Source: a virus (Duplodnaviria > Caudoviricetes). Taken from it: a DNA stretch of 64,000 bases. Within the stretch, counting starts at the first letter, position 1. Each line of letters begins with the position of its first letter. The notes beneath the pieces were generated by a model that was not told where the DNA came from, did no database searches, and saw only the letters and a list, made by a program, of their open reading frames with translations. The stretch is taken from the IMG/VR virus record IMGVR_UViG_3300030708_002798; one strand, 5' to 3'. This document shows, one piece after another, positions 1-64,000 of the stretch. The translations under genes were made by a program, and so were the position numbers.

Positions 1-51
1 GTAACTAATGGCAGCACAAGTTATTGCTTCCCTTGGAGTAGTCTGAGCCAT
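1..51 (-). CDS. 5' end of a gene running off the window (MAQTTPREAITCAAISY...)
   Basis: ATG at 51, open to the window edge, TAAATA late-type motif about 25 nt upstream. Confidence 0.5.
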   Translation of the reverse strand, partial: MAQTTPREAITCAAISY

Positions 52-127
52 TAGTTACTCTGTATACTTAGCTATATTTATCCTATCAACCCTAACAAAG
101 GTAGTCTACTCAAATTATGAGATCTTG

Positions 128-3100
128 TCAAGCATAGAATCCAGCATCGATCTCTACATTTACGATATTCAACACATCAACGTCATCTTCTTCACCAGTA
201 TCAACAGTTCCTGCTTCAAAGATTGTTGTCAATCCAAGAGTGCTGTTAAGGTTGATCAATAAGTTACTTATTTCTAGTTCAGATGGTAGTCCGTTGACAC
301 GCAGTGTACGATCTCTTCCAATTTCACCATCACCAGTGTCAGAAACATCAGTTGCAATAGCAATTCTTCCTGCGGATTGATCGTAGAAGACACCTGCATA
401 CTTATGAGTATTGACACCGACATCATAACGTGCTAAAAGAATACCAACGTCACCAGTATTACCTGCTGCTACGTTTGGTGGAATGAGTGATCCTTTAACC
501 AGAGGATCCTCAATGTTACCCATTGTGATTAGGTTATCTCTAATATCCAAATCATGGACGTTTAGAGATCCACTAATACCATTTGCAAATAGACTGTTAC
601 ATGTTAGATCACTAGTGATTCCAACATCACCAGTACCTTCAGACATCTTAATTGCGATGATACCGTCACCAGCACGCATAGTGCCAGTTCCAACTTGAAT
701 ATCACCTGCAAATTCTGTATTACTGTCAGAATCTAAGGTAATGTTATCTTGTCCATCACTTGAACGAATGATATTACCATCTACTTGAATTGCACCAACA
801 AATCTAGTAAAGTTGACATCATTCATGAAGATGTTAGTCGCACCAGTACCTGCTCTGATGTGATCTGTCTCAACTCTTAGAGCACCAGTAATACTTGTCT
901 GCTCTTGATTATCTGACAAAGTAATAGCAACCTGTCCATCGGAAGACTGGATGTTATTACCTTTGGTCATTATGTCACCATAAAAAATGGTCTTTGTATC
1001 ATCGACCATTTCGATGTTGGTAATACCAAATCCAGTTAGAAGTTTCTTACCACCAACAATGAGTTCATTAGTTGTTTGTACATATGTTGATCCAGTACCA
1101 ACTTCGATTGCAATTACATCATCATCTGAGGTGATTTGATTGTCTCTCAGACGTAAGATACCAGTTTCTGTAATTGTGTTTCTAAATGTGATAACACCGA
1201 CAGATTGACCACCAACAATAATATCTGTACCTTTTGTGAATAGGTCACATTGTTGTGATTGGTCTGCAATGTTGATTACATTAGAATCTACCTGAATGTA
1301 AGTACCACCAATCTGAACATAACCAACAAACTCAGTTTTAATATCTTCATGTAGAGTTATGTTGGTTGAACCTGTAGATGCTTGAATAAAGTCTTCAGAC
1401 AGTTGTAGTCTCTTAACTTCAGTAACATTACTGCGTATGGTTGTCATACCAGTAGTGTTATCTTGACCAATATCAATAAACTCTGCAGAACTTGCAACGT
1501 TTAGATACCTGACACCATAGTTTACAAGGTCAAATCTGAGATCTGGATCATCCTCAGCAGCATTGATTGCAGTACCAAGAACATTCAGATTGTTGTGAAC
1601 ATATAGACTCGTGCTAAATGTGTCCAGATAGAAACCTGGGTTCACAAACATCTGTGCTCCGACAGTATTTTGAGTTATACTATCATTTGCCATTGCTGGA
1701 TAGTAGAACTCAGGATCTATACTGTTAGTTTGATCCTGTCTTGTTACATCTACATTTTGTGCTCTTCTTGCTGTCGTAATATATGCTTCACTGATAACAT
1801 CTTCCTCACCAATTACGATGAGTTGACCTCTAATAGTTGTAATACCAACAAAATTATTGCTTAATGCCTCAACATTAGATAAAATTGATTTTCCTGGTTG
1901 GACAGTAAAATATACCTCTTCAGTATCTGTTCCACCACCAGCACCACCAACATCTAGATAACCAATGGTTGCTCCTAGACCAACGTCTAGGTTTATCATA
2001 TTTACCTGACTATCAGTTCCAGTTGGACCAAAGTCAGCACTTCTAGCAAATATTGTAGCCCAACGTGAGTTCTCAGTACCAATTCCATTTTCAACACCAT
2101 CATTTTGTGGAATTAGTTGATCAATACGAGCATTACTTAATTGTAACTGCAATCCATTACCTTCACTGTCTCCCATAGAGACTTCTGTTCCAGTAAAATC
2201 TACATCTCCAAAGAATCTAGAAGTAACTCTCTGAGTCTTATGATCTAAATCTCTTAATTCTCCAGAACCAGGATCTAATTGTCCACCAACATAGATTGCT
2301 TCACCAACAGATAGTGCATATCCAACTCTTCCATATGCTTTTGCTTCGATACCACCATCAGTAAAGATAGCTGCTGCATATCCAGTGCTACCAATACCTA
2401 CTGCTTCATCTGCTTCATTTTCTGCCTCAAGAACTTGTAACTGAACATTACCTGCGTTACCAGATCTTGATACAATTAAATTGCCATAAATGTCCATCTC
2501 TTCTGTGAAGAGTGAACGTGTTGACACGACAAAATGTGGTGAAATTTGAGATTCTGGTTCACCAAAACCAGAGAAATGTGCTCTACCAACTGATACTAAA
2601 GCAATTTCATTAGTGCCACCTAATGTTCCAACACCTGCCCTTGTTGATTTTGGATTAGCATCAATAACTAATGCACCCTGAATAATATCAGTAGTATCAT
2701 CAAAGTATGATGTAGTTATACCACCAATACCATAGTTTTTAGGACGATAAGTGCCAATACCACCACGCAGAGATTGCATGGCATCAGCAGCAAACTCAAC
2801 ACTTACTGCTTCCATACCAGCATAGATCCTACCCATGCCAGTATCACGGGCAAGTGTTGTAACACCCGTGACAACTAGATCTCTTGTAGTTGTTAATCCA
2901 CCAATATTTACTGGACCAGGGAATGTAGCACCAGTACCAGAGACTGAACCAGAAGAACCACCATCAACGTTCAAATCTCCATCAATTTGAACATCATCTA
3001 AGAAGAATGACTTATTATATACAATTAACGGGTCTTCAGCACCCCTAGTTTGTGCTTCTGATAGATAACCACTTACATCACTACCAATGCCAACACCACC

Positions 3101-3202
3101 AGTCTCAAACACCATGGATGTTTGGAGACCAATATTTTGATTAGCATCCTTAATATCAATAAAAGACGCAAATTGAGATAGTTCTCTGCTATTCCTTGTC
3201 AT
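128..3202 (-). CDS. virion structural / tail-fibre-like protein with ~30-aa beta repeats
   Basis: 1024-aa G/T/D-rich ORF; repeated I(R/Q)xxxGxxxIxxxxxxxTxFxGxxxV units; CTAAATA upstream. Confidence 0.7.
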   Translation of the reverse strand: MTRNSRELSQFASFIDIKDANQNIGLQTSMVFETGGVGIGSDVSGYLSEAQTRGAEDPLIVYNKSFFLDDVQIDGDLNVDGGSSGSVSGTGATFPGPVNIGGLTTTRDLVVTGVTTLARDTGMGRIYAGMEAVSVEFAADAMQSLRGGIGTYRPKNYGIGGITTSYFDDTTDIIQGALVIDANPKSTRAGVGTLGGTNEIALVSVGRAHFSGFGEPESQISPHFVVSTRSLFTEEMDIYGNLIVSRSGNAGNVQLQVLEAENEADEAVGIGSTGYAAAIFTDGGIEAKAYGRVGYALSVGEAIYVGGQLDPGSGELRDLDHKTQRVTSRFFGDVDFTGTEVSMGDSEGNGLQLQLSNARIDQLIPQNDGVENGIGTENSRWATIFARSADFGPTGTDSQVNMINLDVGLGATIGYLDVGGAGGGTDTEEVYFTVQPGKSILSNVEALSNNFVGITTIRGQLIVIGEEDVISEAYITTARRAQNVDVTRQDQTNSIDPEFYYPAMANDSITQNTVGAQMFVNPGFYLDTFSTSLYVHNNLNVLGTAINAAEDDPDLRFDLVNYGVRYLNVASSAEFIDIGQDNTTGMTTIRSNVTEVKRLQLSEDFIQASTGSTNITLHEDIKTEFVGYVQIGGTYIQVDSNVINIADQSQQCDLFTKGTDIIVGGQSVGVITFRNTITETGILRLRDNQITSDDDVIAIEVGTGSTYVQTTNELIVGGKKLLTGFGITNIEMVDDTKTIFYGDIMTKGNNIQSSDGQVAITLSDNQEQTSITGALRVETDHIRAGTGATNIFMNDVNFTRFVGAIQVDGNIIRSSDGQDNITLDSDSNTEFAGDIQVGTGTMRAGDGIIAIKMSEGTGDVGITSDLTCNSLFANGISGSLNVHDLDIRDNLITMGNIEDPLVKGSLIPPNVAAGNTGDVGILLARYDVGVNTHKYAGVFYDQSAGRIAIATDVSDTGDGEIGRDRTLRVNGLPSELEISNLLINLNSTLGLTTIFEAGTVDTGEEDDVDVLNIVNVEIDAGFYA

Positions 3203-3264
3203 CTATTATTCCCTAGCTAGGTGGATCTCTTAAGAGTATTTAGTTTCTCACAATCTCCTATTTA

Positions 3265-3480
3265 TTACCTAGGATACATTTGACCAGTCTGTGGTCTTCC
3301 TGGTGCGTTCCAACCTCGTTCAAGTGTAGTTAATCCAGATATACTGAAATCTTCAGATTCTAACTCCGAATCTGCAAAGATAGTATTGATTGTTCTATCT
3401 TCAGTACTAGCAACTTGAAAACCAGTAGAAAGACCAGAAGATACGACTGTTGTTAAATCAGAAAAAGCGTAATCTGCCAT
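3265..3480 (-). CDS. small protein coupled to the 564-aa gene; paralog of 5191..5433
   Basis: MADYxFSxL start, RPxxGQxYPR end, TGATG stop/start overlap. Confidence 0.8.
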   Translation of the reverse strand: MADYAFSDLTTVVSSGLSTGFQVASTEDRTINTIFADSELESEDFSISGLTTLERGWNAPGRPQTGQMYPR

Positions 3481-5174
3481 CAGACTCTCCTTGCACAGAA
3501 TAGAATTCCAGCAGTTTCTCCGAATTGATTATATGAACCATGAATTACTTCATATACTTCAGATCCACTGATTGTAATTGTATCTCCCTGCTGAATATTT
3601 GTTTCAGAAGCTGAATACTTGAAGTCAATCATTACAAAATCATCAGGCATATAATATGGACATGGAATCATTTTAGAACAAACTGGAATTCCTTTGATAA
3701 CAGCATTGTATGCAACATCAGAAGATAATTCTGTACCACTATAAGATTGTGATTTATGACCACCAGATCTTCTTACAAATATTCTGTTTGCACTATCATT
3801 AGGTTGAATTTTGTTATAACCACCATCAAGTTGAGATGAGAAATCACTAGCTGCACTGGAAAACTCAGAACCAGTTGATTCATAACTATCTACAATATGA
3901 ACATTATCATTACCACTAACAGTTGTACTGAGATATTTTTGTGCATAACCAGCATGTGCTGTTCTCCAGCAGTTAGCATCTTGAATTGTATAATAAGATT
4001 GAGAATAACTATGCTCCCAGTTAGTCATTCCTCCTATGAATGTTTCAAAATTGAGTCTAGGAACTGATGCTCCAGTAGCATTACTACATTCTCTTCCTTT
4101 AATTAAGGTAAGACCACTTTGGAATACGTGATCATAATCCCACAATGAAGATGTATAATTATGCATAAAGAATGTCAGGAATGTATTATCATCAATTCCC
4201 GTTCCAGATAGTGTTGGTTGAGTGAAAGAAAATACTGCAAATTTAGGATCAATAGATGATTGATACACTCTCAACTTTAGTTCATGAGTTGTTGGTGAAT
4301 TTGCTGTTGCAAATCTAATTATAGATCCAGTATCATTAGAACCATCTGCAGCACCTGTCTGATTATTTGCAAGCGAACCTTGTGTTCCAGAACCAGCTTG
4401 TGCTTCAGCATTTTTCAGTCCATAATGTGCAAAATATTGTGAAGTTAATGGGTTATACTGATCGCTATTATAACCTGCAAGATCTAAACCTCTTTGACCA
4501 CAATATCTGTAACCATATCCCATAGCACCATCACTGGTGTCTCTATATGTTGAACTTCCACCATCTGCTGCTTCATCATTGTATAGGGGTGAATAAGGGT
4601 GGAAGTCACTGCCAACATTAAATGTAAGTTGATAATCAGACCAAACTTGAAATGCGCGGAAAGAATTTCCAAATTTCTTATTTGCTTCTATTTCGTGTCT
4701 TAATACACCAAATGGATAGTCAGTTCCTACACCGACATTCTTCACGAAGAATGTTGAGGTTGTTCCGTATGAAACTGTAGATACACCACCGTGTACACTT
4801 ACAGTCACACCAATAGCAACAGCACCATTTGCAGAACCACCAATATCTTCGGCACTAAGAGTTACATATTCACCTTCAGTATATCCATAACCAGGACGAT
4901 TAACATGAAAATCGTTAACATTACCATTAGTATCTCTCGTGACCCAGAAACTTAATCCAGTTCCAATTCCAGTTGTTGTTGAGGTAAATACATCTTCATA
5001 AGTAGCAGAACCTGAAGTAGAACCACCACCGTCTCTTTCTTTTGCAAAAGTTACGATACCAGTTCTTGTAGCACCATGGAATTCTGCAATATCAAAAGCT
5101 TCTTCTAGTGCAAGAATGACATCAGATCTTGCCCATCCTACGGATTTTGTAATTGTGCTGATGGATACTGCCAT
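3480..5174 (-). CDS. putative virion/tail-associated protein; paralog of 5433..7391
   Basis: 564 aa; NRPGYGYT..VTLSAEDIGG and PCPYYxPDDFVxIDF blocks shared with the 652-aa gene. Confidence 0.75.
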   Translation of the reverse strand: MAVSISTITKSVGWARSDVILALEEAFDIAEFHGATRTGIVTFAKERDGGGSTSGSATYEDVFTSTTTGIGTGLSFWVTRDTNGNVNDFHVNRPGYGYTEGEYVTLSAEDIGGSANGAVAIGVTVSVHGGVSTVSYGTTSTFFVKNVGVGTDYPFGVLRHEIEANKKFGNSFRAFQVWSDYQLTFNVGSDFHPYSPLYNDEAADGGSSTYRDTSDGAMGYGYRYCGQRGLDLAGYNSDQYNPLTSQYFAHYGLKNAEAQAGSGTQGSLANNQTGAADGSNDTGSIIRFATANSPTTHELKLRVYQSSIDPKFAVFSFTQPTLSGTGIDDNTFLTFFMHNYTSSLWDYDHVFQSGLTLIKGRECSNATGASVPRLNFETFIGGMTNWEHSYSQSYYTIQDANCWRTAHAGYAQKYLSTTVSGNDNVHIVDSYESTGSEFSSAASDFSSQLDGGYNKIQPNDSANRIFVRRSGGHKSQSYSGTELSSDVAYNAVIKGIPVCSKMIPCPYYMPDDFVMIDFKYSASETNIQQGDTITISGSEVYEVIHGSYNQFGETAGILFCARRV

Positions 5175-5190
5175 TGGTTTTTATTTTTAG

Positions 5191-5433
5191 TTATTTATTA
5201 AATCTGGGATATAGTTGACCATTTGGTGGTCTATCCTGACTGCTATTAAAGACATTTCTGGTAGTAGAATGGTGGGAAAGGTGAAATGCTCCTAAAGGAA
5301 CCCCACCATTAGATACAGTCATATAAAAATCACTATTTCCTGATCTGATGTTATTGCCAGTGGTGAATCTGGCAGTATCATCAGAGTACATGTCAGTTGC
5401 TGCAGTTAAATGAGAAAATGAGTAATCTGCCAT
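5191..5433 (-). CDS. small protein coupled to the 652-aa gene; paralog of 3265..3480
   Basis: MADYSFSHL...RPPNGQLYPR; TAATG overlap. Confidence 0.8.
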   Translation of the reverse strand: MADYSFSHLTAATDMYSDDTARFTTGNNIRSGNSDFYMTVSNGGVPLGAFHLSHHSTTRNVFNSSQDRPPNGQLYPRFNK

Positions 5434-7391
5434 TAGGTTGTCCTCGCACAGAATGCAATACCTGTTGTACCTGAACTTTGATAATATGATGCAGTAATAA
5501 TAGTATAAATTTCACTACCACTAATAGTAATCGTATCACCCTGATCAATGAATTGATTAGATCCTGAATAGAAGAAATCAATTAGTACAAAATCATCTGG
5601 TAGATAATAAGGACAGGGTACTAGATTAGCATTAACAGGAATACCTTTGATAACTGGATTATAATCTATACCCACTACAGATTTATTATTAGATTCATAA
5701 GAACCATTCTTTCTGGTCAATCCAGAAGCTGTTGATCTAAAATAAACATGAACATCATCTGAAGTAGAGTAAGAAGAAGATGATCTACCAGGAACAATAT
5801 GAGAATAATAACGACATGCTACGTAATTTGAACTTTCATTTTGATTATCAACAAAGTGATAACCATATTCACCAGATCGTTTTGATGCGTCCTCTCCACT
5901 TAATCGTCTATTTCCACCACCATACATTCTGAATTCGAGATATGGGTTAGCACTTTCATGACCACCTCTAACAATTTCGGTGAGACCAGAAGTAAAGCAT
6001 TCATCTAAATCCCAAACATTTTGAGAGAAGTTATGGTAGAACCATACATCATAATTTCTGTCACTAATCTCTGTTGCAGATTTATATGGTGCTTTATATG
6101 CAAAAACTGCAAAATCAGTATCTTCACCAGATCTATAAACATTTAGATCAAGTTGAGTAGTAGTCTGTCCACCATTAGCGGCAAAGAACTGTTGACTATA
6201 TGTATTATCTGATAAGGTAGTAGTAAATCTATTTTGAGTGTATTGAATACTACCATACATATCCAATCCAAAAGCACCAGCACCTCTCTTTGGATAACCC
6301 ATACTTCCACTATGTTCACTTCCACCCCATCGATCTGATGGATTAAATCCACTATAAGCCCAATGAGTCATAAGACTATTGGAATTATTCATACCTAGAA
6401 TTCTATAAGTTGCACCAAACTTTTTATTTTCATCAAAACTTTGTCTCCACATTGCCCATGGATATGATGTATTAGTATAATCAACAAGATAATAACTATT
6501 TGTTGTACCAACACCAACACTAGAAATACCTGAAGTTGCTGCAGTTACGAGAACATCACCTTCTGGATAAGTTTCTTGTCTAAAGTCACTATTATCTTCT
6601 CTAATATAATATTTTCCTGCTTGACCAGAAATTGGAGTAAATTGAGAATTTGTATTTTCTGGATCATTAGCATTGTTGAAAAATGTTCTATTTGGAACTC
6701 TATTTTTATTGGTATATTCATACAAAAGTGATGAGTCCGAATAATAATTTGGTGTATTTTGCCAACATAGTGCAAAGTTAAACGAACCAGTATTATTATC
6801 AAACTTTAAAGTATCACCTTCTTGAATTGTTACGAATGTATCTGTGCAAGAACCAGAAACATAACCAGTTCTATCCCAACATTCGACTAGAAGTTCTGGT
6901 GAAGACCATGTGTAAGTTGCAATATACGAATTTCCACCAGTAACGTCAGCATCAATGATGACTGGAATTGTCATATCAGTGGCACCATTTGACGATCCAC
7001 CAATATCTTCAGCAGAAAGAGTTACAACTTCTCCTCCAGTGTAACCATAACCAGGACGATTTGCATAAATTTCTGAAATTACTGTTGCACCACTATTTCC
7101 AACTTTCCAATATCTTTCAACACGGAAAGATGCTCCAGTTCCAATACCAGTTGTCGATACTGGGAATACATCATCATATATTTCTTCATTAGTAATACCA
7201 CTTGTTTCACCATTAACTCCAGTTCCACCACCAAAGTAAGTTTGAAGACCAATTACTTTACCAGTTTCTGAAGATCCATTCCCAGCAATACTATGCCAAC
7301 CTAACCATTCTAGAGCCTCACCCATCTGCTCTAGAACATTTACTCTTGTCCAAGTTCCTGCGATAGAAACTGTAGTTGTAGTAATTGCCAT
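5433..7391 (-). CDS. putative virion/tail-associated protein; paralog of 3480..5174
   Basis: 652 aa, shared N- and C-terminal blocks, ends FCARTT versus FCARRV. Confidence 0.75.
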   Translation of the reverse strand: MAITTTTVSIAGTWTRVNVLEQMGEALEWLGWHSIAGNGSSETGKVIGLQTYFGGGTGVNGETSGITNEEIYDDVFPVSTTGIGTGASFRVERYWKVGNSGATVISEIYANRPGYGYTGGEVVTLSAEDIGGSSNGATDMTIPVIIDADVTGGNSYIATYTWSSPELLVECWDRTGYVSGSCTDTFVTIQEGDTLKFDNNTGSFNFALCWQNTPNYYSDSSLLYEYTNKNRVPNRTFFNNANDPENTNSQFTPISGQAGKYYIREDNSDFRQETYPEGDVLVTAATSGISSVGVGTTNSYYLVDYTNTSYPWAMWRQSFDENKKFGATYRILGMNNSNSLMTHWAYSGFNPSDRWGGSEHSGSMGYPKRGAGAFGLDMYGSIQYTQNRFTTTLSDNTYSQQFFAANGGQTTTQLDLNVYRSGEDTDFAVFAYKAPYKSATEISDRNYDVWFYHNFSQNVWDLDECFTSGLTEIVRGGHESANPYLEFRMYGGGNRRLSGEDASKRSGEYGYHFVDNQNESSNYVACRYYSHIVPGRSSSSYSTSDDVHVYFRSTASGLTRKNGSYESNNKSVVGIDYNPVIKGIPVNANLVPCPYYLPDDFVLIDFFYSGSNQFIDQGDTITISGSEIYTIITASYYQSSGTTGIAFCARTT

Positions 7392-7394
7392 TTA

Positions 7395-9794
7395 TTATGC
7401 CTCCAGTTGAAGAATGGTTAGGTTTGCTTCGATTGCTTGTGTTGATCCTGATAGATTAGTGATTGCCATATAGATTGTGGTATCAACTGGATCGTCCATA
7501 TTTCCACCCATTGTGAATGGTGAAATATTCTGTTGGGTTGAAATTCCTGTAGTTACAACTTCAGCAATAACACCACTTCCTGCTGCTGGATCTTCTCCAA
7601 CACTTCTGCTTGCGTCAGCAGATCTTGATGCACTATCAGTATATATTCTCAACCAACCTGCGGTGGATAGACCAACTTTCATTAGTGCATAAGACTTAAA
7701 TCCAGTAATGTCTGTATTTCCAATACCATTATTTGCAATAGATGTTGTAGTTCCAGAAACTCTTGTTCTTGTCTGTAGTGAACCACCAGATGCATTAATT
7801 GTTGCAATACCTGCATTTGAATCGTACTGAACGTCTAATCCAGTACCGAAATTAACAGTCTTTGCAGTACCAATGTTTGAATCATCATCCTCAACAACAA
7901 CACCTTCACCACTTGCATTAACATTAAGTAGTGCAGAACCATCAATAGCAGGTAGTGCTCCTGACAATTCTGAAGATTGTAGGTTAGTTAAACCAGCAGC
8001 AGAACCACCGAAGGATGCCGCAGTAACTCTTCCTGTTGATGGATTGTACTTGAATGAACCCGAATCAACCTGCATTACATGGCTTGCATTAGCACCACCA
8101 GTACCATCGAGGAATACTACATCATAATCTTGGTTATCATCTTCAGACTCATCAACATATACAGATGCCGCAGCAACGTCTCTTAAGTTAGAACCGTCAC
8201 CGTAGAATTCAGTTGCACTGACAATACCACTGGTTGCATTAAATGTAACAGCAGTACCGATCTTAGTTAGACCATCGATTGTTACAGCACCACCGATATC
8301 TAGAACATCAAATACTGATGTGCCAGTTGTGTTGATACCAGGAATATCTGCTGCATCTGCTGTAATTGTAACGACACCAGCAGAAACAGCAGAAACACTT
8401 AATCTGGAACCAAAGTTAATTGTTGCTGCAGCACCAATAGCACTGTCATCATCCTTAACTTCAACACCAGAACCAACAGCAGATACACCAGTTAGTGCAG
8501 AACCATCAAGTGCAGGTAATGCTCCTGTTAATTGACTGGAAAGAAGTGTTCCATAGAATGATGTTGCAGATACAACACCAGAAACTGTCAGCATTTCAGT
8601 TAGAACTGTGGTATTAATACCAACCTTTCCATCATCAGCAATATATTGTCTGATGTTTCCTTCATTATCTGAAATGACAACTCTATTTGATGCAGTTCTA
8701 ATATCTAAATCATCAGTATTACCATCATAACCACCAATTACAACATTATATTGACCACTTGTAATTCGTTGTCCTGCTTTAATACCAAGACCAATGTTAT
8801 ATGAACCACCAGTTACACTATTAAGTGCTAATTCACCAATACCAATGTTTCTACCACTACCACTAGAGAGTGAACCTAGAACCTGATCACCGATTGCTAT
8901 GTTTCTATTACTACCAGATCCAGCAGCAAGGTTACCAAATCTTAGGTTAGCTGATGCAGGTGCTTGAATTCTACCGTCAGCAATAGTTGCAATACCAGTA
9001 ATATTCAGAGTTGCTGCATCACATCTTCCACCACCTGTTAGGTTGATGGCATCTGTCATACTACCAGAAAAACTGGATGCAGTAACAATACCGTTTGGAG
9101 CATAAATGCCCTCTTCGTTGATTAATGTATTATCAGATTCTGCCGCATTTGCACCAATAAGTGCTGTAGCTGCATTGATCTGACCATCTGAAGAGACATT
9201 AAAATCTCCAGTAACAGTTACACCTGTACTGATAGTTTCAAGTTTTTTACTATCATTATAATAAAGTTCTAGAGCTCCCGCAGAAGTAGCTAAAAGTCTC
9301 TTTGATCCATTCTTATCAATTTTAACATTATCACCACGAAGGAACAATGTTTTACCAGAAGTCTGTTGGACAATTCCAACATCACCAGAAGTTTCGTATA
9401 TTGCTAAATCGTTATCGTCACCAATATTTAAAGTAGTAGCATCACCAATATTTACGGTACTTCCGAATGTAGAAACACCAGATACATTTAATGAGTTGGT
9501 ATTTACATTCGTAGTACCTCCACCACCGATAGCATTGCCATCAGCTTGTACAAATGAAGTAGCACGGATTGTTCCATCAACATCAATTGCTTGTTGTGGA
9601 AGAGTGCTACCAATACCTACAGAATAACCACTGCCAACAAGAACATTTGATTGAACTTTACCTCCAATCGTAACATCTGTACTAATCGCAACAGTGTTTG
9701 CGTCTAGATTAAGATTAGTGGGACTACTTAGTTTGGGGGTGCCAGATGAACCAATTAGTTCTATCTTCTTTACACCAAAATCCTTATTGGCCAT
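7395..9794 (-). CDS. tail fibre-like protein
   Basis: 799 aa, VGIGSTLP and GxxTAxSFxG fibre motifs, internal duplication. Confidence 0.7.
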   Translation of the reverse strand: MANKDFGVKKIELIGSSGTPKLSSPTNLNLDANTVAISTDVTIGGKVQSNVLVGSGYSVGIGSTLPQQAIDVDGTIRATSFVQADGNAIGGGGTTNVNTNSLNVSGVSTFGSTVNIGDATTLNIGDDNDLAIYETSGDVGIVQQTSGKTLFLRGDNVKIDKNGSKRLLATSAGALELYYNDSKKLETISTGVTVTGDFNVSSDGQINAATALIGANAAESDNTLINEEGIYAPNGIVTASSFSGSMTDAINLTGGGRCDAATLNITGIATIADGRIQAPASANLRFGNLAAGSGSNRNIAIGDQVLGSLSSGSGRNIGIGELALNSVTGGSYNIGLGIKAGQRITSGQYNVVIGGYDGNTDDLDIRTASNRVVISDNEGNIRQYIADDGKVGINTTVLTEMLTVSGVVSATSFYGTLLSSQLTGALPALDGSALTGVSAVGSGVEVKDDDSAIGAAATINFGSRLSVSAVSAGVVTITADAADIPGINTTGTSVFDVLDIGGAVTIDGLTKIGTAVTFNATSGIVSATEFYGDGSNLRDVAAASVYVDESEDDNQDYDVVFLDGTGGANASHVMQVDSGSFKYNPSTGRVTAASFGGSAAGLTNLQSSELSGALPAIDGSALLNVNASGEGVVVEDDDSNIGTAKTVNFGTGLDVQYDSNAGIATINASGGSLQTRTRVSGTTTSIANNGIGNTDITGFKSYALMKVGLSTAGWLRIYTDSASRSADASRSVGEDPAAGSGVIAEVVTTGISTQQNISPFTMGGNMDDPVDTTIYMAITNLSGSTQAIEANLTILQLEA

Positions 9795-9811
9795 AAGTCT
9801 TTTCTAGTTAT

Positions 9812-11614
9812 TTATTCGTGTGAAAAATTGATTCCCTCAAGAGTTACACCTTCTACGAAAGGAATATCATTATTTGCATATGGGTTATAAAGAATTCTTG
9901 GTTCTGAACCTCTCAATGAAAAAGAACTTCCCCAATAATTGGATTGAGTAAAATCTGGCTCAGTATCTCTCATTTCTGCTTTAACAGTTCCATGTTCTAA
10001 TAACCAATTTCTGGCATCAACTCTGGTTGCATCTGGATTCAATTCAAGGAATAATGCTACAACACCAGTTACATTTGGTGCTGCCATACTTGTTCCTTGT
10101 AAGTATTGATTATGGAAATTTGTATCTCTTGGATCATCGTATCCACTATAGTATGGAGATAAAATTTCACCACCTGCAGCAAATACATCAGTTCTTGGAC
10201 CCCTATTAGTATAATCATCTGCGGTTTCTTGACCACTTACATAATATTCTGATAAAGATCCAACACTAATTACAGCATCTGGATTTCCTTCATGTCCAAC
10301 TGCTGGTGTTCCACCTCGACACCAATAAGCATCATATCCAGAACTATAATAGAATGTACCAGATACAAACTCATTATCATAATCAGGACCACCTATAGTA
10401 TCTTGCTTGAATTTTGAATTACCAGCAGAACATATAAAAATTACATCTTGACAATCTGGATCATCTAGAAGTTCATCCATTGTAGTCTGACCACTTGTTC
10501 TTCTAGTAGTAAATTCAAAATAAGAACCATTTCTATCAAGATAATATATTGAATTATATGCTTCACCAAGATATTCATCTCCACCGTCAGTATAGGTGGT
10601 TCCTCTAAATGTTGCACTAGAAGATAAATCTTCTCTTACAAATTGTCTGTGACCCCAACTGCAATTTACGATTGTAGGATTCCTCTTTCCAGTTTCTGGA
10701 TTGATTGGTTTATTTTTATGCCATACACGAATGTAGTCAAATCCATCAGATGGTTCTGCCCAACCAACGTCAGAACGGTCTACACAAGCAATAGACCAAA
10801 TATTTGCTTCAAATGCTGCACCAAATTGATTGCCAGCAGCAGTTCCTCCAACGTGAGATCCATGGTATCTATTGGTAGGCATACTAGATCCTAATACTCT
10901 TGAAGTAGTATAGTTTGTGTATGGAGATGATCCTGGAGGAGTTAATCCTTCATCTGCCCATGTAAATCCATATTCTTCTGGACCATGTAGCAAAATATCT
11001 CTAACTCTAGTGCTATTCTTATCAACAAAAGTATCCACACCAGGTTTTAAGAATTCTGGATGATCCCAACGGACTCCAGTATCCATAATGACAACATCAA
11101 CATTCTTACCAGTTAGTTTATACTTAACATCTTGAGTTTCATTTACCTCAGATCCAAATGGATCAACTCGGTAACCATGTCGATGTAAACCCCACTGAGT
11201 GAAGTTTAATGTTGCACCTGGACTACCAGAAGCTCTTAAATTATTTACATCATATTTAAATCTAAATGCATCAGAATGATTATCAAATTCTTCATCAAGT
11301 TTTCTTTGCTCAAGGCAAGTTGGATTGTAGATAGAAGACTCTTCAACCCATGCAACTTTAGGATGCTGTTTTAAAACTTCTGCTTCTTCTACAGACATTT
11401 GATAAACAGATCTCTTCTCAGAGAATGGCATCTCTGCAGTACAATCTATTCTTCTATTTGGAATTCCATCAATCTCATTCTCGTTAATAATATAATCATG
11501 TATCTCCTGCCAATATGCAGGATGTTTAACTGCTACAGTAAAAGCTTGGGGTTCGTTATTAGGAATATCACTAATAACTACTACCCTTCCAGATTCTGCT
11601 ACTTCGGTATGCAT
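9812..11614 (-). CDS. subtilisin-family (S8) serine protease with N-terminal prodomain-like region
   Basis: VVIMDTG, HGSHVGG, SAGN and GTSMAAP motifs. Confidence 0.9.
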   Translation of the reverse strand: MHTEVAESGRVVVISDIPNNEPQAFTVAVKHPAYWQEIHDYIINENEIDGIPNRRIDCTAEMPFSEKRSVYQMSVEEAEVLKQHPKVAWVEESSIYNPTCLEQRKLDEEFDNHSDAFRFKYDVNNLRASGSPGATLNFTQWGLHRHGYRVDPFGSEVNETQDVKYKLTGKNVDVVIMDTGVRWDHPEFLKPGVDTFVDKNSTRVRDILLHGPEEYGFTWADEGLTPPGSSPYTNYTTSRVLGSSMPTNRYHGSHVGGTAAGNQFGAAFEANIWSIACVDRSDVGWAEPSDGFDYIRVWHKNKPINPETGKRNPTIVNCSWGHRQFVREDLSSSATFRGTTYTDGGDEYLGEAYNSIYYLDRNGSYFEFTTRRTSGQTTMDELLDDPDCQDVIFICSAGNSKFKQDTIGGPDYDNEFVSGTFYYSSGYDAYWCRGGTPAVGHEGNPDAVISVGSLSEYYVSGQETADDYTNRGPRTDVFAAGGEILSPYYSGYDDPRDTNFHNQYLQGTSMAAPNVTGVVALFLELNPDATRVDARNWLLEHGTVKAEMRDTEPDFTQSNYWGSSFSLRGSEPRILYNPYANNDIPFVEGVTLEGINFSHE

Positions 11615-14600
11615 TAGATCATTGTCTCCCTAGTGTATCTATAAGTAACAACTCCACTTACTCCAGTTTCTGGTGTCCACTCAAGTTCCACATTACCAGA
11701 CTTAACTGTTGCACCTACAGAAACTAAAAGGTCATTACTAGACATAATTCCATATTCTTGTGCGTATGCAGTTGTTCCGTCATCCATGACGAGAACTTTT
11801 TGTGACTGAATACCAGAAGAATGTTGGAAGAATAATGTATATTCTGCATTTACAAAGTCTGCAACAGCATAAGTGTTTGCTGTATATGCAACACCAGCAG
11901 TAGCAGTGAATGTTCCAGATCCAGTCTCAATACCATATACATCATTAACTTGAACTGATGTAATTGGATTGGTTGTACCTAGACCAACATGAGCTGCAGT
12001 GGTATGAATACCAGCATTTGTCTGCTCATTATTAAAGTATCCAGTACCAGTTCCACCTCCTCCACCACCTTGTGCAGCAGCAGGAGCCCAACTAGAACCA
12101 TTCCAAGTTAGAACATCATTGTTACTTGGTGTATCTGTGGTTACATTGGTTAGTTCACTTAATTCTGATCCAGTATCTAATAACTGTACCCAGTTACCTC
12201 CATGTGCAAAGAATCCATGACCTTCAGAATGAACGTGTGCAAATGCACCATGATAAGTTGAAGCACTTGGAAGATCACCAGTAGTACTGAATAGTGCAGG
12301 TAAGAGGTTCCCTGTGCTAGCACCTCTAACTTGACCAACAAATGTGGTGATACCACCAACATTTAGATCATCAGTGATATCGATACTTGATTCTGCTTCA
12401 ATATTATTAACAAAGGTAGAAACACCATTGATACGGAGACTACCTGTAATATTAATATTACCAGATCCGTTAATTGTTTTAGAATTCAGATCTAAATTAC
12501 CACCAAGTTGTGGAGTTTCATCTTCAATAATATCGGAGTTAGATCCTGCAGTAATTGTACAAATACCACCAGAAAGTGCAGATACTGTTAGATTAGATCC
12601 AAAGTTGACAGTAGCAGCAGTACCAACAGCAGAATCATTATCTCTGACTTCAATACCAGATCCAACCGCAGTAATACCAGTTAGTCCAGAACCATCACCA
12701 ACAAATGACGATGCAGTAACACTACCCGCAGAACGATCAAGTGTGATGTTGCTACCGACTACAAAGTTACCCTCATCAACTCTGACAGTACCACTTCCAC
12801 CACCACCTTTTAGTGAGACACCTGAAGAAGAAGCAGAACCACCATCAATAGTCAGTCCATCACCATTTCCAAGGAAAATATTTGGTCGTGATGTTTGCTC
12901 ACCACCACCAATGAGGTACATAGATCCCGCGAGAGAACTAAGTTTTCCAGTAGAAGAGAATGAGAATGCATCTTGAATATGAACTCTACGATTAGTTGCT
13001 GCATCAATATCAACATCTTCACCAGAAGAACTGGTAATTAGTCCAACGTAAAGGGTAGTTGTAGTTGTAACACCAGAGACATCAAGTCCTCCAGTAATAT
13101 CAACACCACTTATTACTGTTTCAAATTTCTTAGAATCATCATAATATAGTTCTACAGAACCATCACCATTGAAGACTGCCATGTCTTCATTGGTATATTT
13201 TTGAATCTTGACTGTTGGATTTGCTCTAATCTCAATACCACCATCTCCAACATCATCAATTCTACTTACTGATCCACTATGATAGATGCGTAAATCATTA
13301 CCTGCACCAAGTTGAATTTCATCACTATCACCAAGATTGATATTAGATTGGAAATTGACTTCTCCCTGATGTGTAGTTACACCAGAAATAATCTGACCAG
13401 TCGCACTAATAATACCAACGTTTGATAGTTGACCAGTAGATGGATTATATTGTAACTTCTGTCCTAAATCGTATCTATTATAAGTATGCCCACCTTGAGT
13501 TGGATCAAGGAACATTGCGATTGTATAATCGTCACTGTTACTTACACCAGCAGTATAAACTTTATGCTGACCTATTAGATCACCATCAAAACTAGTTGCA
13601 GTTACAACACCAGTAACATCAATACCTTCATTATCAATCGTTACTGCTGTTCCTACCTTAACTAGATCATTATCACCATCTAGTGTAATGCTAGAGGAAC
13701 CAACCGTCAGAATTCCAGTGATTCTTGCATCACCATTAACCCACAGTTGTGTACCAGCAGCACCTACAGCACCAATTTCTGTTTGGAATCTTGGATTAGT
13801 TGTACCTAGACCAACTACAGTTGCTACTGTATGAATACCTGCAATAGATTGATCATCATTAAAGAAACCACCAGTACCACCTTGCTGACCAGTGATTGTA
13901 GTAATACCACCAGAAGTTGTTAGGGTGATGAAATCACCTGCTTTAATAAGTGTGGTGATACCAGTTAGATTTCCACCATCACCTGCAAATTCTGTTGCAG
14001 TGACGACACCTGTTAGATTTATATTACCTGTGCCAAAAATATCATTACCTAAAACTTCTAAGTTGCCACCTAACTGTGGTGATGGGTCAGAGATAACGTC
14101 TGATAGACCACCAGAGTCGATGTGTACGGTAACTAGACCTGCTTTACCATCAAGAGTAACACCAAGACCAACAAAGTCAAAAATAGTTATTTGACTAGGA
14201 GTACCACTAGCAACACCTGCTTTTCTTGCTGTAATACCTGTAATACCAGTATTGCCAGTTCCTACAGTATTTTGACCATGAGCAATAATTTCAATCTCTT
14301 CATCACCAAATGCTGCTGCAAATAATGTGATAGATCCACCACCAGTATCGATAGAATAATCACCTACTGTTTGCTTAACACCATCAATGTAGACACTGGT
14401 GTTATCTTGAGATGAAAGTACGAAATCTGGGAAAGTACCTGATGCAGGAACTCTTGTCTGTGATGCTGCAAGTGAATATCTAACGACTTGTCTAGCAACT
14501 GGAAAAGATTCCCATTCCCATCCATCACCAGTGGATTTTAAATATTGATTGGCAATACCACTGGTTCCAGCAATACCTGCATTAATTAGAGCACCACCAA

Positions 14601-14742
14601 GTTTAGAATCACCACGAACTTCTAATGGAAACTCTGGTTTGGCAGTATTAATACCAACTCGGTTAAGATTATCGTCTGCGTAAAGTAGCTCTTCTGCAAC
14701 TTCAAGACCATTACGAACAACGAAATTCTTGTTAATACCCAT
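11614..14742 (-). CDS. tail fibre-like protein
   Basis: 1042 aa, KNFVVRNGL start, VGINT/VGLGTTNP and PQLGGNL repeats. Confidence 0.75.
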   Translation of the reverse strand: MGINKNFVVRNGLEVAEELLYADDNLNRVGINTAKPEFPLEVRGDSKLGGALINAGIAGTSGIANQYLKSTGDGWEWESFPVARQVVRYSLAASQTRVPASGTFPDFVLSSQDNTSVYIDGVKQTVGDYSIDTGGGSITLFAAAFGDEEIEIIAHGQNTVGTGNTGITGITARKAGVASGTPSQITIFDFVGLGVTLDGKAGLVTVHIDSGGLSDVISDPSPQLGGNLEVLGNDIFGTGNINLTGVVTATEFAGDGGNLTGITTLIKAGDFITLTTSGGITTITGQQGGTGGFFNDDQSIAGIHTVATVVGLGTTNPRFQTEIGAVGAAGTQLWVNGDARITGILTVGSSSITLDGDNDLVKVGTAVTIDNEGIDVTGVVTATSFDGDLIGQHKVYTAGVSNSDDYTIAMFLDPTQGGHTYNRYDLGQKLQYNPSTGQLSNVGIISATGQIISGVTTHQGEVNFQSNINLGDSDEIQLGAGNDLRIYHSGSVSRIDDVGDGGIEIRANPTVKIQKYTNEDMAVFNGDGSVELYYDDSKKFETVISGVDITGGLDVSGVTTTTTLYVGLITSSSGEDVDIDAATNRRVHIQDAFSFSSTGKLSSLAGSMYLIGGGEQTSRPNIFLGNGDGLTIDGGSASSSGVSLKGGGGSGTVRVDEGNFVVGSNITLDRSAGSVTASSFVGDGSGLTGITAVGSGIEVRDNDSAVGTAATVNFGSNLTVSALSGGICTITAGSNSDIIEDETPQLGGNLDLNSKTINGSGNINITGSLRINGVSTFVNNIEAESSIDITDDLNVGGITTFVGQVRGASTGNLLPALFSTTGDLPSASTYHGAFAHVHSEGHGFFAHGGNWVQLLDTGSELSELTNVTTDTPSNNDVLTWNGSSWAPAAAQGGGGGGTGTGYFNNEQTNAGIHTTAAHVGLGTTNPITSVQVNDVYGIETGSGTFTATAGVAYTANTYAVADFVNAEYTLFFQHSSGIQSQKVLVMDDGTTAYAQEYGIMSSNDLLVSVGATVKSGNVELEWTPETGVSGVVTYRYTRETMI

Positions 14743-14804
14743 TTGTTCTCCTGAGGTTCACTATCCCCTCATATTTTTACTACCTATATTTATTCGGGTA
14801 AAAA

Positions 14805-17800
14805 TTAGAACTGATTTGGGAAATTATTACCGCAGTTATCTTTCAAGTTGTAATTTGATCTACTATGATCTCGATCGATCTTACTTCTCAAATTACTCAA
14901 GTTTGGATAATTGGATGGTTGATTTTTGAATAGATTATAATAATTTGTCATCTCATTACCTGTTGGTGGTCTACCTTTATATTGCCAGAATGCACCACCA
15001 ATAGTATTAATTACGTCTCTCTTAGAAGGTGTTGGGTATGAAATAGTCCATTCAATCCTTGCTTTTCCATCAGCACCTCTACCCCCAGATTCACCGTCTT
15101 CACCACCAGATCCTCCACCACCATTAGCACTACCATCAGCACCAGATTGTCCACCTCTCTTGCAATTATTACCACTACATCCACCACCTAGAGTAGATCC
15201 TTGACCTCTTCCTCCACTTTCACCACCACCACAATCACCACCGTTTTGACATTGACCACCAGTAACTCTTCCAGCACCACCACCATGGCCACCTTCATCT
15301 CTTCGACGACCTCCGCCGCCACCACCGTCTCCAGTTCTTAAACCACTTACACCAGAGCCACTACCGTCTCCGCCTCCACCACCTTCGGATTCATCACCTT
15401 TTTTACCACCAGATGCATCAACATTTTTGCCATGACCAGAAATTCTAGTTCTTCCTCCATCATCACCAGATCCACCCGATCCTCTATCAGTATTAGATCC
15501 ATTACCACCACGACCTACTGAAATTTCATATCTCTGACCAGCAGAACAAGAGAAATTACCCATAGCAGCACCTCCGCCGCCACCACCACCAGCTCCACCA
15601 TCAGGACCTCTTCTTCCTCTATTCTTACCAGCACCTCCGCCAGCACCAATTACTTTACCAGTAAATGAAGAAACACCACCAGGTACTGTCCATTCATGAT
15701 TTCCTGCACTGAAAGTTTGACTATTTGATTGATTATTTCCTGATCTAGAAATTCTTCCAGATCCAGAATTAAATCTACGACAAAGCATAGAATTTACACC
15801 ATTACCAACACCTCTTCTCCTATCAATAGTACAACCATCTAGAGATAAAGTATTATTTTCAACAGTACAATTTAGAGTTCTTACTCTACATGTATCTGAT
15901 ACTCTATTAGATCCACTACCAATACGTAATGAACCATCAACTGCAGTATTAAAATTACTAGATGCTCTGATTGTTATTCTTAAAGAATTGCCACTAGTTC
16001 CGTTCTGAACAGTTTTACTTGTAGTTCCATCAGAGAAAGTAGAATTAACAGCAGTTGCAGTAACAGTTACTCCAGGTGACAGGCCAGTTAATCTAGTTGA
16101 ATTACCCCATCTTGGTGTAGCATTATGCGTTGAGTTTCTATCAACACCAGTAATGTTATCAGGATTTAATGTAAAATTATCACATCTCACGTCATCAGTA
16201 GCAGTAACAGTGACACTAGAACTCCGAGTTATTCCTTCAGTATCTTCTACAGTAATACCATAAGTAGTTGATCCTCTTGCTGGAGTTATTGTAGTACTTC
16301 CATTTAAATTATTTCTACCAACACTAAATCCAGAACCACTAGTTGATTTGACAAAGCTTGCAAAACTAGATTCCCACGTAAGAGTAATTGATTGACCTGT
16401 AGTAATACTCGTTGAAGATGCTGTTAGTCTAATAAATGGATCTAGATTAATTGTATGAGTTGCTGATGCTGTCGCAGGATTTTGACCAGCACCAATAGCA
16501 GTTACAGTGAATGACTGATTATCAGTTTGTAAATTATTTACTCTAACACTACCATTTTGTTGGTTTCCTGTAGATAAATCATTTGATTCTACACGAATAG
16601 CATTATTAGATTTGAAGAAGAATGTAACATTGTCTCCTTTTGCTTTTGATGTAGTGTTGGAACAAGTAGCAGTATTTGAAGTACACAACGATACTGTTGG
16701 ATTTGGTGGAGTACCTGTAATGACAGAAACTGTTCTCGTTACAGATCCTGTAGAATTACTGACAGTCATACTAAATTCCCGAGTACCTGTCTGTAAGTTT
16801 GAAACTACTTGAGATCCATTTCTTACACCACTGGTAAGAGTATTAACAGGAATTGTTGTGACACCAAAGTTTGTAGTAACGGAAGACTGTGTTACATTAT
16901 TATATTCATACCGCAATGTTGCAGTACCACCATCAGGGAAAACAAATGGTACATTTCTATTTGCAGCATCAAGAGTTAAAGTTGGTAGTGGTGGTGCCTT
17001 AGGACCCACTGTCCAATCAGCTTGTCTTGACGTATTATATGAAGATGATAATGTAACCGTTGTTGTTCTCGTTTGATCAAAATATGGAACAACCATTCTA
17101 ACTTGAATTTCATCACCAATTTGAATATTACTTAGTGATGTCCCTTGATCATTTGTTCTTAGATTTTTTAGTGTTGAGTTTGCATTTGATGTACTACATG
17201 ACATACCACAGTCAAAATCAAATCCTGTTGCAATAAATGTGGTTGTAGCAGTTACGCCAGGATTATAGTTACTTGCAGGATTAGTATCTTTGGTTATATT
17301 TGTTAGTGAGAATGCTGTAATATTACAAAATCTTTGTGCAGAAGTTACGTTCCATGTATCAGAAGCAGAACCAGCAACTCCGTTAAGATTGGATGAAGTA
17401 TCTGTACCAGCAATGGTGAATGTTGCAGAAACTGCACCTAAAGAGTCTGCTGATGCTCTAAGTCTTAATTGTATTTGATCACCTAATCTTACAAATCTAG
17501 ATGCATTACCCCAATCATGAACTACACTTCCACCTCTTGTTACTTTGAATTCTGCATTTACACCAGATGCTGAAGAAATAGTTGCTTCACCTTCATCACC
17601 TTCACCAGTCATACCAGCAAGAGTAATTACATTACTGGTAATTATTGATTGACGTTGAATGCCCTGACCACTTTGATCGTTAAATGTAAAACCAGTTGGA
17701 ATAGTATCAATTGGTCTAGGTCTATTTGTTACTGAATATGTGTCAGACTGGTTTGAAATCGTTACTAGTGCATTTACAGTAGATTCTTCTCCAGATACTA

Positions 17801-18812
17801 GAGCACCAGTTCGGGAATTTGCACCAGAATATGCTGAAGATGATGTTACTCGTATATCAATTTCATCACCGTTATTAACGAAACCATTAGCACTAGTGAA
17901 GTCTTGAACTACACCACCACCCCTGGTAATTCTATACTCACCATTTGTAACACTAATTGGTAGTGGGTTGTTGCCTCCGACGTTATCATCAGCACCACTA
18001 ACAGTAATCTTATTACTGATATTTACTGAACTAGGTTCTACATTAGTTACATCCGTAAATGAGAATGCGTCAATAGTTGTATCTGCTAGTCGAGTTTTTA
18101 CTTCCCAAGTAGCTTGGAATACACCCATTTGAACTATAGCAGTAACACTAGTATTGTAAAAATTACTTGTGCTAACTCTTAGTTGTAATGTATCACCATC
18201 AAAAATCTTTCCTGTTGGCGCAAAAGGACCACCGTTGATGCTTAATTCACCAGCACCAACCATAAAAACATCAACACCAATAACATCGTCAATACCAGTG
18301 ACTGTTTGAACATCACTGTTTGTTAAGGTGTTAATTTCTAAGTTTGTTAAATCGTTAAAATCAAATGGATCAGGATCATCATCAAGAAGTTGAGTTCTTA
18401 CGAACCAACCAACAGCATCTCTTGTTCCAATTTTAATATCTGTCGGATAAGTTTTATTAAATGCTGAACGACCAATAACAGCTGCCGCATCAGTCGTGAT
18501 CTCTAATTCAATCTTATCTTTATTTCTAATAAGAATTGGATTATTGGCATCATTTCCTGGCAAGAAATCACCAGGAGTTCCATAAGTATCAGTATCTTCT
18601 TGATAAGGAGTAACCCTAACCGATGCTGCAGATCCTACAGCAGTTACAAGAGCTTTGTAGTTAATACCTGTAATTGTTGCTGGTGCAGATGTTGCAGCAA
18701 CACCAGGAAAAACTTCAACAACTTCTGTGAAATTAAATTCATCTGGAAATTCGTCAAGATTGCCTCTCCAGGCAATCTGTGAACCAGGACCCTGAGCACC
18801 GATTAAAGGCAT
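14805..18812 (-). CDS. large virion protein with Ig-like repeats and glycine-rich C-terminal domain
   Basis: 1335 aa; repeated DxxPDxFxFxD units; WTVPGGV..GAGGG glycine-rich domain. Confidence 0.7.
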   Translation of the reverse strand: MPLIGAQGPGSQIAWRGNLDEFPDEFNFTEVVEVFPGVAATSAPATITGINYKALVTAVGSAASVRVTPYQEDTDTYGTPGDFLPGNDANNPILIRNKDKIELEITTDAAAVIGRSAFNKTYPTDIKIGTRDAVGWFVRTQLLDDDPDPFDFNDLTNLEINTLTNSDVQTVTGIDDVIGVDVFMVGAGELSINGGPFAPTGKIFDGDTLQLRVSTSNFYNTSVTAIVQMGVFQATWEVKTRLADTTIDAFSFTDVTNVEPSSVNISNKITVSGADDNVGGNNPLPISVTNGEYRITRGGGVVQDFTSANGFVNNGDEIDIRVTSSSAYSGANSRTGALVSGEESTVNALVTISNQSDTYSVTNRPRPIDTIPTGFTFNDQSGQGIQRQSIITSNVITLAGMTGEGDEGEATISSASGVNAEFKVTRGGSVVHDWGNASRFVRLGDQIQLRLRASADSLGAVSATFTIAGTDTSSNLNGVAGSASDTWNVTSAQRFCNITAFSLTNITKDTNPASNYNPGVTATTTFIATGFDFDCGMSCSTSNANSTLKNLRTNDQGTSLSNIQIGDEIQVRMVVPYFDQTRTTTVTLSSSYNTSRQADWTVGPKAPPLPTLTLDAANRNVPFVFPDGGTATLRYEYNNVTQSSVTTNFGVTTIPVNTLTSGVRNGSQVVSNLQTGTREFSMTVSNSTGSVTRTVSVITGTPPNPTVSLCTSNTATCSNTTSKAKGDNVTFFFKSNNAIRVESNDLSTGNQQNGSVRVNNLQTDNQSFTVTAIGAGQNPATASATHTINLDPFIRLTASSTSITTGQSITLTWESSFASFVKSTSGSGFSVGRNNLNGSTTITPARGSTTYGITVEDTEGITRSSSVTVTATDDVRCDNFTLNPDNITGVDRNSTHNATPRWGNSTRLTGLSPGVTVTATAVNSTFSDGTTSKTVQNGTSGNSLRITIRASSNFNTAVDGSLRIGSGSNRVSDTCRVRTLNCTVENNTLSLDGCTIDRRRGVGNGVNSMLCRRFNSGSGRISRSGNNQSNSQTFSAGNHEWTVPGGVSSFTGKVIGAGGGAGKNRGRRGPDGGAGGGGGGGAAMGNFSCSAGQRYEISVGRGGNGSNTDRGSGGSGDDGGRTRISGHGKNVDASGGKKGDESEGGGGGDGSGSGVSGLRTGDGGGGGGRRRDEGGHGGGAGRVTGGQCQNGGDCGGGESGGRGQGSTLGGGCSGNNCKRGGQSGADGSANGGGGSGGEDGESGGRGADGKARIEWTISYPTPSKRDVINTIGGAFWQYKGRPPTGNEMTNYYNLFKNQPSNYPNLSNLRSKIDRDHSRSNYNLKDNCGNNFPNQF

Positions 18813-18832
18813 TTATTAGTCTCCCCCAAATA

Positions 18833-21800
18833 TTATTGATACTGTGACTGAGAATATAGAACGTCGAAATCATCGATTGGATTTCCTGTGTCGTTCTTGC
18901 GGACTATAACATATGTATATAGATCCAAACTATTGGGATTTCCCTTATTTATAGTCAGAGAACCATAATATCTTGGAGAAACTCTCACATCATCAATATA
19001 AACTTCATTGTTATAATAAGCAGTTGGACCTTGCTTAGTAGTGATTGCAACTGTGATTGATTCTGCCAGTGTTAAGAAGTCAGTTAATGCAGTACCAACG
19101 TTTGCTCTCATATTAACTGCCCAGTTAGCAGAAGCATCCTGAGTATAATAGTAGATTGAAGAAGCATCAAGATCTAAGTTTGCCATTGTTGCACCAACAC
19201 CACCAAGGTTAATAGTGCTATTGAGTGTGGTGTTTTCAATAATTTCAAACACCTTCATGGTTCCCATGATCTCTGCATTGCCCTGAACATACATTGCAAC
19301 GTCTGGTTTGGAACTATTGGTTGTACCGAAACCTACATTACGGGAAGTATGAATACCTGTTGCATCGATTGCCCAGATATCGGACACATCAGTTAGACCT
19401 GAACCATCACCAGTAAATGTACCAATGAAGTATCCATTAATTTCAAATACATCTTTCTTATTAGAGATTGCACCCCAAGGATACCAATCGTTGTCGGTTG
19501 TATAGCACCAACCAGCATTCTGACCTTTGAATGGGTTACCGTTAAAGATAATGTCACCTGGGTTACCTGCACCCACACCTGTCAGTTCAATAGCAGATGT
19601 TGGTTGTGTAACACCTACAGTATACTTTCTAGATACAGTCTCTTCACCTTGTAGGAATAGATCAGGTGTCTCAACACCTTTATTAGAAGTAACAGTTAGT
19701 TTGTTGTTGAGAATAACTGGACCATCAAATTGTGAGATAGTTGTCTTATCTTCACCACCATCAACTCTAATAGCATCTGATAGATTAATTTCGGATGCCT
19801 TGACTACATTGAAACCAAGTTTTGTATTTGGTACAGACTTGGATTCTCCTCTATATCTTGGACGTGGAGTGGAGAATACTTCTTCTTCACCTGCAGTAGT
19901 GATAACTCTCTTGTTAGAGATATAGAAATCACCATCACTATTCATGCCAGTGTAAACAACAAATCCACCTTCTTCCTGGAATGACTGAGATAGAACTTCT
20001 TCTGCTGCACTAATTTGACGATCTTGACGATCGGGGAATGCAGATGAGTAGTTACCAGGTCCATAACCTAGATATTCAAATGTATGTCCAGATGCACGGA
20101 TAATGGAGTGTCTTCTGAATTCAATTGGTTTAGCAATGATTCTTCTGAAGACTGTATTGATTAGGTGAGATGATGCTTCTGTTCCTAGGAGACCACGATA
20201 AACAATAACTGGATTACCAGTTACAGTTTGTTTAACTCTCATAATCTCATCATCAACTACGATATAATCACCAATAGTTAGATCTAGATCATCTAGATCA
20301 GTGATGTTAATCTGATCATCGGTTTTAGTAACTGCCGAAGCAAGTTCACCTTGAAGATTGCCGTATTGATAAGAAATTCTGCTGCTAAAGCTTTCATCAC
20401 CTGTAGTAATGTCTCCACCTTTTGCGGAGAGACCAGACTGATAAACATAAGGTGAACCACCTGCAAGAATGTCCTCAGTAGCAACACCAACATTAACAGT
20501 TAGTTGATCTAGGTTATTGGCATCAACTTTAGTAACTAGATATCCACCATTGAATACGGAACTTACTCCAGTATAACCACCTATGAATACTTTCTCATTT
20601 ACCTGCAATCCGTGTCTAGAACTTAATGTTAGTGTACTAATACCAGTAGCAGGTGTAAAGTTAGTAGCATTAATCAACCAGGTCTGACCATCGACAGTGG
20701 CATGTGCAAGATCAGCATTTCTAATGCCAATACCAATTTCAGTAGATCCTAATCCAACTGGTGCTGATGATACAACATCAAATTGTTTTGTTTGTCCTAC
20801 ATTAATATCAGTAATTCTATAGGTTTGATTATATTCTTTATAAAGATCACTAACTCTATCAATACTAACAGCATCACCTAGGTTACTATAAACTTTAGTA
20901 ACTCTGACTGTACCAGCAACATGACCAGAGGAAGAAGTGGCAATACCAACAACAGATAGAGTATTACCTACACCATAAGCAGAACCACCGTCAATGATTT
21001 CAACACTAACCATAGTTCCTGCAGAAGAAACTTGAACTCTTGCAGTTGCATGATCACCAGTTGTGGAATTTGCATATCCAACCAATTCTGCATTGTATAG
21101 GTTTTCAGTAACACCAATACCAGAACCATAGTTTACACCAGGATCTGTAATTTCAACTTCAACAATTCTATTGAGACCATGATCTTCGTCTGTGAAGATT
21201 GTATGTCTTTCATTATTAACATCATCAGTTAGGATATCAGTAACACCAAAACCTACACCATGATCAATTTGGTTTGCAATAATAGTCTCTTTTGTAAGAC
21301 TCTTCTCTGGATCATTAATTACAACCTTACCAATAGGATCTGCAACAGCATAAGATCTTGCAGCATCTGGGTCAGAGTTTGGATTATCTCTGTCATATTC
21401 AGGATAGAGATTATCTAGTGGTTGTAGTAGTTTTACGTTTGTGAATGGTGAAACTGATGGTTTGTTGGAAGAATTGATAACAGTAACATGATAAACACCA
21501 TCTTGCTCGTTCTGAACATATGGTTGAATTTCATCAGATTTGTATACAACAAATGTTCCACCATGCTTTTTCTTCTTAAGTTTTGGTAGATCCTGATTAC
21601 GAGTATCAGTATCACTAGTAAAGTCACCAGGATTTGACTTAATATCAACTTTAAATTCTTTTCTACTTACAATAGAATCGACGGTAAATGTGCCATTGAA
21701 ACCTCTATTTGCCGTGCCTGTAGTATTGAGTCCACTATAAACATCAGTAATTTCGACTTGAGAACCAACAGTTAGACTGTGTGGTAGTTCTGTTCTAAAA

Positions 21801-24403
21801 GTTGCCTGTTCAGAAACACTATCCCAATCAGCATTAGCAATAAACTTAAAGTTTCTAAATTCAGAAGAATTAGAAAGGCTTTCACTATCAAAACTTAAGA
21901 ATCTGCTAACTTCTTCATTAGAAGCACCATCGACATTATTAGATTCTTGTAGAACGAATCCATCAACTGGAGGTCTACCTAGAGTTGGAGAGTCTTTAGG
22001 AAGTACATATCTTAGTTTATAGAGACTTGCTTCAACATTTCTATCAGTTGGTTTCCTGAGAACAAATGTTCTTGGAGTTGTTTCACCAAGTTCTGCAACA
22101 CCTCTCATCCATAATTGCTTATAGATGCTTAGTTCTTCACCATCGGAGTGAGTTGAAACATTGATATACCACTGAGATTTTGTTTCATCCCATTGAACTG
22201 GATGTCCTAAATCACCAGCAGACTTATCAGATACTCTACTAACAACATTTAAAATTCCACCAGTATTGTTGAGAGTAATTGGTACGTCATTATTTGCATC
22301 ATTAAGAGTTGCAGCAAGTTTTAACTGCTTTGCAGTTAGTGCTGGATTTGGTGCAATTGCTGTGGTAATCGCATAATATACTTGCTCTTCAGTAATACCA
22401 TCAGGTAGACCACCATTTTCACTAATAATTCTAACAGTCTCACCGTTTAGGAAAGTATGATTCTCTTCTAAGTTGATAGTATTAGAAGCAATATTATTAA
22501 CGTTGCTGATCTGCTGAACTTTATGAACTTTCTCTGAGATCTTTTCATCTGTAGTGCCCTCAGTATTGGGCATAATCACCTTAGAGTGATATGTTTCAAT
22601 CTCGTTACCAGAAGCAAGAAGAACCTTCAGTGCTTCGTTCTTGGCAGAACCAATTCTGTATCCGTCAATAACAGTTGCAGGTGGAATATCGAAGTTATCT
22701 TCACCATATAGGAAGAGTTTACTGGTTGTTGCAATACCAACAGAAGTAGTAACACCTACATCAATACCTAAGAATTCAACACCAGCACTTTCAGATTCAA
22801 TTTCTTTTGGTGTTACGACATGAGTAACATAACCAATATCATCTCTTGGGAATGCATCAGGTCTGAAACCTCTTGATACTAGAGCTTTAGCACCGAAGTT
22901 GGAGTTAGAGTTGGTGATAGATGCGTCACCACCAGTTTCTAGTAAGAAGTGATTGTTGAAACCAATTGCGAAGACCGAAACGATCTGTAGTAGTGCATTG
23001 TTGCTACACTTAATATGATGGTTCTCATATTCTGGTTTGAATCTTGCACGGGAATCTGTATGGATGTTCTCGTTTCCTGCAGCAAGAGTGCCTTCATATA
23101 GACCAGTTGTGCTATTATACTTTACAAAAGCATTGTCGTCCTTCTGAAGACCGATACCAGTATACTGTGCAAGCACCATGGACTTGAATCCAGTTGCCTT
23201 ACTGCCATCAGCATGGAGACCACACATACCAAAAACAGATCTCAGAGAGATGTTAAAGATATATGGTGATGCGGATGTAACAGTATCAACAGAAATGTTT
23301 AGTGTTGCACCAGAAGTAGTTGCTGGTAGTGGTTGAACTGGTGGTGTAGAAACCTGATATTTAATCTCAGTATCAGATAGAACTTCAAATACTGCAAACT
23401 GACCATCATAACCTGCGTCAGCAATACCTTCAATACGAATAGGTGTATTTACATCTAGACCATCTACTTTATTTTCTAGTGTAACTGTAATTTCTGTCGA
23501 AGAAATATTACCATCACCTGCTTTAATGCTAGTAATTCCTACTTCAACACCAGTAGAACCAACAATACGATATTCATCAACCTTTGGTTCAATGTCTAGG
23601 GTATCGGTAGGATAGTCTGGGGAAATGTCTCTACCAGAAGGTGTACCATATGCGAAACCAACCTTTTGATAGTACATCTCAAGGTCAGTATTTGTATCAC
23701 TATAAGTTAGGAATTCATCATCAATATTGACTGCATTAACACCATCAGCATATTCAAATACTGTTAGTTTATGGTGGGAGAAGTTAGGAACAAATGAATT
23801 TGTTGTGTAGTCTTTATATACAGTACCAGTTTGATCACCATCAAAAATGGAGAACTGCCACATGTAACAGGCACCTGTTAGACGGAAGATGGCAGATCTT
23901 TCAATATTATCATTTTCTGGATTAGGAACATACTTAGGAATAATCTTAGTCTTTCTAAGGTCAAGACCTACAAGAGATGTACCTCTAGGAATAATAACAC
24001 CACCGTAAATACTGTTAAGTTTGTAGAGTGCGTTATTGGGGCTATCTAAGTCAAAGTTACTATTAACGTCTAGTGGTGGGAAATCGTCCGAGGTAGTACC
24101 ACTTCTAAGACGATAAGTATTTTCTACCTGATCGTGAATTGGTATCCATCCTGGTCTATTATCTACGACGTGCTCACCAGGATAGAGTAGAATGGTAGTT
24201 TTACCAAATCTATCGTTGTTTTCTCCTGCTTGGTAGGAGAATCGGGCTGCTTCTAGCAGTGCCCTTTGAATGGTTTTAAACGGTCTTGCTAAAGAGTTAC
24301 CTTTATTCTCGATACTGTCTGTAGAATCCAGACTTGAAGGATCTACATAAAGAATCTCACCTTTGGTGCTCTTTAGAAAATTATCCAGACGACTAAGACC
24401 CAT
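18833..24403 (-). CDS. large cyanophage structural (baseplate/fibre-associated) protein
   Basis: 1856 aa; LYVDP..GNSLARPFKTIQRA N-terminus and IRASGHTFEYLGYGPGNYS, recalled from cyanomyovirus structural proteins. Confidence 0.7.
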   Translation of the reverse strand: MGLSRLDNFLKSTKGEILYVDPSSLDSTDSIENKGNSLARPFKTIQRALLEAARFSYQAGENNDRFGKTTILLYPGEHVVDNRPGWIPIHDQVENTYRLRSGTTSDDFPPLDVNSNFDLDSPNNALYKLNSIYGGVIIPRGTSLVGLDLRKTKIIPKYVPNPENDNIERSAIFRLTGACYMWQFSIFDGDQTGTVYKDYTTNSFVPNFSHHKLTVFEYADGVNAVNIDDEFLTYSDTNTDLEMYYQKVGFAYGTPSGRDISPDYPTDTLDIEPKVDEYRIVGSTGVEVGITSIKAGDGNISSTEITVTLENKVDGLDVNTPIRIEGIADAGYDGQFAVFEVLSDTEIKYQVSTPPVQPLPATTSGATLNISVDTVTSASPYIFNISLRSVFGMCGLHADGSKATGFKSMVLAQYTGIGLQKDDNAFVKYNSTTGLYEGTLAAGNENIHTDSRARFKPEYENHHIKCSNNALLQIVSVFAIGFNNHFLLETGGDASITNSNSNFGAKALVSRGFRPDAFPRDDIGYVTHVVTPKEIESESAGVEFLGIDVGVTTSVGIATTSKLFLYGEDNFDIPPATVIDGYRIGSAKNEALKVLLASGNEIETYHSKVIMPNTEGTTDEKISEKVHKVQQISNVNNIASNTINLEENHTFLNGETVRIISENGGLPDGITEEQVYYAITTAIAPNPALTAKQLKLAATLNDANNDVPITLNNTGGILNVVSRVSDKSAGDLGHPVQWDETKSQWYINVSTHSDGEELSIYKQLWMRGVAELGETTPRTFVLRKPTDRNVEASLYKLRYVLPKDSPTLGRPPVDGFVLQESNNVDGASNEEVSRFLSFDSESLSNSSEFRNFKFIANADWDSVSEQATFRTELPHSLTVGSQVEITDVYSGLNTTGTANRGFNGTFTVDSIVSRKEFKVDIKSNPGDFTSDTDTRNQDLPKLKKKKHGGTFVVYKSDEIQPYVQNEQDGVYHVTVINSSNKPSVSPFTNVKLLQPLDNLYPEYDRDNPNSDPDAARSYAVADPIGKVVINDPEKSLTKETIIANQIDHGVGFGVTDILTDDVNNERHTIFTDEDHGLNRIVEVEITDPGVNYGSGIGVTENLYNAELVGYANSTTGDHATARVQVSSAGTMVSVEIIDGGSAYGVGNTLSVVGIATSSSGHVAGTVRVTKVYSNLGDAVSIDRVSDLYKEYNQTYRITDINVGQTKQFDVVSSAPVGLGSTEIGIGIRNADLAHATVDGQTWLINATNFTPATGISTLTLSSRHGLQVNEKVFIGGYTGVSSVFNGGYLVTKVDANNLDQLTVNVGVATEDILAGGSPYVYQSGLSAKGGDITTGDESFSSRISYQYGNLQGELASAVTKTDDQINITDLDDLDLTIGDYIVVDDEIMRVKQTVTGNPVIVYRGLLGTEASSHLINTVFRRIIAKPIEFRRHSIIRASGHTFEYLGYGPGNYSSAFPDRQDRQISAAEEVLSQSFQEEGGFVVYTGMNSDGDFYISNKRVITTAGEEEVFSTPRPRYRGESKSVPNTKLGFNVVKASEINLSDAIRVDGGEDKTTISQFDGPVILNNKLTVTSNKGVETPDLFLQGEETVSRKYTVGVTQPTSAIELTGVGAGNPGDIIFNGNPFKGQNAGWCYTTDNDWYPWGAISNKKDVFEINGYFIGTFTGDGSGLTDVSDIWAIDATGIHTSRNVGFGTTNSSKPDVAMYVQGNAEIMGTMKVFEIIENTTLNSTINLGGVGATMANLDLDASSIYYYTQDASANWAVNMRANVGTALTDFLTLAESITVAITTKQGPTAYYNNEVYIDDVRVSPRYYGSLTINKGNPNSLDLYTYVIVRKNDTGNPIDDFDVLYSQSQYQ

Positions 24404-24450
24404 CTTATTAAGCGTTAAATTCCTATAGGTCTATTTAGTCATCTATTTCA

Positions 24451-24535
24451 TAGGAGTAGAGAGACTTGAACTCTCACGGGCATAATGCCCAACAGATTTT
24501 AAGTCTGGTGCGTCTACCGATTCCGCCATACTCCC
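24451..24535 (-). tRNA. trnL: tRNA-Leu (anticodon UAA), long variable arm, CCA not encoded
   Basis: GGGAGTA/TACTCCT acceptor stem, TGGCGGAATCGGTAGACGC D arm, CTTAAAA anticodon loop, GTTCAAGTC T loop. Confidence 0.95.
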
Positions 24536-24544
24536 AAGGGAGGA

Positions 24545-24703
24545 TTACTCCTCAGTTTTCCAAGTCGGTGGATGAAAAGCACAATACTCATTGAATGTGA
24601 TTTTCATCTCCTTGTTAGTAAGATTAGCATGTTTTGCTGCTTTAGGCAAGTTCCACTTAGCAGTGAACAGCATTTCCATTGATTTTCGTGTTTCAGGTCT
24701 CAT
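24545..24703 (-). CDS. small hypothetical protein (52 aa, MRPETRKSMEMLFTAKWNLPKAAK...)
   Basis: translated by hand; ATGA overlap with the cpcT stop. Confidence 0.75.
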   Translation of the reverse strand: MRPETRKSMEMLFTAKWNLPKAAKHANLTNKEMKITFNEYCAFHPPTWKTEE

Positions 24704-25146
24704 TCTTTTTCAAATTCATACATTGTTAGTGAACCCCATTCAAGATTGCCATCTTTCCAACCTTGATCCATACTCTTGTAAATTTGTCCATTAAACTCAA
24801 CAAAACTTTTAAGAGATGTACCTCGTATCATTGGATCTGCATACATTAGTCCACCTTTATAGAATCCATCAATAGGTGCGAATCCCATGTCAAATGCTGG
24901 ACTACGATTCCAATCATCTCCCCAGTTCTCTACGATGATAATGTCATCTTTCTCTACTATTTTATGATAACGAAAACGATATGGACTGCTTTGTCCTTCA
25001 TGATCATACCATTGACAGATGGACATTTTGTTGTTGCCAAGATTTTCCCAAACTACATGAACATAAGAGTGGTCTCTTGGACTAGATGCTGCTTGCTTCC
25101 AGTTGTTATATGTTCCCTGTAGTTTGGAAATAAACTCTTCAATCAT
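24700..25146 (-). CDS. cpcT: CpcT/CpeT-type phycobilin lyase
   Basis: GxYNNWKQA..P, PYR.R, S.DQGW..G...WG....YEF motifs. Confidence 0.8.
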   Translation of the reverse strand: MIEEFISKLQGTYNNWKQAASSPRDHSYVHVVWENLGNNKMSICQWYDHEGQSSPYRFRYHKIVEKDDIIIVENWGDDWNRSPAFDMGFAPIDGFYKGGLMYADPMIRGTSLKSFVEFNGQIYKSMDQGWKDGNLEWGSLTMYEFEKE

Positions 25147-25331
25147 GCTGCTACAAGTGGTTTGGTATAGAAAATTTGTTCTTCGTCGATACGATCAGTG
25201 ATGAGTTGATAGACTGCCATGAACTCATCATAGGTGTCGCAGTCAACAACTTTCTCATCACCCTCACTAGAGAACAGTTTGATCTCTCGTCGTGCTAGGT
25301 TGATCAGAACTGAATCGACGTACTCTTCCAT
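25143..25331 (-). CDS. hypothetical protein
   Basis: 62 aa, GAGG RBS, first gene after the sigma70 promoter. Confidence 0.75.
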   Translation of the reverse strand: MEEYVDSVLINLARREIKLFSSEGDEKVVDCDTYDEFMAVYQLITDRIDEEQIFYTKPLVAA

Positions 25332-25354
25332 GGTCCTCTGTGCTTGACTTGCTT

Positions 25355-25383
25355 AGTATAGCAGGGCACAGGGTCTGCGTCAA
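25355..25383 (-). promoter_or_regulatory. sigma70-type promoter
   Basis: TTGACG-17 bp-TATACT. Confidence 0.75.
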
Positions 25384-26009
25384 TAGTCGAAACCTGAAAT
25401 CGAGAACTGATCCTTGCTGCCTGGGTACTCTGCTGGTGTCTCACCCTCATACTCAACGATCAACTCCTCACCGTCGATGCGAGAACCTTGAATCGTGTAA
25501 AAACAATCAATCTTTGCTGCATTACCAGACTTGACTTTGACTTGAGATCCCCATTGAACTGCTTCCACCATGAGATCTTGAGAGTATCCAATTTGAGTCA
25601 ATGAAACAGTGATAGATTCTGGATCTACAAGTCCTTTCCAATACTCTGGAAGTGTAATGATATTATTATCGGTCAGTCTACCTCTAATATAAACACCTGC
25701 TTCTGGTCCTTCTAGGCAGATATGACGTAGACGATGCCCTTCTTTATTTGGGTGCTTAATATCAAAGCCTTTCCAAGATTGAACATTAATATTGCCTTGG
25801 AATGTTGATGCAGTTACTGTGTTAGTAACTTGAAGATCATCAAACTTACCTTTCACTTGTAGGTAAATGGGACATTGATTTTGATCTGCATATTCATCAC
25901 TATCTCCAGAAGTAGATCTCCGAAGATAATCAAAACTAGGATGCGGTGTTCCTGTTACTGGAGCATCACAATCTCTACTACTGTGACTACCTGGTACAAA
26001 TTCTGACAT
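25380..26009 (-). CDS. tail/baseplate-associated protein with FDIxHP..RLRHxCxExP domain
   Basis: 209 aa; C-terminal domain shared with the adjacent 258-aa gene. Confidence 0.7.
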   Translation of the reverse strand: MSEFVPGSHSSRDCDAPVTGTPHPSFDYLRRSTSGDSDEYADQNQCPIYLQVKGKFDDLQVTNTVTASTFQGNINVQSWKGFDIKHPNKEGHRLRHICLEGPEAGVYIRGRLTDNNIITLPEYWKGLVDPESITVSLTQIGYSQDLMVEAVQWGSQVKVKSGNAAKIDCFYTIQGSRIDGEELIVEYEGETPAEYPGSKDQFSISGFDY

Positions 26010-26020
26010 AATAAATCTCC

Positions 26021-26797
26021 TTATCGAACGTCGTAATTATATCCAGCAATAGAGTAACCACTATTATCACCTGGGTAATCTGCTGGGGATTGACCTTGGT
26101 ATTCCGCAATTAGACGTTCTCCGTCCTTACGTTCTGCATAAATGTGGTAAAAACAATCGATGGGCATTCCACCTTTTGCTTGTAAGTAAATCTTTTCTTC
26201 ATCAATTCGTTTAACAATAACATCTTGATGAGCACCAATAGGTGTAAGACTAACAGTGATTGATCTTACATCAACAAAGTCTTTCCAATAAGATGGAAGG
26301 ACAATTTCTTTCTTGTTTGTCACCCTACCTCTAACATAGACATCATTATATGGTGCTTCTGGACAAGTATGTCTCAGTCTCCAACCTTCTAATGATGGGT
26401 GAGGAATATCAAAGTTCTTCTTAATTTGTAGGAGGTGACCACCACAACTACCAAGAACCAAACCTTGAACCTTCAAGTTACCACCAACAGTAACATCACC
26501 AGCAGTTTCTAAGTTGCCTAGAACTGCATGAGAACCGATTACTGCTAGGGAGAATGGATTGCTAGGTGGTCCATAGCAGAAACCACCTGGAATGAATGGT
26601 GTAGGAGCATCTGGATTGAGTAGTGGACCAACATTCACTGCACCCATATTGATTGCAAAGGGTGTTCCTACGTTCAGTGGTCCTTCAATCCAAGCAGCAC
26701 CACGAACTCTGGCAGGACCCAAACCAAAGAATGGGACTACACCAGCACCAATATAAAGTTGATGTTGAATTGTTAGATCATCGAAAGATAATGACAT
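26021..26797 (-). CDS. tail/baseplate-associated protein; paralog of 25380..26009
   Basis: 258 aa; KNFDIPHP..WRLRHTCPEAP..LPSYWKDFVD..ITVSLTPIG. Confidence 0.7.
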   Translation of the reverse strand: MSLSFDDLTIQHQLYIGAGVVPFFGLGPARVRGAAWIEGPLNVGTPFAINMGAVNVGPLLNPDAPTPFIPGGFCYGPPSNPFSLAVIGSHAVLGNLETAGDVTVGGNLKVQGLVLGSCGGHLLQIKKNFDIPHPSLEGWRLRHTCPEAPYNDVYVRGRVTNKKEIVLPSYWKDFVDVRSITVSLTPIGAHQDVIVKRIDEEKIYLQAKGGMPIDCFYHIYAERKDGERLIAEYQGQSPADYPGDNSGYSIAGYNYDVR

Positions 26798-26800
26798 AAT

Positions 26801-27382
26801 TTATGCGTATTGGTTTAGAGCTAAAAATTCAGATATATTTGCTGGATCAGTTTTACCAGCAAGACTTGCAGATGCACAAGTCAATCCTTTAATAAAGTTT
26901 GAAGTTATAAACATTTCGGTATTACCGATCAACTTTGCTACACTAGGAGTATACAATCTATAACCAGTTTGTGCAATAAGATCGAACGCACCTTCTGCTT
27001 TTAATTTGATATCTTGGTTTGCTTCAATTTTAACATGACCTCGTTTATTATCGGGTCCATTTGCCATGATATCAATATCTAAAGCACTTAAGATAATTCT
27101 ACCATTAGTTGCTGTTAGATTAATGTTACCATTTAAACATTCAATGTCAATACCAGTATCTTCTGGATTTACAGTATCACCACATTTAATTTCAAATACA
27201 CCAGGATTCCTCATTAGAGTCCATCCTTCACGGTTTCCCGTTGCATCTAGATGAATATAGTGTAGTGAGTTTCTTCCCTGTAAACCAATACCAGTGATAA
27301 CTTTATCTAAACATTCGTTACCAATCTGAAGTTCACCAAACGGATGACTTCGTTTATATTGTACGTGTTCTAGTTCAGCCAT
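26801..27382 (-). CDS. probable beta-helix spike protein downstream of g5
   Basis: NINLTA/IDIMA/VKIEA/IKLKA short beta repeats; overlaps the g5 stop. Confidence 0.55.
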   Translation of the reverse strand: MAELEHVQYKRSHPFGELQIGNECLDKVITGIGLQGRNSLHYIHLDATGNREGWTLMRNPGVFEIKCGDTVNPEDTGIDIECLNGNINLTATNGRIILSALDIDIMANGPDNKRGHVKIEANQDIKLKAEGAFDLIAQTGYRLYTPSVAKLIGNTEMFITSNFIKGLTCASASLAGKTDPANISEFLALNQYA

Positions 27383-29840
27383 CGATCATTCCTAAACTTT
27401 CTTCTGGTGTATCATATATGTATTGACGTTTCGTAGTGGATCCTTTTTTACCTACGACCTTTCTACCCTGATACTTGTGATATTGACCATAGTATGGTTG
27501 ACCATTTACATATCCAATAACCAATCTACCAATACACTGATCAACAGAGATAATCTTGTCACCCTGTAGTTTCTTGGCATTCGCATCAGGATCTTCGTCA
27601 GTTCTGACTTTGAATATTGGTAGAATATCTGCATTAACACCAAAGTCAGATTTCAGTCTGATTCTTGGGAATCTATTAAATGTTTGACCAGGTTCTCTAA
27701 TGTTGACATCAATTAGGGTTCCAATTTCATTAAAGATTGGATCAATAATTGCACCACCATCATTAGGTTCAATTACAATCGTATCACCTTGCTGATAATT
27801 TGCACCTCCATCATTAATGATAACTCCATCCAGTATTATATCACGTTCTTCCCCATCTACGGTAGATCCACCACCATCAGTGCTCGTATCCGTACCATCA
27901 GTGCCTGTGTCTGAACCCTCAGGTGTAGTGAATGTAATATCTGTTGGGAATCTGATTGGAATACCTACTGTTAAACCTTCACCATTAATAACATCTATTT
28001 GATTACCATTAGGATCGAAAATTTGAACAGTGCTACCAGATGGTAAGAATGCTTGAGGATTACTCTCTTCGGTAATATTAGAAGGTAAAGTTACAGTTTC
28101 TCCTGGATCGTAAGTTGTAATATTTCCATCATTATCTCGTATAATAGTAATATTAGGATCTCCAGGTCTTAATGAAGTTGATCCATCAGGAGTCTGTAAA
28201 TATCCATTACCAGGATCCCTTATAACTGCTCCAGTAATTCTAATATCATCTCCTCTTTTTGGAGCAGTAGATGGTGTATCGTTTGGATCACTAGCATCAA
28301 AACTCAATAGTTGAATACTAGCACCACCACCCATACTAGGTCCACCGCAAGCATTACTAATGGAAAGTAGTGGTGTTGATGTATATCCTCCACCAAAACT
28401 ACTAAAGTCTACACCCATGATTTGTCCAGCAGCACCGATGATAGCAGATCCTGATAGACCAGATCCACCTCCACCACTGAAGTTAAGTTGTGGTGGACCA
28501 CATGGTAGTTGATCAGTATTACATGGCGCATATGGTGCTGCATCTCCTCCAATACCAGCAGCATCTGCAAGCATTGATCCAATACCCGAACTAACTTGCT
28601 GAGCAAGACTGCTACCATCCCAGAAACTCCATCTATCTGGATAGTTGCAGTTTGGTGTCTCATCACATTTGAGGAAATTTAGAAGACCAGCAATGGTGTC
28701 AAGAACACTGAATGCTTGACCCATAATACTGCCAGCAGCACCAACGATTCCACTTATTGCACCTAATACTCCATTAATTGCACCAGTAATTTCCCCAAGA
28801 ATGTTTCCGATCATATCACCGATCATTCTCTCAGCAGCACACAATGGAGCACTGATATATTGATCAACGATCTGCTCGAACAGACCTTTTGCCATATTAA
28901 AAAGACCACCCATGATCTTTTGGAATACGCAACTCATAGTATCAAGACCTTGAGTTGACCCTGTGGCAAATACCTGTCTTAATGTTGGTGGTAATAATTG
29001 AGCAGCATCTTTTATTGCTAGATTGAGTTTGTTAAGAACAAATCCTCTCATCTTGCCGACGATGAGTTTGAATAAAGAGGCAACTCCAGATGAAACACTT
29101 TGAACAATACTTTGAATATTTCCTACGGCATCTGATACTGCACCATAGAAACTATTACCAGCATCTTTAATACGTTGAATAATTGCTAATGCTTTTTGGA
29201 TGAATCCTTGGACACCCGTCATGGGTCCACCACCACCCTCACATTCAATATTTTTCTTTCTTACACCTACTTCTTGACCATCTTTTATTTGGTCAGTATT
29301 TCTTACATCATTGACTGAACCATCAGAAGTTGTAGATTCTTTCTCTGCGATAGAACCTGGTTGCATGTGCAAATCTTTTGTTGCAACCTGCTTATTGCCA
29401 GTCAGTCCTCTAAATCCACTTCTAGGAATAAATCCTTCTTCAGGATCACTTCCAAGTAATCTCGTTTGTGCATTATTTGGTAAAGTACCAAAAATAATCG
29501 GTTGTCTTCCCTCTTCCCCATCAAGATAGAATCCTACAACATAGGATCCTTGTGCTAAGACAACCGTTTCACCATACCCACCATGACCAGAACCAGAAGT
29601 GACAGGAGCGATAACTTCTGCCATATCCAGCATTTGATCTGGGATTACTTTAACCTCAGAATCTCTGCTGAATATTCTAACACGATAACGTTTTCCCCAA
29701 CCACTACTATCATCCCTTTCATGATTGGGACGAACTTCATTACCAATCCAAGCAGACTCGTCAACAACTTGACCAAGCCACCAGTACATAATGTTTTTTG
29801 TTACCGCACCTCTGTTGTATGCTGGTCCTAGATTTTGCAT
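27375..29840 (-). CDS. g5: baseplate hub gp5-like protein (N-terminal OB fold)
   Basis: WWLGQV, RYRVRI and VVGFYLDG..QPIIFG motifs; baseplate context. Confidence 0.75.
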   Translation of the reverse strand: MQNLGPAYNRGAVTKNIMYWWLGQVVDESAWIGNEVRPNHERDDSSGWGKRYRVRIFSRDSEVKVIPDQMLDMAEVIAPVTSGSGHGGYGETVVLAQGSYVVGFYLDGEEGRQPIIFGTLPNNAQTRLLGSDPEEGFIPRSGFRGLTGNKQVATKDLHMQPGSIAEKESTTSDGSVNDVRNTDQIKDGQEVGVRKKNIECEGGGGPMTGVQGFIQKALAIIQRIKDAGNSFYGAVSDAVGNIQSIVQSVSSGVASLFKLIVGKMRGFVLNKLNLAIKDAAQLLPPTLRQVFATGSTQGLDTMSCVFQKIMGGLFNMAKGLFEQIVDQYISAPLCAAERMIGDMIGNILGEITGAINGVLGAISGIVGAAGSIMGQAFSVLDTIAGLLNFLKCDETPNCNYPDRWSFWDGSSLAQQVSSGIGSMLADAAGIGGDAAPYAPCNTDQLPCGPPQLNFSGGGGSGLSGSAIIGAAGQIMGVDFSSFGGGYTSTPLLSISNACGGPSMGGGASIQLLSFDASDPNDTPSTAPKRGDDIRITGAVIRDPGNGYLQTPDGSTSLRPGDPNITIIRDNDGNITTYDPGETVTLPSNITEESNPQAFLPSGSTVQIFDPNGNQIDVINGEGLTVGIPIRFPTDITFTTPEGSDTGTDGTDTSTDGGGSTVDGEERDIILDGVIINDGGANYQQGDTIVIEPNDGGAIIDPIFNEIGTLIDVNIREPGQTFNRFPRIRLKSDFGVNADILPIFKVRTDEDPDANAKKLQGDKIISVDQCIGRLVIGYVNGQPYYGQYHKYQGRKVVGKKGSTTKRQYIYDTPEESLGMIDG

Positions 29841-29848
29841 ATGTATTA

Positions 29849-30091
29849 TCAGTTATCGTGAGTTTTGCACTCAGGTGCTCCTGGTTCCATTTCGCAGTAA
29901 AGTTCGAGTGCAGTAGGATCGTGGTGATCACCAGCAGCAATCTCTTCCTTGTGGTTTTCTGCGTAAACTTCTAATTCGTGCAACTCTTCTTCGATATGAC
30001 GACGTTGTTGCGGAGAGGTCATTGGATTCTGAAGAATCTCTTTGTCCTTCGCAATATGGGTTTCGATGTTTTCCATTTTGCTATTCTGCAA
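29849..30091 (-). CDS. cp12: CP12 Calvin-cycle inhibitor (probable start at 30076)
   Basis: C-terminal LELYCEMEPGAPECKTHD. Confidence 0.9.
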   Translation of the reverse strand: MQNSKMENIETHIAKDKEILQNPMTSPQQRRHIEEELHELEVYAENHKEEIAAGDHHDPTALELYCEMEPGAPECKTHDN

Positions 30092-31379
30092 TAGAATCTC
30101 TAACGATATTTAGCTTAGTAAAACAGTGTTCTGCATTTATAAGGTGTGCAACGTCTGTAACTAAGTATTTTCCTGACTTTTTCTTAGATGGAGCAAGTCT
30201 CAAATCCTTTGAAGAAACCTCTGGAAAAACGCACTCAATAGTATCACCTGGGAAGATAGTAAAGTCACCATAAATCTTGATAGTTGCTTTAAATAATACT
30301 GATTGACGGAATCTAGACATAGATTTCCTTACAATTTCATCAATATTGAAGGTTGTTTCCTTTGCAGTTTCGAGTTGTGTATCTAATGTAGACCCTGGTG
30401 GTCTAATTCCAGTATTGTAAATTTGATTTATAATCCTAGAGGAATTCTCTGATAATCCCATAAATGTACCAAACTTTGGAGGTACACTCATTGCATTATT
30501 AGACTCATTATATGTATCTTCACCACTGTAAACATTAGTAACGTATTGGTTTGTGTATGGGTCAAATGTTCTTATTTTTGTCTGAGATAATGATCCCATT
30601 CTCAAATTCTCAATAAGACTTAAATTATTTGAAAATGCAGCATCTAAAATCTTATTTGTATATGATGGAGGAAGATATTGAGATTGATTATAAATCATTT
30701 TTCTTTTCGGATTTTGTGCGAAAAGAGTGTCAATAGATTTGAATTTATAACCTTGATAATCTTGCCAGAAAAAATATCCTGCTAATTGATCTGATGATTC
30801 AGGAACTGCTTTAGTTGCAAGTAGAGTGCAAATGTCTAAAGGTTTTTCATTCTTTCCACTAATTGGCAAAGTATTTAATGTGGGATCAGCATAACATTCT
30901 TTTTCGGTCCCTAAATTTTCCTTTAGAAGTTTACTAACAATATCACTTATCTTTCCTTCGTAGCATTGAACTACGTAACTTGACTCTAATTCATTTTTAA
31001 TTACATCTGGATGACACAGATGTAAGTTTTCCAACTCCACCATTGTGGTTGATGAATTAGAAGAAGCATACTCTAGACATAATTCATTTGCACCTTCAAA
31101 TGCCAATTCTTGTTTGTTTGGAGTATTATCGTTTACTACTAATTCTACCTTTTCGCCAGTTGTTAAGTTAAGGTCATCTTGTTCTTCTAAACTAGCACCT
31201 CGACTTCCAGTATCTGCTACCTGTGCAGATACTCTTATACTATCATCAAATATACTTTGATAAATTATAACCTGATTAAATGCTCTGTTACCAGTAAAAC
31301 TTAAAGTACTACCTTCGTTTGAGTGAATGGTAAACTTTTTAATGTTATGTGGTTGTAATTCCTGCTTATTATATGGCAT
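30081..31379 (-). CDS. baseplate hub-like protein
   Basis: 432 aa; YFFWQ..GYKFKSIDTL and SGKYLVTDVAH motifs. Confidence 0.55.
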   Translation of the reverse strand: MPYNKQELQPHNIKKFTIHSNEGSTLSFTGNRAFNQVIIYQSIFDDSIRVSAQVADTGSRGASLEEQDDLNLTTGEKVELVVNDNTPNKQELAFEGANELCLEYASSNSSTTMVELENLHLCHPDVIKNELESSYVVQCYEGKISDIVSKLLKENLGTEKECYADPTLNTLPISGKNEKPLDICTLLATKAVPESSDQLAGYFFWQDYQGYKFKSIDTLFAQNPKRKMIYNQSQYLPPSYTNKILDAAFSNNLSLIENLRMGSLSQTKIRTFDPYTNQYVTNVYSGEDTYNESNNAMSVPPKFGTFMGLSENSSRIINQIYNTGIRPPGSTLDTQLETAKETTFNIDEIVRKSMSRFRQSVLFKATIKIYGDFTIFPGDTIECVFPEVSSKDLRLAPSKKKSGKYLVTDVAHLINAEHCFTKLNIVRDSIAE

Positions 31380-34072
31380 TACGTATACAGACTTGGGAAC
31401 GATAATCTTTCCTGAGGTGTCTCAGATTCTTTAAGTATATGAATCGGTTGCAGCAGAGTGATTACTTGAAGACCTTCTTTTTCGTAATCTGCTTGAGCCA
31501 TTAACGCATCACTATTTAGTTTACTCTTTTGAGTTCCTAGGTTCGACATTAATTCTGCATCAGGTTTTAAAGCAGGTTCTTTAGATACTGGTTTTTGAGC
31601 AGGATCTTGTGGAATTGAAATAGATCCACTCTTAGCACTTCTCATATCTCCATGACCAGTTTTTGAAATAATATTTCCTGCAGCATCAGTAACAGTTACA
31701 GAAGCACCCCAACCACCACCAGTTCCATAATTAACTCTACCACCTCGAACTGTTGGAGTTAAGATATTAACACCTTCTGCACTCTTATCTCGTCTACCCT
31801 TACCAATATGTGGAACATAATAATCAATACTATGGAAGTCTGCGTGCATAGAATGACTATGTGCAGCAAAAACACGTTGCATTAGTTTTTGCTTTTCTGT
31901 CATAGATGCATCTGGATTGTAAATAATTCCCGCAACTGCATCATTAGAAAACTCAATCTCTCTTCCTCTCTTACGATATCCTAAAGCAAGTTCATCCATC
32001 ATACCAACTATTTGTGACATGGATAAACCTTTATGGAATTTAGTGTCAATATGATATTCAGTACCAACACCAATTCTACCTGCAGGACCAGTTCTTAATT
32101 CAGTATCCAATACATTTCCAGTCACCATGGTTGGATTTATCGGAGGTCCACTATATGTTGTGGTATTTGATGCTGGGATTAGAGGATCTTGAGGTCCAGG
32201 TAAAGGTCTATTTGCTGCATCTGCTGCCCTTCTTCTTAGTTCTCTTTGCTGTTCTTCTGCTTTTCTTTGTGCCTCAAATTCTTCTTTAAAAATATTGTTT
32301 ACTTGAGTTTGTGATATTTCAAGTGCTATACCTCTTTCTGTGGCAATTTCAATAATTCTTCTAATTGTACCTTTCATCATCTTCATCTTATACTCACTCA
32401 TAGTCGATCTAGACATGAAAGAAGTTATTCTATCAAGTTGAAACATTGGTGACTCTTGATATGCTCTTTCCTTTTCAATTAATTCAATTTGTCCCTTGAT
32501 ATATTTTCTCCTATTCTCTTCAGTTAAGTCAAAGTAATTCATAGCATAACCATTCATCGATGCTCGATCACCAGCACTAAGAGCCTCTTCTAATAAAACC
32601 TCAGCTAACACACCTACTCCTAGGTTCATTAGTCCTGTTGCAGCACCTTTCAACGTTCCTCCTATGCCAGGACCTTTTTTGAGCATAGCAGGTTTTTGTG
32701 CCGTTCTGTTCTTAAATAACTGACTTAATCTAATCTGCCTATTTAAAATATTTCTATATTGTCTATAACCTTTTAATTGACTTTGAATAGCACCCAACAT
32801 GTCATCACCAATAATGACATCTGGATCTGTAATACCTTTATATCCAGTAACAATAATAAAGTCCTTAATATCTTTGAGATTTTTTAGACCATATCCTCTC
32901 TTCGCAAGTTCTTTATTATTCTGCAAGAATTTCATAAAATCATCATTATATTGTTTATTCATTAAAATCTTACCAGCTAATACTGGATCAGATACACCCT
33001 TAATTTTGGGTAGAAATGGACTTGCTGCAGTACCTGGAGGTACTTTTGTTGCTGTACCTCTTTCAAGAGTCTCCTCTAATGCTTTACGTGCCGCCTCTGT
33101 TCCTGTTGGTTTTGTGGGTTTTTGTCCACCACCACCTGCTGTTACTGGAGTCTTGACTGGAGTTTGAACTTTTGGTTTAACTGGTGCTTTAGTTGGAGCT
33201 TTAGTAGGTGCTTTGACTGGTGCCTTTGCTTTTGGTTTGACTGTTGGTTTTGGTGGTTTCGGTGGTTTTGGTGGATTTTTAGGAATGTTTCCTTTTGGAT
33301 TCAATCTTGTGGCAAGTGCCATGATTGCAATAGAAAGACTTGCTACTTCAGCAAATCTGCTAGTAAACTTATCATAGATTGCTTTTAAATTTTCACCACC
33401 AATATCTTCAATCTTTTCTCTCACCCATTCATTAATATTATAAGCACCATCAATTATTGATACAATACCATCAAATGCTGCTCCAGCCGCCTTTGTAAGG
33501 AAATCAAATGCTCCTCCAAGAAAACCTAAGACCTTTTCAATAGTTTCGTAGTTATCAATCAAAAATAATACTAACTTCCCAAGCAAAATATTGAAAATAA
33601 AATCTCCAATAGAACTTTGGATCTTTTTAAGACCTAATTTGCCTGCTAATATACCACCAAGTTTACCTTTTTTCTTTTCACGTTTCTTTTCTCTGTCTGC
33701 TCTTTTTTGTTTTTCGAGCATCCTCATCTTAGTTTTTTTATATTTCTTATCAGATATCAAAGATTTCTTTAGGATCTTTTCAATAGATCTCAACTCTTTT
33801 ATAATTGTAATATAAGGATTTTGATTTCTAGAAGCAGATGCCTTTTTTGCTCCTGTATCAGAAGCAAAATTACTAGCTGTTATTGCAGATCCTCTTTGAG
33901 TAACAGGAACTATTGCAGAGGATTTATTACCTCCAGAACGTTTGCCCTTACCCTGACCTTCTTTCTTTCCTTTTTTACCAAGAATCTTTTTTGCTACAAT
34001 TTTCTTCCCTTGAGACTTGACTATTTGTCCACCTATTCCTTTAGCTGCACTTAATAATAGAGGTATTGCCAT
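31379..34072 (-). CDS. tape-measure-like tail protein with K/P-rich linker
   Basis: 897 aa, helical/coiled-coil character, KAP/KPP repeats, His-containing C-terminal domain. Confidence 0.55.
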   Translation of the reverse strand: MAIPLLLSAAKGIGGQIVKSQGKKIVAKKILGKKGKKEGQGKGKRSGGNKSSAIVPVTQRGSAITASNFASDTGAKKASASRNQNPYITIIKELRSIEKILKKSLISDKKYKKTKMRMLEKQKRADREKKREKKKGKLGGILAGKLGLKKIQSSIGDFIFNILLGKLVLFLIDNYETIEKVLGFLGGAFDFLTKAAGAAFDGIVSIIDGAYNINEWVREKIEDIGGENLKAIYDKFTSRFAEVASLSIAIMALATRLNPKGNIPKNPPKPPKPPKPTVKPKAKAPVKAPTKAPTKAPVKPKVQTPVKTPVTAGGGGQKPTKPTGTEAARKALEETLERGTATKVPPGTAASPFLPKIKGVSDPVLAGKILMNKQYNDDFMKFLQNNKELAKRGYGLKNLKDIKDFIIVTGYKGITDPDVIIGDDMLGAIQSQLKGYRQYRNILNRQIRLSQLFKNRTAQKPAMLKKGPGIGGTLKGAATGLMNLGVGVLAEVLLEEALSAGDRASMNGYAMNYFDLTEENRRKYIKGQIELIEKERAYQESPMFQLDRITSFMSRSTMSEYKMKMMKGTIRRIIEIATERGIALEISQTQVNNIFKEEFEAQRKAEEQQRELRRRAADAANRPLPGPQDPLIPASNTTTYSGPPINPTMVTGNVLDTELRTGPAGRIGVGTEYHIDTKFHKGLSMSQIVGMMDELALGYRKRGREIEFSNDAVAGIIYNPDASMTEKQKLMQRVFAAHSHSMHADFHSIDYYVPHIGKGRRDKSAEGVNILTPTVRGGRVNYGTGGGWGASVTVTDAAGNIISKTGHGDMRSAKSGSISIPQDPAQKPVSKEPALKPDAELMSNLGTQKSKLNSDALMAQADYEKEGLQVITLLQPIHILKESETPQERLSFPSLYT

Positions 34073-36444
34073 TATGTTAGATCTCCACTATATGTTGCAA
34101 CTTTTCTTCCACGAACTTCTGATGATAGAGGTGCTATCACAGGGAAGTCTGGATCTGATGGAGGTGCTTGTGCCACATTACCAGATCCCTCAAGTTGAGT
34201 CATTGCTGGTAATGTAATCGTTCCTCCTCTCATTGCTACCGCAGGAGGATCAATCGATGCTTTTGGAATGTTAGGCACCCACATCTTCATGTGAGCATCC
34301 CACTTCTTATTTGTTCCCAAACGTTCGGTATTTCCTGCAGCATCACTTCCAGGTCTTGGTCTGTAACCAGGACCTGCTTCAGCAATAAGAGTAGTAAGAT
34401 TGCTTACATTTAAATTGGATGATTGATTTCCTTCATTTTTATCTCTCTTCTGAAGAATTTTGACATTATGTATCACATCACCAATAAATTTAATTGGATT
34501 CATGATGAAATCAAATAAACTACCACTTCTTAGTTTTGAATCTGGAGAAGACATTTTTGGTTTCTTTGGTTTCGTCTCTTTTTTCTTTTTCTCTGCTTTT
34601 GGTTCTTCCTTAACCTGAGTTAGATCTAAAGGACCCGATAGGAATAATTTTCTCTCTGCTGCTATTCTTGCAGCACTAGGTCCACCTCTCTGAAGTTCTT
34701 TAGCAGCAGTTTCCATATCACCAGCATTAATTGCCTTAGTATACTTTGGATATTCTCCATATGCATATGGTGCATTCCATGCCACAACTAACATACCTGC
34801 CTTTTGATCATCAGACATTTTACTCCAGTGTGGAACACGTTTTGCATAATTATCATGAATACCCTTAATGTTTGATTTTATAATTTTATCTGCTTCTGCC
34901 TTGGTAATCGGTTTATCATATCTTCCCACTGGTTTGTTTCCAGAGAAAATATCATCATAGTAAGTAGATCCCCATCCAATAGTTATGTTGCCATCTCCAT
35001 CATCATATGGATAGATCATAGTATCATTGGAGATAGAACTCCATGGTGTATTGCTAACAACACTTCTTCCACCAGGTTTAACATAATCATTAACACCTTT
35101 TGTTAATGAAGATAATGCTTCATCTTTTTTCAATTCTGATAATGCTTTTGCTACAGGTCCACCACCAGCTGCAAACATTACACCACTTCTTTCTTTTGGT
35201 TTATTTGTTCCCCCACCAGCAGCATTTATTGCTGCCATAGTATCTACACCAAATTTATCAACAGCACCTTTACTCATTACAAATTCACCTGGAGATAACA
35301 TTGCAGGAACCGTATCAGTTCCTAGAGGTGCAAGACCACCACCAGCGTATTGACTAAAGATACCACCAAATGGTTCAGTAAATCCTGCTCCTCCACCATA
35401 TTCACTAGCTTCTTCCCGAGCAGATTTGTCTGGATCATCTGGGTCTTTTACTACTGCTGTTCCATCCTGAGAAAGCCACCACGCACCAACACCCAAAGCA
35501 GTTAATCCAAGTGCTGCTGCTGCAAATGGATTTGCCATGAGTCTTGGTAATAGTTTCAATAATTGGACAGTAAGTCCAGTAATCATTCTAGTAACAGTTG
35601 CAATGAATCCACCAAGAGGTGTTGCAAATAGTACAAATGCTGCTGTTAATGCTGGCCACCAATCACCCAAGAATTTACCCAGAGTGTCTAATTTCTTCTG
35701 GTTTTCTGAATCACTCATCCATTCCAACATTCCAACAATTGCTTTGCCAAGAATTATATTCTTCAAGAAATTGAAAATGCTATCAAGTAGTCCCATCTTA
35801 GGAGCAGACTTTTTCAGTTTCTTCATGAAACCAGTTGCCTTTTTCTTTTCCTCAGACTTATCTTCTTTAGATTTTCGTTTTTGATTCTCTAAATTTTTTC
35901 TTTCAGCATCTCTAATACTCTTATTAACTTCTAGTTGCTCTTCGAGAATAGAACGAATAGAAGTAACTAGACCAATAATTGTAGTCAGTTTATTATCAGT
36001 ATCTACCTTCTTTTTTCTCTTTTCTTCTTCCTCACCTTCAGGAAGAATATTTTGCTGTTTTGCTGGAGATAATAATTTATTAGAGTTTATAGGTTTAGAT
36101 GGTGCTCTGAGATTATCCGAATCTATTTTTATTTTTTTCTTCTTAATAGTAAACCTACCAACTTTTCTCTTAACTCTTTTAAATTCGTCGGTAAGTAACT
36201 CTGCCTCTTCTGTAGGCAACTCTTGCTTTGCCATTCTGGCAGCAGCCATCTTCTCCTTTAATAAGGAGAGGTATGTGGCATAGTCAATATCAAATGTATC
36301 TTCTAATCCTAAAAGCCTTAGTATCCTTTCATCTACTTCTTCATCAACTAGATCATCTTGACGAGTTCCTTCATACAAAGTAAGAGCACTTTCTCTCTTT
36401 GCTTCATCTCTTATACTTTGTAGTAACTCGTCTAGATCACCCAT
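34072..36444 (-). CDS. tape-measure-like protein with phage-lysozyme-like domain
   Basis: DTVPAMLSPGEFV motif; KKDEA..YDDGDGNITIGWG lysozyme-like motif; hydrophobic helices. Confidence 0.65.
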   Translation of the reverse strand: MGDLDELLQSIRDEAKRESALTLYEGTRQDDLVDEEVDERILRLLGLEDTFDIDYATYLSLLKEKMAAARMAKQELPTEEAELLTDEFKRVKRKVGRFTIKKKKIKIDSDNLRAPSKPINSNKLLSPAKQQNILPEGEEEEKRKKKVDTDNKLTTIIGLVTSIRSILEEQLEVNKSIRDAERKNLENQKRKSKEDKSEEKKKATGFMKKLKKSAPKMGLLDSIFNFLKNIILGKAIVGMLEWMSDSENQKKLDTLGKFLGDWWPALTAAFVLFATPLGGFIATVTRMITGLTVQLLKLLPRLMANPFAAAALGLTALGVGAWWLSQDGTAVVKDPDDPDKSAREEASEYGGGAGFTEPFGGIFSQYAGGGLAPLGTDTVPAMLSPGEFVMSKGAVDKFGVDTMAAINAAGGGTNKPKERSGVMFAAGGGPVAKALSELKKDEALSSLTKGVNDYVKPGGRSVVSNTPWSSISNDTMIYPYDDGDGNITIGWGSTYYDDIFSGNKPVGRYDKPITKAEADKIIKSNIKGIHDNYAKRVPHWSKMSDDQKAGMLVVAWNAPYAYGEYPKYTKAINAGDMETAAKELQRGGPSAARIAAERKLFLSGPLDLTQVKEEPKAEKKKKETKPKKPKMSSPDSKLRSGSLFDFIMNPIKFIGDVIHNVKILQKRDKNEGNQSSNLNVSNLTTLIAEAGPGYRPRPGSDAAGNTERLGTNKKWDAHMKMWVPNIPKASIDPPAVAMRGGTITLPAMTQLEGSGNVAQAPPSDPDFPVIAPLSSEVRGRKVATYSGDLT

Positions 36445-36604
36445 TTGCCGTTTGCTGTTTTAACTTCTCTTCTTCAAGATGTTGTTGAAGTAGCATGACA
36501 TAGATATCACGTTCAATAGGGATCATATTTTCAATCTCTGTTAATGAGTATTTATGGTACTGCATCAAGGCAAAATTGAGACGAAAATAGTTCTCCAGAT
36601 CCAT
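36437..36604 (-). CDS. g51: baseplate hub assembly protein gp51-like (55 aa)
   Basis: hand translation FALMQYHKYSLTEIENMIPIERDIYV; follows g26. Confidence 0.8.
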   Translation of the reverse strand: MDLENYFRLNFALMQYHKYSLTEIENMIPIERDIYVMLLQQHLEEEKLKQQTANG

Positions 36605-36615
36605 GTGGATCAAGG

Positions 36616-37332
36616 CTATGCGAAAAAAGATGCTAACCCTTCCAGAACAACTTCACTTTCTACACCAGTATTTGGATTGGTAACTTTCACTGTATGCGAT
36701 AGTTTAGGCATAGTAGTGAAGAATTCTTCAATCTTCTTAAATTGTGCAGAGTTCATCTGCTCAACAAAACCAAGAAGTTCTTTCTTCGTACAGTTAGATG
36801 CTTCCCAAACTTCTTCTTCAGTATACACCTTATCAATACATGAAACAATGAGATCAAACGATCTATCAGAAGTATTCTCAACATCATCAAAGTTTTCTTT
36901 GATGAATTCACTAAGTGAAGGATACTTCATCTCAATCATAATCTCATCATTTACTTTGATTTGTGTGGTATGCTTATCATCCTTTTCAACTTGAATATCA
37001 CCTACATCAATTTGAACAGGAACCTGAGTTTCACCGTCGTCAGGGCAAATCAAATTTACTTCAATTTCTTCACCAACTGACTTTCCACGAATATTCAAAA
37101 ATAGATATTCGATATCAAATGTTGGTAGTGATTCGACCTTAATACCTTTAGTCTTAATACAACTCTTAATTACAGTTTTCACTGCATTTGTAATTTGCTT
37201 TTGATTTTCCGTTTCTAGAGCATATAGTAGAACTTTTTCTTCTTTTACTAGAAATGGACGGTATTCTACAGGTTTTCCAGTTGATGGCAATTCCAACTCA
37301 AATGTTGGTGTAGCAATTGTTGGTAAAGGCAT
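36616..37332 (-). CDS. g26: baseplate hub subunit gp26
   Basis: MPLP..YRPFLVKEEK..FDIEYLFLNIRGKSVGE. Confidence 0.9.
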   Translation of the reverse strand: MPLPTIATPTFELELPSTGKPVEYRPFLVKEEKVLLYALETENQKQITNAVKTVIKSCIKTKGIKVESLPTFDIEYLFLNIRGKSVGEEIEVNLICPDDGETQVPVQIDVGDIQVEKDDKHTTQIKVNDEIMIEMKYPSLSEFIKENFDDVENTSDRSFDLIVSCIDKVYTEEEVWEASNCTKKELLGFVEQMNSAQFKKIEEFFTTMPKLSHTVKVTNPNTGVESEVVLEGLASFFA

Positions 37333-37367
37333 AATGACTTATAATAAGTTCAGTGTGTTTATTTAGT

Positions 37368-38177
37368 CTATAAGAGTGACCTTGCATAGTCTGCTAGTCC
37401 ATCATCAGGAGCAACAATTTCAGCTGCTCTACTTAATAAAGAGTTAGGATCTGCGAAGGATCCATATCCGTTATTACTATCAGCATTCGTCAATGGTAAA
37501 GCACCTGAAGAATCTGCTCTAATCATCTCTTGATAATATCTTGAATATGACATTCTAACAGTAACACTAAGCATTTCTGATCCATTATATGAAACAGGAA
37601 CACTATTCAATCCTATTGGGAAAGCATTCAGAAATGTGTACTGCAATGCAGGTCCAACATCAGTAGCAGGAGCACCTGGTGTACCTCTTCCTCCAATATT
37701 TCTTCCATTGTCTTTCTCAAATTTGACAACTTGTAAATTGTCTGTTCTGTAAGACTTTGGAAATGGTACTCTATAACTTGAATTGCTTTCTGTTTTATCG
37801 AAAACTGATTCACCACCAATATAACCCATCCACCCTTCAAATACTCTAAGAGGTGTATAATCTCTATCAATAATAAAAGTTAATTCGAGATCACCATCAT
37901 ACTCTCTACGATATACATGCTTTTCAGTAACACCACTACGATCATTAGTTATATCATGAGTCATAAAAGATGACCCAGGTAAAACTGTGTTCATGCAAGA
38001 GAGATATAATAACTCTTGACTAGCTTGAAAAGTAAGACCATACTCACTCCTGAGATGACTTACTACATCAGGTGGTGGAAGAAAGTAAATTTGATAATTG
38101 GATGTAGTCGCAGGAGATCCTAAAAAGGATTTTACCTGCGACATACTTACTGCTCTTGCACTAGGTCCCTGTGCCAT
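37368..38177 (-). CDS. tail tube-like protein (gp19/gp54 family)
   Basis: C..TVLPG, FEGWM and FLNAFP motifs. Confidence 0.6.
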   Translation of the reverse strand: MAQGPSARAVSMSQVKSFLGSPATTSNYQIYFLPPPDVVSHLRSEYGLTFQASQELLYLSCMNTVLPGSSFMTHDITNDRSGVTEKHVYRREYDGDLELTFIIDRDYTPLRVFEGWMGYIGGESVFDKTESNSSYRVPFPKSYRTDNLQVVKFEKDNGRNIGGRGTPGAPATDVGPALQYTFLNAFPIGLNSVPVSYNGSEMLSVTVRMSYSRYYQEMIRADSSGALPLTNADSNNGYGSFADPNSLLSRAAEIVAPDDGLADYARSLL

Positions 38178-38178
38178 C

Positions 38179-38186
38179 TATAAATA
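38179..38186 (+). promoter_or_regulatory. T4-type late promoter upstream of g4
   Basis: exact TATAAATA about 30 nt before the ATG. Confidence 0.7.
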
Positions 38187-38216
38187 AGTATAACTTTGCT
38201 ATACTATGTATAAGAG

Positions 38217-38663
38217 ATGCCAGAGAGTTTAAAGAGTAGATATAAACCTTCTAATCCAGGCAAGTATGTAGGTGATTCAAATAATATCATCTGCAGAAGT
38301 TCTTGGGAAAGAAAATTCTGCGTCTGGTGTGATAGAAATGAAAATATTTTAGAATGGGGTAGTGAGGAATTCTGGATTCCTTATCGTTCTCCTGTTGATA
38401 ATAGGATACACAAGTACTTTCCTGACTTTTTTATTAAAGTTCGTGAGAGAAATGGGTCAATTAGAAAGTATGTGATCGAAGTTAAACCACATAAGCAAAC
38501 TCAGCAACCAAATCCTACACCAAAACGTAAGACTAAATCCTGGTTGTACGAAGTTAAAACTTATGCAGTAAACCAGGCAAAATGGAAAGCAGCAAGAGAA
38601 TTCTGTGCTGATAGACTACTTGAATTTAAGATTATAACAGAAAACGAACTTGGTATCAAGTGA
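38217..38663 (+). CDS. g4: head completion protein gp4
   Basis: KYVGD..RSSWE..YFPDF..IEVKP..NQAKW. Confidence 0.9.
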   Translation: MPESLKSRYKPSNPGKYVGDSNNIICRSSWERKFCVWCDRNENILEWGSEEFWIPYRSPVDNRIHKYFPDFFIKVRERNGSIRKYVIEVKPHKQTQQPNPTPKRKTKSWLYEVKTYAVNQAKWKAAREFCADRLLEFKIITENELGIK

Positions 38664-39145
38664 TGGCAAGGAAAGTCAGAGGAAGAACTGGTTATAAGCA
38701 GTTTCCTGGTGATGAAGAATATCGCAAACTGTTTAACATTTACCTTCAACGAAAGGAAAATGAATATGATACTAGTGAAGAAACTACACGAACTGACATA
38801 TTAAAAGAAAGGATACAAACTTTCTCTGATCCTGATGACATCATGCTCGTAATTCTTGAATTATTTGATGAACGTGATTTAATCCCAGACCCTGGTACAT
38901 ACTACACCTTTGTATATCAAGCAAAGACACCAGGAATCGTTTATGACGAACACCCATTGATTGCATGTCTAAATCTTCAGCAATGGGGATTTACTGGACT
39001 AAATTTTCACTTTGAAGGGACTCAGTACCCTAAGATAAGAAATTATACTTGGCAAGAAGTTATTGGTCAAATGCATAAGATCAATAATGACGAAATTGAA
39101 TACATGAAATCTATACCATATCAGAAATTCCTACTAAATAACTGA
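38660..39145 (+). CDS. g2: DNA end protector gp2-like
   Basis: YTFVY.AKT..YD.HPL..GF.GLN.H; position after g4. Confidence 0.55.
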   Translation: MMARKVRGRTGYKQFPGDEEYRKLFNIYLQRKENEYDTSEETTRTDILKERIQTFSDPDDIMLVILELFDERDLIPDPGTYYTFVYQAKTPGIVYDEHPLIACLNLQQWGFTGLNFHFEGTQYPKIRNYTWQEVIGQMHKINNDEIEYMKSIPYQKFLLNN

Positions 39146-39165
39146 ATAAGGAGATTAGTATCTAA

Positions 39166-40707
39166 ATGGCTGACTTTAGAACAGTTGAAACGCATGATTT
39201 AGAACTTACCATAAATGGAAACCGAGTAACAGTACCATTAAGGGCAAACTTGGGACAAAATGCTGAGCAATTTATTAGTGATGATAATCCTAATGGCAAT
39301 TCTGGTCAAGTAGCATGGAGAATTGGAAATCAAACTGACGTTGCCATTCAAAATCAAGGTAGAGTTGAAGAAACTACTGCAAGAAGAGGAGCAGCTCCTA
39401 CTAGGTCTAGAACAACAATATCAAAATTACAAAGTAGTGATGTAACAGGAGATAATGGTTTAGCATCTGCTGTCAGAGATTATCTAGCAACACAACCTGA
39501 TAGTGGAGTTGATGCTAATACAGATCTAGCAGTTATTGAAAGGGCAATTTTACAAAGGCAAAGAACAAGTGGAACATCTGTCAGAAATGCTACATATGAT
39601 CCATCTCCATTATCACAATTACAAACTGCAACTGACAACATTATTAATGAAGGATTAACTAGAGAGCAAAGATCTAGAATTCTTGATGGTGTAGAAGATA
39701 ACTCCAGATTTCCTGAACCTGATAGTGAAGAGAATAATCCAGTTACTGCTGCAGCAGATGCCGCAGCAGCTGTAACTAACGCAGCAAGTTCTTTGGGAAA
39801 TGCATTTAGGGATTCCAGAGGAACTGATCAAAACTTTGGAAATTTATATTATCCAGAAGGGATGGATCAGTTAAATCAAGATTATATTAAATTTGAAAGT
39901 TTTAGATACGAATCCAATCTAAGTTCAGCTAATGATATCCGTTATAATGGACTTGGACAATTAGGTGGAGCACGGAGAAGAGATTTACCGAATAGTGGTG
40001 GTCAATCTGATGGTACAGTAATATTACCCATCAGTAGTATGATTAGGGATAGTAATAATGTTTCCTGGGGTCCCGATGAATTGAATCCTCTACAAGCAGG
40101 AGTATTTAAACTTGGATATGACATGATAAAAGGTGATATAACTAAAGCAATGGGAGATTTAGGTACAAAACTTAGAGAAGCACTTTCGCAAGAAGGTGTT
40201 AGGAGTGAGTTAAAAGATGCTGCAGCAGTATATTTTGCAAGTCGAGCAGCTGGTGTAGGAAATCAACTTTCTAGAGCAAAAGGTGCAGTTCTTAATCCAA
40301 ACCTGACATTACTATTCAATAACCCATCGTTGAGATCTTTTCAGTTCTCTTTCAATATGTCAGCAAGAGAACAATCTGAAGCAACCATGATTAAAAGTAT
40401 TATACAATTTTTTAAGAAAACATCTTCAGTAAGGATATCAACAAGTAATTTATTCTTACTTGCACCCAATGTCTATACAATTAAATACTGCGTTGCTGGT
40501 GGTGGAGAACAAAAATCTATTGGTAAGGTAAAAACTTGTGCTTTACTTGGTTGTGATATTGATTATACTCCAGATGGAAGTTATATGACTTTTGATGATG
40601 CAGATAAAACTATGACCTCATATAGAATGACCTTAAGATTCCAAGAGACAGATCCAGTTTATTATGATGACTTTGATAATATTGGTGATAACAAAATAGG
40701 TTACTAA
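39166..40707 (+). CDS. g48: baseplate tail-tube cap gp48-like
   Basis: NPNLTLLF..PSLRSFQF and MTLRFQE motifs; CTAAATA upstream. Confidence 0.8.
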   Translation: MADFRTVETHDLELTINGNRVTVPLRANLGQNAEQFISDDNPNGNSGQVAWRIGNQTDVAIQNQGRVEETTARRGAAPTRSRTTISKLQSSDVTGDNGLASAVRDYLATQPDSGVDANTDLAVIERAILQRQRTSGTSVRNATYDPSPLSQLQTATDNIINEGLTREQRSRILDGVEDNSRFPEPDSEENNPVTAAADAAAAVTNAASSLGNAFRDSRGTDQNFGNLYYPEGMDQLNQDYIKFESFRYESNLSSANDIRYNGLGQLGGARRRDLPNSGGQSDGTVILPISSMIRDSNNVSWGPDELNPLQAGVFKLGYDMIKGDITKAMGDLGTKLREALSQEGVRSELKDAAAVYFASRAAGVGNQLSRAKGAVLNPNLTLLFNNPSLRSFQFSFNMSAREQSEATMIKSIIQFFKKTSSVRISTSNLFLLAPNVYTIKYCVAGGGEQKSIGKVKTCALLGCDIDYTPDGSYMTFDDADKTMTSYRMTLRFQETDPVYYDDFDNIGDNKIGY

Positions 40708-40709
40708 AA

Positions 40710-41360
40710 ATGGCAAATTACTTTCAACGTTTACCAAATTTCAAATATCAAAATCTCCTCGAAGACTCTCTTAATGGGGATAAAATTGCAGTAAAGAATA
40801 TTTTTAAGAGAGCAAAAATACGAAAGGATATTTTTAATAATCTAGTATTTTTTGATAAGTATACTATTGTTGGTGATGAAAGACCAGATCAAGTTGCATT
40901 TAAGTTTTATGATGATCCAGACTTAGATTGGGTTATTTTAGTTTCAAACAATATTTTAAACATTCAATCAGAATGGCCAATTCCTCAGTATGTCTATAAT
41001 GATTATCTTTTGACAAAATATGGAACCGATGAAAAACTATTTGAAACTCATCATATTGAAAGTCAAGAACTAAAAGATAGTGCAGGAGCAGTAGTTTTTC
41101 CAGCTGGATTAATTATACCTGAAGACTACGAATTTGAATATTTCGATTCTAATGTGCAGCAGAAAAAGTTCCATACTAATTTTGGAACTCCAATAACAAA
41201 TTATGTCTATGAAGAGAGATTGCAGGAGAAAAGAAGATCAATATTTGTATTGAAATCAGATTATCTAAGTATTGTTCTTGACGACGTAAAAGATATTCTT
41301 ACATACAAAAAAGGTTCCTCTGAATACATCAGTGGAACCCTTAAAGATACTACTATTTAA
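40710..41360 (+). CDS. g53: baseplate wedge gp53
   Basis: ERPDQVA..Y..P.LDWVIL..N....EWP. Confidence 0.85.
   Translation: MANYFQRLPNFKYQNLLEDSLNGDKIAVKNIFKRAKIRKDIFNNLVFFDKYTIVGDERPDQVAFKFYDDPDLDWVILVSNNILNIQSEWPIPQYVYNDYLLTKYGTDEKLFETHHIESQELKDSAGAVVFPAGLIIPEDYEFEYFDSNVQQKKFHTNFGTPITNYVYEERLQEKRRSIFVLKSDYLSIVLDDVKDILTYKKGSSEYISGTLKDTTI
41307..41340 (-). terminator. intrinsic terminator for the g32 transcript, inside the g53 3' end
   Basis: minus strand GGTTCCACTGA-loop-TCAGAGGAACC followed by T6. Confidence 0.6.
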
Positions 41361-41423
41361 ATAAAAGACTATAATAAGTTGCTACAACTAAGAGGGTTAG
41401 ACATGCCCTCTCATAAGTCCACC

Positions 41424-42356
41424 TCATTCTTCAGCAAGTTTCTGGAAGTAAGATAGAGCATCGTCTTCATCATCAGAACTTACAGTGCTCTCAAGAGATG
41501 GTTCGGGTGCAGGTTCAGACTTGAACTTAGGGGTGAAGGAGGTTTCTACCTCACCACGGTTCTCACGACGGAACTGCTCTTCTTCCTCTACAGTCTCTTG
41601 GTCTTGGAAACGAGGAGTGCCTTTGTGACCAAGAACATAATCAAGACGAGTCTTCAGTTCTTCGTAGGTCTTGAACTGATCTGCAGCAGTCAGAGCAGAT
41701 AGAGAATACTCTTTCTTCCAGATTGCTTCTAGTGCATCGTCATCATCTAGTAGAGCAGAAGGACGTGCGAACTCAGAAGAATCGTAGTTCCAGTAACCTG
41801 CAACTTTCTTGATCTTCAGTTTGAAGTCAGCACCTGCCCAGAAATCAAAAGGATTGATGGGTTCTTCATCTTCAAACTCAGGTTGCATTGCAGCCATGAT
41901 CTTGTCGAAGATCTTCTTACCAAACTTATAAAGGAATACACCACCTTCGTTGGCAGGATTTGCAGAGTCCTTGACAACATAGATGTTGGCATAGTAGGAC
42001 AGTTTACGCTTCTGCTTGCGGACGGTTTCCTTGTCTGCTTCGTTACCACTGTTCCAGAGATCACGGTTGTACTCGGAAACAGGGTCTTTACCACCGTTGG
42101 TGGTCAGGGAGTTCTCAATGTACCAACCACCAGGACCTTGGAAGGCATGGGAGTACATCTTTGCCCAAGGGAGTTCTTCACCATCGGGAGCAGGAAGGAA
42201 ACGAATGACGGCATAACCGTTACCAGACTTGTCAAGTGCTGGTTTCCAAAGACGATCATCAGTATTGCTATTGGTGTTGAGTTTTTCTACCTCTTTCACC
42301 AGTTTGGCAGTCAAGTTGCCAAGTGAAGATTGCTTCTTTAGATTTGAAAAGGACAT
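41424..42356 (-). CDS. g32: single-stranded DNA-binding protein gp32
   Basis: GNGYAVIRFLP, HAFQGPGGWYIENS, acidic tail; start set at MSF after a GAGG RBS. Confidence 0.95.
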   Translation of the reverse strand: MSFSNLKKQSSLGNLTAKLVKEVEKLNTNSNTDDRLWKPALDKSGNGYAVIRFLPAPDGEELPWAKMYSHAFQGPGGWYIENSLTTNGGKDPVSEYNRDLWNSGNEADKETVRKQKRKLSYYANIYVVKDSANPANEGGVFLYKFGKKIFDKIMAAMQPEFEDEEPINPFDFWAGADFKLKIKKVAGYWNYDSSEFARPSALLDDDDALEAIWKKEYSLSALTAADQFKTYEELKTRLDYVLGHKGTPRFQDQETVEEEEQFRRENRGEVETSFTPKFKSEPAPEPSLESTVSSDDEDDALSYFQKLAEE

Positions 42357-42400
42357 TCGGATACCTCGGTTTGTTTGTATTGTGGCTTGTGTGCTCTGCA

Positions 42401-42429
42401 AGTATAGCAGGCATTCTATTTAGTGTCAA
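42401..42429 (-). promoter_or_regulatory. sigma70-type promoter with nested late motif upstream of g32
   Basis: TTGACA-17 bp-TATACT with CTAAATA in the spacer. Confidence 0.8.
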
Positions 42430-42764
42430 TCGGTTTCCCGAGCAAGTTCTTGCTTCAGGTTTTGGACCAACTGTGTCATGTTAGCAAAAAGTGCGTTCAT
42501 GTCAACGTTTTCAGGAAGACCCATCAGAGTCGCAGAGTCCTGAATACGAGTTCTCATGAGAGCAGCATCAGAGTCATCTGACAAGGCAAGTCTCATATAG
42601 AGAATCTTTTGCTTTTCCATCAGGGTCTCTAGATCATTAATATGTCTAAGTTTTCCCTCACGATCTAGACTTGGGAATATGAATACGTTACCATATACCT
42701 TCTCTTGCAACTTGGAAATATCTTTCATTTCCTGCTGTACGAGTTCAGATTCAAAGAAACTCAT
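42426..42764 (-). CDS. conserved hypothetical protein (DUF1825-like)
   Basis: FFESELVQQE..KQK....RL.LSDD..A. Confidence 0.7.
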   Translation of the reverse strand: MSFFESELVQQEMKDISKLQEKVYGNVFIFPSLDREGKLRHINDLETLMEKQKILYMRLALSDDSDAALMRTRIQDSATLMGLPENVDMNALFANMTQLVQNLKQELARETD

Positions 42765-43411
42765 AACACTATCTCCTTAAGTATTTTTTTGTATTTAAAG
42801 ATATCGATATTTAGAAAGGGAATATACTTTTTAATTCTGAGACTAGTAAGTTCCCATACAGGGTCTTGTAAATTCTTATCGAACTGTTTCTTATAACCTA
42901 GAATTTTCTCTAGGATTACCATAGTTTCAATAGATACATCACCTGTTAGATACTTCTTAAGAAGTATTGGATGCCCTTTCTTTGTAGAGAATAATTCATC
43001 AAATTCATGATCTGAAAGAATATCACCGATTTCTTCCTTAAACATGTATGACATAGATTGATGTCTTTTCTGCCATCTTGTGTAATTTGTTTGACCAGAA
43101 CGAATTATCTCACCAATCCACAAAGTTTGTGGGTCATCACATAAAACAAAGTTAGAGACAAAAAAGTCCCTAACTTCATCATCACTCTTCTGTCTAGAAA
43201 TTTTCTCAAACCAGTACCGATCTTTCCTTTTATAGAAAGACTGAAGAGAGGCACGGGTTTTACCACAATACTTATGATAGTCATAAGAATCTTTTGTAAA
43301 GTGATTCTTTAAACCAAGATAAGTTTTATAGCAATCAAATGGAGTCATCTTCAACATAATATTTTGAAAAACCCTTCGCGTGAAAAATTTTGGGGATTTT
43401 TTTTCGACCAA
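42761..43411 (-). CDS. g59: helicase loader gp59 (true start probably near 43357/43348)
   Basis: YLGLKNHF..YDYHKY.GK..F.KRKD.Y.F. Confidence 0.85.
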   Translation of the reverse strand: MVEKKSPKFFTRRVFQNIMLKMTPFDCYKTYLGLKNHFTKDSYDYHKYCGKTRASLQSFYKRKDRYWFEKISRQKSDDEVRDFFVSNFVLCDDPQTLWIGEIIRSGQTNYTRWQKRHQSMSYMFKEEIGDILSDHEFDELFSTKKGHPILLKKYLTGDVSIETMVILEKILGYKKQFDKNLQDPVWELTSLRIKKYIPFLNIDIFKYKKILKEIVL

Positions 43412-43433
43412 AAATGGATTTAAAAGTCGATTT

Positions 43434-43727
43434 TCAAATTGAGAGTTTAGCTCTACTACTTCTCTTAAGGAAGTTTAGTTCCATTGCGTCGAACTTAATC
43501 TTTTCCTTCAACGGTTTTGATAAAAGTTTCGGAATAGATTCTACATCAATTTTATTTTCATCACAAAAGTGCATGACACTATCAATATAGTTCATGTCAG
43601 GATTTTTCATGTAGATATCTTCAATGTCTTTAGAAACTTTTGCCTGGGAAAAGAACTTACTTTCTAACTCTTTTTCAAACTCTGTGTTTTCTTTCTTTGG
43701 CATAACATCGGTAAAGATTGGTAGCAT
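43434..43727 (-). CDS. g33: late transcription co-activator gp33
   Basis: YID....C..N.I..E....L.SKPLKEKI..A..LNFL; synteny with g59/g32. Confidence 0.85.
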   Translation of the reverse strand: MLPIFTDVMPKKENTEFEKELESKFFSQAKVSKDIEDIYMKNPDMNYIDSVMHFCDENKIDVESIPKLLSKPLKEKIKFDAMELNFLKRSSRAKLSI

Positions 43728-43750
43728 ATAATTAAATCAATCATAGAAAC

Positions 43751-43779
43751 ATTATATCATTAAGACTCATATAAGTCAA
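43751..43779 (-). promoter_or_regulatory. sigma70-type promoter
   Basis: TTGACT-17 bp-TATAAT upstream of g33. Confidence 0.7.
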
Positions 43780-44447
43780 TTAAGTTTATCCTCAACAAAT
43801 TTTTTGATATACTTTACTAATAGTTTGATATATTTTTCTTTATTGTACTCTTCATATACTTCTACCTCACCATTCTCGCATGACATAATAATAACGAACT
43901 TCTTAACTGATAGACCAGTTAATTCGTGAAGCATACACGCATACGCACAGCATTGTACGAAATAGTTTTCGATCCAATCTCTTGGTTTTGGTTTCTTAGA
44001 TGTTTTAAAATCTATGATCGAAAGCTCACCGTCAAACTCTGCAATACAATCGACGGTTCCTGCAATACCTAGGTACTTACTATATAGGGACCTTTCAAGA
44101 GCGTAAATATTATTTATACGTTTCAGGTCATTCTTAGCAAGGAGATATAAGAATTCTGACAGAGGTTGAACAGAACCAGAAGGAAGTTCTTCATTCTTGA
44201 GAAAGTTTTCTACAAGAGTGTGCATGTCAGTACCACGACTTGTAGCCTTCTTGGTAATCTTGTTTGCTTCATCTTCACCAACCCTCTTCCTCCACTTAGC
44301 AAAGGTCTCTCGGTTGAAGTGACTTGTTACAGAGGTAATGGATACAAGTTTAAGGAGTTGATCCTCATCAGGAACACTATAAAACCTGACACCATCAATA
44401 GTTTCACGGGTCAGGTCAGGAAGATCGATGTCAATATGGTTAAACAT
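43776..44447 (-). CDS. PD-(D/E)XK exonuclease (Cas4/RecB-like)
   Basis: RGT.MH, AGTVDC, IIDFKTS and Q..AY motifs; start at MFNHID. Confidence 0.85.
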   Translation of the reverse strand: MFNHIDIDLPDLTRETIDGVRFYSVPDEDQLLKLVSITSVTSHFNRETFAKWRKRVGEDEANKITKKATSRGTDMHTLVENFLKNEELPSGSVQPLSEFLYLLAKNDLKRINNIYALERSLYSKYLGIAGTVDCIAEFDGELSIIDFKTSKKPKPRDWIENYFVQCCAYACMLHELTGLSVKKFVIIMSCENGEVEVYEEYNKEKYIKLLVKYIKKFVEDKLN

Positions 44448-45144
44448 TATGGAATGGGCATTGTTTTCGTGCGTTCTTATCAAATAGCATTTGATTCATA
44501 AACTTAGGATCACTGGTTAGAAGTTCTCTTCGTTTATCATACGAATCAAACAAGTTATCTGATGCATCTCTCTTAGTAAGTTTGAACTTGTCGTTCATGT
44601 TATCACTATAGAATCTAATCCTATAGAGAGGATCTCCTTTTTCAATACAAAGATCTCCTTTAGAGTCTTGAAGTTTAACTGCAAGAGATGTAGTTCTAGG
44701 ATGACTTCCTAGATTCCACCACCCACCAATAGCAATAAAGTTATTGTTCAGTGAAGTTTCTGGGTGATCTAACATCTCAAACCAGACATATTCATTATCG
44801 AAGTCTGTCCAGAAGTGAGTGTTAGGGAACTTTAGTTGAACAACTGGATGCGAATGCACCATGTCAACGGGAGAGAAATACATGACATCATCGTCATAGT
44901 AATCCTTGACTTTAGATAGAGGAACTTCAACCTCCTCTTCATCATCTACAGTATACCATACAATGTCACCGTCTATGCCCATTCTAAATGAGATTGGAGA
45001 ATACCCAATGTATGTCCTACTGAATCTATGCTTCCAGACAGGACACTCACTGTAAGTATAGTCTTTATGATGCTGCGGATTCTCTAGTTCGATTTGATTA
45101 TCATCAAAAAGTTCTAAAGGACAATAATAAATTTGGTATTGCAT
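44440..45144 (-). CDS. hypothetical protein; paralog of 45146..45844
   Basis: CPVW, GYSP, WFE.LDHP, HPR.TSLA, IEKGDPLYR, CPFH. Confidence 0.75.
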   Translation of the reverse strand: MQYQIYYCPLELFDDNQIELENPQHHKDYTYSECPVWKHRFSRTYIGYSPISFRMGIDGDIVWYTVDDEEEVEVPLSKVKDYYDDDVMYFSPVDMVHSHPVVQLKFPNTHFWTDFDNEYVWFEMLDHPETSLNNNFIAIGGWWNLGSHPRTTSLAVKLQDSKGDLCIEKGDPLYRIRFYSDNMNDKFKLTKRDASDNLFDSYDKRRELLTSDPKFMNQMLFDKNARKQCPFHNV

Positions 45145-45145
45145 A

Positions 45146-45844
45146 TCAATGATAAGGACATTGCCCTCTTAGATTTTTATCAAAGAGAACCTCTTTCATA
45201 AACTTTCGATCACCACTCATAACTTCTCTTCGTTTATCCATGGCAGTAGACATATTTTTAGATGCCTTTTTCTTCACAAGGTTTGGTTTATCATCCATAT
45301 TCTCCGTGTAAAAACGAACACGATACAGAGGATCTCCTTTTTCAATTACAATACCATCACTATCTGCTTCATACTTGATAGCAAGAGAGGTGGATCGTGG
45401 ATGGTTAGCAAGATTAAACCATCCACCAACTGTAACGAAGTTATTAGTAGCAAATGTATGTGGGTGATCTAAGAATTCAAACCATAAGTATTCTTGCTCA
45501 TATGGTGCCCAGAAGAATGAACTAATGAATACCAATTGAATGACTTGGAAATCTTCTCCCATGTCATTCATATGAAATAGAATATTCTCGTCCGAATATT
45601 CTTCGTCAACTTCGTCAAGATCAATCTCAACGATTTCTTCATCATTAATTTGATACTCGATAACGTTATCAAAGTACCTTAGTTTAAAATCCGCAGGTGA
45701 ATATCCAACAAAGGTTCGGTCAAACATGTGACCCCAAACTGGACATTGACTGTAATAAAAATCAGAATGAGAATTCTTATCTTCAAGTTCTACAGTATTC
45801 TCTTCAAAGTATTGAAAAGGACTGTAGAATACATCATATTTCAT
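45146..45844 (-). CDS. hypothetical protein; paralog of 44440..45144
   Basis: same motifs, ends CPYH. Confidence 0.75.
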   Translation of the reverse strand: MKYDVFYSPFQYFEENTVELEDKNSHSDFYYSQCPVWGHMFDRTFVGYSPADFKLRYFDNVIEYQINDEEIVEIDLDEVDEEYSDENILFHMNDMGEDFQVIQLVFISSFFWAPYEQEYLWFEFLDHPHTFATNNFVTVGGWFNLANHPRSTSLAIKYEADSDGIVIEKGDPLYRVRFYTENMDDKPNLVKKKASKNMSTAMDKRREVMSGDRKFMKEVLFDKNLRGQCPYH

Positions 45845-46602
45845 AGAATGCCTAGTTCATTTTTTGCTAGGATATATTCTCTACACAGACCAGATCGAAC
45901 AATATCATCGCAATCAAATTCTACGATATCAACCGAAGGCATCTGCCCTAGAATCTTCATGAAATCAACAATACCATTTTTCTCATTGGTTTTCACAAGG
46001 TCACTTTGACTTGCGTCACCACAGAACATGATCTTACAGTTGTCTCCAACCCGTGTGATAATACTATCAAGCTCATGATAGTTCAAGTTCTGGAATTCGT
46101 CAATAAGAAGAATAGCATTATCGAATGTTGTACCTCTGATGAATGAAGTGCTCCAAAAACTAACAGTTCCTTGGGTCTTTAGATTCCCATAGAGCATTTC
46201 AAACTCGGCATCAGATGGCATTTGGAACATGTACTTGACCATGTTCTTGTATGGGATCTGATAGAGATTAGACTTGTCTTCATGGTCTCCAGGAAGGAAA
46301 CCAATCTCACGGGTTGCTACAAGAGACCTGATCACATATACCTTTTCGTATGGTGTGAACTGGTTCAGAGCATCCTTGATGGCATGATATAGGGTGATAA
46401 AAGTCTTACCTGTACCAGCAGTTCCGTATGCAACAATATGCTTTCCTGCTTCGTATGCATCGAACAACTTCTTCTGGTTTGCAGTAAGTGGTTCAATATC
46501 TAAAAGGTGATCAGTATTGATCGGTTTCTTTCCTTTTAGTGCCTGACGATGGTACTCCGAGTTGATACCAACGTTATCGTTATTCCTTTTCCTTCTAGCC
46601 AT
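45841..46602 (-). CDS. phoH: PhoH-family ATPase
   Basis: GTAGTGKT, IGFLPG, RGTTF, IDEFQN, GDASQSD, IVRSG. Confidence 0.95.
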   Translation of the reverse strand: MARRKRNNDNVGINSEYHRQALKGKKPINTDHLLDIEPLTANQKKLFDAYEAGKHIVAYGTAGTGKTFITLYHAIKDALNQFTPYEKVYVIRSLVATREIGFLPGDHEDKSNLYQIPYKNMVKYMFQMPSDAEFEMLYGNLKTQGTVSFWSTSFIRGTTFDNAILLIDEFQNLNYHELDSIITRVGDNCKIMFCGDASQSDLVKTNEKNGIVDFMKILGQMPSVDIVEFDCDDIVRSGLCREYILAKNELGIL

Positions 46603-46603
46603 A

Positions 46604-46855
46604 TCAGATCTTTAGATTTTGTGCTCCAGGTTGTTTAGATGCTCGTTCCAGAACTTCATTCCATCCTGGTTTAGACTTGACGAGTTTGTCCTTCCATTCA
46701 CCAACTGGTTCTAAACCTAGTCCTGGTGAATTTTCAGGTGTGAAGTATCGTTCCCACTCTGGGTTATCAATCTTCCACTGATCCCAATCGTGAATACTCA
46801 TCTTCACTTCTTTAGTTTCACCAGTCTCCTTGTGTTTTACTGGATATGTTGCCAT
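46604..46855 (-). CDS. conserved hypothetical protein
   Basis: 83 aa MATYPVKHKETGE..., tightly packed upstream of phoH. Confidence 0.75.
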   Translation of the reverse strand: MATYPVKHKETGETKEVKMSIHDWDQWKIDNPEWERYFTPENSPGLGLEPVGEWKDKLVKSKPGWNEVLERASKQPGAQNLKI

Positions 46856-46878
46856 GTTTATCTCACAGTGTAGTGTAT

Positions 46879-47898
46879 TTAGAGTTTAATCCAACGTTCG
46901 TTTGCGAGAGTCCACTCAACAACTTCACGAATACGATCTCGGATGTCCTTAGGAACCCAACCCATTGCTCGCATCTTCTCACCAGACAGTGCATAACGTA
47001 GGTCATGTCCAGGACGGGCAGAATGGAAGTCAACCATCTCATACTTGAGTTCCTTGCCTTGAATGTCCGCAATGATTTGAGCAAGTTGAAGATTGTTGAG
47101 TTCTTCAGCACCAACAATATTGAACTTGGGACACTTTGCACCACCCCAAGTATAAGATTGAACATCTTTTCCTAGCAGGAATAGCAATGCATCAGCAACA
47201 TCTTCGGCATGGATATAATGTCGTGAACCAGGAATCTTTTTAGTTGGATCACTATGAATGGTGATAGTTTCACCGTCCCGAATGCGTTTGATACACATAG
47301 GAATGAACTTCTCTGGATGCTGCCGTTGTCCAAAGACATTCATTGTGTGGGTGATGTAGACGGGGAGATTATAAGTATTCTCAAAAGCAACTGCTAGTTC
47401 TTCACCACCTGCTTTGGTTGCACTGTAGGGATTGGTAGAGTTATACCGATCATTCTCCTCATAGAGAATGCCATCTGGTGCAGGACCAAAGACTTCATCA
47501 GTGCCGAAGTAAACAAACCGTTCTAGATGATCTAGACTGCGAGCATAATCAAGAATGTTGCAGGTTGCTACAACATTATCCATGACAAATTCCATGGGGT
47601 ACTCGATACTGCGATCCACATGTGAACCAGCAGCAAGGTGTAGAATATAATCTACCTTACCGATGTCAGCAGCAATTAGTGGATTGACTGCAGCTTTAAG
47701 ATCATGGAATACGATCTTAACCCGAGCACGTTCTTCTGCAGGGAAATCTTTCAGTACATCTTGAAGACGATTCAGATTACCACTGAAGTCTAGTCGATCA
47801 AGAGTTACTACTTCCCAATCAGTATTCTTTAGAATTTGTGAGATAAGGTGGTGGGCAATAAAACCTGCACCACCAGTAATCAAAGCACGTTTTGTCAT
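46879..47898 (-). CDS. NAD-dependent nucleotide-sugar dehydratase (dTDP-glucose 4,6-dehydratase-like)
   Basis: TGGAGFI, HLAA.SHVDRS, TDEVFG, YSATK, RPGHDLRY. Confidence 0.9.
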   Translation of the reverse strand: MTKRALITGGAGFIAHHLISQILKNTDWEVVTLDRLDFSGNLNRLQDVLKDFPAEERARVKIVFHDLKAAVNPLIAADIGKVDYILHLAAGSHVDRSIEYPMEFVMDNVVATCNILDYARSLDHLERFVYFGTDEVFGPAPDGILYEENDRYNSTNPYSATKAGGEELAVAFENTYNLPVYITHTMNVFGQRQHPEKFIPMCIKRIRDGETITIHSDPTKKIPGSRHYIHAEDVADALLFLLGKDVQSYTWGGAKCPKFNIVGAEELNNLQLAQIIADIQGKELKYEMVDFHSARPGHDLRYALSGEKMRAMGWVPKDIRDRIREVVEWTLANERWIKL

Positions 47899-49148
47899 TT
47901 TTTCCTCCGACTTTCGTCAGTATATCGCATTTCGTTGTGTTTAGCAACCTCAAATTCAATCTGTTTTTTCAACACAGGTGGACTTGGAGGTCTTGGTCCA
48001 AAATAAGTTGTAGTCAATGGATCTTTCATCATCGATCCAGTTTCTTTATAATAAAAATACTTTGCCGCACCATAGGACTGACATGCATCACCTGCTACAG
48101 GATCAACATAGAAGTTAATATCAGGAAAGAATTCTTGTATCACAGAATTAGCACAGATATTTAAAGCACATCCTCCAGAGAATACAATGTTTTTAACATC
48201 AGGTTTCATCTTAATGATCTGATTGATTCTCATCACAAAAATATCTTCAGTATGTTTCTGAAGTTTATATGCGATGTCCGCACGATGTTGAAAGTCACCG
48301 TAGTGTTCCATTGATGGGAAGTTATAAGTATTTACTTTCATATCACTGAAAGCAAAATTCATATCAGTTAGTCCATTATTTAAAATATAATCAGGTAACT
48401 TGGGATTGCGTTTTCCATAACCAGCAAGTCCCATAGTCTTACCACATTGTTCATTATCTTCAAATCCAAGATGTCTGGTGATCAAACCGTACAACATTCC
48501 AACATCATAGTTGGGTGTACAGTTTATGATTTCACTTTCCTGAATCTTTTTCATCCACTGATATGGTGCTTCATCTTTAACAAGAAAATCTGCAGGTTGT
48601 GGATGAGGGAGAAGAACATTCTTATAGAGTAACTCATCCTGACATGGATATGCCAAATTATAAATGGATGTTGTTTCTAAGAACATCCATTTATCCAAAT
48701 CCTCAAGTTGTTCTTGCTGATCTTCAGAGAGACCTTTGTTCATCCCAAGAATCTCAAGCAGTTGAAGCAATCTAAAATCTGCACCCCAACCATCTACAAC
48801 CAAACAAACTGCTTCATCAAAACCAGAAGCATAAAATCCAGATGTTGCATGATATAAGTGATGACGTTCCCACTCTTCTTCATACTGAACATTATTTTTA
48901 GTGATTCCAAATTTTTCTAGAGATTCTCTAGTAAAAATAAAGTCACCGTCAGTTCCATTTGTTGCAACGATCTTATCGATACCAAACTTTTCATGAAACT
49001 GACCAATCTTTTCAAAGACTTGATGCAAATGCTTGTCTTTTTTGATTGTTGTCAATCGTTCTTCTAAGATAGTTTCATATAATTTTCCATCAACAAGGAA
49101 AGTTACACCAGATTCATGTCCACTGCATGATAAAGCTACAAGATTCAT
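47895..49148 (-). CDS. carbamoyltransferase N-terminal (Kae1-like) module, copy 2
   Basis: EERL, HHLYHA, VVDGWG, GKTMGLAGYG, SGGCALN. Confidence 0.85.
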   Translation of the reverse strand: MNLVALSCSGHESGVTFLVDGKLYETILEERLTTIKKDKHLHQVFEKIGQFHEKFGIDKIVATNGTDGDFIFTRESLEKFGITKNNVQYEEEWERHHLYHATSGFYASGFDEAVCLVVDGWGADFRLLQLLEILGMNKGLSEDQQEQLEDLDKWMFLETTSIYNLAYPCQDELLYKNVLLPHPQPADFLVKDEAPYQWMKKIQESEIINCTPNYDVGMLYGLITRHLGFEDNEQCGKTMGLAGYGKRNPKLPDYILNNGLTDMNFAFSDMKVNTYNFPSMEHYGDFQHRADIAYKLQKHTEDIFVMRINQIIKMKPDVKNIVFSGGCALNICANSVIQEFFPDINFYVDPVAGDACQSYGAAKYFYYKETGSMMKDPLTTTYFGPRPPSPPVLKKQIEFEVAKHNEMRYTDESRRKK

Positions 49149-49702
49149 TTTTCAACTAGCATATTTACATCAGCAAAATAAACATAATCCATATTCGATT
49201 TACTCAGTGTTTTCAAAGCCTGCTTCACATTCTCAACCATTGCTTGTCCTGCTAGGTTAAATGATGTATTAAGAACCATAGGAACTTTAGTTTCCTTATG
49301 GAATGCTTTAATTAGATTATAGTAATTTGCGTTATCTACTTTATTAACTGTCTGAATTCTACATGTCCCATCAGCATGAGTAATTGCTGGAATGTATTTT
49401 TGTCGATCAGACTTAACTCTTAGATTAAATGTCATAAAGGGAGAACGATCTAAACCGATCATATCAAACCATTCATGAGCATGTTCTTCAAGAACAGATC
49501 CTGCAAATGGTCTGAACTCTTCTCTCTTTTTGACAGTATTGACTATTTCTTTTCCATTAGGAAGTCTGGGATCAAAAATAATAGATCTATTTCCTAATGC
49601 TCTCGGTCCTACTTCAGATCTTCCCTGATGAATAGCACCGATTTGTTTGTCAAGTATACGTTCAACAACATCTTCACAGGTTACATCATATTTTATATTC
49701 AT
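49145..49702 (-). CDS. carbamoyltransferase C-terminal (YrdC-like) module, copy 2
   Basis: GPRALGNRS, KKRE.FRPFA, H.DGTCRIQTV, LNTSFN. Confidence 0.9.
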   Translation of the reverse strand: MNIKYDVTCEDVVERILDKQIGAIHQGRSEVGPRALGNRSIIFDPRLPNGKEIVNTVKKREEFRPFAGSVLEEHAHEWFDMIGLDRSPFMTFNLRVKSDRQKYIPAITHADGTCRIQTVNKVDNANYYNLIKAFHKETKVPMVLNTSFNLAGQAMVENVKQALKTLSKSNMDYVYFADVNMLVEK

Positions 49703-50877
49703 ACACTAGGTCCGAAATAAATGTCTTTGAATGGAGTCTTTTCTTTGGATTTGGAAATCCCATACCATGCGTACTTAGCAGCACCGATTGCTGTTCCAGA
49801 ATCGTGGGGAATTGGATCAACAAAAAATTCTACATTTGGAAATTCCTTGAGATATTTATAGTTGTTCACGCAGTTCAAGAAATAACCACCAGAAAGGACA
49901 ATTTTGTTTTGTCCAGTGATGTCAATAGTCTTTTGAATTAGTTTGCAAGTATGCTTGAATGTTTCTTCCTGCAGTTTATATGCAAGTGATGCTAGGACAT
50001 AGAAATCATGTCCAGGAAGTTTAAGAGAAGTGTCTAGGTTTTCCTTTTCAATGAAATCATGAATCGCATCTTCAATTCCAGGAACTGTTACCCACTCACC
50101 TTCTCTTTCCATAAACCAATCAATGATAAGTTCTGGTTTAGTTCCTTCAAATTGTCGAGAAACTTTCATACGTTCGACAAAACTTTCCATAGTAAGTCGA
50201 TGCCCAGAAAGACCCATTACTTTTCCAGCATCACCACTATTCATTCCAAGATAAGCAACCAGTCTATTGAATAGATCTCCACAACTTAGTGAATTGGAAT
50301 AAATCTCATTCGGACTCTTCTTCCAAAAAATATTCTTCTCTTTGATTGGATCAAGAATTGAATAATGACACCAACTCTTATCCCAAAGAGGACTATCATA
50401 GTTGCAATTATAAATCGTCTCTACTTCTCGGAATGGATAGTCATACTGATTGGACGTATGTGACTCTCTATAGTCTGGATCATATGCACCACCACCATCC
50501 ATAACCAATGCTGCTGCACTGTCCCATCCAGAGGCATAGAACGCATTTGTGGCATGATATAGATGATGGTTCTGCTTATAGAATAGTGAAGTATTAAAAT
50601 CTACTCCACCCTCACCCAACTCACTGATGGTACGTCTGATCAGCATGTTATCTAAATCTTCAGGATCAGTACCATAAGAAGTAAAGATAACAAAATCTAT
50701 GTAAGTAGTATACTGACTGAGTATCTCTACTTGAGGTTCAAATGAAAGATCCTCATGATCAATATCATGATACTTTTCACCAACTAATCTTTCAGTCTCG
50801 CAATAATAAACTATCTCACCATCCTTGAGAAGACATACTGATGGTTCGTGAGATATATTTACTCCTAGAATATACAT
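49699..50877 (-). CDS. carbamoyltransferase N-terminal module, copy 1
   Basis: ETERL, HHLYHA, VMDGGG, GKVMGL, SGGYFLNC, DSGTAIGAA. Confidence 0.85.
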   Translation of the reverse strand: MYILGVNISHEPSVCLLKDGEIVYYCETERLVGEKYHDIDHEDLSFEPQVEILSQYTTYIDFVIFTSYGTDPEDLDNMLIRRTISELGEGGVDFNTSLFYKQNHHLYHATNAFYASGWDSAAALVMDGGGAYDPDYRESHTSNQYDYPFREVETIYNCNYDSPLWDKSWCHYSILDPIKEKNIFWKKSPNEIYSNSLSCGDLFNRLVAYLGMNSGDAGKVMGLSGHRLTMESFVERMKVSRQFEGTKPELIIDWFMEREGEWVTVPGIEDAIHDFIEKENLDTSLKLPGHDFYVLASLAYKLQEETFKHTCKLIQKTIDITGQNKIVLSGGYFLNCVNNYKYLKEFPNVEFFVDPIPHDSGTAIGAAKYAWYGISKSKEKTPFKDIYFGPSV

Positions 50878-50880
50878 TTA

Positions 50881-51450
50881 TTATACCTCGTTCTTTGCGT
50901 AGATTAGAGTTGCTTTTTCAGGAAGATATAGATATTCAAATTTAGAATCATCCAAAGTTTCCAAAGCATCTTCTAGAGTATGTACAATTGGATCACCAGC
51001 AAGATTAAAAGATGTATTCCCTACGATAGGAACACCAGTCAAATCATAAAATGCTTTGATTAAATTGTAGTAGTGAAGATTATCTTCTTCACTGACCGTT
51101 TGAATTCTACACGTACCATTCTTATGAACGATTGAAGAAATGATATCCTTTTTATTTTCTTTCACATCAATAGCATAAGTCATAAAAGGTGATTCTTTTA
51201 GACCTGCAGTTTCAAACCATTCATCAAACTTTTCCAGTAGCATAGAACCTGCTACTGGACGATACCATTCCCTACCCTTCATACTGTTCATCTTAATCTC
51301 AATATCCCTTTGCATGGGATTGAAAAGAAAGGATCTGTTACCCAATGCTCTTGGACCTCCCTCATCTTTTCCTTGGAAGATAGCAACAATATGGTTATGC
51401 TTTATTAGTTTCGCAACTTGGACATAACTAACGTCTCGTATTACGTTCAT
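50881..51450 (-). CDS. carbamoyltransferase C-terminal module, copy 1
   Basis: GPRALGNRS, KGREWYRP, GTCRIQTV, NTSFN. Confidence 0.9.
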   Translation of the reverse strand: MNVIRDVSYVQVAKLIKHNHIVAIFQGKDEGGPRALGNRSFLFNPMQRDIEIKMNSMKGREWYRPVAGSMLLEKFDEWFETAGLKESPFMTYAIDVKENKKDIISSIVHKNGTCRIQTVSEEDNLHYYNLIKAFYDLTGVPIVGNTSFNLAGDPIVHTLEDALETLDDSKFEYLYLPEKATLIYAKNEV

Positions 51451-51470
51451 ATGGAGATCCAGTTTATGTA

Positions 51471-52118
51471 TTATTTATTATGCTCCGTCCATCCAAGTGC
51501 TTCTGCAATTACGGGAAACTGACCAGCAAAGATACACTTACATTCGTTAGCAATATCCATGTGCTCCTTCTGAGTACCGTTAGCAGAACGCAAATCGATA
51601 TAATGGATCCATGAGCGCACTGAGCCCGACATGTAAATTTTTGTTGGAGTTGCTAATGGAAGCACAAAGCGGGCACATTCCTTTGCAATTCCCTTATCCA
51701 ACATTGCTTGATACAGATCCATACCTTCAGCAAAGTATCTTTGAATCTGAATCTCAAACTCTTGCTTGGTGAACTCATCAATGTCATCAATAGAGTTTTG
51801 ACGATTCTTTGTGTCTTGACGACGTAGATCGAACATTGGAATCTGTTCAGCAAGCAGAGATGAATCTGCATACCGTTGAGAAAACTCTTGATATGTAAAT
51901 GAACGGTGGCGCAAAATTTGAGCTGCCAGTCCTCTGGTAGTATTGATTTCCAGAGTCATAAATGCCATCTCAAAGATACTCCAGTGCTTGTGATTGATAC
52001 AATACTTGAGTAGTCCAGCAATCTTTTCGTTCTCTTGATTTGCAGGATTGCTTACACGGGCACAATATGCAATATTCTTCTCCGCATCAGGTGTGACAGA
52101 GATCAGTTTAACATTCAT
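51471..52118 (-). CDS. thyX: flavin-dependent thymidylate synthase
   Basis: H.SIFE, QILRHRSF.YQEFSQRY and ARFVLP signatures. Confidence 0.95.
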   Translation of the reverse strand: MNVKLISVTPDAEKNIAYCARVSNPANQENEKIAGLLKYCINHKHWSIFEMAFMTLEINTTRGLAAQILRHRSFTYQEFSQRYADSSLLAEQIPMFDLRRQDTKNRQNSIDDIDEFTKQEFEIQIQRYFAEGMDLYQAMLDKGIAKECARFVLPLATPTKIYMSGSVRSWIHYIDLRSANGTQKEHMDIANECKCIFAGQFPVIAEALGWTEHNK

Positions 52119-52287
52119 CTTTTTTAAATTGTTTACGACATTTTTTAACTTCTTTCAGCTCTTCCTTGATCATCTGGTAGGCATCTTCAGGAGAGATTCT
52201 CCTCGACATCTCCATAGCAGTGATCACTTCAACTCTAGTGCCAAAATGTTTTAGTGCTTCTTCAAAGCAGTTCAGCTCTTCATACAT
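52108..52287 (-). CDS. small hypothetical protein (59 aa, MYEELNCFEEALKHFG...)
   Basis: hand translation; TGATG coupling to the upstream ORF. Confidence 0.7.
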   Translation of the reverse strand: MYEELNCFEEALKHFGTRVEVITAMEMSRRISPEDAYQMIKEELKEVKKCRKQFKKDEC

Positions 52288-52448
52288 CAGTCTGGATACC
52301 CATCGTCATCGTCAACAAAAACTTCATCGTAGTCTGTAATCTCTGGTCGATTTACATATGCTTCTGGTTCCGAATAGACTTCAGACTCCAATGCTTCCAC
52401 AAGCAATTTCAGATTTCTTACTATCAATTTAAGTTTGTCTCTTTCCAT
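52287..52448 (-). CDS. small acidic hypothetical protein (53 aa, MERDKLKLIVRNLKLL...)
   Basis: hand translation; first ORF after the sigma70 promoter. Confidence 0.7.
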   Translation of the reverse strand: MERDKLKLIVRNLKLLVEALESEVYSEPEAYVNRPEITDYDEVFVDDDDGYPD

Positions 52449-52469
52449 AGCATATGAACTACTCCACTA

Positions 52470-52498
52470 ATTATAAGCATAAAAAAAGGACCTGTCAA
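52470..52498 (-). promoter_or_regulatory. consensus sigma70 promoter overlapping a terminator
   Basis: TTGACA-17 bp-TATAAT. Confidence 0.8.
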
Positions 52499-52507
52499 GC
52501 AGGTCCT
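52481..52507 (-). terminator. intrinsic terminator ending the riboswitch-led transcript
   Basis: AGGACCTG-CTTGA-CAGGTCCT followed by a T run. Confidence 0.8.
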
Positions 52508-52524
52508 CTATTTACTCTATCTTC

Positions 52525-52617
52525 TCACTTAGACAGTAGAAGAATCTCCCCGTAAAGTAAGGACATTCCAGCAATACATCCCAAAGTAATTATCCCTGTG
52601 ATTTGTAGTGCTTCCAT
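52525..52617 (-). CDS. 30-aa hydrophobic peptide (MEALQITGIITLGCIAGMSLLYGEILLLSK)
   Basis: hand translation; GAGG RBS; single membrane-helix character. Confidence 0.6.
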   Translation of the reverse strand: MEALQITGIITLGCIAGMSLLYGEILLLSK

Positions 52618-52624
52618 AATTGCC

Positions 52625-52789
52625 TCACTTGACGTATGTGCGACCACGGTAGCAGAAAACACCATGTGTTTGGTCACCTGACTGCTTGCACTCATACTTT
52701 ACACCACGATATGCGGTGTGAGTAATCTGTGCATCGTGAAGTGCTGCTGCCTTTTGGATTTGCTTTTTGATTAGAGTAAGTGTGTTCAT
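52625..52789 (-). CDS. 54-aa YRG-motif peptide (DUF4278-like)
   Basis: contains AYRGVKY and CYRGRTY; lies just downstream of the riboswitch-like RNA. Confidence 0.7.
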   Translation of the reverse strand: MNTLTLIKKQIQKAAALHDAQITHTAYRGVKYECKQSGDQTHGVFCYRGRTYVK

Positions 52790-52859
52790 TTGTCGTTACC
52801 TGAAATACTAGGGTGAAATTAACCTTCTCATCTTTCGATGGATCCGTTTTCCCGTTCCT

Positions 52860-53027
52860 TCAGTCGTTTGCGTCCCAATAGTAATCACATTCTGGCACAG
52901 AGTCCTTAATGGTCTCCACTAGTTCAACTTGAATTTTAGGTTCAAGATGTTCTTGTGCCTTTATTCTGAGCATTAATGCATCAGCATCAGCACAGGTCAT
53001 AGTTGAATACAGAAGTAATTCAAGCAT
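52860..53027 (-). CDS. 55-aa ORF nested in aptamer 2 (MLELLLYSTMTC...ECDYYWDAND)
   Basis: hand translation; GGAG 10 nt upstream; resembles the 66-aa neighbour. Confidence 0.7.
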   Translation of the reverse strand: MLELLLYSTMTCADADALMLRIKAQEHLEPKIQVELVETIKDSVPECDYYWDAND

Positions 53028-53062
53028 GGGATGAACGCTCCGTTCCGCGACTTACTTGCGTC

Positions 53063-53263
53063 CTATGTATAAATACCGTCACACTGACCTTCCACCTTTG
53101 TCTTGAGATACCCAATAAGATTTAACTTTGACCGTAGGTCTAGGTTAGGATCTGCTTGGATCTCTACTCGTCTTTGGAGGAACCTTTCACAAGACATATG
53201 CCATCCGTAAGGATTGCCGTCATCATGATGGGCAAGGGTCAATGCCAACAGTATGTTTAACAT
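53063..53263 (-). CDS. 66-aa ORF nested in aptamer 1 (MLNILLALTLAHH...QCDGIYT)
   Basis: start moved downstream of the promoter; hydrophobic N-terminus; two Cys. Confidence 0.7.
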   Translation of the reverse strand: MLNILLALTLAHHDDGNPYGWHMSCERFLQRRVEIQADPNLDLRSKLNLIGYLKTKVEGQCDGIYT

Positions 53264-53282
53264 GTTGGATGAACGTAGGTCT

Positions 53283-53311
53283 ATTATAGACCGTATGTAA
53301 TATATAGTCAA
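53283..53311 (-). promoter_or_regulatory. sigma70-type promoter of the riboswitch transcript
   Basis: TTGACT-17 bp-TATAAT; CGTTC begins 8 nt after the -10. Confidence 0.8.
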
Positions 53312-53318
53312 GCAGTTG

Positions 53319-53334
53319 TGTATAACGTGATACA
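53319..53334. promoter_or_regulatory. NtcA-type binding site
   Basis: TGTA-TAACGTGA-TACA matches TGTA-N8-TACA. Confidence 0.6.
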
Positions 53335-53337
53335 ATT

Positions 53338-54492
53338 ATGAATTTGCGTAAAAAAGATTGCAAAATTGCCATCATTGGAACTGGAAACGCAGGTATCATT
53401 TCCGCAATAATGGTGATTTATACTTATAGATTATTAAATTTAGATGAACCTAGATTAACTATGTTTCATGACTCAAAGGTTCCCACAGAACTTACAGGTC
53501 AAGGAACTACTTTGAACATCTCACACGCAATTGAAAGAATTGTTTGCGATGAAGACTTGAACAATCCCGCAGGCATAACACCCAAAGTAGGATTTTATTA
53601 TAGAGGTTGGGGTAAGAAGAATGAAAAAATATTCTACAAATTGGGTGAAAATTCTATGGCATATCACTTCGATCCACCAAAATTAAGACAAGCATTTCTA
53701 GACAAAGATCTAGTTGATGTCATAGAAAAACATGTTACTCCAGAAGATATTAAAGATGACTTCGATTTAATTATTGATTGTCGAGGCAAATCAGTAAATA
53801 ACTGGGATGAATATTATGATATGCCAAGTCCAACAAATTATTGTTTACTTGGAAGAACTAGAGATGGAAGACCTCCAGAAGTATGGACAGAACATATTGC
53901 TACTCCAGATGGATGGACTTTTAAGATTCCACTAGAAGATGGATACTCATATGGATACTTATTCAATGATAAAATTACAAGTCCAGAGATAGCAGAAAAG
54001 AACTTTGATGAAATGTTTGGTATAAAAACACTTCACAAAGTTCCTTTTAAAGGATATTTAAGTAAGAACTATTATGATCCAAAGAATAAAACCCTATTAA
54101 ATGGTAATAGATTATTTTTCTTTGAGCCTTTAGAATCTAATGCTACACCAATGTATGGAATTGCTGTAAATGAATTTATTAATTCAGTAATACGTCATGG
54201 TGAAAGAGGTGCAGTATATGCTAAAAAGAAATATCAAATTCTAATTCAAGAGACTTATCAATGGGTTATGTGGCATTATATGTATGGATCAAAATATGAT
54301 AGTGAGTTTTGGAAATATGCACAAGACCAATCTAAGAACTACAAATATTCAAAACACTTTACATACTTGATCAATTATGTCAGAAAGACTTGTAACTGGG
54401 AAAAGTTTGTAGATCAATATGAATTTCCTGATCGTATCATATCGGAATTTGATTACACAGACTATGCTACATGGTACTTCAATAACGTTTAG
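53338..54492 (+). CDS. tryptophan halogenase-like flavoprotein
   Basis: GTGNAG, K.G....GW, IDCRG, GWTFKIP, FFEPLES. Confidence 0.8.
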   Translation: MNLRKKDCKIAIIGTGNAGIISAIMVIYTYRLLNLDEPRLTMFHDSKVPTELTGQGTTLNISHAIERIVCDEDLNNPAGITPKVGFYYRGWGKKNEKIFYKLGENSMAYHFDPPKLRQAFLDKDLVDVIEKHVTPEDIKDDFDLIIDCRGKSVNNWDEYYDMPSPTNYCLLGRTRDGRPPEVWTEHIATPDGWTFKIPLEDGYSYGYLFNDKITSPEIAEKNFDEMFGIKTLHKVPFKGYLSKNYYDPKNKTLLNGNRLFFFEPLESNATPMYGIAVNEFINSVIRHGERGAVYAKKKYQILIQETYQWVMWHYMYGSKYDSEFWKYAQDQSKNYKYSKHFTYLINYVRKTCNWEKFVDQYEFPDRIISEFDYTDYATWYFNNV

Positions 54493-54728
54493 GCAATAGT
54501 ACCATTAGAGTTTAGATACCTAAGGGTTTCTTTTAGAGTTCCCCGATGGGTCAAACCAATTGCAATTTGTGGATACTCTGCTTCACTTCCAAACTCTGCT
54601 CTGAACTGACGATCACTAAAGTCTGCACCTAAAAGAAATTCTTTAACCTCTTCACCTAGACTTTCCAAAAGCATCCTTGCTCTTTCAGATTCTTGACTTC
54701 CGTTACTGTAAATCAATACTTGTTTCAT
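54489..54728 (-). CDS. glutaredoxin-like protein with no cysteines
   Basis: aligns with 57878..58114 (IYS, LG.D, FG, PQ, T..YL) but has SQES where CPYC is. Confidence 0.7.
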   Translation of the reverse strand: MKQVLIYSNGSQESERARMLLESLGEEVKEFLLGADFSDRQFRAEFGSEAEYPQIAIGLTHRGTLKETLRYLNSNGTIA

Positions 54729-54952
54729 TTTTTCTTGCGGTTGTACTCGATTACAATCTTTTGATGTTCAGTAGTCCTATCGCAACAGGTAACATAGGTT
54801 GCTTTAGCACCTAAAAGTTCTTCAATTTTTTCTACCAAATTCTTAGCAATATTCAGTTTAGTTGGTTCTTCCCAATTAGAACCTTCCACTAATTTAGTCA
54901 CACCTTCTAGATGATTTTCCACAGCAATTTCTCTAAAGTTGTCGTCAATCAC
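54725..54952 (-). CDS. hypothetical protein (probable GTG start)
   Basis: GGAGG RBS before the GTG at 54952. Confidence 0.65.
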   Translation of the reverse strand: MIDDNFREIAVENHLEGVTKLVEGSNWEEPTKLNIAKNLVEKIEELLGAKATYVTCCDRTTEHQKIVIEYNRKKK

Positions 54953-55034
54953 GTTTCCTCCATTCATCAATCTGTTCTTGAGTGGGAACAATAATAGAGA
55001 AAGCAAGTCCTTCCTCTTCAAACTCCTCATTCAT
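54945..55034 (-). CDS. 29-aa hypothetical peptide (MNEEFEEEGLAFSIIVPTQEQIDEWRKRD)
   Basis: hand translation; fills the gap and overlaps the next start. Confidence 0.4.
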   Translation of the reverse strand: MNEEFEEEGLAFSIIVPTQEQIDEWRKRD

Positions 55035-55068
55035 TTTTTCATATGTCTCAGGAGTAATCTTTTCAAAT

Positions 55069-55383
55069 TCAGTCACGTTGTCTCCAATCATCAGGTTTAT
55101 CACGTTGGAACCAATCTACAATTTCATCAGCACCATCAAACCCCGTTTTGTAATTAGATGGGTCGGGGTCACCAAGTCCCATCCTATTCATAAAATCATC
55201 AATACTACCCTCCTCAATATCTTGAGCAGCCTGACGACGTGCTTTGTTTAACCAATCTCTAGCAAGTGTATGACGTTTGGCAAGTTTCTCTGCCCAAATC
55301 ATATCTTCCAAAGGAACTTGTTCCTTGTTTGCAATGCACCTACAAATGGATTCGAGTCTGAGTCGATAGGCAGTTGATAGCAT
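55069..55383 (-). CDS. conserved hypothetical protein
   Basis: 104 aa MLSTAYRLRLE..MIWAEKL..DWRQRD. Confidence 0.75.
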   Translation of the reverse strand: MLSTAYRLRLESICRCIANKEQVPLEDMIWAEKLAKRHTLARDWLNKARRQAAQDIEEGSIDDFMNRMGLGDPDPSNYKTGFDGADEIVDWFQRDKPDDWRQRD

Positions 55384-55384
55384 A

Positions 55385-55594
55385 TTAGTCCCGCAGTTTT
55401 AACTCAAGGTCTTCTAACTTATGATACTCCGCATGTGCTCGTTCTTGACGGACACATACAATATCCAGAATGTCATTAACAATTACCTGATTGTCAACAT
55501 AATCATCCAAGTACTTATCGATTGCTTCTTTTAAGTATCGATACCTATGCCACTCTGGACTGTACGGTTTGTAATCCATAATAAGGTCATTCAT
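55385..55594 (-). CDS. hypothetical protein
   Basis: 69 aa, downstream of a promoter. Confidence 0.7.
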   Translation of the reverse strand: MNDLIMDYKPYSPEWHRYRYLKEAIDKYLDDYVDNQVIVNDILDIVCVRQERAHAEYHKLEDLELKLRD

Positions 55595-55602
55595 ATTTCA
55601 GG

Positions 55603-55631
55603 ATTATACATGCAACTCGACAAGATGTCAA
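55603..55631 (-). promoter_or_regulatory. consensus sigma70 promoter
   Basis: TTGACA-17 bp-TATAAT. Confidence 0.8.
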
Positions 55632-55644
55632 GGCATGTTTTTAT

Positions 55645-55866
55645 TTAGAGATCGATGTCTTTGGCTTCTTCGATCAGTTTACTAACCATTTCCTCAGTCC
55701 CATCCATAGTTTTGATCTGGAAGAGAGAAGACTTCATATACTTCTTAATTTTTTTATACTCCTTTAGGAGATTATCAACTTCACGTTGATCGATAGTAAC
55801 TTTTGCTTTACCATCTCGGGAATCATCTACATTATTATTAGTGAATCCGCCAAAACCTTTTGTCAT
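55645..55866 (-). CDS. hypothetical protein
   Basis: 73 aa MTKGFGG... Confidence 0.7.
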   Translation of the reverse strand: MTKGFGGFTNNNVDDSRDGKAKVTIDQREVDNLLKEYKKIKKYMKSSLFQIKTMDGTEEMVSKLIEEAKDIDL

Positions 55867-55872
55867 TTTTCT

Positions 55873-56361
55873 TTATGCGTATTTTATGGCAATAGTGAAT
55901 CTATGATTTTTTCTATATGATGTTGCTCGATGCAAAATATTAGATTCAAAATAGCACATTCTATTTGGAACAGGCAAAACATTTCCAGATTCATTATCAA
56001 TAATGAATTGTGTTTCCCCATTATTATCTAAATCAAATTCTGGATTAACATAATATATGCATGTAATACCAGTTTCATTATCTATATGAAAGTAAGGATT
56101 TTCCCCAGGAGCAAAACAATTAATATACATCCTGTAGACAGATAAGTTAGAAACTTCTGGGATAGATTTTTTAATCTTATCCAATATCATGTCAGAAATT
56201 TCTAACTCTAAAATCTCTGACACCATACCAACAGGAGGTTTATCGGCAGTATCTGCTTCACCATAAAAGTATGGTGCTTTCATACAATAGTCAAATATCT
56301 TTTTATATTCTTCTTCTGTAAAGAAGTTATCAATATGTTTGACTAAACTGCCTTCACTCAT
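55873..56361 (-). CDS. 2OG-Fe(II) oxygenase
   Basis: HID...H.A....RFTIA (HxD...H...R). Confidence 0.85.
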   Translation of the reverse strand: MSEGSLVKHIDNFFTEEEYKKIFDYCMKAPYFYGEADTADKPPVGMVSEILELEISDMILDKIKKSIPEVSNLSVYRMYINCFAPGENPYFHIDNETGITCIYYVNPEFDLDNNGETQFIIDNESGNVLPVPNRMCYFESNILHRATSYRKNHRFTIAIKYA

Positions 56362-56621
56362 TTCTTTTCTTTTTTACTGTCCTTTGGAGTATAACCCCAT
56401 AGTTTCGGATTGATTCTTCCTTCCGTTTGATTGAAAGTTATAAAATCTTCCCTATAAGTATCGTAGTAATGGTCAAAGATATCAACAGTTTTATTTGACA
56501 TCACAATATCATAATGAATTGTTTTACCAAGTACATACTCAACTAAAAAGGAGTTGGTAGGCAACTCCTTATTGTTTGCTAGATCAGGATCACAATCTTG
56601 ATGAATAATCTTAAACTTCAA
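56358..56621 (-). CDS. hypothetical protein
   Basis: 87 aa, 4-nt overlaps at both ends. Confidence 0.7.
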   Translation of the reverse strand: MKFKIIHQDCDPDLANNKELPTNSFLVEYVLGKTIHYDIVMSNKTVDIFDHYYDTYREDFITFNQTEGRINPKLWGYTPKDSKKEKK

Positions 56622-57190
56622 CTACGACCTCCCCATTTAATATCAGGATATGCTTGCTCAACATTTGCCTTAGTAATTTTATACTTAGACTGAAGTCTCT
56701 TATCTTTTACAAGACAAAGAATTTCTGCCTCTTCTGGATGAAGACCTTCAAGAATGTTGATGAACATGACTTCTCTCCGAATAGAAGAGAGTGAATCATT
56801 ACCACCTTTTACAAAGTTGTAAAACTTACTGCACTCCTTTCGGATAGAAGTCTTCTTTGCTCTCTGGGACTCTTCAGCAATGCTGTTATTGACTTTCCCA
56901 GATGCTTTAATTTTATCAGAAAGATTGCCAGATGCTGTTACGTCTTCCTTAAGATTGCCGTATGGCACATCACCAGGTGGAAGTACTGAGATCACTGATT
57001 CATCAAAATTCCAAAGGAGCAAAGTCTTCAAAGCAAGGTTATCATTCTTCTGAAGAACCTCTACTTTTTTAGCACCACTCCTTTGCTTTGATACCAACTC
57101 AAGGATCTCATGCATAAAGGCATTGCTTGGAAGATCAGGAATCGTCGCCGTCTTCTTCCGTTTCGTAGTAGTCGTCATAACTGTTTTCAA
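56618..57190 (-). CDS. conserved T4-like phage hypothetical protein
   Basis: LP.GDVPY..RRE.MFI..LEGLHP.EAE. Confidence 0.75.
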   Translation of the reverse strand: MKTVMTTTTKRKKTATIPDLPSNAFMHEILELVSKQRSGAKKVEVLQKNDNLALKTLLLWNFDESVISVLPPGDVPYGNLKEDVTASGNLSDKIKASGKVNNSIAEESQRAKKTSIRKECSKFYNFVKGGNDSLSSIRREVMFINILEGLHPEEAEILCLVKDKRLQSKYKITKANVEQAYPDIKWGGRS

Positions 57191-57365
57191 ATCGTACTGC
57201 TAAAATTTCATCAGGTAAAATATTACCATTTTCATCGAACATTTCGGGATGGGTATACCCTTTATAAGAATACAAGTTCTCTTTCACTAAGAATCCAATA
57301 ATTAAACCGAGTGCTAGTAAGCATAATCCTAACACTGTACTGATTGCTATGAGTGCTGCTTGCAT
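57135..57365 (-). CDS. small membrane protein
   Basis: N-terminal TM helix, HPEMFDENGN. Confidence 0.7.
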   Translation of the reverse strand: MQAALIAISTVLGLCLLALGLIIGFLVKENLYSYKGYTHPEMFDENGNILPDEILAVRFENSYDDYYETEEDGDDS

Positions 57366-57556
57366 GGATCTTCTCTCCGAGAACGTTTTTTAATTTCAAA
57401 AGTCATCTCAAGTTTGAACAATTTTATGTTCAGTTGAAATGTCTTTTCTTCTGGCTTTACGATCTCCCTCCCTGTTTCTAACATTAGTTCCAGTCCACGA
57501 TCAACGTGGATCTCTGGACTATTTAGATTTTTTCTTAAACCGTTTTCCTTTGTCAT
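57347..57556 (-). CDS. hypothetical protein
   Basis: 69 aa, fills the gap between neighbours. Confidence 0.5.
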   Translation of the reverse strand: MTKENGLRKNLNSPEIHVDRGLELMLETGREIVKPEEKTFQLNIKLFKLEMTFEIKKRSRREDPCKQHS

Positions 57557-57878
57557 TTCTATACCTTACAACGTCTTCGATAATGCCGTCAAGGTATATC
57601 TTAACTTTCCTTGCAATTGGTTTTGACATATATCCATATGCCTCACGAAGTTGCTTATGAACATCATCGGATCCTCCTTCAATATATGCAGCAAGATCTT
57701 CACTCATATCCGCCACAGAAGAAAAACAAGCACTGTCGAGCATCTCTTTGATATCATCTCGGGTGTACTTGTTTTCCCTCAGATAATCATATAAATTTAA
57801 GTTCAATTTTGTTCTCAAAAAAGCATCATCTATTGCACCTTCAACAAGATCATAGACTTCTGCTATTTTCTGTTTCAT
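57519..57878 (-). CDS. hypothetical protein
   Basis: 119 aa QLREAYG..KP.ARK; coupled to the glutaredoxin stop. Confidence 0.7.
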   Translation of the reverse strand: MKQKIAEVYDLVEGAIDDAFLRTKLNLNLYDYLRENKYTRDDIKEMLDSACFSSVADMSEDLAAYIEGGSDDVHKQLREAYGYMSKPIARKVKIYLDGIIEDVVRYRNDKGKRFKKKSK

Positions 57879-58114
57879 CAGATTACGTTATTTTCTCGTA
57901 GGTATTTTACAGTATCAGTGCATCCACCGAGGAACTGATCATCATCTAGGACCACTTGTGGGAAAGTAGATCCCTCACCAAATTTAGCATAGAATTCCTC
58001 ACGGGTATAGTCTACACCAAGTTTAATTACAACATGCTTCAATTCGGCAAGATCCATGATGTTCTTAATCTTGTCACAATATGGACAACCGTATTTTGAA
58101 TAGATTGTGTACAT
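57878..58114 (-). CDS. nrdC: glutaredoxin
   Basis: CPYC, TFPQV, LGGC. Confidence 0.9.
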   Translation of the reverse strand: MYTIYSKYGCPYCDKIKNIMDLAELKHVVIKLGVDYTREEFYAKFGEGSTFPQVVLDDDQFLGGCTDTVKYLRENNVI

Positions 58115-58143
58115 TTGATTTTTTTACTCCGAAGGGTGATGAA

Positions 58144-58172
58144 AGTATAACATGTTAGTTATGAATATGCAA
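58144..58172 (-). promoter_or_regulatory. sigma70-type promoter
   Basis: TTGCAT-17 bp-TATACT. Confidence 0.6.
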
Positions 58173-58173
58173 T

Positions 58174-58200
58174 AAAAAAGAGTCTGTATAAGACTCTTTT
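58174..58200. terminator. bidirectional-type terminator
   Basis: AAAAAAGAGTC-TGTATAA-GACTCTTTT. Confidence 0.7.
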
Positions 58201-58227
58201 AAAGTATTCATTTTTTATATAGCAGTT

Positions 58228-58623
58228 TTAAGCTGCTCCAGGAATATGATTCCGTCTTGGTTTGTATCGATAAAGCTTTACTTTACCATCCTCCTCATGC
58301 CCTATCCATTCTTGAATACGTCTTTTATTTGCTTCTTGGAAGAAGTCTTGATTCAAATACCATTCTTGCCATTCTGTGTTTGCTTTAGAACCGTTGCATG
58401 ATAAACAAGAACAAACAACGTTCTGAGTAAAATTAGTGCCTCCCTTTGATTTTGGAATTACATGATCGATAGTGAGATTTTCAGTTGAACCGCAATAGGC
58501 ACATTGATTATCCCATTGCTCTTTGATTCTTTTTCTCCACATTTTCCTGGCTTCCTTCCTGTTTACAGTGTGCAAGTTATAGAGATATCCTTGAGGAGTT
58601 TCGTAAAGTTCCATACAGTGCAA
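58228..58623 (-). CDS. free-standing HNH endonuclease (probable start at 58614)
   Basis: CAYC..TIDHVIPKSKGG....N....C..CN..K. Confidence 0.9.
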   Translation of the reverse strand: MHCMELYETPQGYLYNLHTVNRKEARKMWRKRIKEQWDNQCAYCGSTENLTIDHVIPKSKGGTNFTQNVVCSCLSCNGSKANTEWQEWYLNQDFFQEANKRRIQEWIGHEEDGKVKLYRYKPRRNHIPGAA

Positions 58624-58632
58624 ATAAAGGAC

Positions 58633-58664
58633 AAAAAAAGGGCAGACCCGTAACGGGAACTGCC
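58633..58664 (-). terminator. intrinsic terminator
   Basis: GGGCAG-TTCCCGTTACGGGT-CTGCCC followed by T7. Confidence 0.75.
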
Positions 58665-58732
58665 CAGAGAGTTATTCGGATTTTTTTAAAATACGCATAT
58701 AGAGTGTTTCAACTCTCATGTTTTTATTTATG

Positions 58733-58936
58733 TCACCCAAAACCTTTATTGACTTTCTTTGTCACATCTAATACTTCAACAGTACATCCACTGAAGTTGC
58801 GACACTTCTCAAACCATATGGCACGGAGGATCTCATAGTCTTCAAGGACTAATGATTGACCACCAGGAATATTCAGTTTATATACATGACGATCATACGG
58901 ACCATCTGAAGTTTGTGTGAAAGTTTTTAGGGTCAT
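58733..58936 (-). CDS. hypothetical protein
   Basis: 67 aa ending KGFG; ATGA overlap with talC. Confidence 0.7.
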   Translation of the reverse strand: MTLKTFTQTSDGPYDRHVYKLNIPGGQSLVLEDYEILRAIWFEKCRNFSGCTVEVLDVTKKVNKGFG

Positions 58937-59580
58937 CCTTTTACGATTTTAGCAGCATCACGATCAAAGATGTCAAGACCAGCATCAGTCAAGATGTGAT
59001 CATACATCGCATCAAATACCTTAGGTGGCATCGTGCAGATCTCAGCACCATTGTACCATGAACGAATCGCACGTTGAACACTACGAATTGAAGCAGCAAG
59101 AACCTGGGTTTCCATACCATGGATCCGATAGAGTTCGGAGATGGATCGTACAACCTCCAGACCTGCCACTGACTGGTCGTCTAACCGTCCTACAAAGGGT
59201 GAGACATAAGTTGCACCAGCCTTTGCTGCTAGGACTGCCTGAGCAGCACAGAAGATCAATGTGACGTTGGTACGGATCTTCTCTCGGGAGAGTTCCTTAC
59301 AGACCAGAAGACCTTCCCGTGTGCAAGGAAGTTTAACTGTAGTTACACTACCAAACTTATCGACCAATCGTAGTGCTTCATTCAGCATGTTTTGGGCATC
59401 ACCCATAACTTCCATGCTGATATCTTGAACACCAATATCTTTGATCTCTTGATACACAACTTCAGGATCTCGTCCTGCTTTCATAATCAGAGATGGATTT
59501 GTTGTGACACCATCAATCAATCCAGTCTCGAAAGAATCTTTGATGATTTGAGTGTCTGCTGTGTCTAGGAAAATTTTCAT
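58933..59580 (-). CDS. talC: transaldolase TalC
   Basis: FLDTA, GVTTNPS, VKLP, NVTLIF, YVSPFVGRLDD, LAASIR. Confidence 0.95.
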   Translation of the reverse strand: MKIFLDTADTQIIKDSFETGLIDGVTTNPSLIMKAGRDPEVVYQEIKDIGVQDISMEVMGDAQNMLNEALRLVDKFGSVTTVKLPCTREGLLVCKELSREKIRTNVTLIFCAAQAVLAAKAGATYVSPFVGRLDDQSVAGLEVVRSISELYRIHGMETQVLAASIRSVQRAIRSWYNGAEICTMPPKVFDAMYDHILTDAGLDIFDRDAAKIVKG

Positions 59581-59631
59581 TTATCTGTTAGGTACTCCCT
59601 TTGTCATTTATACATGCAGTTGTTTTGATTG

Positions 59632-59919
59632 TCAAGGGGTGTAATACTTTTTGAGCAATCGTTTAATATGTCCATTAATTTTTGTTGGACCTTTATATCG
59701 TTCCAACTCATTTCCATCATCGTCAACAATGACAAGTAATGGAAATTCAGGAACTCCGTACTTATCAGCAAGTCGATTTGCTTCATTGTCGATGGTCTCA
59801 TCAGTTAGATCCATCATAAGAATACTATCAATTCCTTCGTACTTTACGTTTGCAAAGTGTCGTTTAACTACTCCACAAGGAGTGCATAATGTACTATGAA
59901 ATAGATACATCTTGGCCAT
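59632..59919 (-). CDS. thioredoxin-like protein
   Basis: CTPC plus GV..FPLLV..G.E..R..G. Confidence 0.7.
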   Translation of the reverse strand: MAKMYLFHSTLCTPCGVVKRHFANVKYEGIDSILMMDLTDETIDNEANRLADKYGVPEFPLLVIVDDDGNELERYKGPTKINGHIKRLLKKYYTP

Positions 59920-59943
59920 AAAAAAGGAGGTCAACTGACCTCC
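59920..59943 (-). terminator. intrinsic terminator
   Basis: GGAGGTCA-GT-TGACCTCC followed by T6. Confidence 0.7.
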
Positions 59944-59950
59944 AAGTATA

Positions 59951-60160
59951 TCATGAATTAAAGTATTTGTCTAGGACTTCAATACGTTCTTCTTCATGTG
60001 CGATAAGATCAAGTTGTTCTTGAATGGCACCCAGCACATCGGGATGTTCACCGATACCTGCTGGGTTGTTTAGATACACTTCTACATTTGCTTTTGCTTT
60101 AGCAATATTGCCTTCTGCTTCAGAACGAAGACCATTCAAAATTGTAAAACGAAGAGACAT
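59951..60160 (-). CDS. conserved phage hypothetical protein
   Basis: NVEVYLNNPAGIGEHPD motif. Confidence 0.75.
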   Translation of the reverse strand: MSLRFTILNGLRSEAEGNIAKAKANVEVYLNNPAGIGEHPDVLGAIQEQLDLIAHEEERIEVLDKYFNS

Positions 60161-60171
60161 AGTTTATTTTA

Positions 60172-61227
60172 TCAAAGAGCATTGCCACGGGGTAGAACTT
60201 CTTCTGGGAAGACGAAGTTTTCATGAGGTTGGTCTACTGGTGCCATCCAGGCACGGAGACCTTCGTTGAGAAGGATGTTCTTAGTATAGAACGTCTCAAA
60301 CTCTGGATCTTCTGCAGCACGAATTTCTTGACTCACAAAATCATAGGCACGAAGATTAAGAGCAAGACCAATAATACCGATGGAAGAAGTCCACAGACCC
60401 ATAACAGGAACAAACAGCATAAAGAAATGCAACCACCTTTTATTGCTAAACGCAATCCCGAAGATCTGAGACCAGAAACGGTTTGCCGTAACCATTGAAT
60501 AAGTCTCTTCCTCTTGGGTGGAGTCGAATGCTTTGAATGTGTTTGCCTGTTCACCATCTTCATAAAGTGTGTTCTCTACCGTGACACCGTGAATAGCACT
60601 TAGTAGTGCTCCTCCCAGTATACCAGCAACACCCATCATGTGAAAAGGGTTGAGTGTCCAGTTATGAAATCCTTGTAGAAAAAGTAGGAATCTGAATATT
60701 GCCGCGACACCAAAGCTCGGCGCAAAGAACCAACTGGATTGTCCAAGTGGGTAGATGAGAAATACAGAAGTGAATACGGCAATAGGACCTGAAAAAGCAA
60801 TCGCATTGTAGGGACGGATACCGATAAGACGTGCAAGTTCAAACTGCCTGAGCATGAATCCGATTAGGGCAAAAGCACCGTGGAGAGCAACAAAGGCCCA
60901 AAGCCCTCCAAGTTGGCACCACCTGACGAAATCTCCTTGAGCCTCAGGACCCCAAAGTAGAAGAAGAGAATGACCCATAGAGTCAGCAGGCGTTGACACA
61001 GCAGCTGTGAGGAAATTAGCACCTTCAAGGTAACTAGTTGCCAACCCGTGGGTATACCAGCTTGTAACAAACGTCGTGCCAGTAAGCCAGCCACCAATTG
61101 CCAGATAAGCAGTGGGAAAAAGTAGTAGTCCAGACCAACCCACAAAGACAAAACGATCTCGTTTAATCCAGTCGTCCAGGACATCAAACCACCCCCTTGT
61201 TGTTGGTTGAATTGTTGATGCTACCAT
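60172..61227 (-). CDS. psbD: photosystem II D2 protein
   Basis: [11 protein letters not shown]...[10 protein letters not shown], uninterrupted 351 aa. Confidence 0.99.
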
Positions 61228-61318
61228 TGTTTTTATTTTCCTTTTTTAAGTAGTAAAGTTGAGGCCAAGTATCACGAATGATCTCAGCTAATTTGTAAGA
61301 AGTATTTGTTGTTATCAC
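61184..61318 (-). CDS. possible short ORF (GTG start; [15 protein letters not shown])
   Basis: open frame bridging the membrane ORF and psbD; overlaps both. Confidence 0.3.
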
Positions 61319-61499
61319 TTGGTGTGTTCTCGTAAATGGACGAATCACCATATGTTTTATGATCTTTATACCCGACCATACGTCCTTTGGTGTTCTGCAG
61401 TGCAGGCATAAAGACAATGAAGAAGAATACACCAGGTGCTCCGACAAATACGACGGCAACGATTACATAATAAGTAAGGAGTTCAATTAGATCAGGCAT
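61284..61499 (-). CDS. small membrane protein between psbA and psbD
   Basis: long hydrophobic stretch YYVIVAVVFVGAPGVFFFIVFMP. Confidence 0.7.
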   Translation of the reverse strand: MPDLIELLTYYVIVAVVFVGAPGVFFFIVFMPALQNTKGRMVGYKDHKTYGDSSIYENTPSDNNKYFLQIS

Positions 61500-61521
61500 A
61501 ATAAAACTTAACAATTTGGAG

Positions 61522-61547
61522 AAAAAAATAGGGTCCCGTAGGACCCC
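61522..61547 (-). terminator. psbA terminator
   Basis: GGGTCC-TACG-GGACCC-TA-T7. Confidence 0.8.
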
Positions 61548-61568
61548 AAGATTTAGTTGTAACTAGAC

Positions 61569-62651
61569 TCAACCAACGGTTGGTGCGGTGAGTGCTACAG
61601 GAGTAGACTCAGCAGCAGCAAGGTCAAGTGGGAAGTTGTGAGCATTGCGCTCGTGCATTACTTCCATACCTAGACCAGCACGGTTGAGAACGTCTGCCCA
61701 AGTGTTCAGGACACGACCTTGACCATCGAGAATGGACTGGTTGAAGTTGAAACCGTTGAGGTTGAATGCCATGGTGCTAACACCAAGTGCAGTGAACCAG
61801 ATGCCAACGACAGGCCATGCTGCGAGGAAGAAGTGAAGTGAACGGGAGTTGTTGAAAGATGCATACTGGAAGATTAGACGACCGAAGTATCCATGTGCTG
61901 CAACAATGTTGTAGGTCTCTTCTTCTTGACCAAACTTATAACCATAGTTCTGGGACTCAGACTCAGTGGTTTCACGTACTAGTGAAGACGTAACCAGTGA
62001 ACCGTGCATTGCACTAAAGAGTGAACCACCGAACACACCTGCAACACCTAGCATATGGAATGGGTGCATTAGGATGTTGTGCTCTGCTTGGAAGACAAGC
62101 ATGTAGTTGAAAGTACCAGAGATGCCAAGTGGCATTGCATCAGAGAAAGAACCTTGACCGAAAGGATAGACGAGGAAGACTGCGGATGCTGCTGCAACAG
62201 GTGCAGAGTATGCAACACAGATCCAGGGACGCATACCTAGACGGTAGGAAAGTTCCCACTCACGACCCATATAGGCATAGATGCCGATTAGGAAGTGGAA
62301 GATTACAAGTTGGAAAGGACCACCGTTGTACAGCCACTCGTCGAGTGATGATGCTTCCCAGATGGGATAGAAGTGGAGTCCGATTGCGTTTGAAGAAGGA
62401 ACAACTGCACCAGAGATGATGTTGTTACCATACATGAGTGAACCAGCAACAGGTTCACGGATGCCGTCAATATCGACGGGAGGTGCTGCGATGAACGCAA
62501 CGATGAAACAGATTGTAGCAGCAAGCAGGGTTGGGATCATTAGAACTCCGAACCAACCAACATATAGACGATTGTTGGTGCTTGTGACCCACTCGCAGAA
62601 TGATTCCCAAGTGGATTGTGATTGTTGTCTTGAAAGAGTAGAAGTTGCCAT
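61569..62651 (-). CDS. psbA: photosystem II D1 protein
   Basis: canonical 360-aa D1, HNFPLDLA plus C-terminal extension, no intron. Confidence 0.99.
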
Positions 62652-62659
62652 TTTCGTAA

Positions 62660-62765
62660 AAGGGTAAGTAAAAGTACGGGGGAACGCACTGGTTAGAATA
62701 TTCCTACACCACCCTCCAGTGTAGGTATGAGAGACGTGATTTATACTCCCTAGAGGTCTCGGTTT
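62660..62765 (-). ncRNA. structured psbA 5' leader, PhotoRC-II-like motif
   Basis: GAGAC/GTCTC and CCTACAC/GTGTAGG stems, TGGAGGG loop; resembles the motif recalled from upstream of cyanophage psbA. Confidence 0.65.
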
Positions 62766-62816
62766 GTGGGGAGTTACAATAGATTAAAAAACGTTACGTT
62801 TCTTAACCCGTTGACT

Positions 62817-62850
62817 TATTTAGTATATTACGGTTTCCCCATCTTGTCAA
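62817..62850 (-). promoter_or_regulatory. psbA promoter: sigma70 with overlapping late motif
   Basis: TTGACA-17 bp-TATACT running into TAAATA. Confidence 0.8.
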
Positions 62851-62893
62851 GCCCTCAGACCAGATAAATAAGAGAAGTCCCAGATCCGAGAGT

Positions 62894-63400
62894 ATGAAAA
62901 AATTTCTTCCTCTTATGATGTTACTGATGACCGCAGGTGCTGCAAATGCTGGCGGACTTGTATCTAAACACTCTTCTAGTGTTCAATTAACTGTTGATGC
63001 CGCACGGACCACTGCCACAAGAATGGGTAACTCCTACTCGGTATCTGGTTCAGGAGTTGTCACCGATGTTGGTGGTAGTGGTACTGCTGACCTTGGTGTT
63101 GGTGGTCTTGGCACCCTAACTAATGGTGTTGCTGGTGGATCTGTTCCTACTGCAACTCAGGCAACCTCAGGAAATGCGTTCTCTTTCAGCAATTCTTTTA
63201 CAGCAGGTGATGCCGTAATCACTAGTGCTCCTACTGTAGGTGAAGTTAGTGCGTTCTCTAACCAGACTTCTTACACAGCAGGAACTGCAGGTAACCTAGC
63301 AGGTACTGTAACCACAGCAGGTGCTCTAACCGTAACCGCTGGTGGAGCAGGTTCTAGTGCAACAGGACAATTCGTAACCGAAATTACCGTTATCGACTGA
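62894..63400 (+). CDS. exported G/S/T/A-rich protein
   Basis: signal peptide MKKFLPLMMLLMTAGAANA; ATAAATA upstream. Confidence 0.75.
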   Translation: MKKFLPLMMLLMTAGAANAGGLVSKHSSSVQLTVDAARTTATRMGNSYSVSGSGVVTDVGGSGTADLGVGGLGTLTNGVAGGSVPTATQATSGNAFSFSNSFTAGDAVITSAPTVGEVSAFSNQTSYTAGTAGNLAGTVTTAGALTVTAGGAGSSATGQFVTEITVID

Positions 63401-63843
63401 TGACTAGATTACAAGAAGCAATCGGTCTCGGATTGGTTCTTGGAGTGATTCATGGTTTGGCACAACCCTCATATTCCGTACCCGTTGTGCCAAATTTCAC
63501 ACAGGGCTCCATGACTAGCCATACAGAGACTACACAAACAATAACAGAAACCATCAATTCGATGGACTATAACACTGGATATCAATATTCAGTAACTGGT
63601 AGTGGAATAAATGCATCAGGTAATCTTTCACCAACTACTGGATCAAACAATGTAACTATAGAAGGCGTGACTTCATCATGGACAGGAATAACAAACAAAC
63701 CAACGTTTACACAAACAACACCAGGAGCAGCATTTCAGTTTACAGAAACTTACTCAGGTCCTGGTTTAAGCAACCATACGATTATCCAGAGAACAACAGA
63801 GGTGACAAGCGTAACAGACACTACAAGTATATTCCAGCAGTAA
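63400..63843 (+). CDS. exported T-rich protein
   Basis: hydrophobic N-terminus then VPVVPNF; TGATG coupling. Confidence 0.75.
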   Translation: MTRLQEAIGLGLVLGVIHGLAQPSYSVPVVPNFTQGSMTSHTETTQTITETINSMDYNTGYQYSVTGSGINASGNLSPTTGSNNVTIEGVTSSWTGITNKPTFTQTTPGAAFQFTETYSGPGLSNHTIIQRTTEVTSVTDTTSIFQQ

Positions 63844-64000
63844 TTGCATTATTAGTTGCGTCTCCAGTGAATGCAGAAACAGTTGGTGGAGTTTCTGCAA
63901 CAGCATCGCCAATCGCAAACAGTTCAGGCTCAGTGACCAACCAGGCAATCCAGGTTTTACAAGGCCCATATATCACTAACACATACGGAGGAGGAATCCA
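63678..64000 (+). CDS. partial exported protein, start uncertain
   Basis: open frame ...YIPAVIALLVASPVNA-ETVGGVSATASPIANSSGSVTNQAIQ to the window end; nearest in-frame ATG at 63678. Confidence 0.6.
   Translation, partial: MDRNNKQTNVYTNNTRSSISVYRNLLRSWFKQPYDYPENNRGDKRNRHYKYIPAVIALLVASPVNAETVGGVSATASPIANSSGSVTNQAIQVLQGPYITNTYGGGI

Follow-up and report, generated by a model that had tools for sequence, protein, structure and literature searches.

The glutamine-I riboswitch (glnA RNA motif, RF01739), as in the gifB/IF17 leader of Synechocystis (PMC6212724), is a P1/P2/P3 three-way junction with a loop E, assembled from a CGUUCA...CGNA-AGUA...GAA-GGAACG core. A single long-range linchpin pair (G:C) joins the third base of CGNA to the base that follows GAACG. 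Its P3 is a small hairpin, and its translational platform frees the ribosome site of a DUF4278/IF17-like gene downstream, DUF4278 being the class of gene found under cellular glutamine riboswitches (PMC6212724). In the glutamine-II riboswitch (Downstream-peptide motif, RF01704; PDB 6QN3, PMC6698751), the long-range pair is C:G, GGAACGG lies in the RNA's own P2 loop as part of a pseudoknot, and the RNA is tied to short DUF4278 ORFs of marine picocyanobacteria. glnA RNAs have been noted 'in tandem' (PMC2864571), and a riboswitch survey that recovered no more than two glutamine aptamers from the genomes of cyanophages concluded that riboswitch use is rare in phages (PMC5473149).

Other RNAs offer partial parallels. 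In tandem-aptamer riboswitches, such as the tandem glycine aptamers, two ligand-type cores occupy one leader and serve one expression platform. In group I and group II introns, peripheral loops can house an ORF for a homing endonuclease or a maturase, with a long-range helix that closes around the gene.

Here we describe, in a 64,000-nt stretch of viral DNA (hereafter the window), a locus at which the leader of what would be an early cyanophage operon is predicted to fold, together with the operon's first two genes, as a nested double riboswitch of the glutamine-I type (Table 1). The predicted RNA shares with glutamine-I the common core, the three-way junction with loop E and a single linchpin, the translational platform and the DUF4278/IF17-like gene downstream. 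Unlike in glutamine-I, however, P3 would lead at its far end into another core, which is circularly permuted; translated genes, one of 66 codons and one of 55, would occupy the two P2 loops, and the linchpin has the C:G form of type II. With glutamine-II the phage RNA also has in common the identical strands CGUUCAUCC, GGACGCA and GGAACGG, and an association with short DUF4278 ORFs, those of type II being from marine picocyanobacteria, which are the hosts of these phages; the helix that places GGAACGG in a P2 loop in type II is, in contrast, absent. Like tandem aptamers, the phage RNA has two cores ahead of one platform, but the cores are nested, they share a helix and one of them is circularly permuted. 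Unlike the introns, it is a metabolite-sensor-type mRNA leader rather than a ribozyme, its loop genes belong to the operon itself and encode ordinary small phage proteins, and start and stop codons lie within the closing helix. Our literature searches returned no description of translated genes inside riboswitch hairpins, nor of two sensor cores that share one helix with one of them circularly permuted.

Results

Two copies of the aptamer strands and two small genes

On the minus strand of the window, CGTTCATCC occurs at two sites (53275 and 53037), as does GACGCAA-N9-GGAACGG (53062 and 52874), and two genes (ORF1 and ORF2) lie between the motif copies. Shuffled sequences gave an expectation of 0.19 occurrences in the window for the first motif, and that for the second was 0.00; the four motif pieces all lie on one strand and span 424 nt. 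Their occurrence is not explained by chance. The motifs agree with the Rfam consensus lines of RF01739 and RF01704, as well as with CGUUCAUCC...GGACGCA...GGAACGG, published as wild-type glutamine-II (PMC6698751). The two units meet at the dinucleotide AG. In both units and both ORFs, the letters are exactly as an earlier sequence-only reading of this strand had described them, and its observation that the last codons of ORF2 double as an aptamer strand is confirmed: TGG GAC GCA AAC GAC TGA (52877-52860) is the conserved strand, and AGGAACGGG comes next.

Table 1 Predicted features of the locus, in order of transcription; positions are those of the window.
Feature	Position	Strand	Remarks
Sigma-70-type promoter, TTGACT-17-TATAAT	53283..53311	minus	11/12 matches
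Unit 1, start	53275-53267	minus	CGTTCATCC, then AAC; ORF1 ATG at 53263
Outer P1 5' strand plus A (CGUUCA)	53270..53275	minus	partner from linchpin covariation and Rfam alignments
Outer P2 5' strand	53237..53269	minus	UCC 53269-53267; AUGU 53263-53260 (ORF1 start); AUACUG 53254-53249; GCAUUGACC 53245-53237
ORF1	53063..53263	minus	66 aa; PHROG 6471; in outer P2 loop
Outer P2 3' strand	53061..53089	minus	GGUCAGUGU 53089-53081; CGGUAU 53078-53073; ACAU 53068-53065; GGA 53063-61
Unit 1, end	53065-53040	minus	ORF1 TAG 53065-53063, whose G starts GGA-CGCAAGTAAGTCGCGGAACGG, running to 53040
Outer linking strand CGCA and loop-E 5' half AGUA	53053..53060	minus	from Rfam alignments and linchpin covariation
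P3 5' strand AGUCG	53048..53052	minus	pairs with CGACU 52866-52862
Inner P1 strand GGAACGG with linchpin G53040, and capping loop AG	53038..53046	minus
Inner aptamer CGUUCA	53032..53037	minus	pairs with GAACG 53045-53041; centroid fold; nesting from linchpin covariation
Unit 2, start	53037-53028	minus	CGTTCATCCC; ORF2 ATG at 53027
Inner P2 5' strand UCCCA	53027..53031	minus	final A doubles as first base of the ORF2 ATG
ORF2	52860..53027	minus	55 aa; PHROG 504; in inner P2 loop
Inner P2 3' strand UGGGA and inner linking strand CGCA	52869..52877	minus
P3 3' strand CGACU, loop-E GAA, outer P1 3' strand GGAACG and linchpin G52852	52852..52866	minus
Optional insert with GNRA hairpin (CAUC-GAAA-GAUG)	52816..52849	minus	only in some loci
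UUUCAG, partner of CUGAAG	52798..52805	minus	overlaps weak ORF3 Shine-Dalgarno site AGGU
ORF3	52625..52789	minus	54 aa; IF17-like (DUF4278); PHROG 545
Intrinsic-terminator-like hairpin	52485..52509	minus	operon end

The comparisons show ORF1 and ORF2 to be real genes. Their dN/dS values are 0.17 and 0.25, respectively, and the entropies at the three codon positions of ORF1 are 0.57/0.41/0.97. AlphaFold2 models ORF1 as a helical hairpin (pLDDT 78) and returns a model of ORF2 with a pLDDT of 84; both products are predicted helical-hairpin proteins with cysteine pairs. Neither protein has a Pfam family, both belonging only to PHROGs of unknown function, and searches gave no notable PDB sequence match and no Foldseek match at E<=0.001. 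The two may be distant paralogues. GGAG (53041-53038) is the Shine-Dalgarno site of ORF2, and the AG linker that gives rise to it is present in 73/73 ORF2-bearing loci versus 2/89 compact loci.

The transcript is predicted to start about 1-2 nt ahead of CGUUCA; most related loci have a -10 box ending 7-8 nt upstream of CGTTCA, together with a TTGACA-like -35 element. Among the loci that have the GNRA-hairpin insert, its stem shows compensatory changes.

Related phages and naturally compact forms

The same arrangement is kept in Syn9 (gp196-gp198) and in 80 IMG/VR contigs, and a 43-nt junction was found in 297 GenBank phage records; the flanking motifs that had been picked out in the window are thus kept in its relatives. 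A scan of genome contigs for the junction with this linker sequence found it in only 6 MAG contigs, which are apparently mis-binned phage DNA. Among 162 distinct related loci, both P2 loops are compact in 72, ORF1 is combined with a compact second loop in 13, a compact first loop is combined with ORF2 in 20, and both ORFs are present in 52. The core strands are identical in all four layouts, and each ORF is present or absent independently of the other. Across approximately 200 loci whose synonymous sites have reached saturation (dS >1), the core strands CGUUCA, CGCA and GGAACGG are invariant. Phage Sf-CH5 has a gene for a homing endonuclease in yet another loop, the third.

We used the natural compact relatives as a loop-deletion test. 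As nested alignments of 87-97 nt, 8 of 14 scored above the curated gathering threshold of RF01739 (38-46 bits, the threshold being 35 bits), compared with 0 of 6 ORF-bearing relatives. Against RF01704, phage loci scored 20-32 bits (cut-off 33), with one exception at 35.4, and in these alignments the P2 columns of the model are deleted or mismatched. When the region of the window was searched against Rfam at E<=10, a single chance DsrA row was returned and nothing else; the whole window at the gathering threshold gave PhotoRC-II and a tRNA only, and searches with Syn9 and three other loci that carry both ORFs gave no relevant match. The window and the ORF-bearing forms fall below the RF01739 threshold because of the two inserts, of approximately 170-200 nt each. 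That covariance searches would miss the element had been anticipated in the sequence-only reading, and the kinship with glutamine riboswitches that it proposed is upheld by the matching strands and by the compact relatives that pass the threshold.

Covariation points to two nested cores that share P3

The explanation that we consider best, and as a whole quite probable, is a glutamine-riboswitch-like RNA with two cores, one nested within the other, that share helix P3. The comparisons show a predicted pairing of the first CGUUC with the last GAACG (outer core; its GGAACGG is at 52858-52852) and of the middle GAACG with the middle CGUUC (inner core), the inner core being, by these pairings, circularly permuted and located at the far end of P3. 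In particular, the linchpin pairs of the window are C53058:G52852 (outer) and C52870:G53040 (inner), and in 11 contigs C:G has become G:C between nested partners only: unit 1 of these contigs has CGG and their last strand is GAACGC, while their middle GAACGG and second CGC are unchanged. P3 itself, whose strands lie 180 nt apart rather than in a hairpin, covaries at a single pair, at which G:C is commonest, 14/14 A-variants with a recovered partner strand have U, and 3/3 U-variants have A. AGUA (53056-53053) and GAA (52861-52859) flank P3 as the halves of loop E only in the nested fold; the GAA is replaced by AAA in 40/162 loci, and the inner core is without a loop E. Over the full nested structure in 45 sequences, 97.1% of cells are paired, as opposed to 23-41% with the partners slid, and 0/500 shuffles reach the observed score.

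Both P1 strands, CGUUC and GAACG, are present and complementary, but invariant, so that the case for P1, and for its first-with-last partners, is made by the linchpin, P3 and loop E and not by covariation within P1. Indeed, scans for variants in riboswitch contexts returned 0 matches for GAACG(1), 32 chance matches only for CGUUC(2), and 0 matches for positions U3 and C4 of P3. The sequences compared are related and recombining, and counts of covarying sequences overstate the number of independent events.

The sequence-only reading had paired each CGTTC with the next GAACG, and so arrived at two aptamers side by side, each closing over its own ORF; independent units of this kind would each bind a glutamine of their own. 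Its two cores, with their CGUUC and GAACG strands, stand; its side-by-side units are not borne out by the linchpin and P3 covariation, the split loop E or the above-threshold Rfam alignments, all of which show the nested fold. The single-sequence minimum free energy (MFE) fold of the window RNA does contain the pairing of the first CGUUC with the first GAACG, single compact units score 23-35 bits against RF01739 or RF01704, and the first GAACG is transcribed well before the last, so that the side-by-side form may occur as a folding intermediate. However, the linchpin in the linking strand of unit 1 covaries with the last GAACG-N and not with that of its own unit, P3 would connect side-by-side units into a double pseudoknot, loop E would lack its GAA half in unit 1 and its AGUA half in unit 2, and only nested alignments clear the Rfam threshold. 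We regard two separate aptamers as quite unlikely.

Helices predicted to close around ORF1 and ORF2

In the nested fold, the outer P2 loop is predicted to hold the complete ORF1 and the inner P2 loop the complete ORF2, the closing helices being long, imperfect and formed from approximately 30 nt at either end of the gene. Next to the core, the outer P2 of the window has just 3 bp (UCC:GGA) ahead of an internal loop, and the ORF1 stop codon lies inside the 3' strand of this helix. Relatives with compact forms have short hairpins at the same sites, with a P2 of 4 bp that is 99.5-100% paired and shows 3-4 pair types per position. These hairpins, together with compensatory changes across the ORFs in related loci, bear out the placement of each ORF within a P2 loop in the sequence-only reading, which had also named such covariation as a check.

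In the outer P2, which spans ORF1, base pair 3 is C:G in 41 loci, U:A in 23 and A:U in 1 (100% paired), with at least 9 state changes on a tree built from the ORF interior. Farther into the gene, nucleotides 24 and 178 form G:C in 26 loci and C:G in 12, and the encoded amino acids change on both sides. The end-to-end duplex of ORF1 has a mean of -21.7 kcal/mol versus -8.6 for interior windows, and the two ends are each other's best partner in 62/65 loci; for ORF2 the corresponding values are -14.1 and -7.7 kcal/mol. Both the MFE and the centroid fold of the window RNA recover the two ORF-spanning helices, as well as the anti-Shine-Dalgarno helix described below. The inner P2 is nearly invariant, with one compensatory case (L038, CCCC:GGGG) and three wobbles, and an all-against-all helix scan inside ORF1 was swamped by noise from G:U pairs.

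Complementarity between the ends of an ORF might also be a relic at the DNA level, left by the terminal inverted repeats of mobile cassettes that inserted into hairpin loops, with no selection for an RNA fold. The independent coming and going of the ORFs, the endonuclease gene in the third loop of Sf-CH5 and the possible distant paralogy of ORF1 and ORF2 would all fit such an origin. Nevertheless, repeated double substitutions, some of them non-synonymous, keep the pairing despite saturated synonymous sites, and the register of the helices abuts the aptamer core, so that a DNA relic strikes us as highly improbable. The helices around ORF1 and ORF2 would instead mean that selection for RNA pairing also acts on the coding sequence, an amino-acid change on one side being matched by another 150 nt away.

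A predicted expression platform at ORF3

ORF3 is the gene under the predicted expression platform. Against DUF4278, ORF3 of the window reaches 17.7 bits, short of the cut-off of 25.3; of the downstream proteins tested, 10/10 match PF14105 (DUF4278) and nothing else, and 5/10 are above the cut-off. Aptamer strands can, by predicted pairing, mask both the ribosome site and the start codon of this gene. In particular, CUGAAG (52863-52858), which comprises the end of P3, loop E and the start of P1, can alternatively pair with UUUCAG by the ORF3 ribosome site, and GUUCAU (53274-53269) is complementary to the ORF3 start AUGAAC. Over 160 loci, the anti-Shine-Dalgarno pair is G:C in 81, G:U in 39, A:U in 40 and A.C in 0 (p=6e-16). 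The toleration of G:U and the absence of A.C are a signature of RNA rather than of DNA, and argue further against a DNA relic. Codon 2 of ORF3 is AAC in 122/130 loci, whereas AAC usage in the window's long ORFs is 30%.

Discussion

The ligand of the nested RNA is probably glutamine. We also considered that the fold might be real and its sensing of glutamine lost, the RNA acting as a protein-binding or structural coupler of three small genes or persisting as a degenerate relic of a host riboswitch. Consistent with such a loss, the window and all ORF-bearing forms are below the Rfam thresholds, the inner core has no loop E, and the third hairpin, compact in known members, is here a P3 made from distant strands. 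Against a non-sensing fold, the nucleotides seen to contact ligand in solved structures belong to the invariant core strands, the compact relatives are above-threshold members of RF01739, and the expression platform and DUF4278 cargo are as in cellular switches (PMC6212724). On balance, we think it unlikely that sensing has been lost.

In the mechanism that we propose for the nested double riboswitch, CUGAAG would pair with UUUCAG beside the ORF3 ribosome site in the absence of ligand, and GUUCAU could pair with AUGAAC. Stabilisation of the outer core by ligand would withdraw both masking strands and turn ORF3 on, as in cellular glutamine riboswitches; we lean toward this ON direction for ORF3. 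The aptamer helices would at the same time contain the start and stop codons of both ORF1 and ORF2 and the Shine-Dalgarno site of ORF2, the UGA of ORF2 (52862-52860) overlapping the GAA of loop E and the last part of P3. A single molecule would therefore be unable to fold the sensor while its nested genes are being translated, and competition of ligand binding with translation is physically likely on this predicted layout. That the phage makes regulatory use of its competition with ORF1 and ORF2 translation is a more tentative suggestion.

These considerations raise the possibility, which we consider somewhat less likely than not, of a reciprocal, translation-gated nitrogen switch in one RNA, in which the loop genes and ORF3 are oppositely regulated. 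At high glutamine the two-site sensor would shut, burying the starts of the loop genes (OFF) and freeing the ORF3 start region (ON). At low glutamine, or with ribosomes on ORF1 and ORF2, the sensor would be unable to close, and ribosomes terminating at the ORF2 stop codon, within P3 and loop E, might briefly open the ORF3 site.

Because the junction occurs in 297 GenBank phage records and genes lie inside the aptamer, the reported rarity of such riboswitches in phages would be in part an artefact of detection. The layout offers a natural system in which RNA folding and translation would compete on one molecule. It also bears on how cyanophages may read or manipulate host nitrogen status, through IF17-like homologues of glutamine synthetase inhibitors. 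If the reciprocal reading is true, the phage would sense host nitrogen and its own translation by means of one fold, whose two sites might bind cooperatively.

Layout of the locus

The window derives from a T4-like cyanomyovirus, and 421 Synechococcus/Prochlorococcus phage records match the locus, in which a glutamine-riboswitch-like RNA made of two units, each associated with one ORF, precedes ORF3. The sequence-only reading had described the sequence correctly in all details. In particular, both motifs were re-located in two copies each, with 0.19 copies of CGTTCATCC expected in 64 kb and 0.00 copies of GACGCAA-N9-GGAACGG expected in the window. A 30-codon hydrophobic ORF, MEALQITGIITLGCIAGMSLLYGEILLLSK, lies between ORF3 and the terminator (52525-52617, minus strand), and the promoter that follows (TTGACA at 52498) overlaps this terminator. 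The window also contains, on its minus strand, a PhotoRC-II RNA (62690-62786, 85.7 bits) and a tRNA (24451-24535, 57.1 bits) that is 85 nt in length and has a long variable arm.

Features of the two-unit element and its flanks
Feature	Position	Strand	Remarks
sigma-70 promoter, near-consensus, TTGACT-17-TATAAT	53311-53283	minus	ends 7 nt before CGTTCATCC
First aptamer strand, CGTTCATCC	53275-53267	minus	followed by AAC
ORF1, 66 aa	ATG 53263, stop TAG 53065-53063	minus	stop continues into GGA-CGCAAGTAAGTCGCGGAACGG
Inter-unit spacer, dinucleotide AG	between GGA-CGCAAGTAAGTCGCGGAACGG and CGTTCATCCC	minus	
Unit 2 5' strand, CGTTCATCCC	just ahead of ORF2	minus	
ORF2, 55 aa	ATG 53027	minus	final codons TGG GAC GCA AAC GAC TGA, then AGGAACGGG
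Leader, 62 nt	between AGGAACGGG and ORF3	minus	
ORF3, 54 aa	52789-52625	minus	
Terminator	52509-52485	minus	

Compact relatives place the ORFs in hairpin loops

At the level of sequence, the motifs of the element match glutamine riboswitches: wild-type glutamine-II RNA has been published as CGUUCAUCC-loop-GGACGCA...GGAACGG (PMC6698751), and the consensus of RF01739, the Rfam glutamine-I (glnA) family, reads CGUUCAuCccc-loop-gggGaCGGAAGUA-[P3]-GAAGGAACG. The window region matched no Rfam family at E<=10, and neither did the same locus in Syn9 (gp196-198) and three further phages. We assembled 80 IMG/VR loci found via ORF2, 120 more found via a short-second-unit pattern and four GenBank phages, giving 162 distinct loci that form a natural loop-deletion series: both hairpins are short in 72 loci, ORF1 alone is present in 13, ORF2 alone in 20, and both ORFs, as in the window, in 52. 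The core strands are identical across all layouts, and the short hairpins of compact loci covary freely (UCCC/GGGA, UCUCAC/GUGAGA, UCAGAG/CUCUGA, UUCGCUAUUC/GAAUAGCGAA). The curated RF01739 threshold (cut-off 35) was reached by compact relatives only, being passed by 8 of 14 loci with two short hairpins (38-46 bits) and by 0 of 6 ORF-bearing loci. These natural relatives served in place of the in silico loop deletion that the sequence-only reading had proposed, and they bear out two of its claims, namely that the ORFs sit in the loops of the hairpin following CGUUCA (P2), and that covariance scans miss the element because the ORFs fill those loops.

In one locus (L049:938-1162, IMGVR_UViG_3300021964_000021) the ORF in the outer P2 loop has 75 aa and shares only 22% identity with the usual ORF1, with closing pairs UCUU/AAGA still retained; the loop cargo is therefore exchangeable or able to diverge strongly.

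The two units are nested

The sequence-only reading had paired each CGUUC with the next GAACG, so that two aptamers would lie side by side. This pairing is wrong: Rfam alignments, P3, loop E and the linchpin (a single long-range base pair) all indicate that the units are nested, with the first CGUUC and last GAACG forming an outer core and the middle strands an inner one. Above-threshold Rfam alignments cover both units in exactly this arrangement, and in them P3 (AGU...ACU) encloses a 38-48-nt insert consisting of the middle GGAACGG and the second CGUUCA with its hairpin. P3 links the units, pairing AGUCG (53052-48) with CGACU (52866-62). At its second base, commonly G:C, a targeted scan found 17 A-variants, with U on the partner strand in 14/14 recovered, and U-variants carried a partner A in 3/3. 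The family is known to have a loop E and a one-pair pseudoknot (PMC12510878). Here the two halves of loop E lie in different units, AGUA following the first CGCA and GAA occurring only before the last GGAACG. The linchpin, in which the third base of CGN pairs with the base following GAACG (PMC6698751, PMC6212724), decides the matter, because 11 contigs with CGG in unit 1 have GAACGC as their last strand and retain the middle GAACGG and second CGC, which gives G:C and C:G pairs if the units are nested and two mismatches if they are side by side. Scans of the P1 strands returned no variants, and P1, being invariant, therefore offers no direct covariation. The side-by-side form may be a folding intermediate, since the MFE structure of the window uses it for unit 1.

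The nested inner core has the same circular order as the outer one (CGUUCA, P2, CGCA, P3, GGAACGG) and is a circular permutation of it, because its P1 is capped and its P3 open; the inner core lacks loop E.

Helices closing around the ORFs are under selection

Covariation shows that the helices closing around the ORFs are under selection. Across ORF1, in 65 loci, the third pair of outer P2 is C:G in 41, U:A in 23 and A:U in 1, and is never unpaired; the fourth is U:A in 24, C:G in 13 and A.A in 24. The ORF1 stop (TAG, TGA or TAA) belongs to the 3' strand of this helix and covaries with the 5' strand. Mapped onto a phylogeny of the ORF1 interior, the state of the pair changed at least nine times, a rough count because the tree is short and recombination likely. 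The first and last 30 nt of the ORF1 loop form duplexes averaging -21.7 kcal/mol, compared with -8.6 for interior windows and -11.2 for shuffles, and are each other's best partners in 62/65 loci; for the ORF2 loop the values are -14.1 versus -7.7, with best partners in 47/73 loci.

In an alignment of 45 ORF1/ORF2 sequences, RNAalifold paired ORF1 nt 19-27 with nt 175-183. One pair of this helix alternates between G:C (26 sequences) and C:G (12), and the swap alters both encoded residues, Leu becoming Phe at one end of the pair and Gln becoming Glu at the opposite end. Immediately 5' of the ORF1 stop lie the bases that pair with the ORF1 start codon (A:U 45/45, U:A or U:G 35/45, G:C or G:U 45/45). 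On this alignment the complete nested structure has 97.1% of cells paired, compared with 23-41% for slid partners; double changes occur at seven pairs, and 0/500 shuffles reach its score. The alignment check suggested by the sequence-only reading yielded covariation, including in the ORF-spanning helices. Inner P2 (UCCCA:UGGGA) hardly varies, since its 3' strand codes for Trp-Asp; the exceptions are a single compensatory case (L038, CCCC:GGGG) and three U.G wobbles. Both ORF-spanning helices were recovered in the MFE and centroid structures of the window RNA folded singly.

ORF1 and ORF2 are genuine genes

By evolutionary signature ORF1 and ORF2 are real genes: dN/dS is 0.17 and 0.25, respectively, variation shows codon periodicity, and lengths are conserved. 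They belong to PHROG families 6471 (ORF1) and 504 (ORF2), and AlphaFold2 predicts confident helical hairpins (pLDDT 78 and 84). Two invariant cysteines, separated by 35-36 residues, occur in each protein. The two may be distant paralogues, as their profiles align weakly over 38 columns (hhalign probability 40%, E=3e-4); family, sequence and structure searches matched neither to a known family or fold. The 2-nt spacer between units is AG in 73/73 ORF2-bearing loci versus 2/89 compact ones, and it completes a GGAG within GGAACGG-AG, ten bases 5' of the ORF2 start, which points to translation of ORF2 from a Shine-Dalgarno site inside the fold.

In Synechococcus phage Sf-CH5 (PV340852.1; L293:580-1180), a 190-aa homing endonuclease gene lies between GGAACGG-AG-CGTT and CGTTCATCCC; its insertion point is the capping loop of inner P1, with CGTT duplicated, and three loops of the RNA thus carry genes.

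Control of ORF3 and family assignment

All genes found downstream of the element encode repeated YRGV motifs. Ten of the downstream proteins, tested against Pfam, matched DUF4278 only, five above the cut-off; ORF3 of the window scored 17.7 bits, below it. Genes of this IF17-like family are switched ON by glutamine riboswitches in cells (PMC6212724).

CUGAAG (52863-58), spanning the P3 end, loop E and the first G of the P1 strand, has its complement in UUUCAG (52805-00), directly adjoining the ORF3 ribosome site; among 160 loci, the one pair that varies is G:C in 81, G:U in 39, A:U in 40 and A.C in 0 (p=6e-16). What looks like a second OFF-state helix crosses the ORF3 start codon: on the minus strand, AUGAAC (window 52784-52789) is the exact complement of GUUCAU (53269-53274) in the first aptamer strand, RNAalifold paired the two in both compact and ORF-bearing sets, and ORF3 codon 2 is AAC in 122/130 loci, compared with a 30% share of AAC among Asn codons across the long ORFs of the window. 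Both outer P1-region strands could therefore mask the ORF3 initiation site, and closing of the outer core would release them. From the geometry of the OFF pairings and the cellular precedent, we infer that this closing would switch ORF3 ON.

With P2, P3, loop E, the linchpin and DUF4278 cargo, the element is by its defining features a glutamine-I-type riboswitch with putative ligand binding. Membership of glutamine-II (RF01704) was rejected, because that family has a P2 pseudoknot hairpin whereas the element does not.

Some loci contain an optional insert (window 52816-52849, minus strand; AAACGGAUCC-AUC-GAAA-GAU-GAGAAGGUUAAUUU), whose GNRA hairpin shows compensatory stem changes (AUC/GAU, AGC/GCU, UGC/GCA, ACC/GGU) and which looks like a glutamine-I aptamer with its 3' half (ACGGA, P3, GAAGG) but no 5' half.

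Prevalence and implications for translation

Relative to the literature searched, which did not include Ames & Breaker 2011 or Ren 2015, three features are new: nested units whose inner core is permuted, complete translated genes in both P2 loops, and the prevalence in phages. A survey listed two cyanophage examples only (PMC5473149); the junction is present in 297 GenBank phage records. It also occurs in contigs L244-L249, whose bins are labelled Verrucomicrobiales, Euryarchaeota TMED129 and Nonlabens and which include a 194-kb contig of a 'Synechococcus' MAG; these are most likely cyanophage DNA mis-binned into MAGs. In one viral contig, a manA RNA (L111:1351-1540; RF01745, 173 bits) precedes a compact nested glutamine riboswitch by ~80 nt.

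The translation signals of the nested genes lie within the fold: ORF1 has its start codon and stop in outer P2; for ORF2, GGAG and AUG fall within the inner P1 cap and inner P2, and the stop falls within P3 and loop E, 2 nt upstream of the outer P1 strand. A ribosome starting or finishing either ORF would have to open the sensor, and a closed sensor would block both nested start sites. As the 5' strands are made ~170-420 nt before their partners, there would be a co-transcriptional time window for translation. The phage may use this arrangement for reciprocal control, or the nested genes may be tolerated passengers whose ends have evolved to preserve the ORF3 switch.

Follow-up and report, generated by a model that had tools for sequence, protein, structure and literature searches.

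A predicted nested pair of glutamine aptamers sharing one long-range helix in the leader of a cyanophage small-gene operon

Glutamine is a central nitrogen metabolite, and no RNA sensors of it are known apart from the glutamine riboswitches. Those of the glutamine-I or glnA type (Rfam RF01739) are represented by the leader of Synechocystis gifB, and glutamine ON-riboswitches control the DUF4278/YRG class of genes (PMC6212724). In the glutamine-II or Downstream-peptide type (RF01704), the CGC linking strand has a role in the ligand pocket, and U4:A37 and C5:G36 are the only pairs of the pocket helix that are not above 97% conserved (PMC6698751). Forms with more than one aptamer have been described as simple tandems in the literature surveyed, and the 2010 glnA alignment includes sequences of the type described below, with their units kept separate and the half-strands of P3 left as loops (PMC2864571). 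A 2017 survey found glutamine aptamers to be nearly absent from phages, with two identified in two cyanophage genomes (PMC5473149).

The window analysed here is a stretch of 64,000 nt from a T4-like cyanophage (IMG/VR record IMGVR_UViG_3300030708_002798) that carries a PhotoRC-II RNA at 62690-62786, and 421 cyanophage records match the region of interest. The element under study lies on the minus strand, in the leader RNA of a small cyanophage operon, and all features below are on that strand. Rfam returned no glutamine riboswitch for the window at the gathering threshold, or between 52300 and 53500 at E<=10, and the premise was therefore established from relatives. Among 80 IMG/VR loci retrieved by homology to the downstream 54-aa protein alone, leaders matched RF01739 and RF01704 at the equivalent place; in one compact relative the outer aptamer, with a 40-nt insert in P3, scored 37.8 bits against RF01739 (gathering score 35). 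The relatives share a layout that begins with a promoter, continues as CGUUC-A-P2a-CGC-AAGUA-(P3 5')-C-G-GAACG-G-AG-CGUUC-A-P2b-CGC-AAA-(P3 3')-GAAG-GAACG-G, and ends with a short platform, a Shine-Dalgarno (SD) sequence and the YRG gene. Although the loci had been found by protein homology alone, this composite was present in 65 of the 68 with enough upstream sequence. Of the three exceptions, L026 carries an endonuclease-like insertion, L055 seems to have undergone a deletion between its two GACGCAA repeats, and L068 has an inner unit that is degenerate. Scanning by pattern for further P3 5' strands, combined with anchored parsing, yielded 142 unique elements, comprising 60 with an ORF in P2b and 82 with a plain hairpin in its place.

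The junction pattern was identified in one of 301 sampled genomes of the picocyanobacterial family and was not found in the other genomes searched. The single positive (L253), a 7-kb contig of phage-like DNA in the Prochlorococcus single-cell assembly AG-337-J18, has the nested element with an ORF in P2b and an adjoining ORF1-like gene, and is probably phage DNA captured in a single-cell genome. A looser pattern scan of genome contigs was uninformative on hosts: among the 120 loci listed, 118 were chance matches, the real ones being L253 and L298.

Transcription of the operon is predicted to start 1-3 nt 5' of the first aptamer nucleotide, from a promoter (TTGACT-17-TATAAT, 53311-53283) that matches the consensus at 11 of 12 positions and has equivalents in relatives. 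The -10 box lies within a palindrome, GGTCTATAATAGACC (53292-53278), and relatives carry differing palindromes at the same place directly 5' of CGTTCA, that of L018 being without TATAAT, and this is suggestive of an operator or a 5' hairpin. A TGTA-N8-TACA sequence (53334-53319) resembling the GTA-N8-TAC box of NtcA lies further upstream, beyond the -35 box; it is centred ~50 nt ahead of the predicted start, an unusual position for an activator. The first gene downstream of the leader (52789-52625) encodes a 54-aa double-YRG protein of the DUF4278/IF17-like kind (phrog_545, E=9.7e-32), which resembles a nitrogen regulator. Its own DUF4278 match falls below the cut-off (E=0.0046), and the downstream protein of a relative matches the family at 51 bits against a cut-off of 25.3; all 117 downstream proteins contain YRG, and DUF4278 is their only Pfam match. 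The leader thus precedes a DUF4278/IF17-like (YRG) gene, as glutamine riboswitches do. A short hydrophobic ORF (~30 aa from an internal AUG, 52617-52525) lies between this gene and the operon's intrinsic terminator (52509-52485), a 10-bp stem followed by a T run, and the terminator hairpin overlaps a sigma-70-type promoter with a 12 of 12 match (TTGACA-17-TATAAT, 52498-52470).

We propose a single nested double glutamine aptamer as the fold of the 5' part of the mRNA, from about 53277 to 52790. Its outer unit would be a glutamine-I three-way junction composed of P1, P2a around ORF1 and a P3 flanked by loop E. The 5' strand of outer P1 (CGUUC, 53275-53271, followed by A 53270) pairs with GAACG at 52857-52853 and closes the junction in the manner of RF01739. 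As in that model, P2 begins right after CGUUCA, with UCC (53269-53267) pairing with GGA (53063-53061) across ORF1 at base-pair probabilities of 0.73-0.85, and is followed by CGC (53060-53058); both P2a and P2b covary, and a role of these elements in binding is predicted. An A and the loop-E 5' strand AGUA (53056-53053) come next, in agreement with the Rfam glnA consensus ...GaCGGAAGUA..., and lead directly into the 5' strand of P3, AGUCG (53052-53048). On the far side of ORF2, the P3 3' strand CGACU (52866-52862) is immediately followed by GAA (52861-52859) and a G (52858), which together form the loop-E 3' strand and lead into the outer GAACG and the linchpin G after it (52852).

The 5-bp complement AGUCG/CGACU is by itself unremarkable, as the 213 nt of 52851-53063 contain 30 such perfect complements and shuffles of them 20.0 +/- 5.6. 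Taken with its flanks it is unique: counting both strands of the 64-kb window, AAGTA-N5 is followed within 600 nt by the reverse complement and GAAGG a single time, where ~0.13 would be expected. It is the comparative evidence from homologous elements that places P3 beyond chance. Positions 1, 2, 4 and 5 are paired in 100% of the 142 unique elements even as the pair types vary among A-U, G-C and G-U (position 1: G-C 67, A-U 52, G-U 23; position 2: G-C 136, G-U 4, A-U 2). Shifting the register lowers pairing from the observed 90% to 10-43%, and whole-helix variants include GAUCG/CGAUU, GAGCAUA/UAUGCUC, GAGAUAUG/CAUAUCUU, GGACAACG/CGUUGCCC and GGAAGG/CCUUCC. These two lines of evidence are more telling for P3 than partner shuffles, a weak control because families share most positions (mean 0.81 against 0.90 observed). 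An alignment of the ORF2-bearing elements, evaluated with a pair counter, likewise had P3 100% paired, with three pairs changed on both sides. Where RF01739 has a local hairpin, 181 nt separate the two strands, with the inner core and ORF2 between them, and the loop-E strands AGUA and GAA are present once, split between unit 1 and unit 2, with none at the inner junction. Judged by this covariation, AGUCG/CGACU is a real long-range P3 helix common to both units. A first-pass annotation, made from the letters of the window alone, had put forward exactly this complement, flanked by AGTA and GAA and shared by two aptamers; its coordinates were verified on the minus strand, and the shared, loop-E-flanked helix is borne out by covariation in the phage homologues.

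Position 3 of P3 is a conserved A.C mismatch in 68 of the 142 elements, namely the GGACGG/CCGCCC subfamily (L082, L081, L170, L193 and others). The 8-bp forms of P3 have a second A.C at position 6, which L193 has changed to A-U while keeping that at position 3. Could the mismatch be a protonated wobble or a tertiary contact?

Both P2 loops of the window are whole genes, of ~200 and 168 nt. ORF1 (66 aa, 53263-53063; phrog_6471, E=3.5e-38) occupies P2a, and its stop codon TAG overlaps the P2a 3' strand. In the 54 long-loop relatives, 51 of which have an ORF at this position, the 5' strand of P2a covaries with the choice of ORF1 stop codon (UCUCA/UGAGA, UCCUA/UAGGA and UCUUA/UAAGA). ORF2 (55 aa, 53027-52860; phrog_504, E=1.2e-25) occupies P2b, formed by UCCCA (53031-53027), the last A of which is the A of the ORF2 AUG, and UGGGA (52877-52873). 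In the 60 relatives with an ORF in this loop, the 4 bp of P2b that span it are 99% paired and include C-G to U-A changes, and every loop length is divisible by 3; in 56 of these relatives the ORF starts at the stem-overlapping AUG and ends at a UGA or UAA inside CGACUGAAGG, as ORF2 itself does with UGA. The AG linker that creates GGAG is found in 55 of the 60 elements with an ORF in P2b and in 1 of the 82 without. Since the linker tracks the ORF, GGAG (53041-53038), which is built from the end of inner P1, the linchpin G and the AG loop, is the SD of ORF2 and lies within the inner hairpin. This association confirms the proposal that the hairpin GAACG-GAG-CGTTC (53045-53033) covers the GGAG in front of ORF2.

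The far end of P3 is predicted to open into a second three-way junction, made of P3, the GAACG-GAG-CGUUC hairpin and P2b around ORF2, in which every element of the ligand pocket would recur, circularly permuted: the helix of CGUUC with GAACG, the CGC linking strand and the G that trails GAACG. In the window these correspond to GAACG (53045-53041) with G 53040, the equivalent of the linchpin G with its long-range C:G pair, to CGUUC (53037-53033) with A 53032, where the strand partners covary, and to CGC (52872-52870). Read from the second CGUUC, the inner junction is CGUUC-A-P2b-CGC-AAA-P3 (far end first)-C-G-GAACG-G, a permuted glnA core without loop E. The elements CGUUCA-P2, CGC and the G after GAACG are therefore present in both units, and their role in ligand binding is predicted for each.

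Lacking loop E and having its P1 closed by a 3-nt loop, the inner unit may not bind ligand. Only the outer aptamer would then sense glutamine, the inner junction being a non-binding scaffold derived from a second aptamer and kept to hold P3 together and, where ORF2 is present, to serve as a translational operator that hides the SD and AUG of that gene. The inner unit does have CGCAAA and C where loop E would be AAGUA and GAAG, the first G of its 3-nt loop would have to make the long-range C:G pair, GGAG tracks ORF2, and in L068 the inner linking strand is degenerate while P3 and the outer elements are retained. However, CGUUCA, CGCA and GGAACGG are invariant in the 51 compact ORF-free elements, the inner helix varies solely at the pair that true pocket helices tolerate, whereas a plain hairpin would drift freely, and glutamine-II also binds its ligand without loop E (PMC6698751). 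The invariance of the inner pocket, together with variation confined to the tolerant pair, favours a ligand-site constraint over a plain scaffold, and we consider the scaffold unlikely. We treat the inner junction as a candidate second glutamine site.

The assignment of P1 partners decides between nested and side-by-side aptamers. The four P1 strands are identical in most elements, in which ordinary covariation and energies cannot assign the partners; nearest-neighbour energies of -22.9 kcal/mol for the nested and -18.2 kcal/mol for the tandem pairing without P3 leave the pseudoknotted P3 unscored and do not decide the topology. As U4:A37 and C5:G36 are the less conserved pairs of the glutamine-II pocket helix, we scanned for variants at those positions of P1 and found, among 155 unique composites, four variant haplotypes in 38 variant elements. 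Written as first CGUUC/first GAACG/second CGUUC/second GAACG, these are CGUUC/CAACG/CGUUG/GAACG (31 with all four strands in the contig, plus one that lacks the first strand at a contig end), CGUUC/AAACG/CGUUU/GAACG (n=3), CGUUU/CAACG/CGUUG/AAACG (n=3) and CGUUU/GAACG/CGUUC/AAACG (n=1). A GGBACGG scan for variants at the A37 position gave no real composites.

Nested pairing, in which the outer CGUUC joins the last GAACG and the inner strands form the GAACG-GAG-CGUUC hairpin, is complete in 38 of the 38 variants, whereas tandem pairing is complete in none, each variant leaving C.C/G.G, C.A or U.C/G.A mismatches. By the pair counter, nested P1 is 100% paired with 22 double-change cells, and its covariation score was reached by 0 of 500 shuffles. 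The variable pair is C-G in 30 and U-A in 4 cells of the outer helix, the latter representing a compensatory C-G to U-A change in four relatives, and G-C in 16, C-G in 15 and A-U in 3 cells of the inner one. Tandem pairing leaves 18 of 34 and 16 of 34 cells unpaired at the variable position, has no compensatory change and does no better than shuffles. In both helices the variation is confined to the equivalent of C5:G36. These patterns represent ~3-4 independent events with no counter-example, and this covariation supports the nested, shared-P3 fold, not side-by-side aptamers, as the conserved arrangement.

Two independent glnA-type aptamers in series, each with a local P1 and a degenerate P3 loop, are consequently very improbable. 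The identical strands of most elements would permit such an arrangement, units a and b were entered as distinct glnA RNAs by Weinberg et al., and in the course of transcription a first local P1 might arise ahead of the synthesis of the last strand. Each aptamer would nevertheless have to close on its own strands, as serial riboswitches do, and that pairing is mismatched in every P1 variant where nested pairing is perfect; moreover, what would be two 'degenerate P3 loops' show the joint covariation of a single helix. As the variants cost tandem pairing only one terminal pair, a transient tandem fold may still form. A pseudoknot of the Downstream-peptide type at unit 1, with GGAACGG in a 3' hairpin loop, is ruled out by the same covariation, because the pairing it needs is mismatched in 38 of 38 variants. 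The least credible reading, that the repeats reflect protein-coding constraint (the C-terminal WDAND of ORF2) or recombination sites for small-ORF cassettes, can point to ORF2 reading through GGGACGCAAACGACUGA, to the ORF1 homologue in the other loop of L147 and to the deletion-like L055, but the sequences and helices persist in 82 elements in which a plain hairpin replaces ORF2, which rules out coding constraint as the cause of conservation, and compensatory changes are characteristic of RNA pairing. The repeats may well have cassette exchange as a by-product. The small ORFs do act as cassettes, as in L147, where the ORF1 homologue occupies P2b; in L055 the likely deletion between GACGCAA repeats leaves a single aptamer without P3; and in L026, L068 and L022 unit a is adjoined or replaced by HNH/homing-endonuclease-like ORFs.

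The nested fold preferred here differs in part from what the first-pass annotation had envisaged. Its central suggestion, an outer glnA-type aptamer that encloses a circularly permuted inner core, is supported, with P1 partners that covary only in the nested sense. Its description of this fold as an alternative, with switching between two topologies, is not supported, given that it is nested pairing that has been conserved and that tandem pairing is disrupted in the lineages with variants; nor does a Downstream-peptide-type pseudoknot toward the ribosome-binding site apply, the conserved structure being pseudoknot-free. The interval that it assigned to the element, 52851-53063, places the internal motifs correctly but begins at GGACG (53063), and so misses the outer CGTTCA at 53275-53270, upstream of ORF1.

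The strand CUGAAG (52863-52858), which comprises 2 nt of P3 and the loop-E strand, has a second partner in UUUCAG (52805-52800), a sequence overlapping the SD of the YRG gene (AGGU, 52801-52798). The stretch that best complements CUGAAG reaches precisely 2 nt into the SD in 138 of 140 elements, and the helix covaries at position 2 (U-A 70, C-G 64, U-G 4) and position 3 (G-U 90, G-C 39, A-U 9); the alternative pairing of CTGAAG with TTTCAG near the YRG start, noticed at the outset in the window, is upheld by this fixed register and covariation. Between the two strands lies an accessory module, AAC-GGAUC-(CAUC GAAA GAUG)-AGAAG-GUU (52848-52821), with the hairpin CATCGAAAGATG at 52840-52829. The CATC-GAAA-GATG tetraloop hairpin had also been pointed out; it covaries, with at least 8 different fully complementary stems, and is accessory, the module being present in 27 of 140 elements. 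The flanks of the module (ACGG... and GAAGG) resemble the J2/3-P3-J3/1 half of a glutamine aptamer, and it is possibly the remnant of a third aptamer unit. The UGA stop codon of ORF2 (52862-52860) belongs to the P3/loop-E strand. In L021, L026 and L058 the stop is UAA (CUAAAG) and the anti-SD partner is CUUUAG; the change of stop codon is thus matched by the anti-SD partner, and one nucleotide is under three constraints, those of stop codon, aptamer and anti-SD helix.

We then modelled the 491-nt element of the window thermodynamically in its ligand-free state. The minimum free energy (MFE) structure contains P2a, P2b, the accessory hairpin and the anti-SD helix (probability 0.84-0.93), whereas P3 and outer P1 have probabilities of ~0.005, and the best fold with the whole nested core lies 3.5 kcal/mol above the MFE. 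Among relatives, the anti-SD helix is in the MFE structure of 73 of 78 ORF-bearing and 32 of 55 compact elements, and P3 in that of none. In the ORF-bearing relatives the nested core averages 8.3 kcal/mol above the anti-SD fold by nearest-neighbour energies, which, in such a model, would be a lot to pay for a ligand of millimolar affinity.

These folds suggest a mechanism. Without glutamine, CUGAAG would pair with UUUCAG at the SD of the YRG gene and block translation; glutamine would stabilise P1, P3 and loop E, withdraw CUGAAG and free the SD, giving a translational ON switch. We infer the ON direction from the control of the DUF4278/YRG class by glutamine ON-riboswitches and from the anti-SD helix in the ligand-free fold. 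Taken as a whole, a nested double glutamine aptamer that acts as a translational ON switch for the DUF4278/IF17-like gene is, in our judgement, a likely explanation of this leader, with glutamine as the presumed ligand and both sites probably binding it, coupled by P3. As the SD and AUG of ORF2 lie in inner P1 and P2b, folding would be expected to compete with the translation of ORF1 and ORF2. Two-site cooperativity through the shared P3 is plausible on this model. A fuller picture, which we offer tentatively and regard as somewhat doubtful, is that of one fold with two coupled glutamine sites that gates three cistrons in opposite senses, with translation as a competitor and the shared P3 as the cooperative element. 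At high glutamine, the SD and AUG of ORF2 would be buried, the AUG of ORF1 would abut the P2a stem and the SD of the IF17-like gene would be released, while ribosomes on ORF1 or ORF2 would melt P2a, P2b and P3, so that sensing and translation would contend for one molecule.

Hundreds of T4-like cyanophages have the nested element as the usual leader of a small-gene operon, and it suggests a means by which an infecting phage could sense the nitrogen status of its host. Because real genes occupy its hairpin loops, standard models overlook it. The ORF-free relatives, of ~100 nt, offer a natural compact system in which to study cooperativity between two sites of a riboswitch with low affinity. Nested or permuted glutamine aptamers were not described in the literature that we searched, a body that did not include Ames and Breaker 2011, and the element is a new architectural variant of a known riboswitch class.

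Set beside glutamine-I as represented by RF01739 and the Synechocystis gifB leader (PMC6212724), the outer unit is alike in its P1 sequence, the A-P2-CGC linking strand, the loop-E-flanked P3 (AGUA/GAA), the trailing G, the DUF4278-type downstream gene and an aptamer strand able to pair with the ribosome-binding site. It differs in that P3 is not a hairpin but pairs over a long range and has as its 'loop' another complete pocket core, permuted in order, and in that the P2 loops hold whole genes; the Rfam model is blind to the window element. Glutamine-II (Downstream-peptide, RF01704, PMC6698751) has the same pocket nucleotides, does without loop E like the inner unit, and shares the host and phage environment and the YRG/DUF4278 genes, but closes its pocket helix as an H-type pseudoknot, whereas the fold conserved here is fully nested. 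The 'tandem glnA RNAs' (PMC2864571) and the tandem glycine riboswitches resemble this leader in having two aptamers for the same ligand, from which a sharper, more digital response is expected. In tandem glycine riboswitches, however, the two aptamers are separate domains joined by tertiary contacts, and in contrast to the tandem glnA description each P1 here combines a strand of the first unit with one of the second, and a single P3 serves both; the 'tandem' form is one interlocked fold, an aptamer inside the stem of another with its order permuted. Circularly permuted natural RNAs include hammerhead and twister types and permuted tRNA genes, and the likeness to these is that the same core is closed at a different helix. 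In the cyanophage leader, the permuted copy lies inside an unpermuted copy of the same aptamer, within one molecule.
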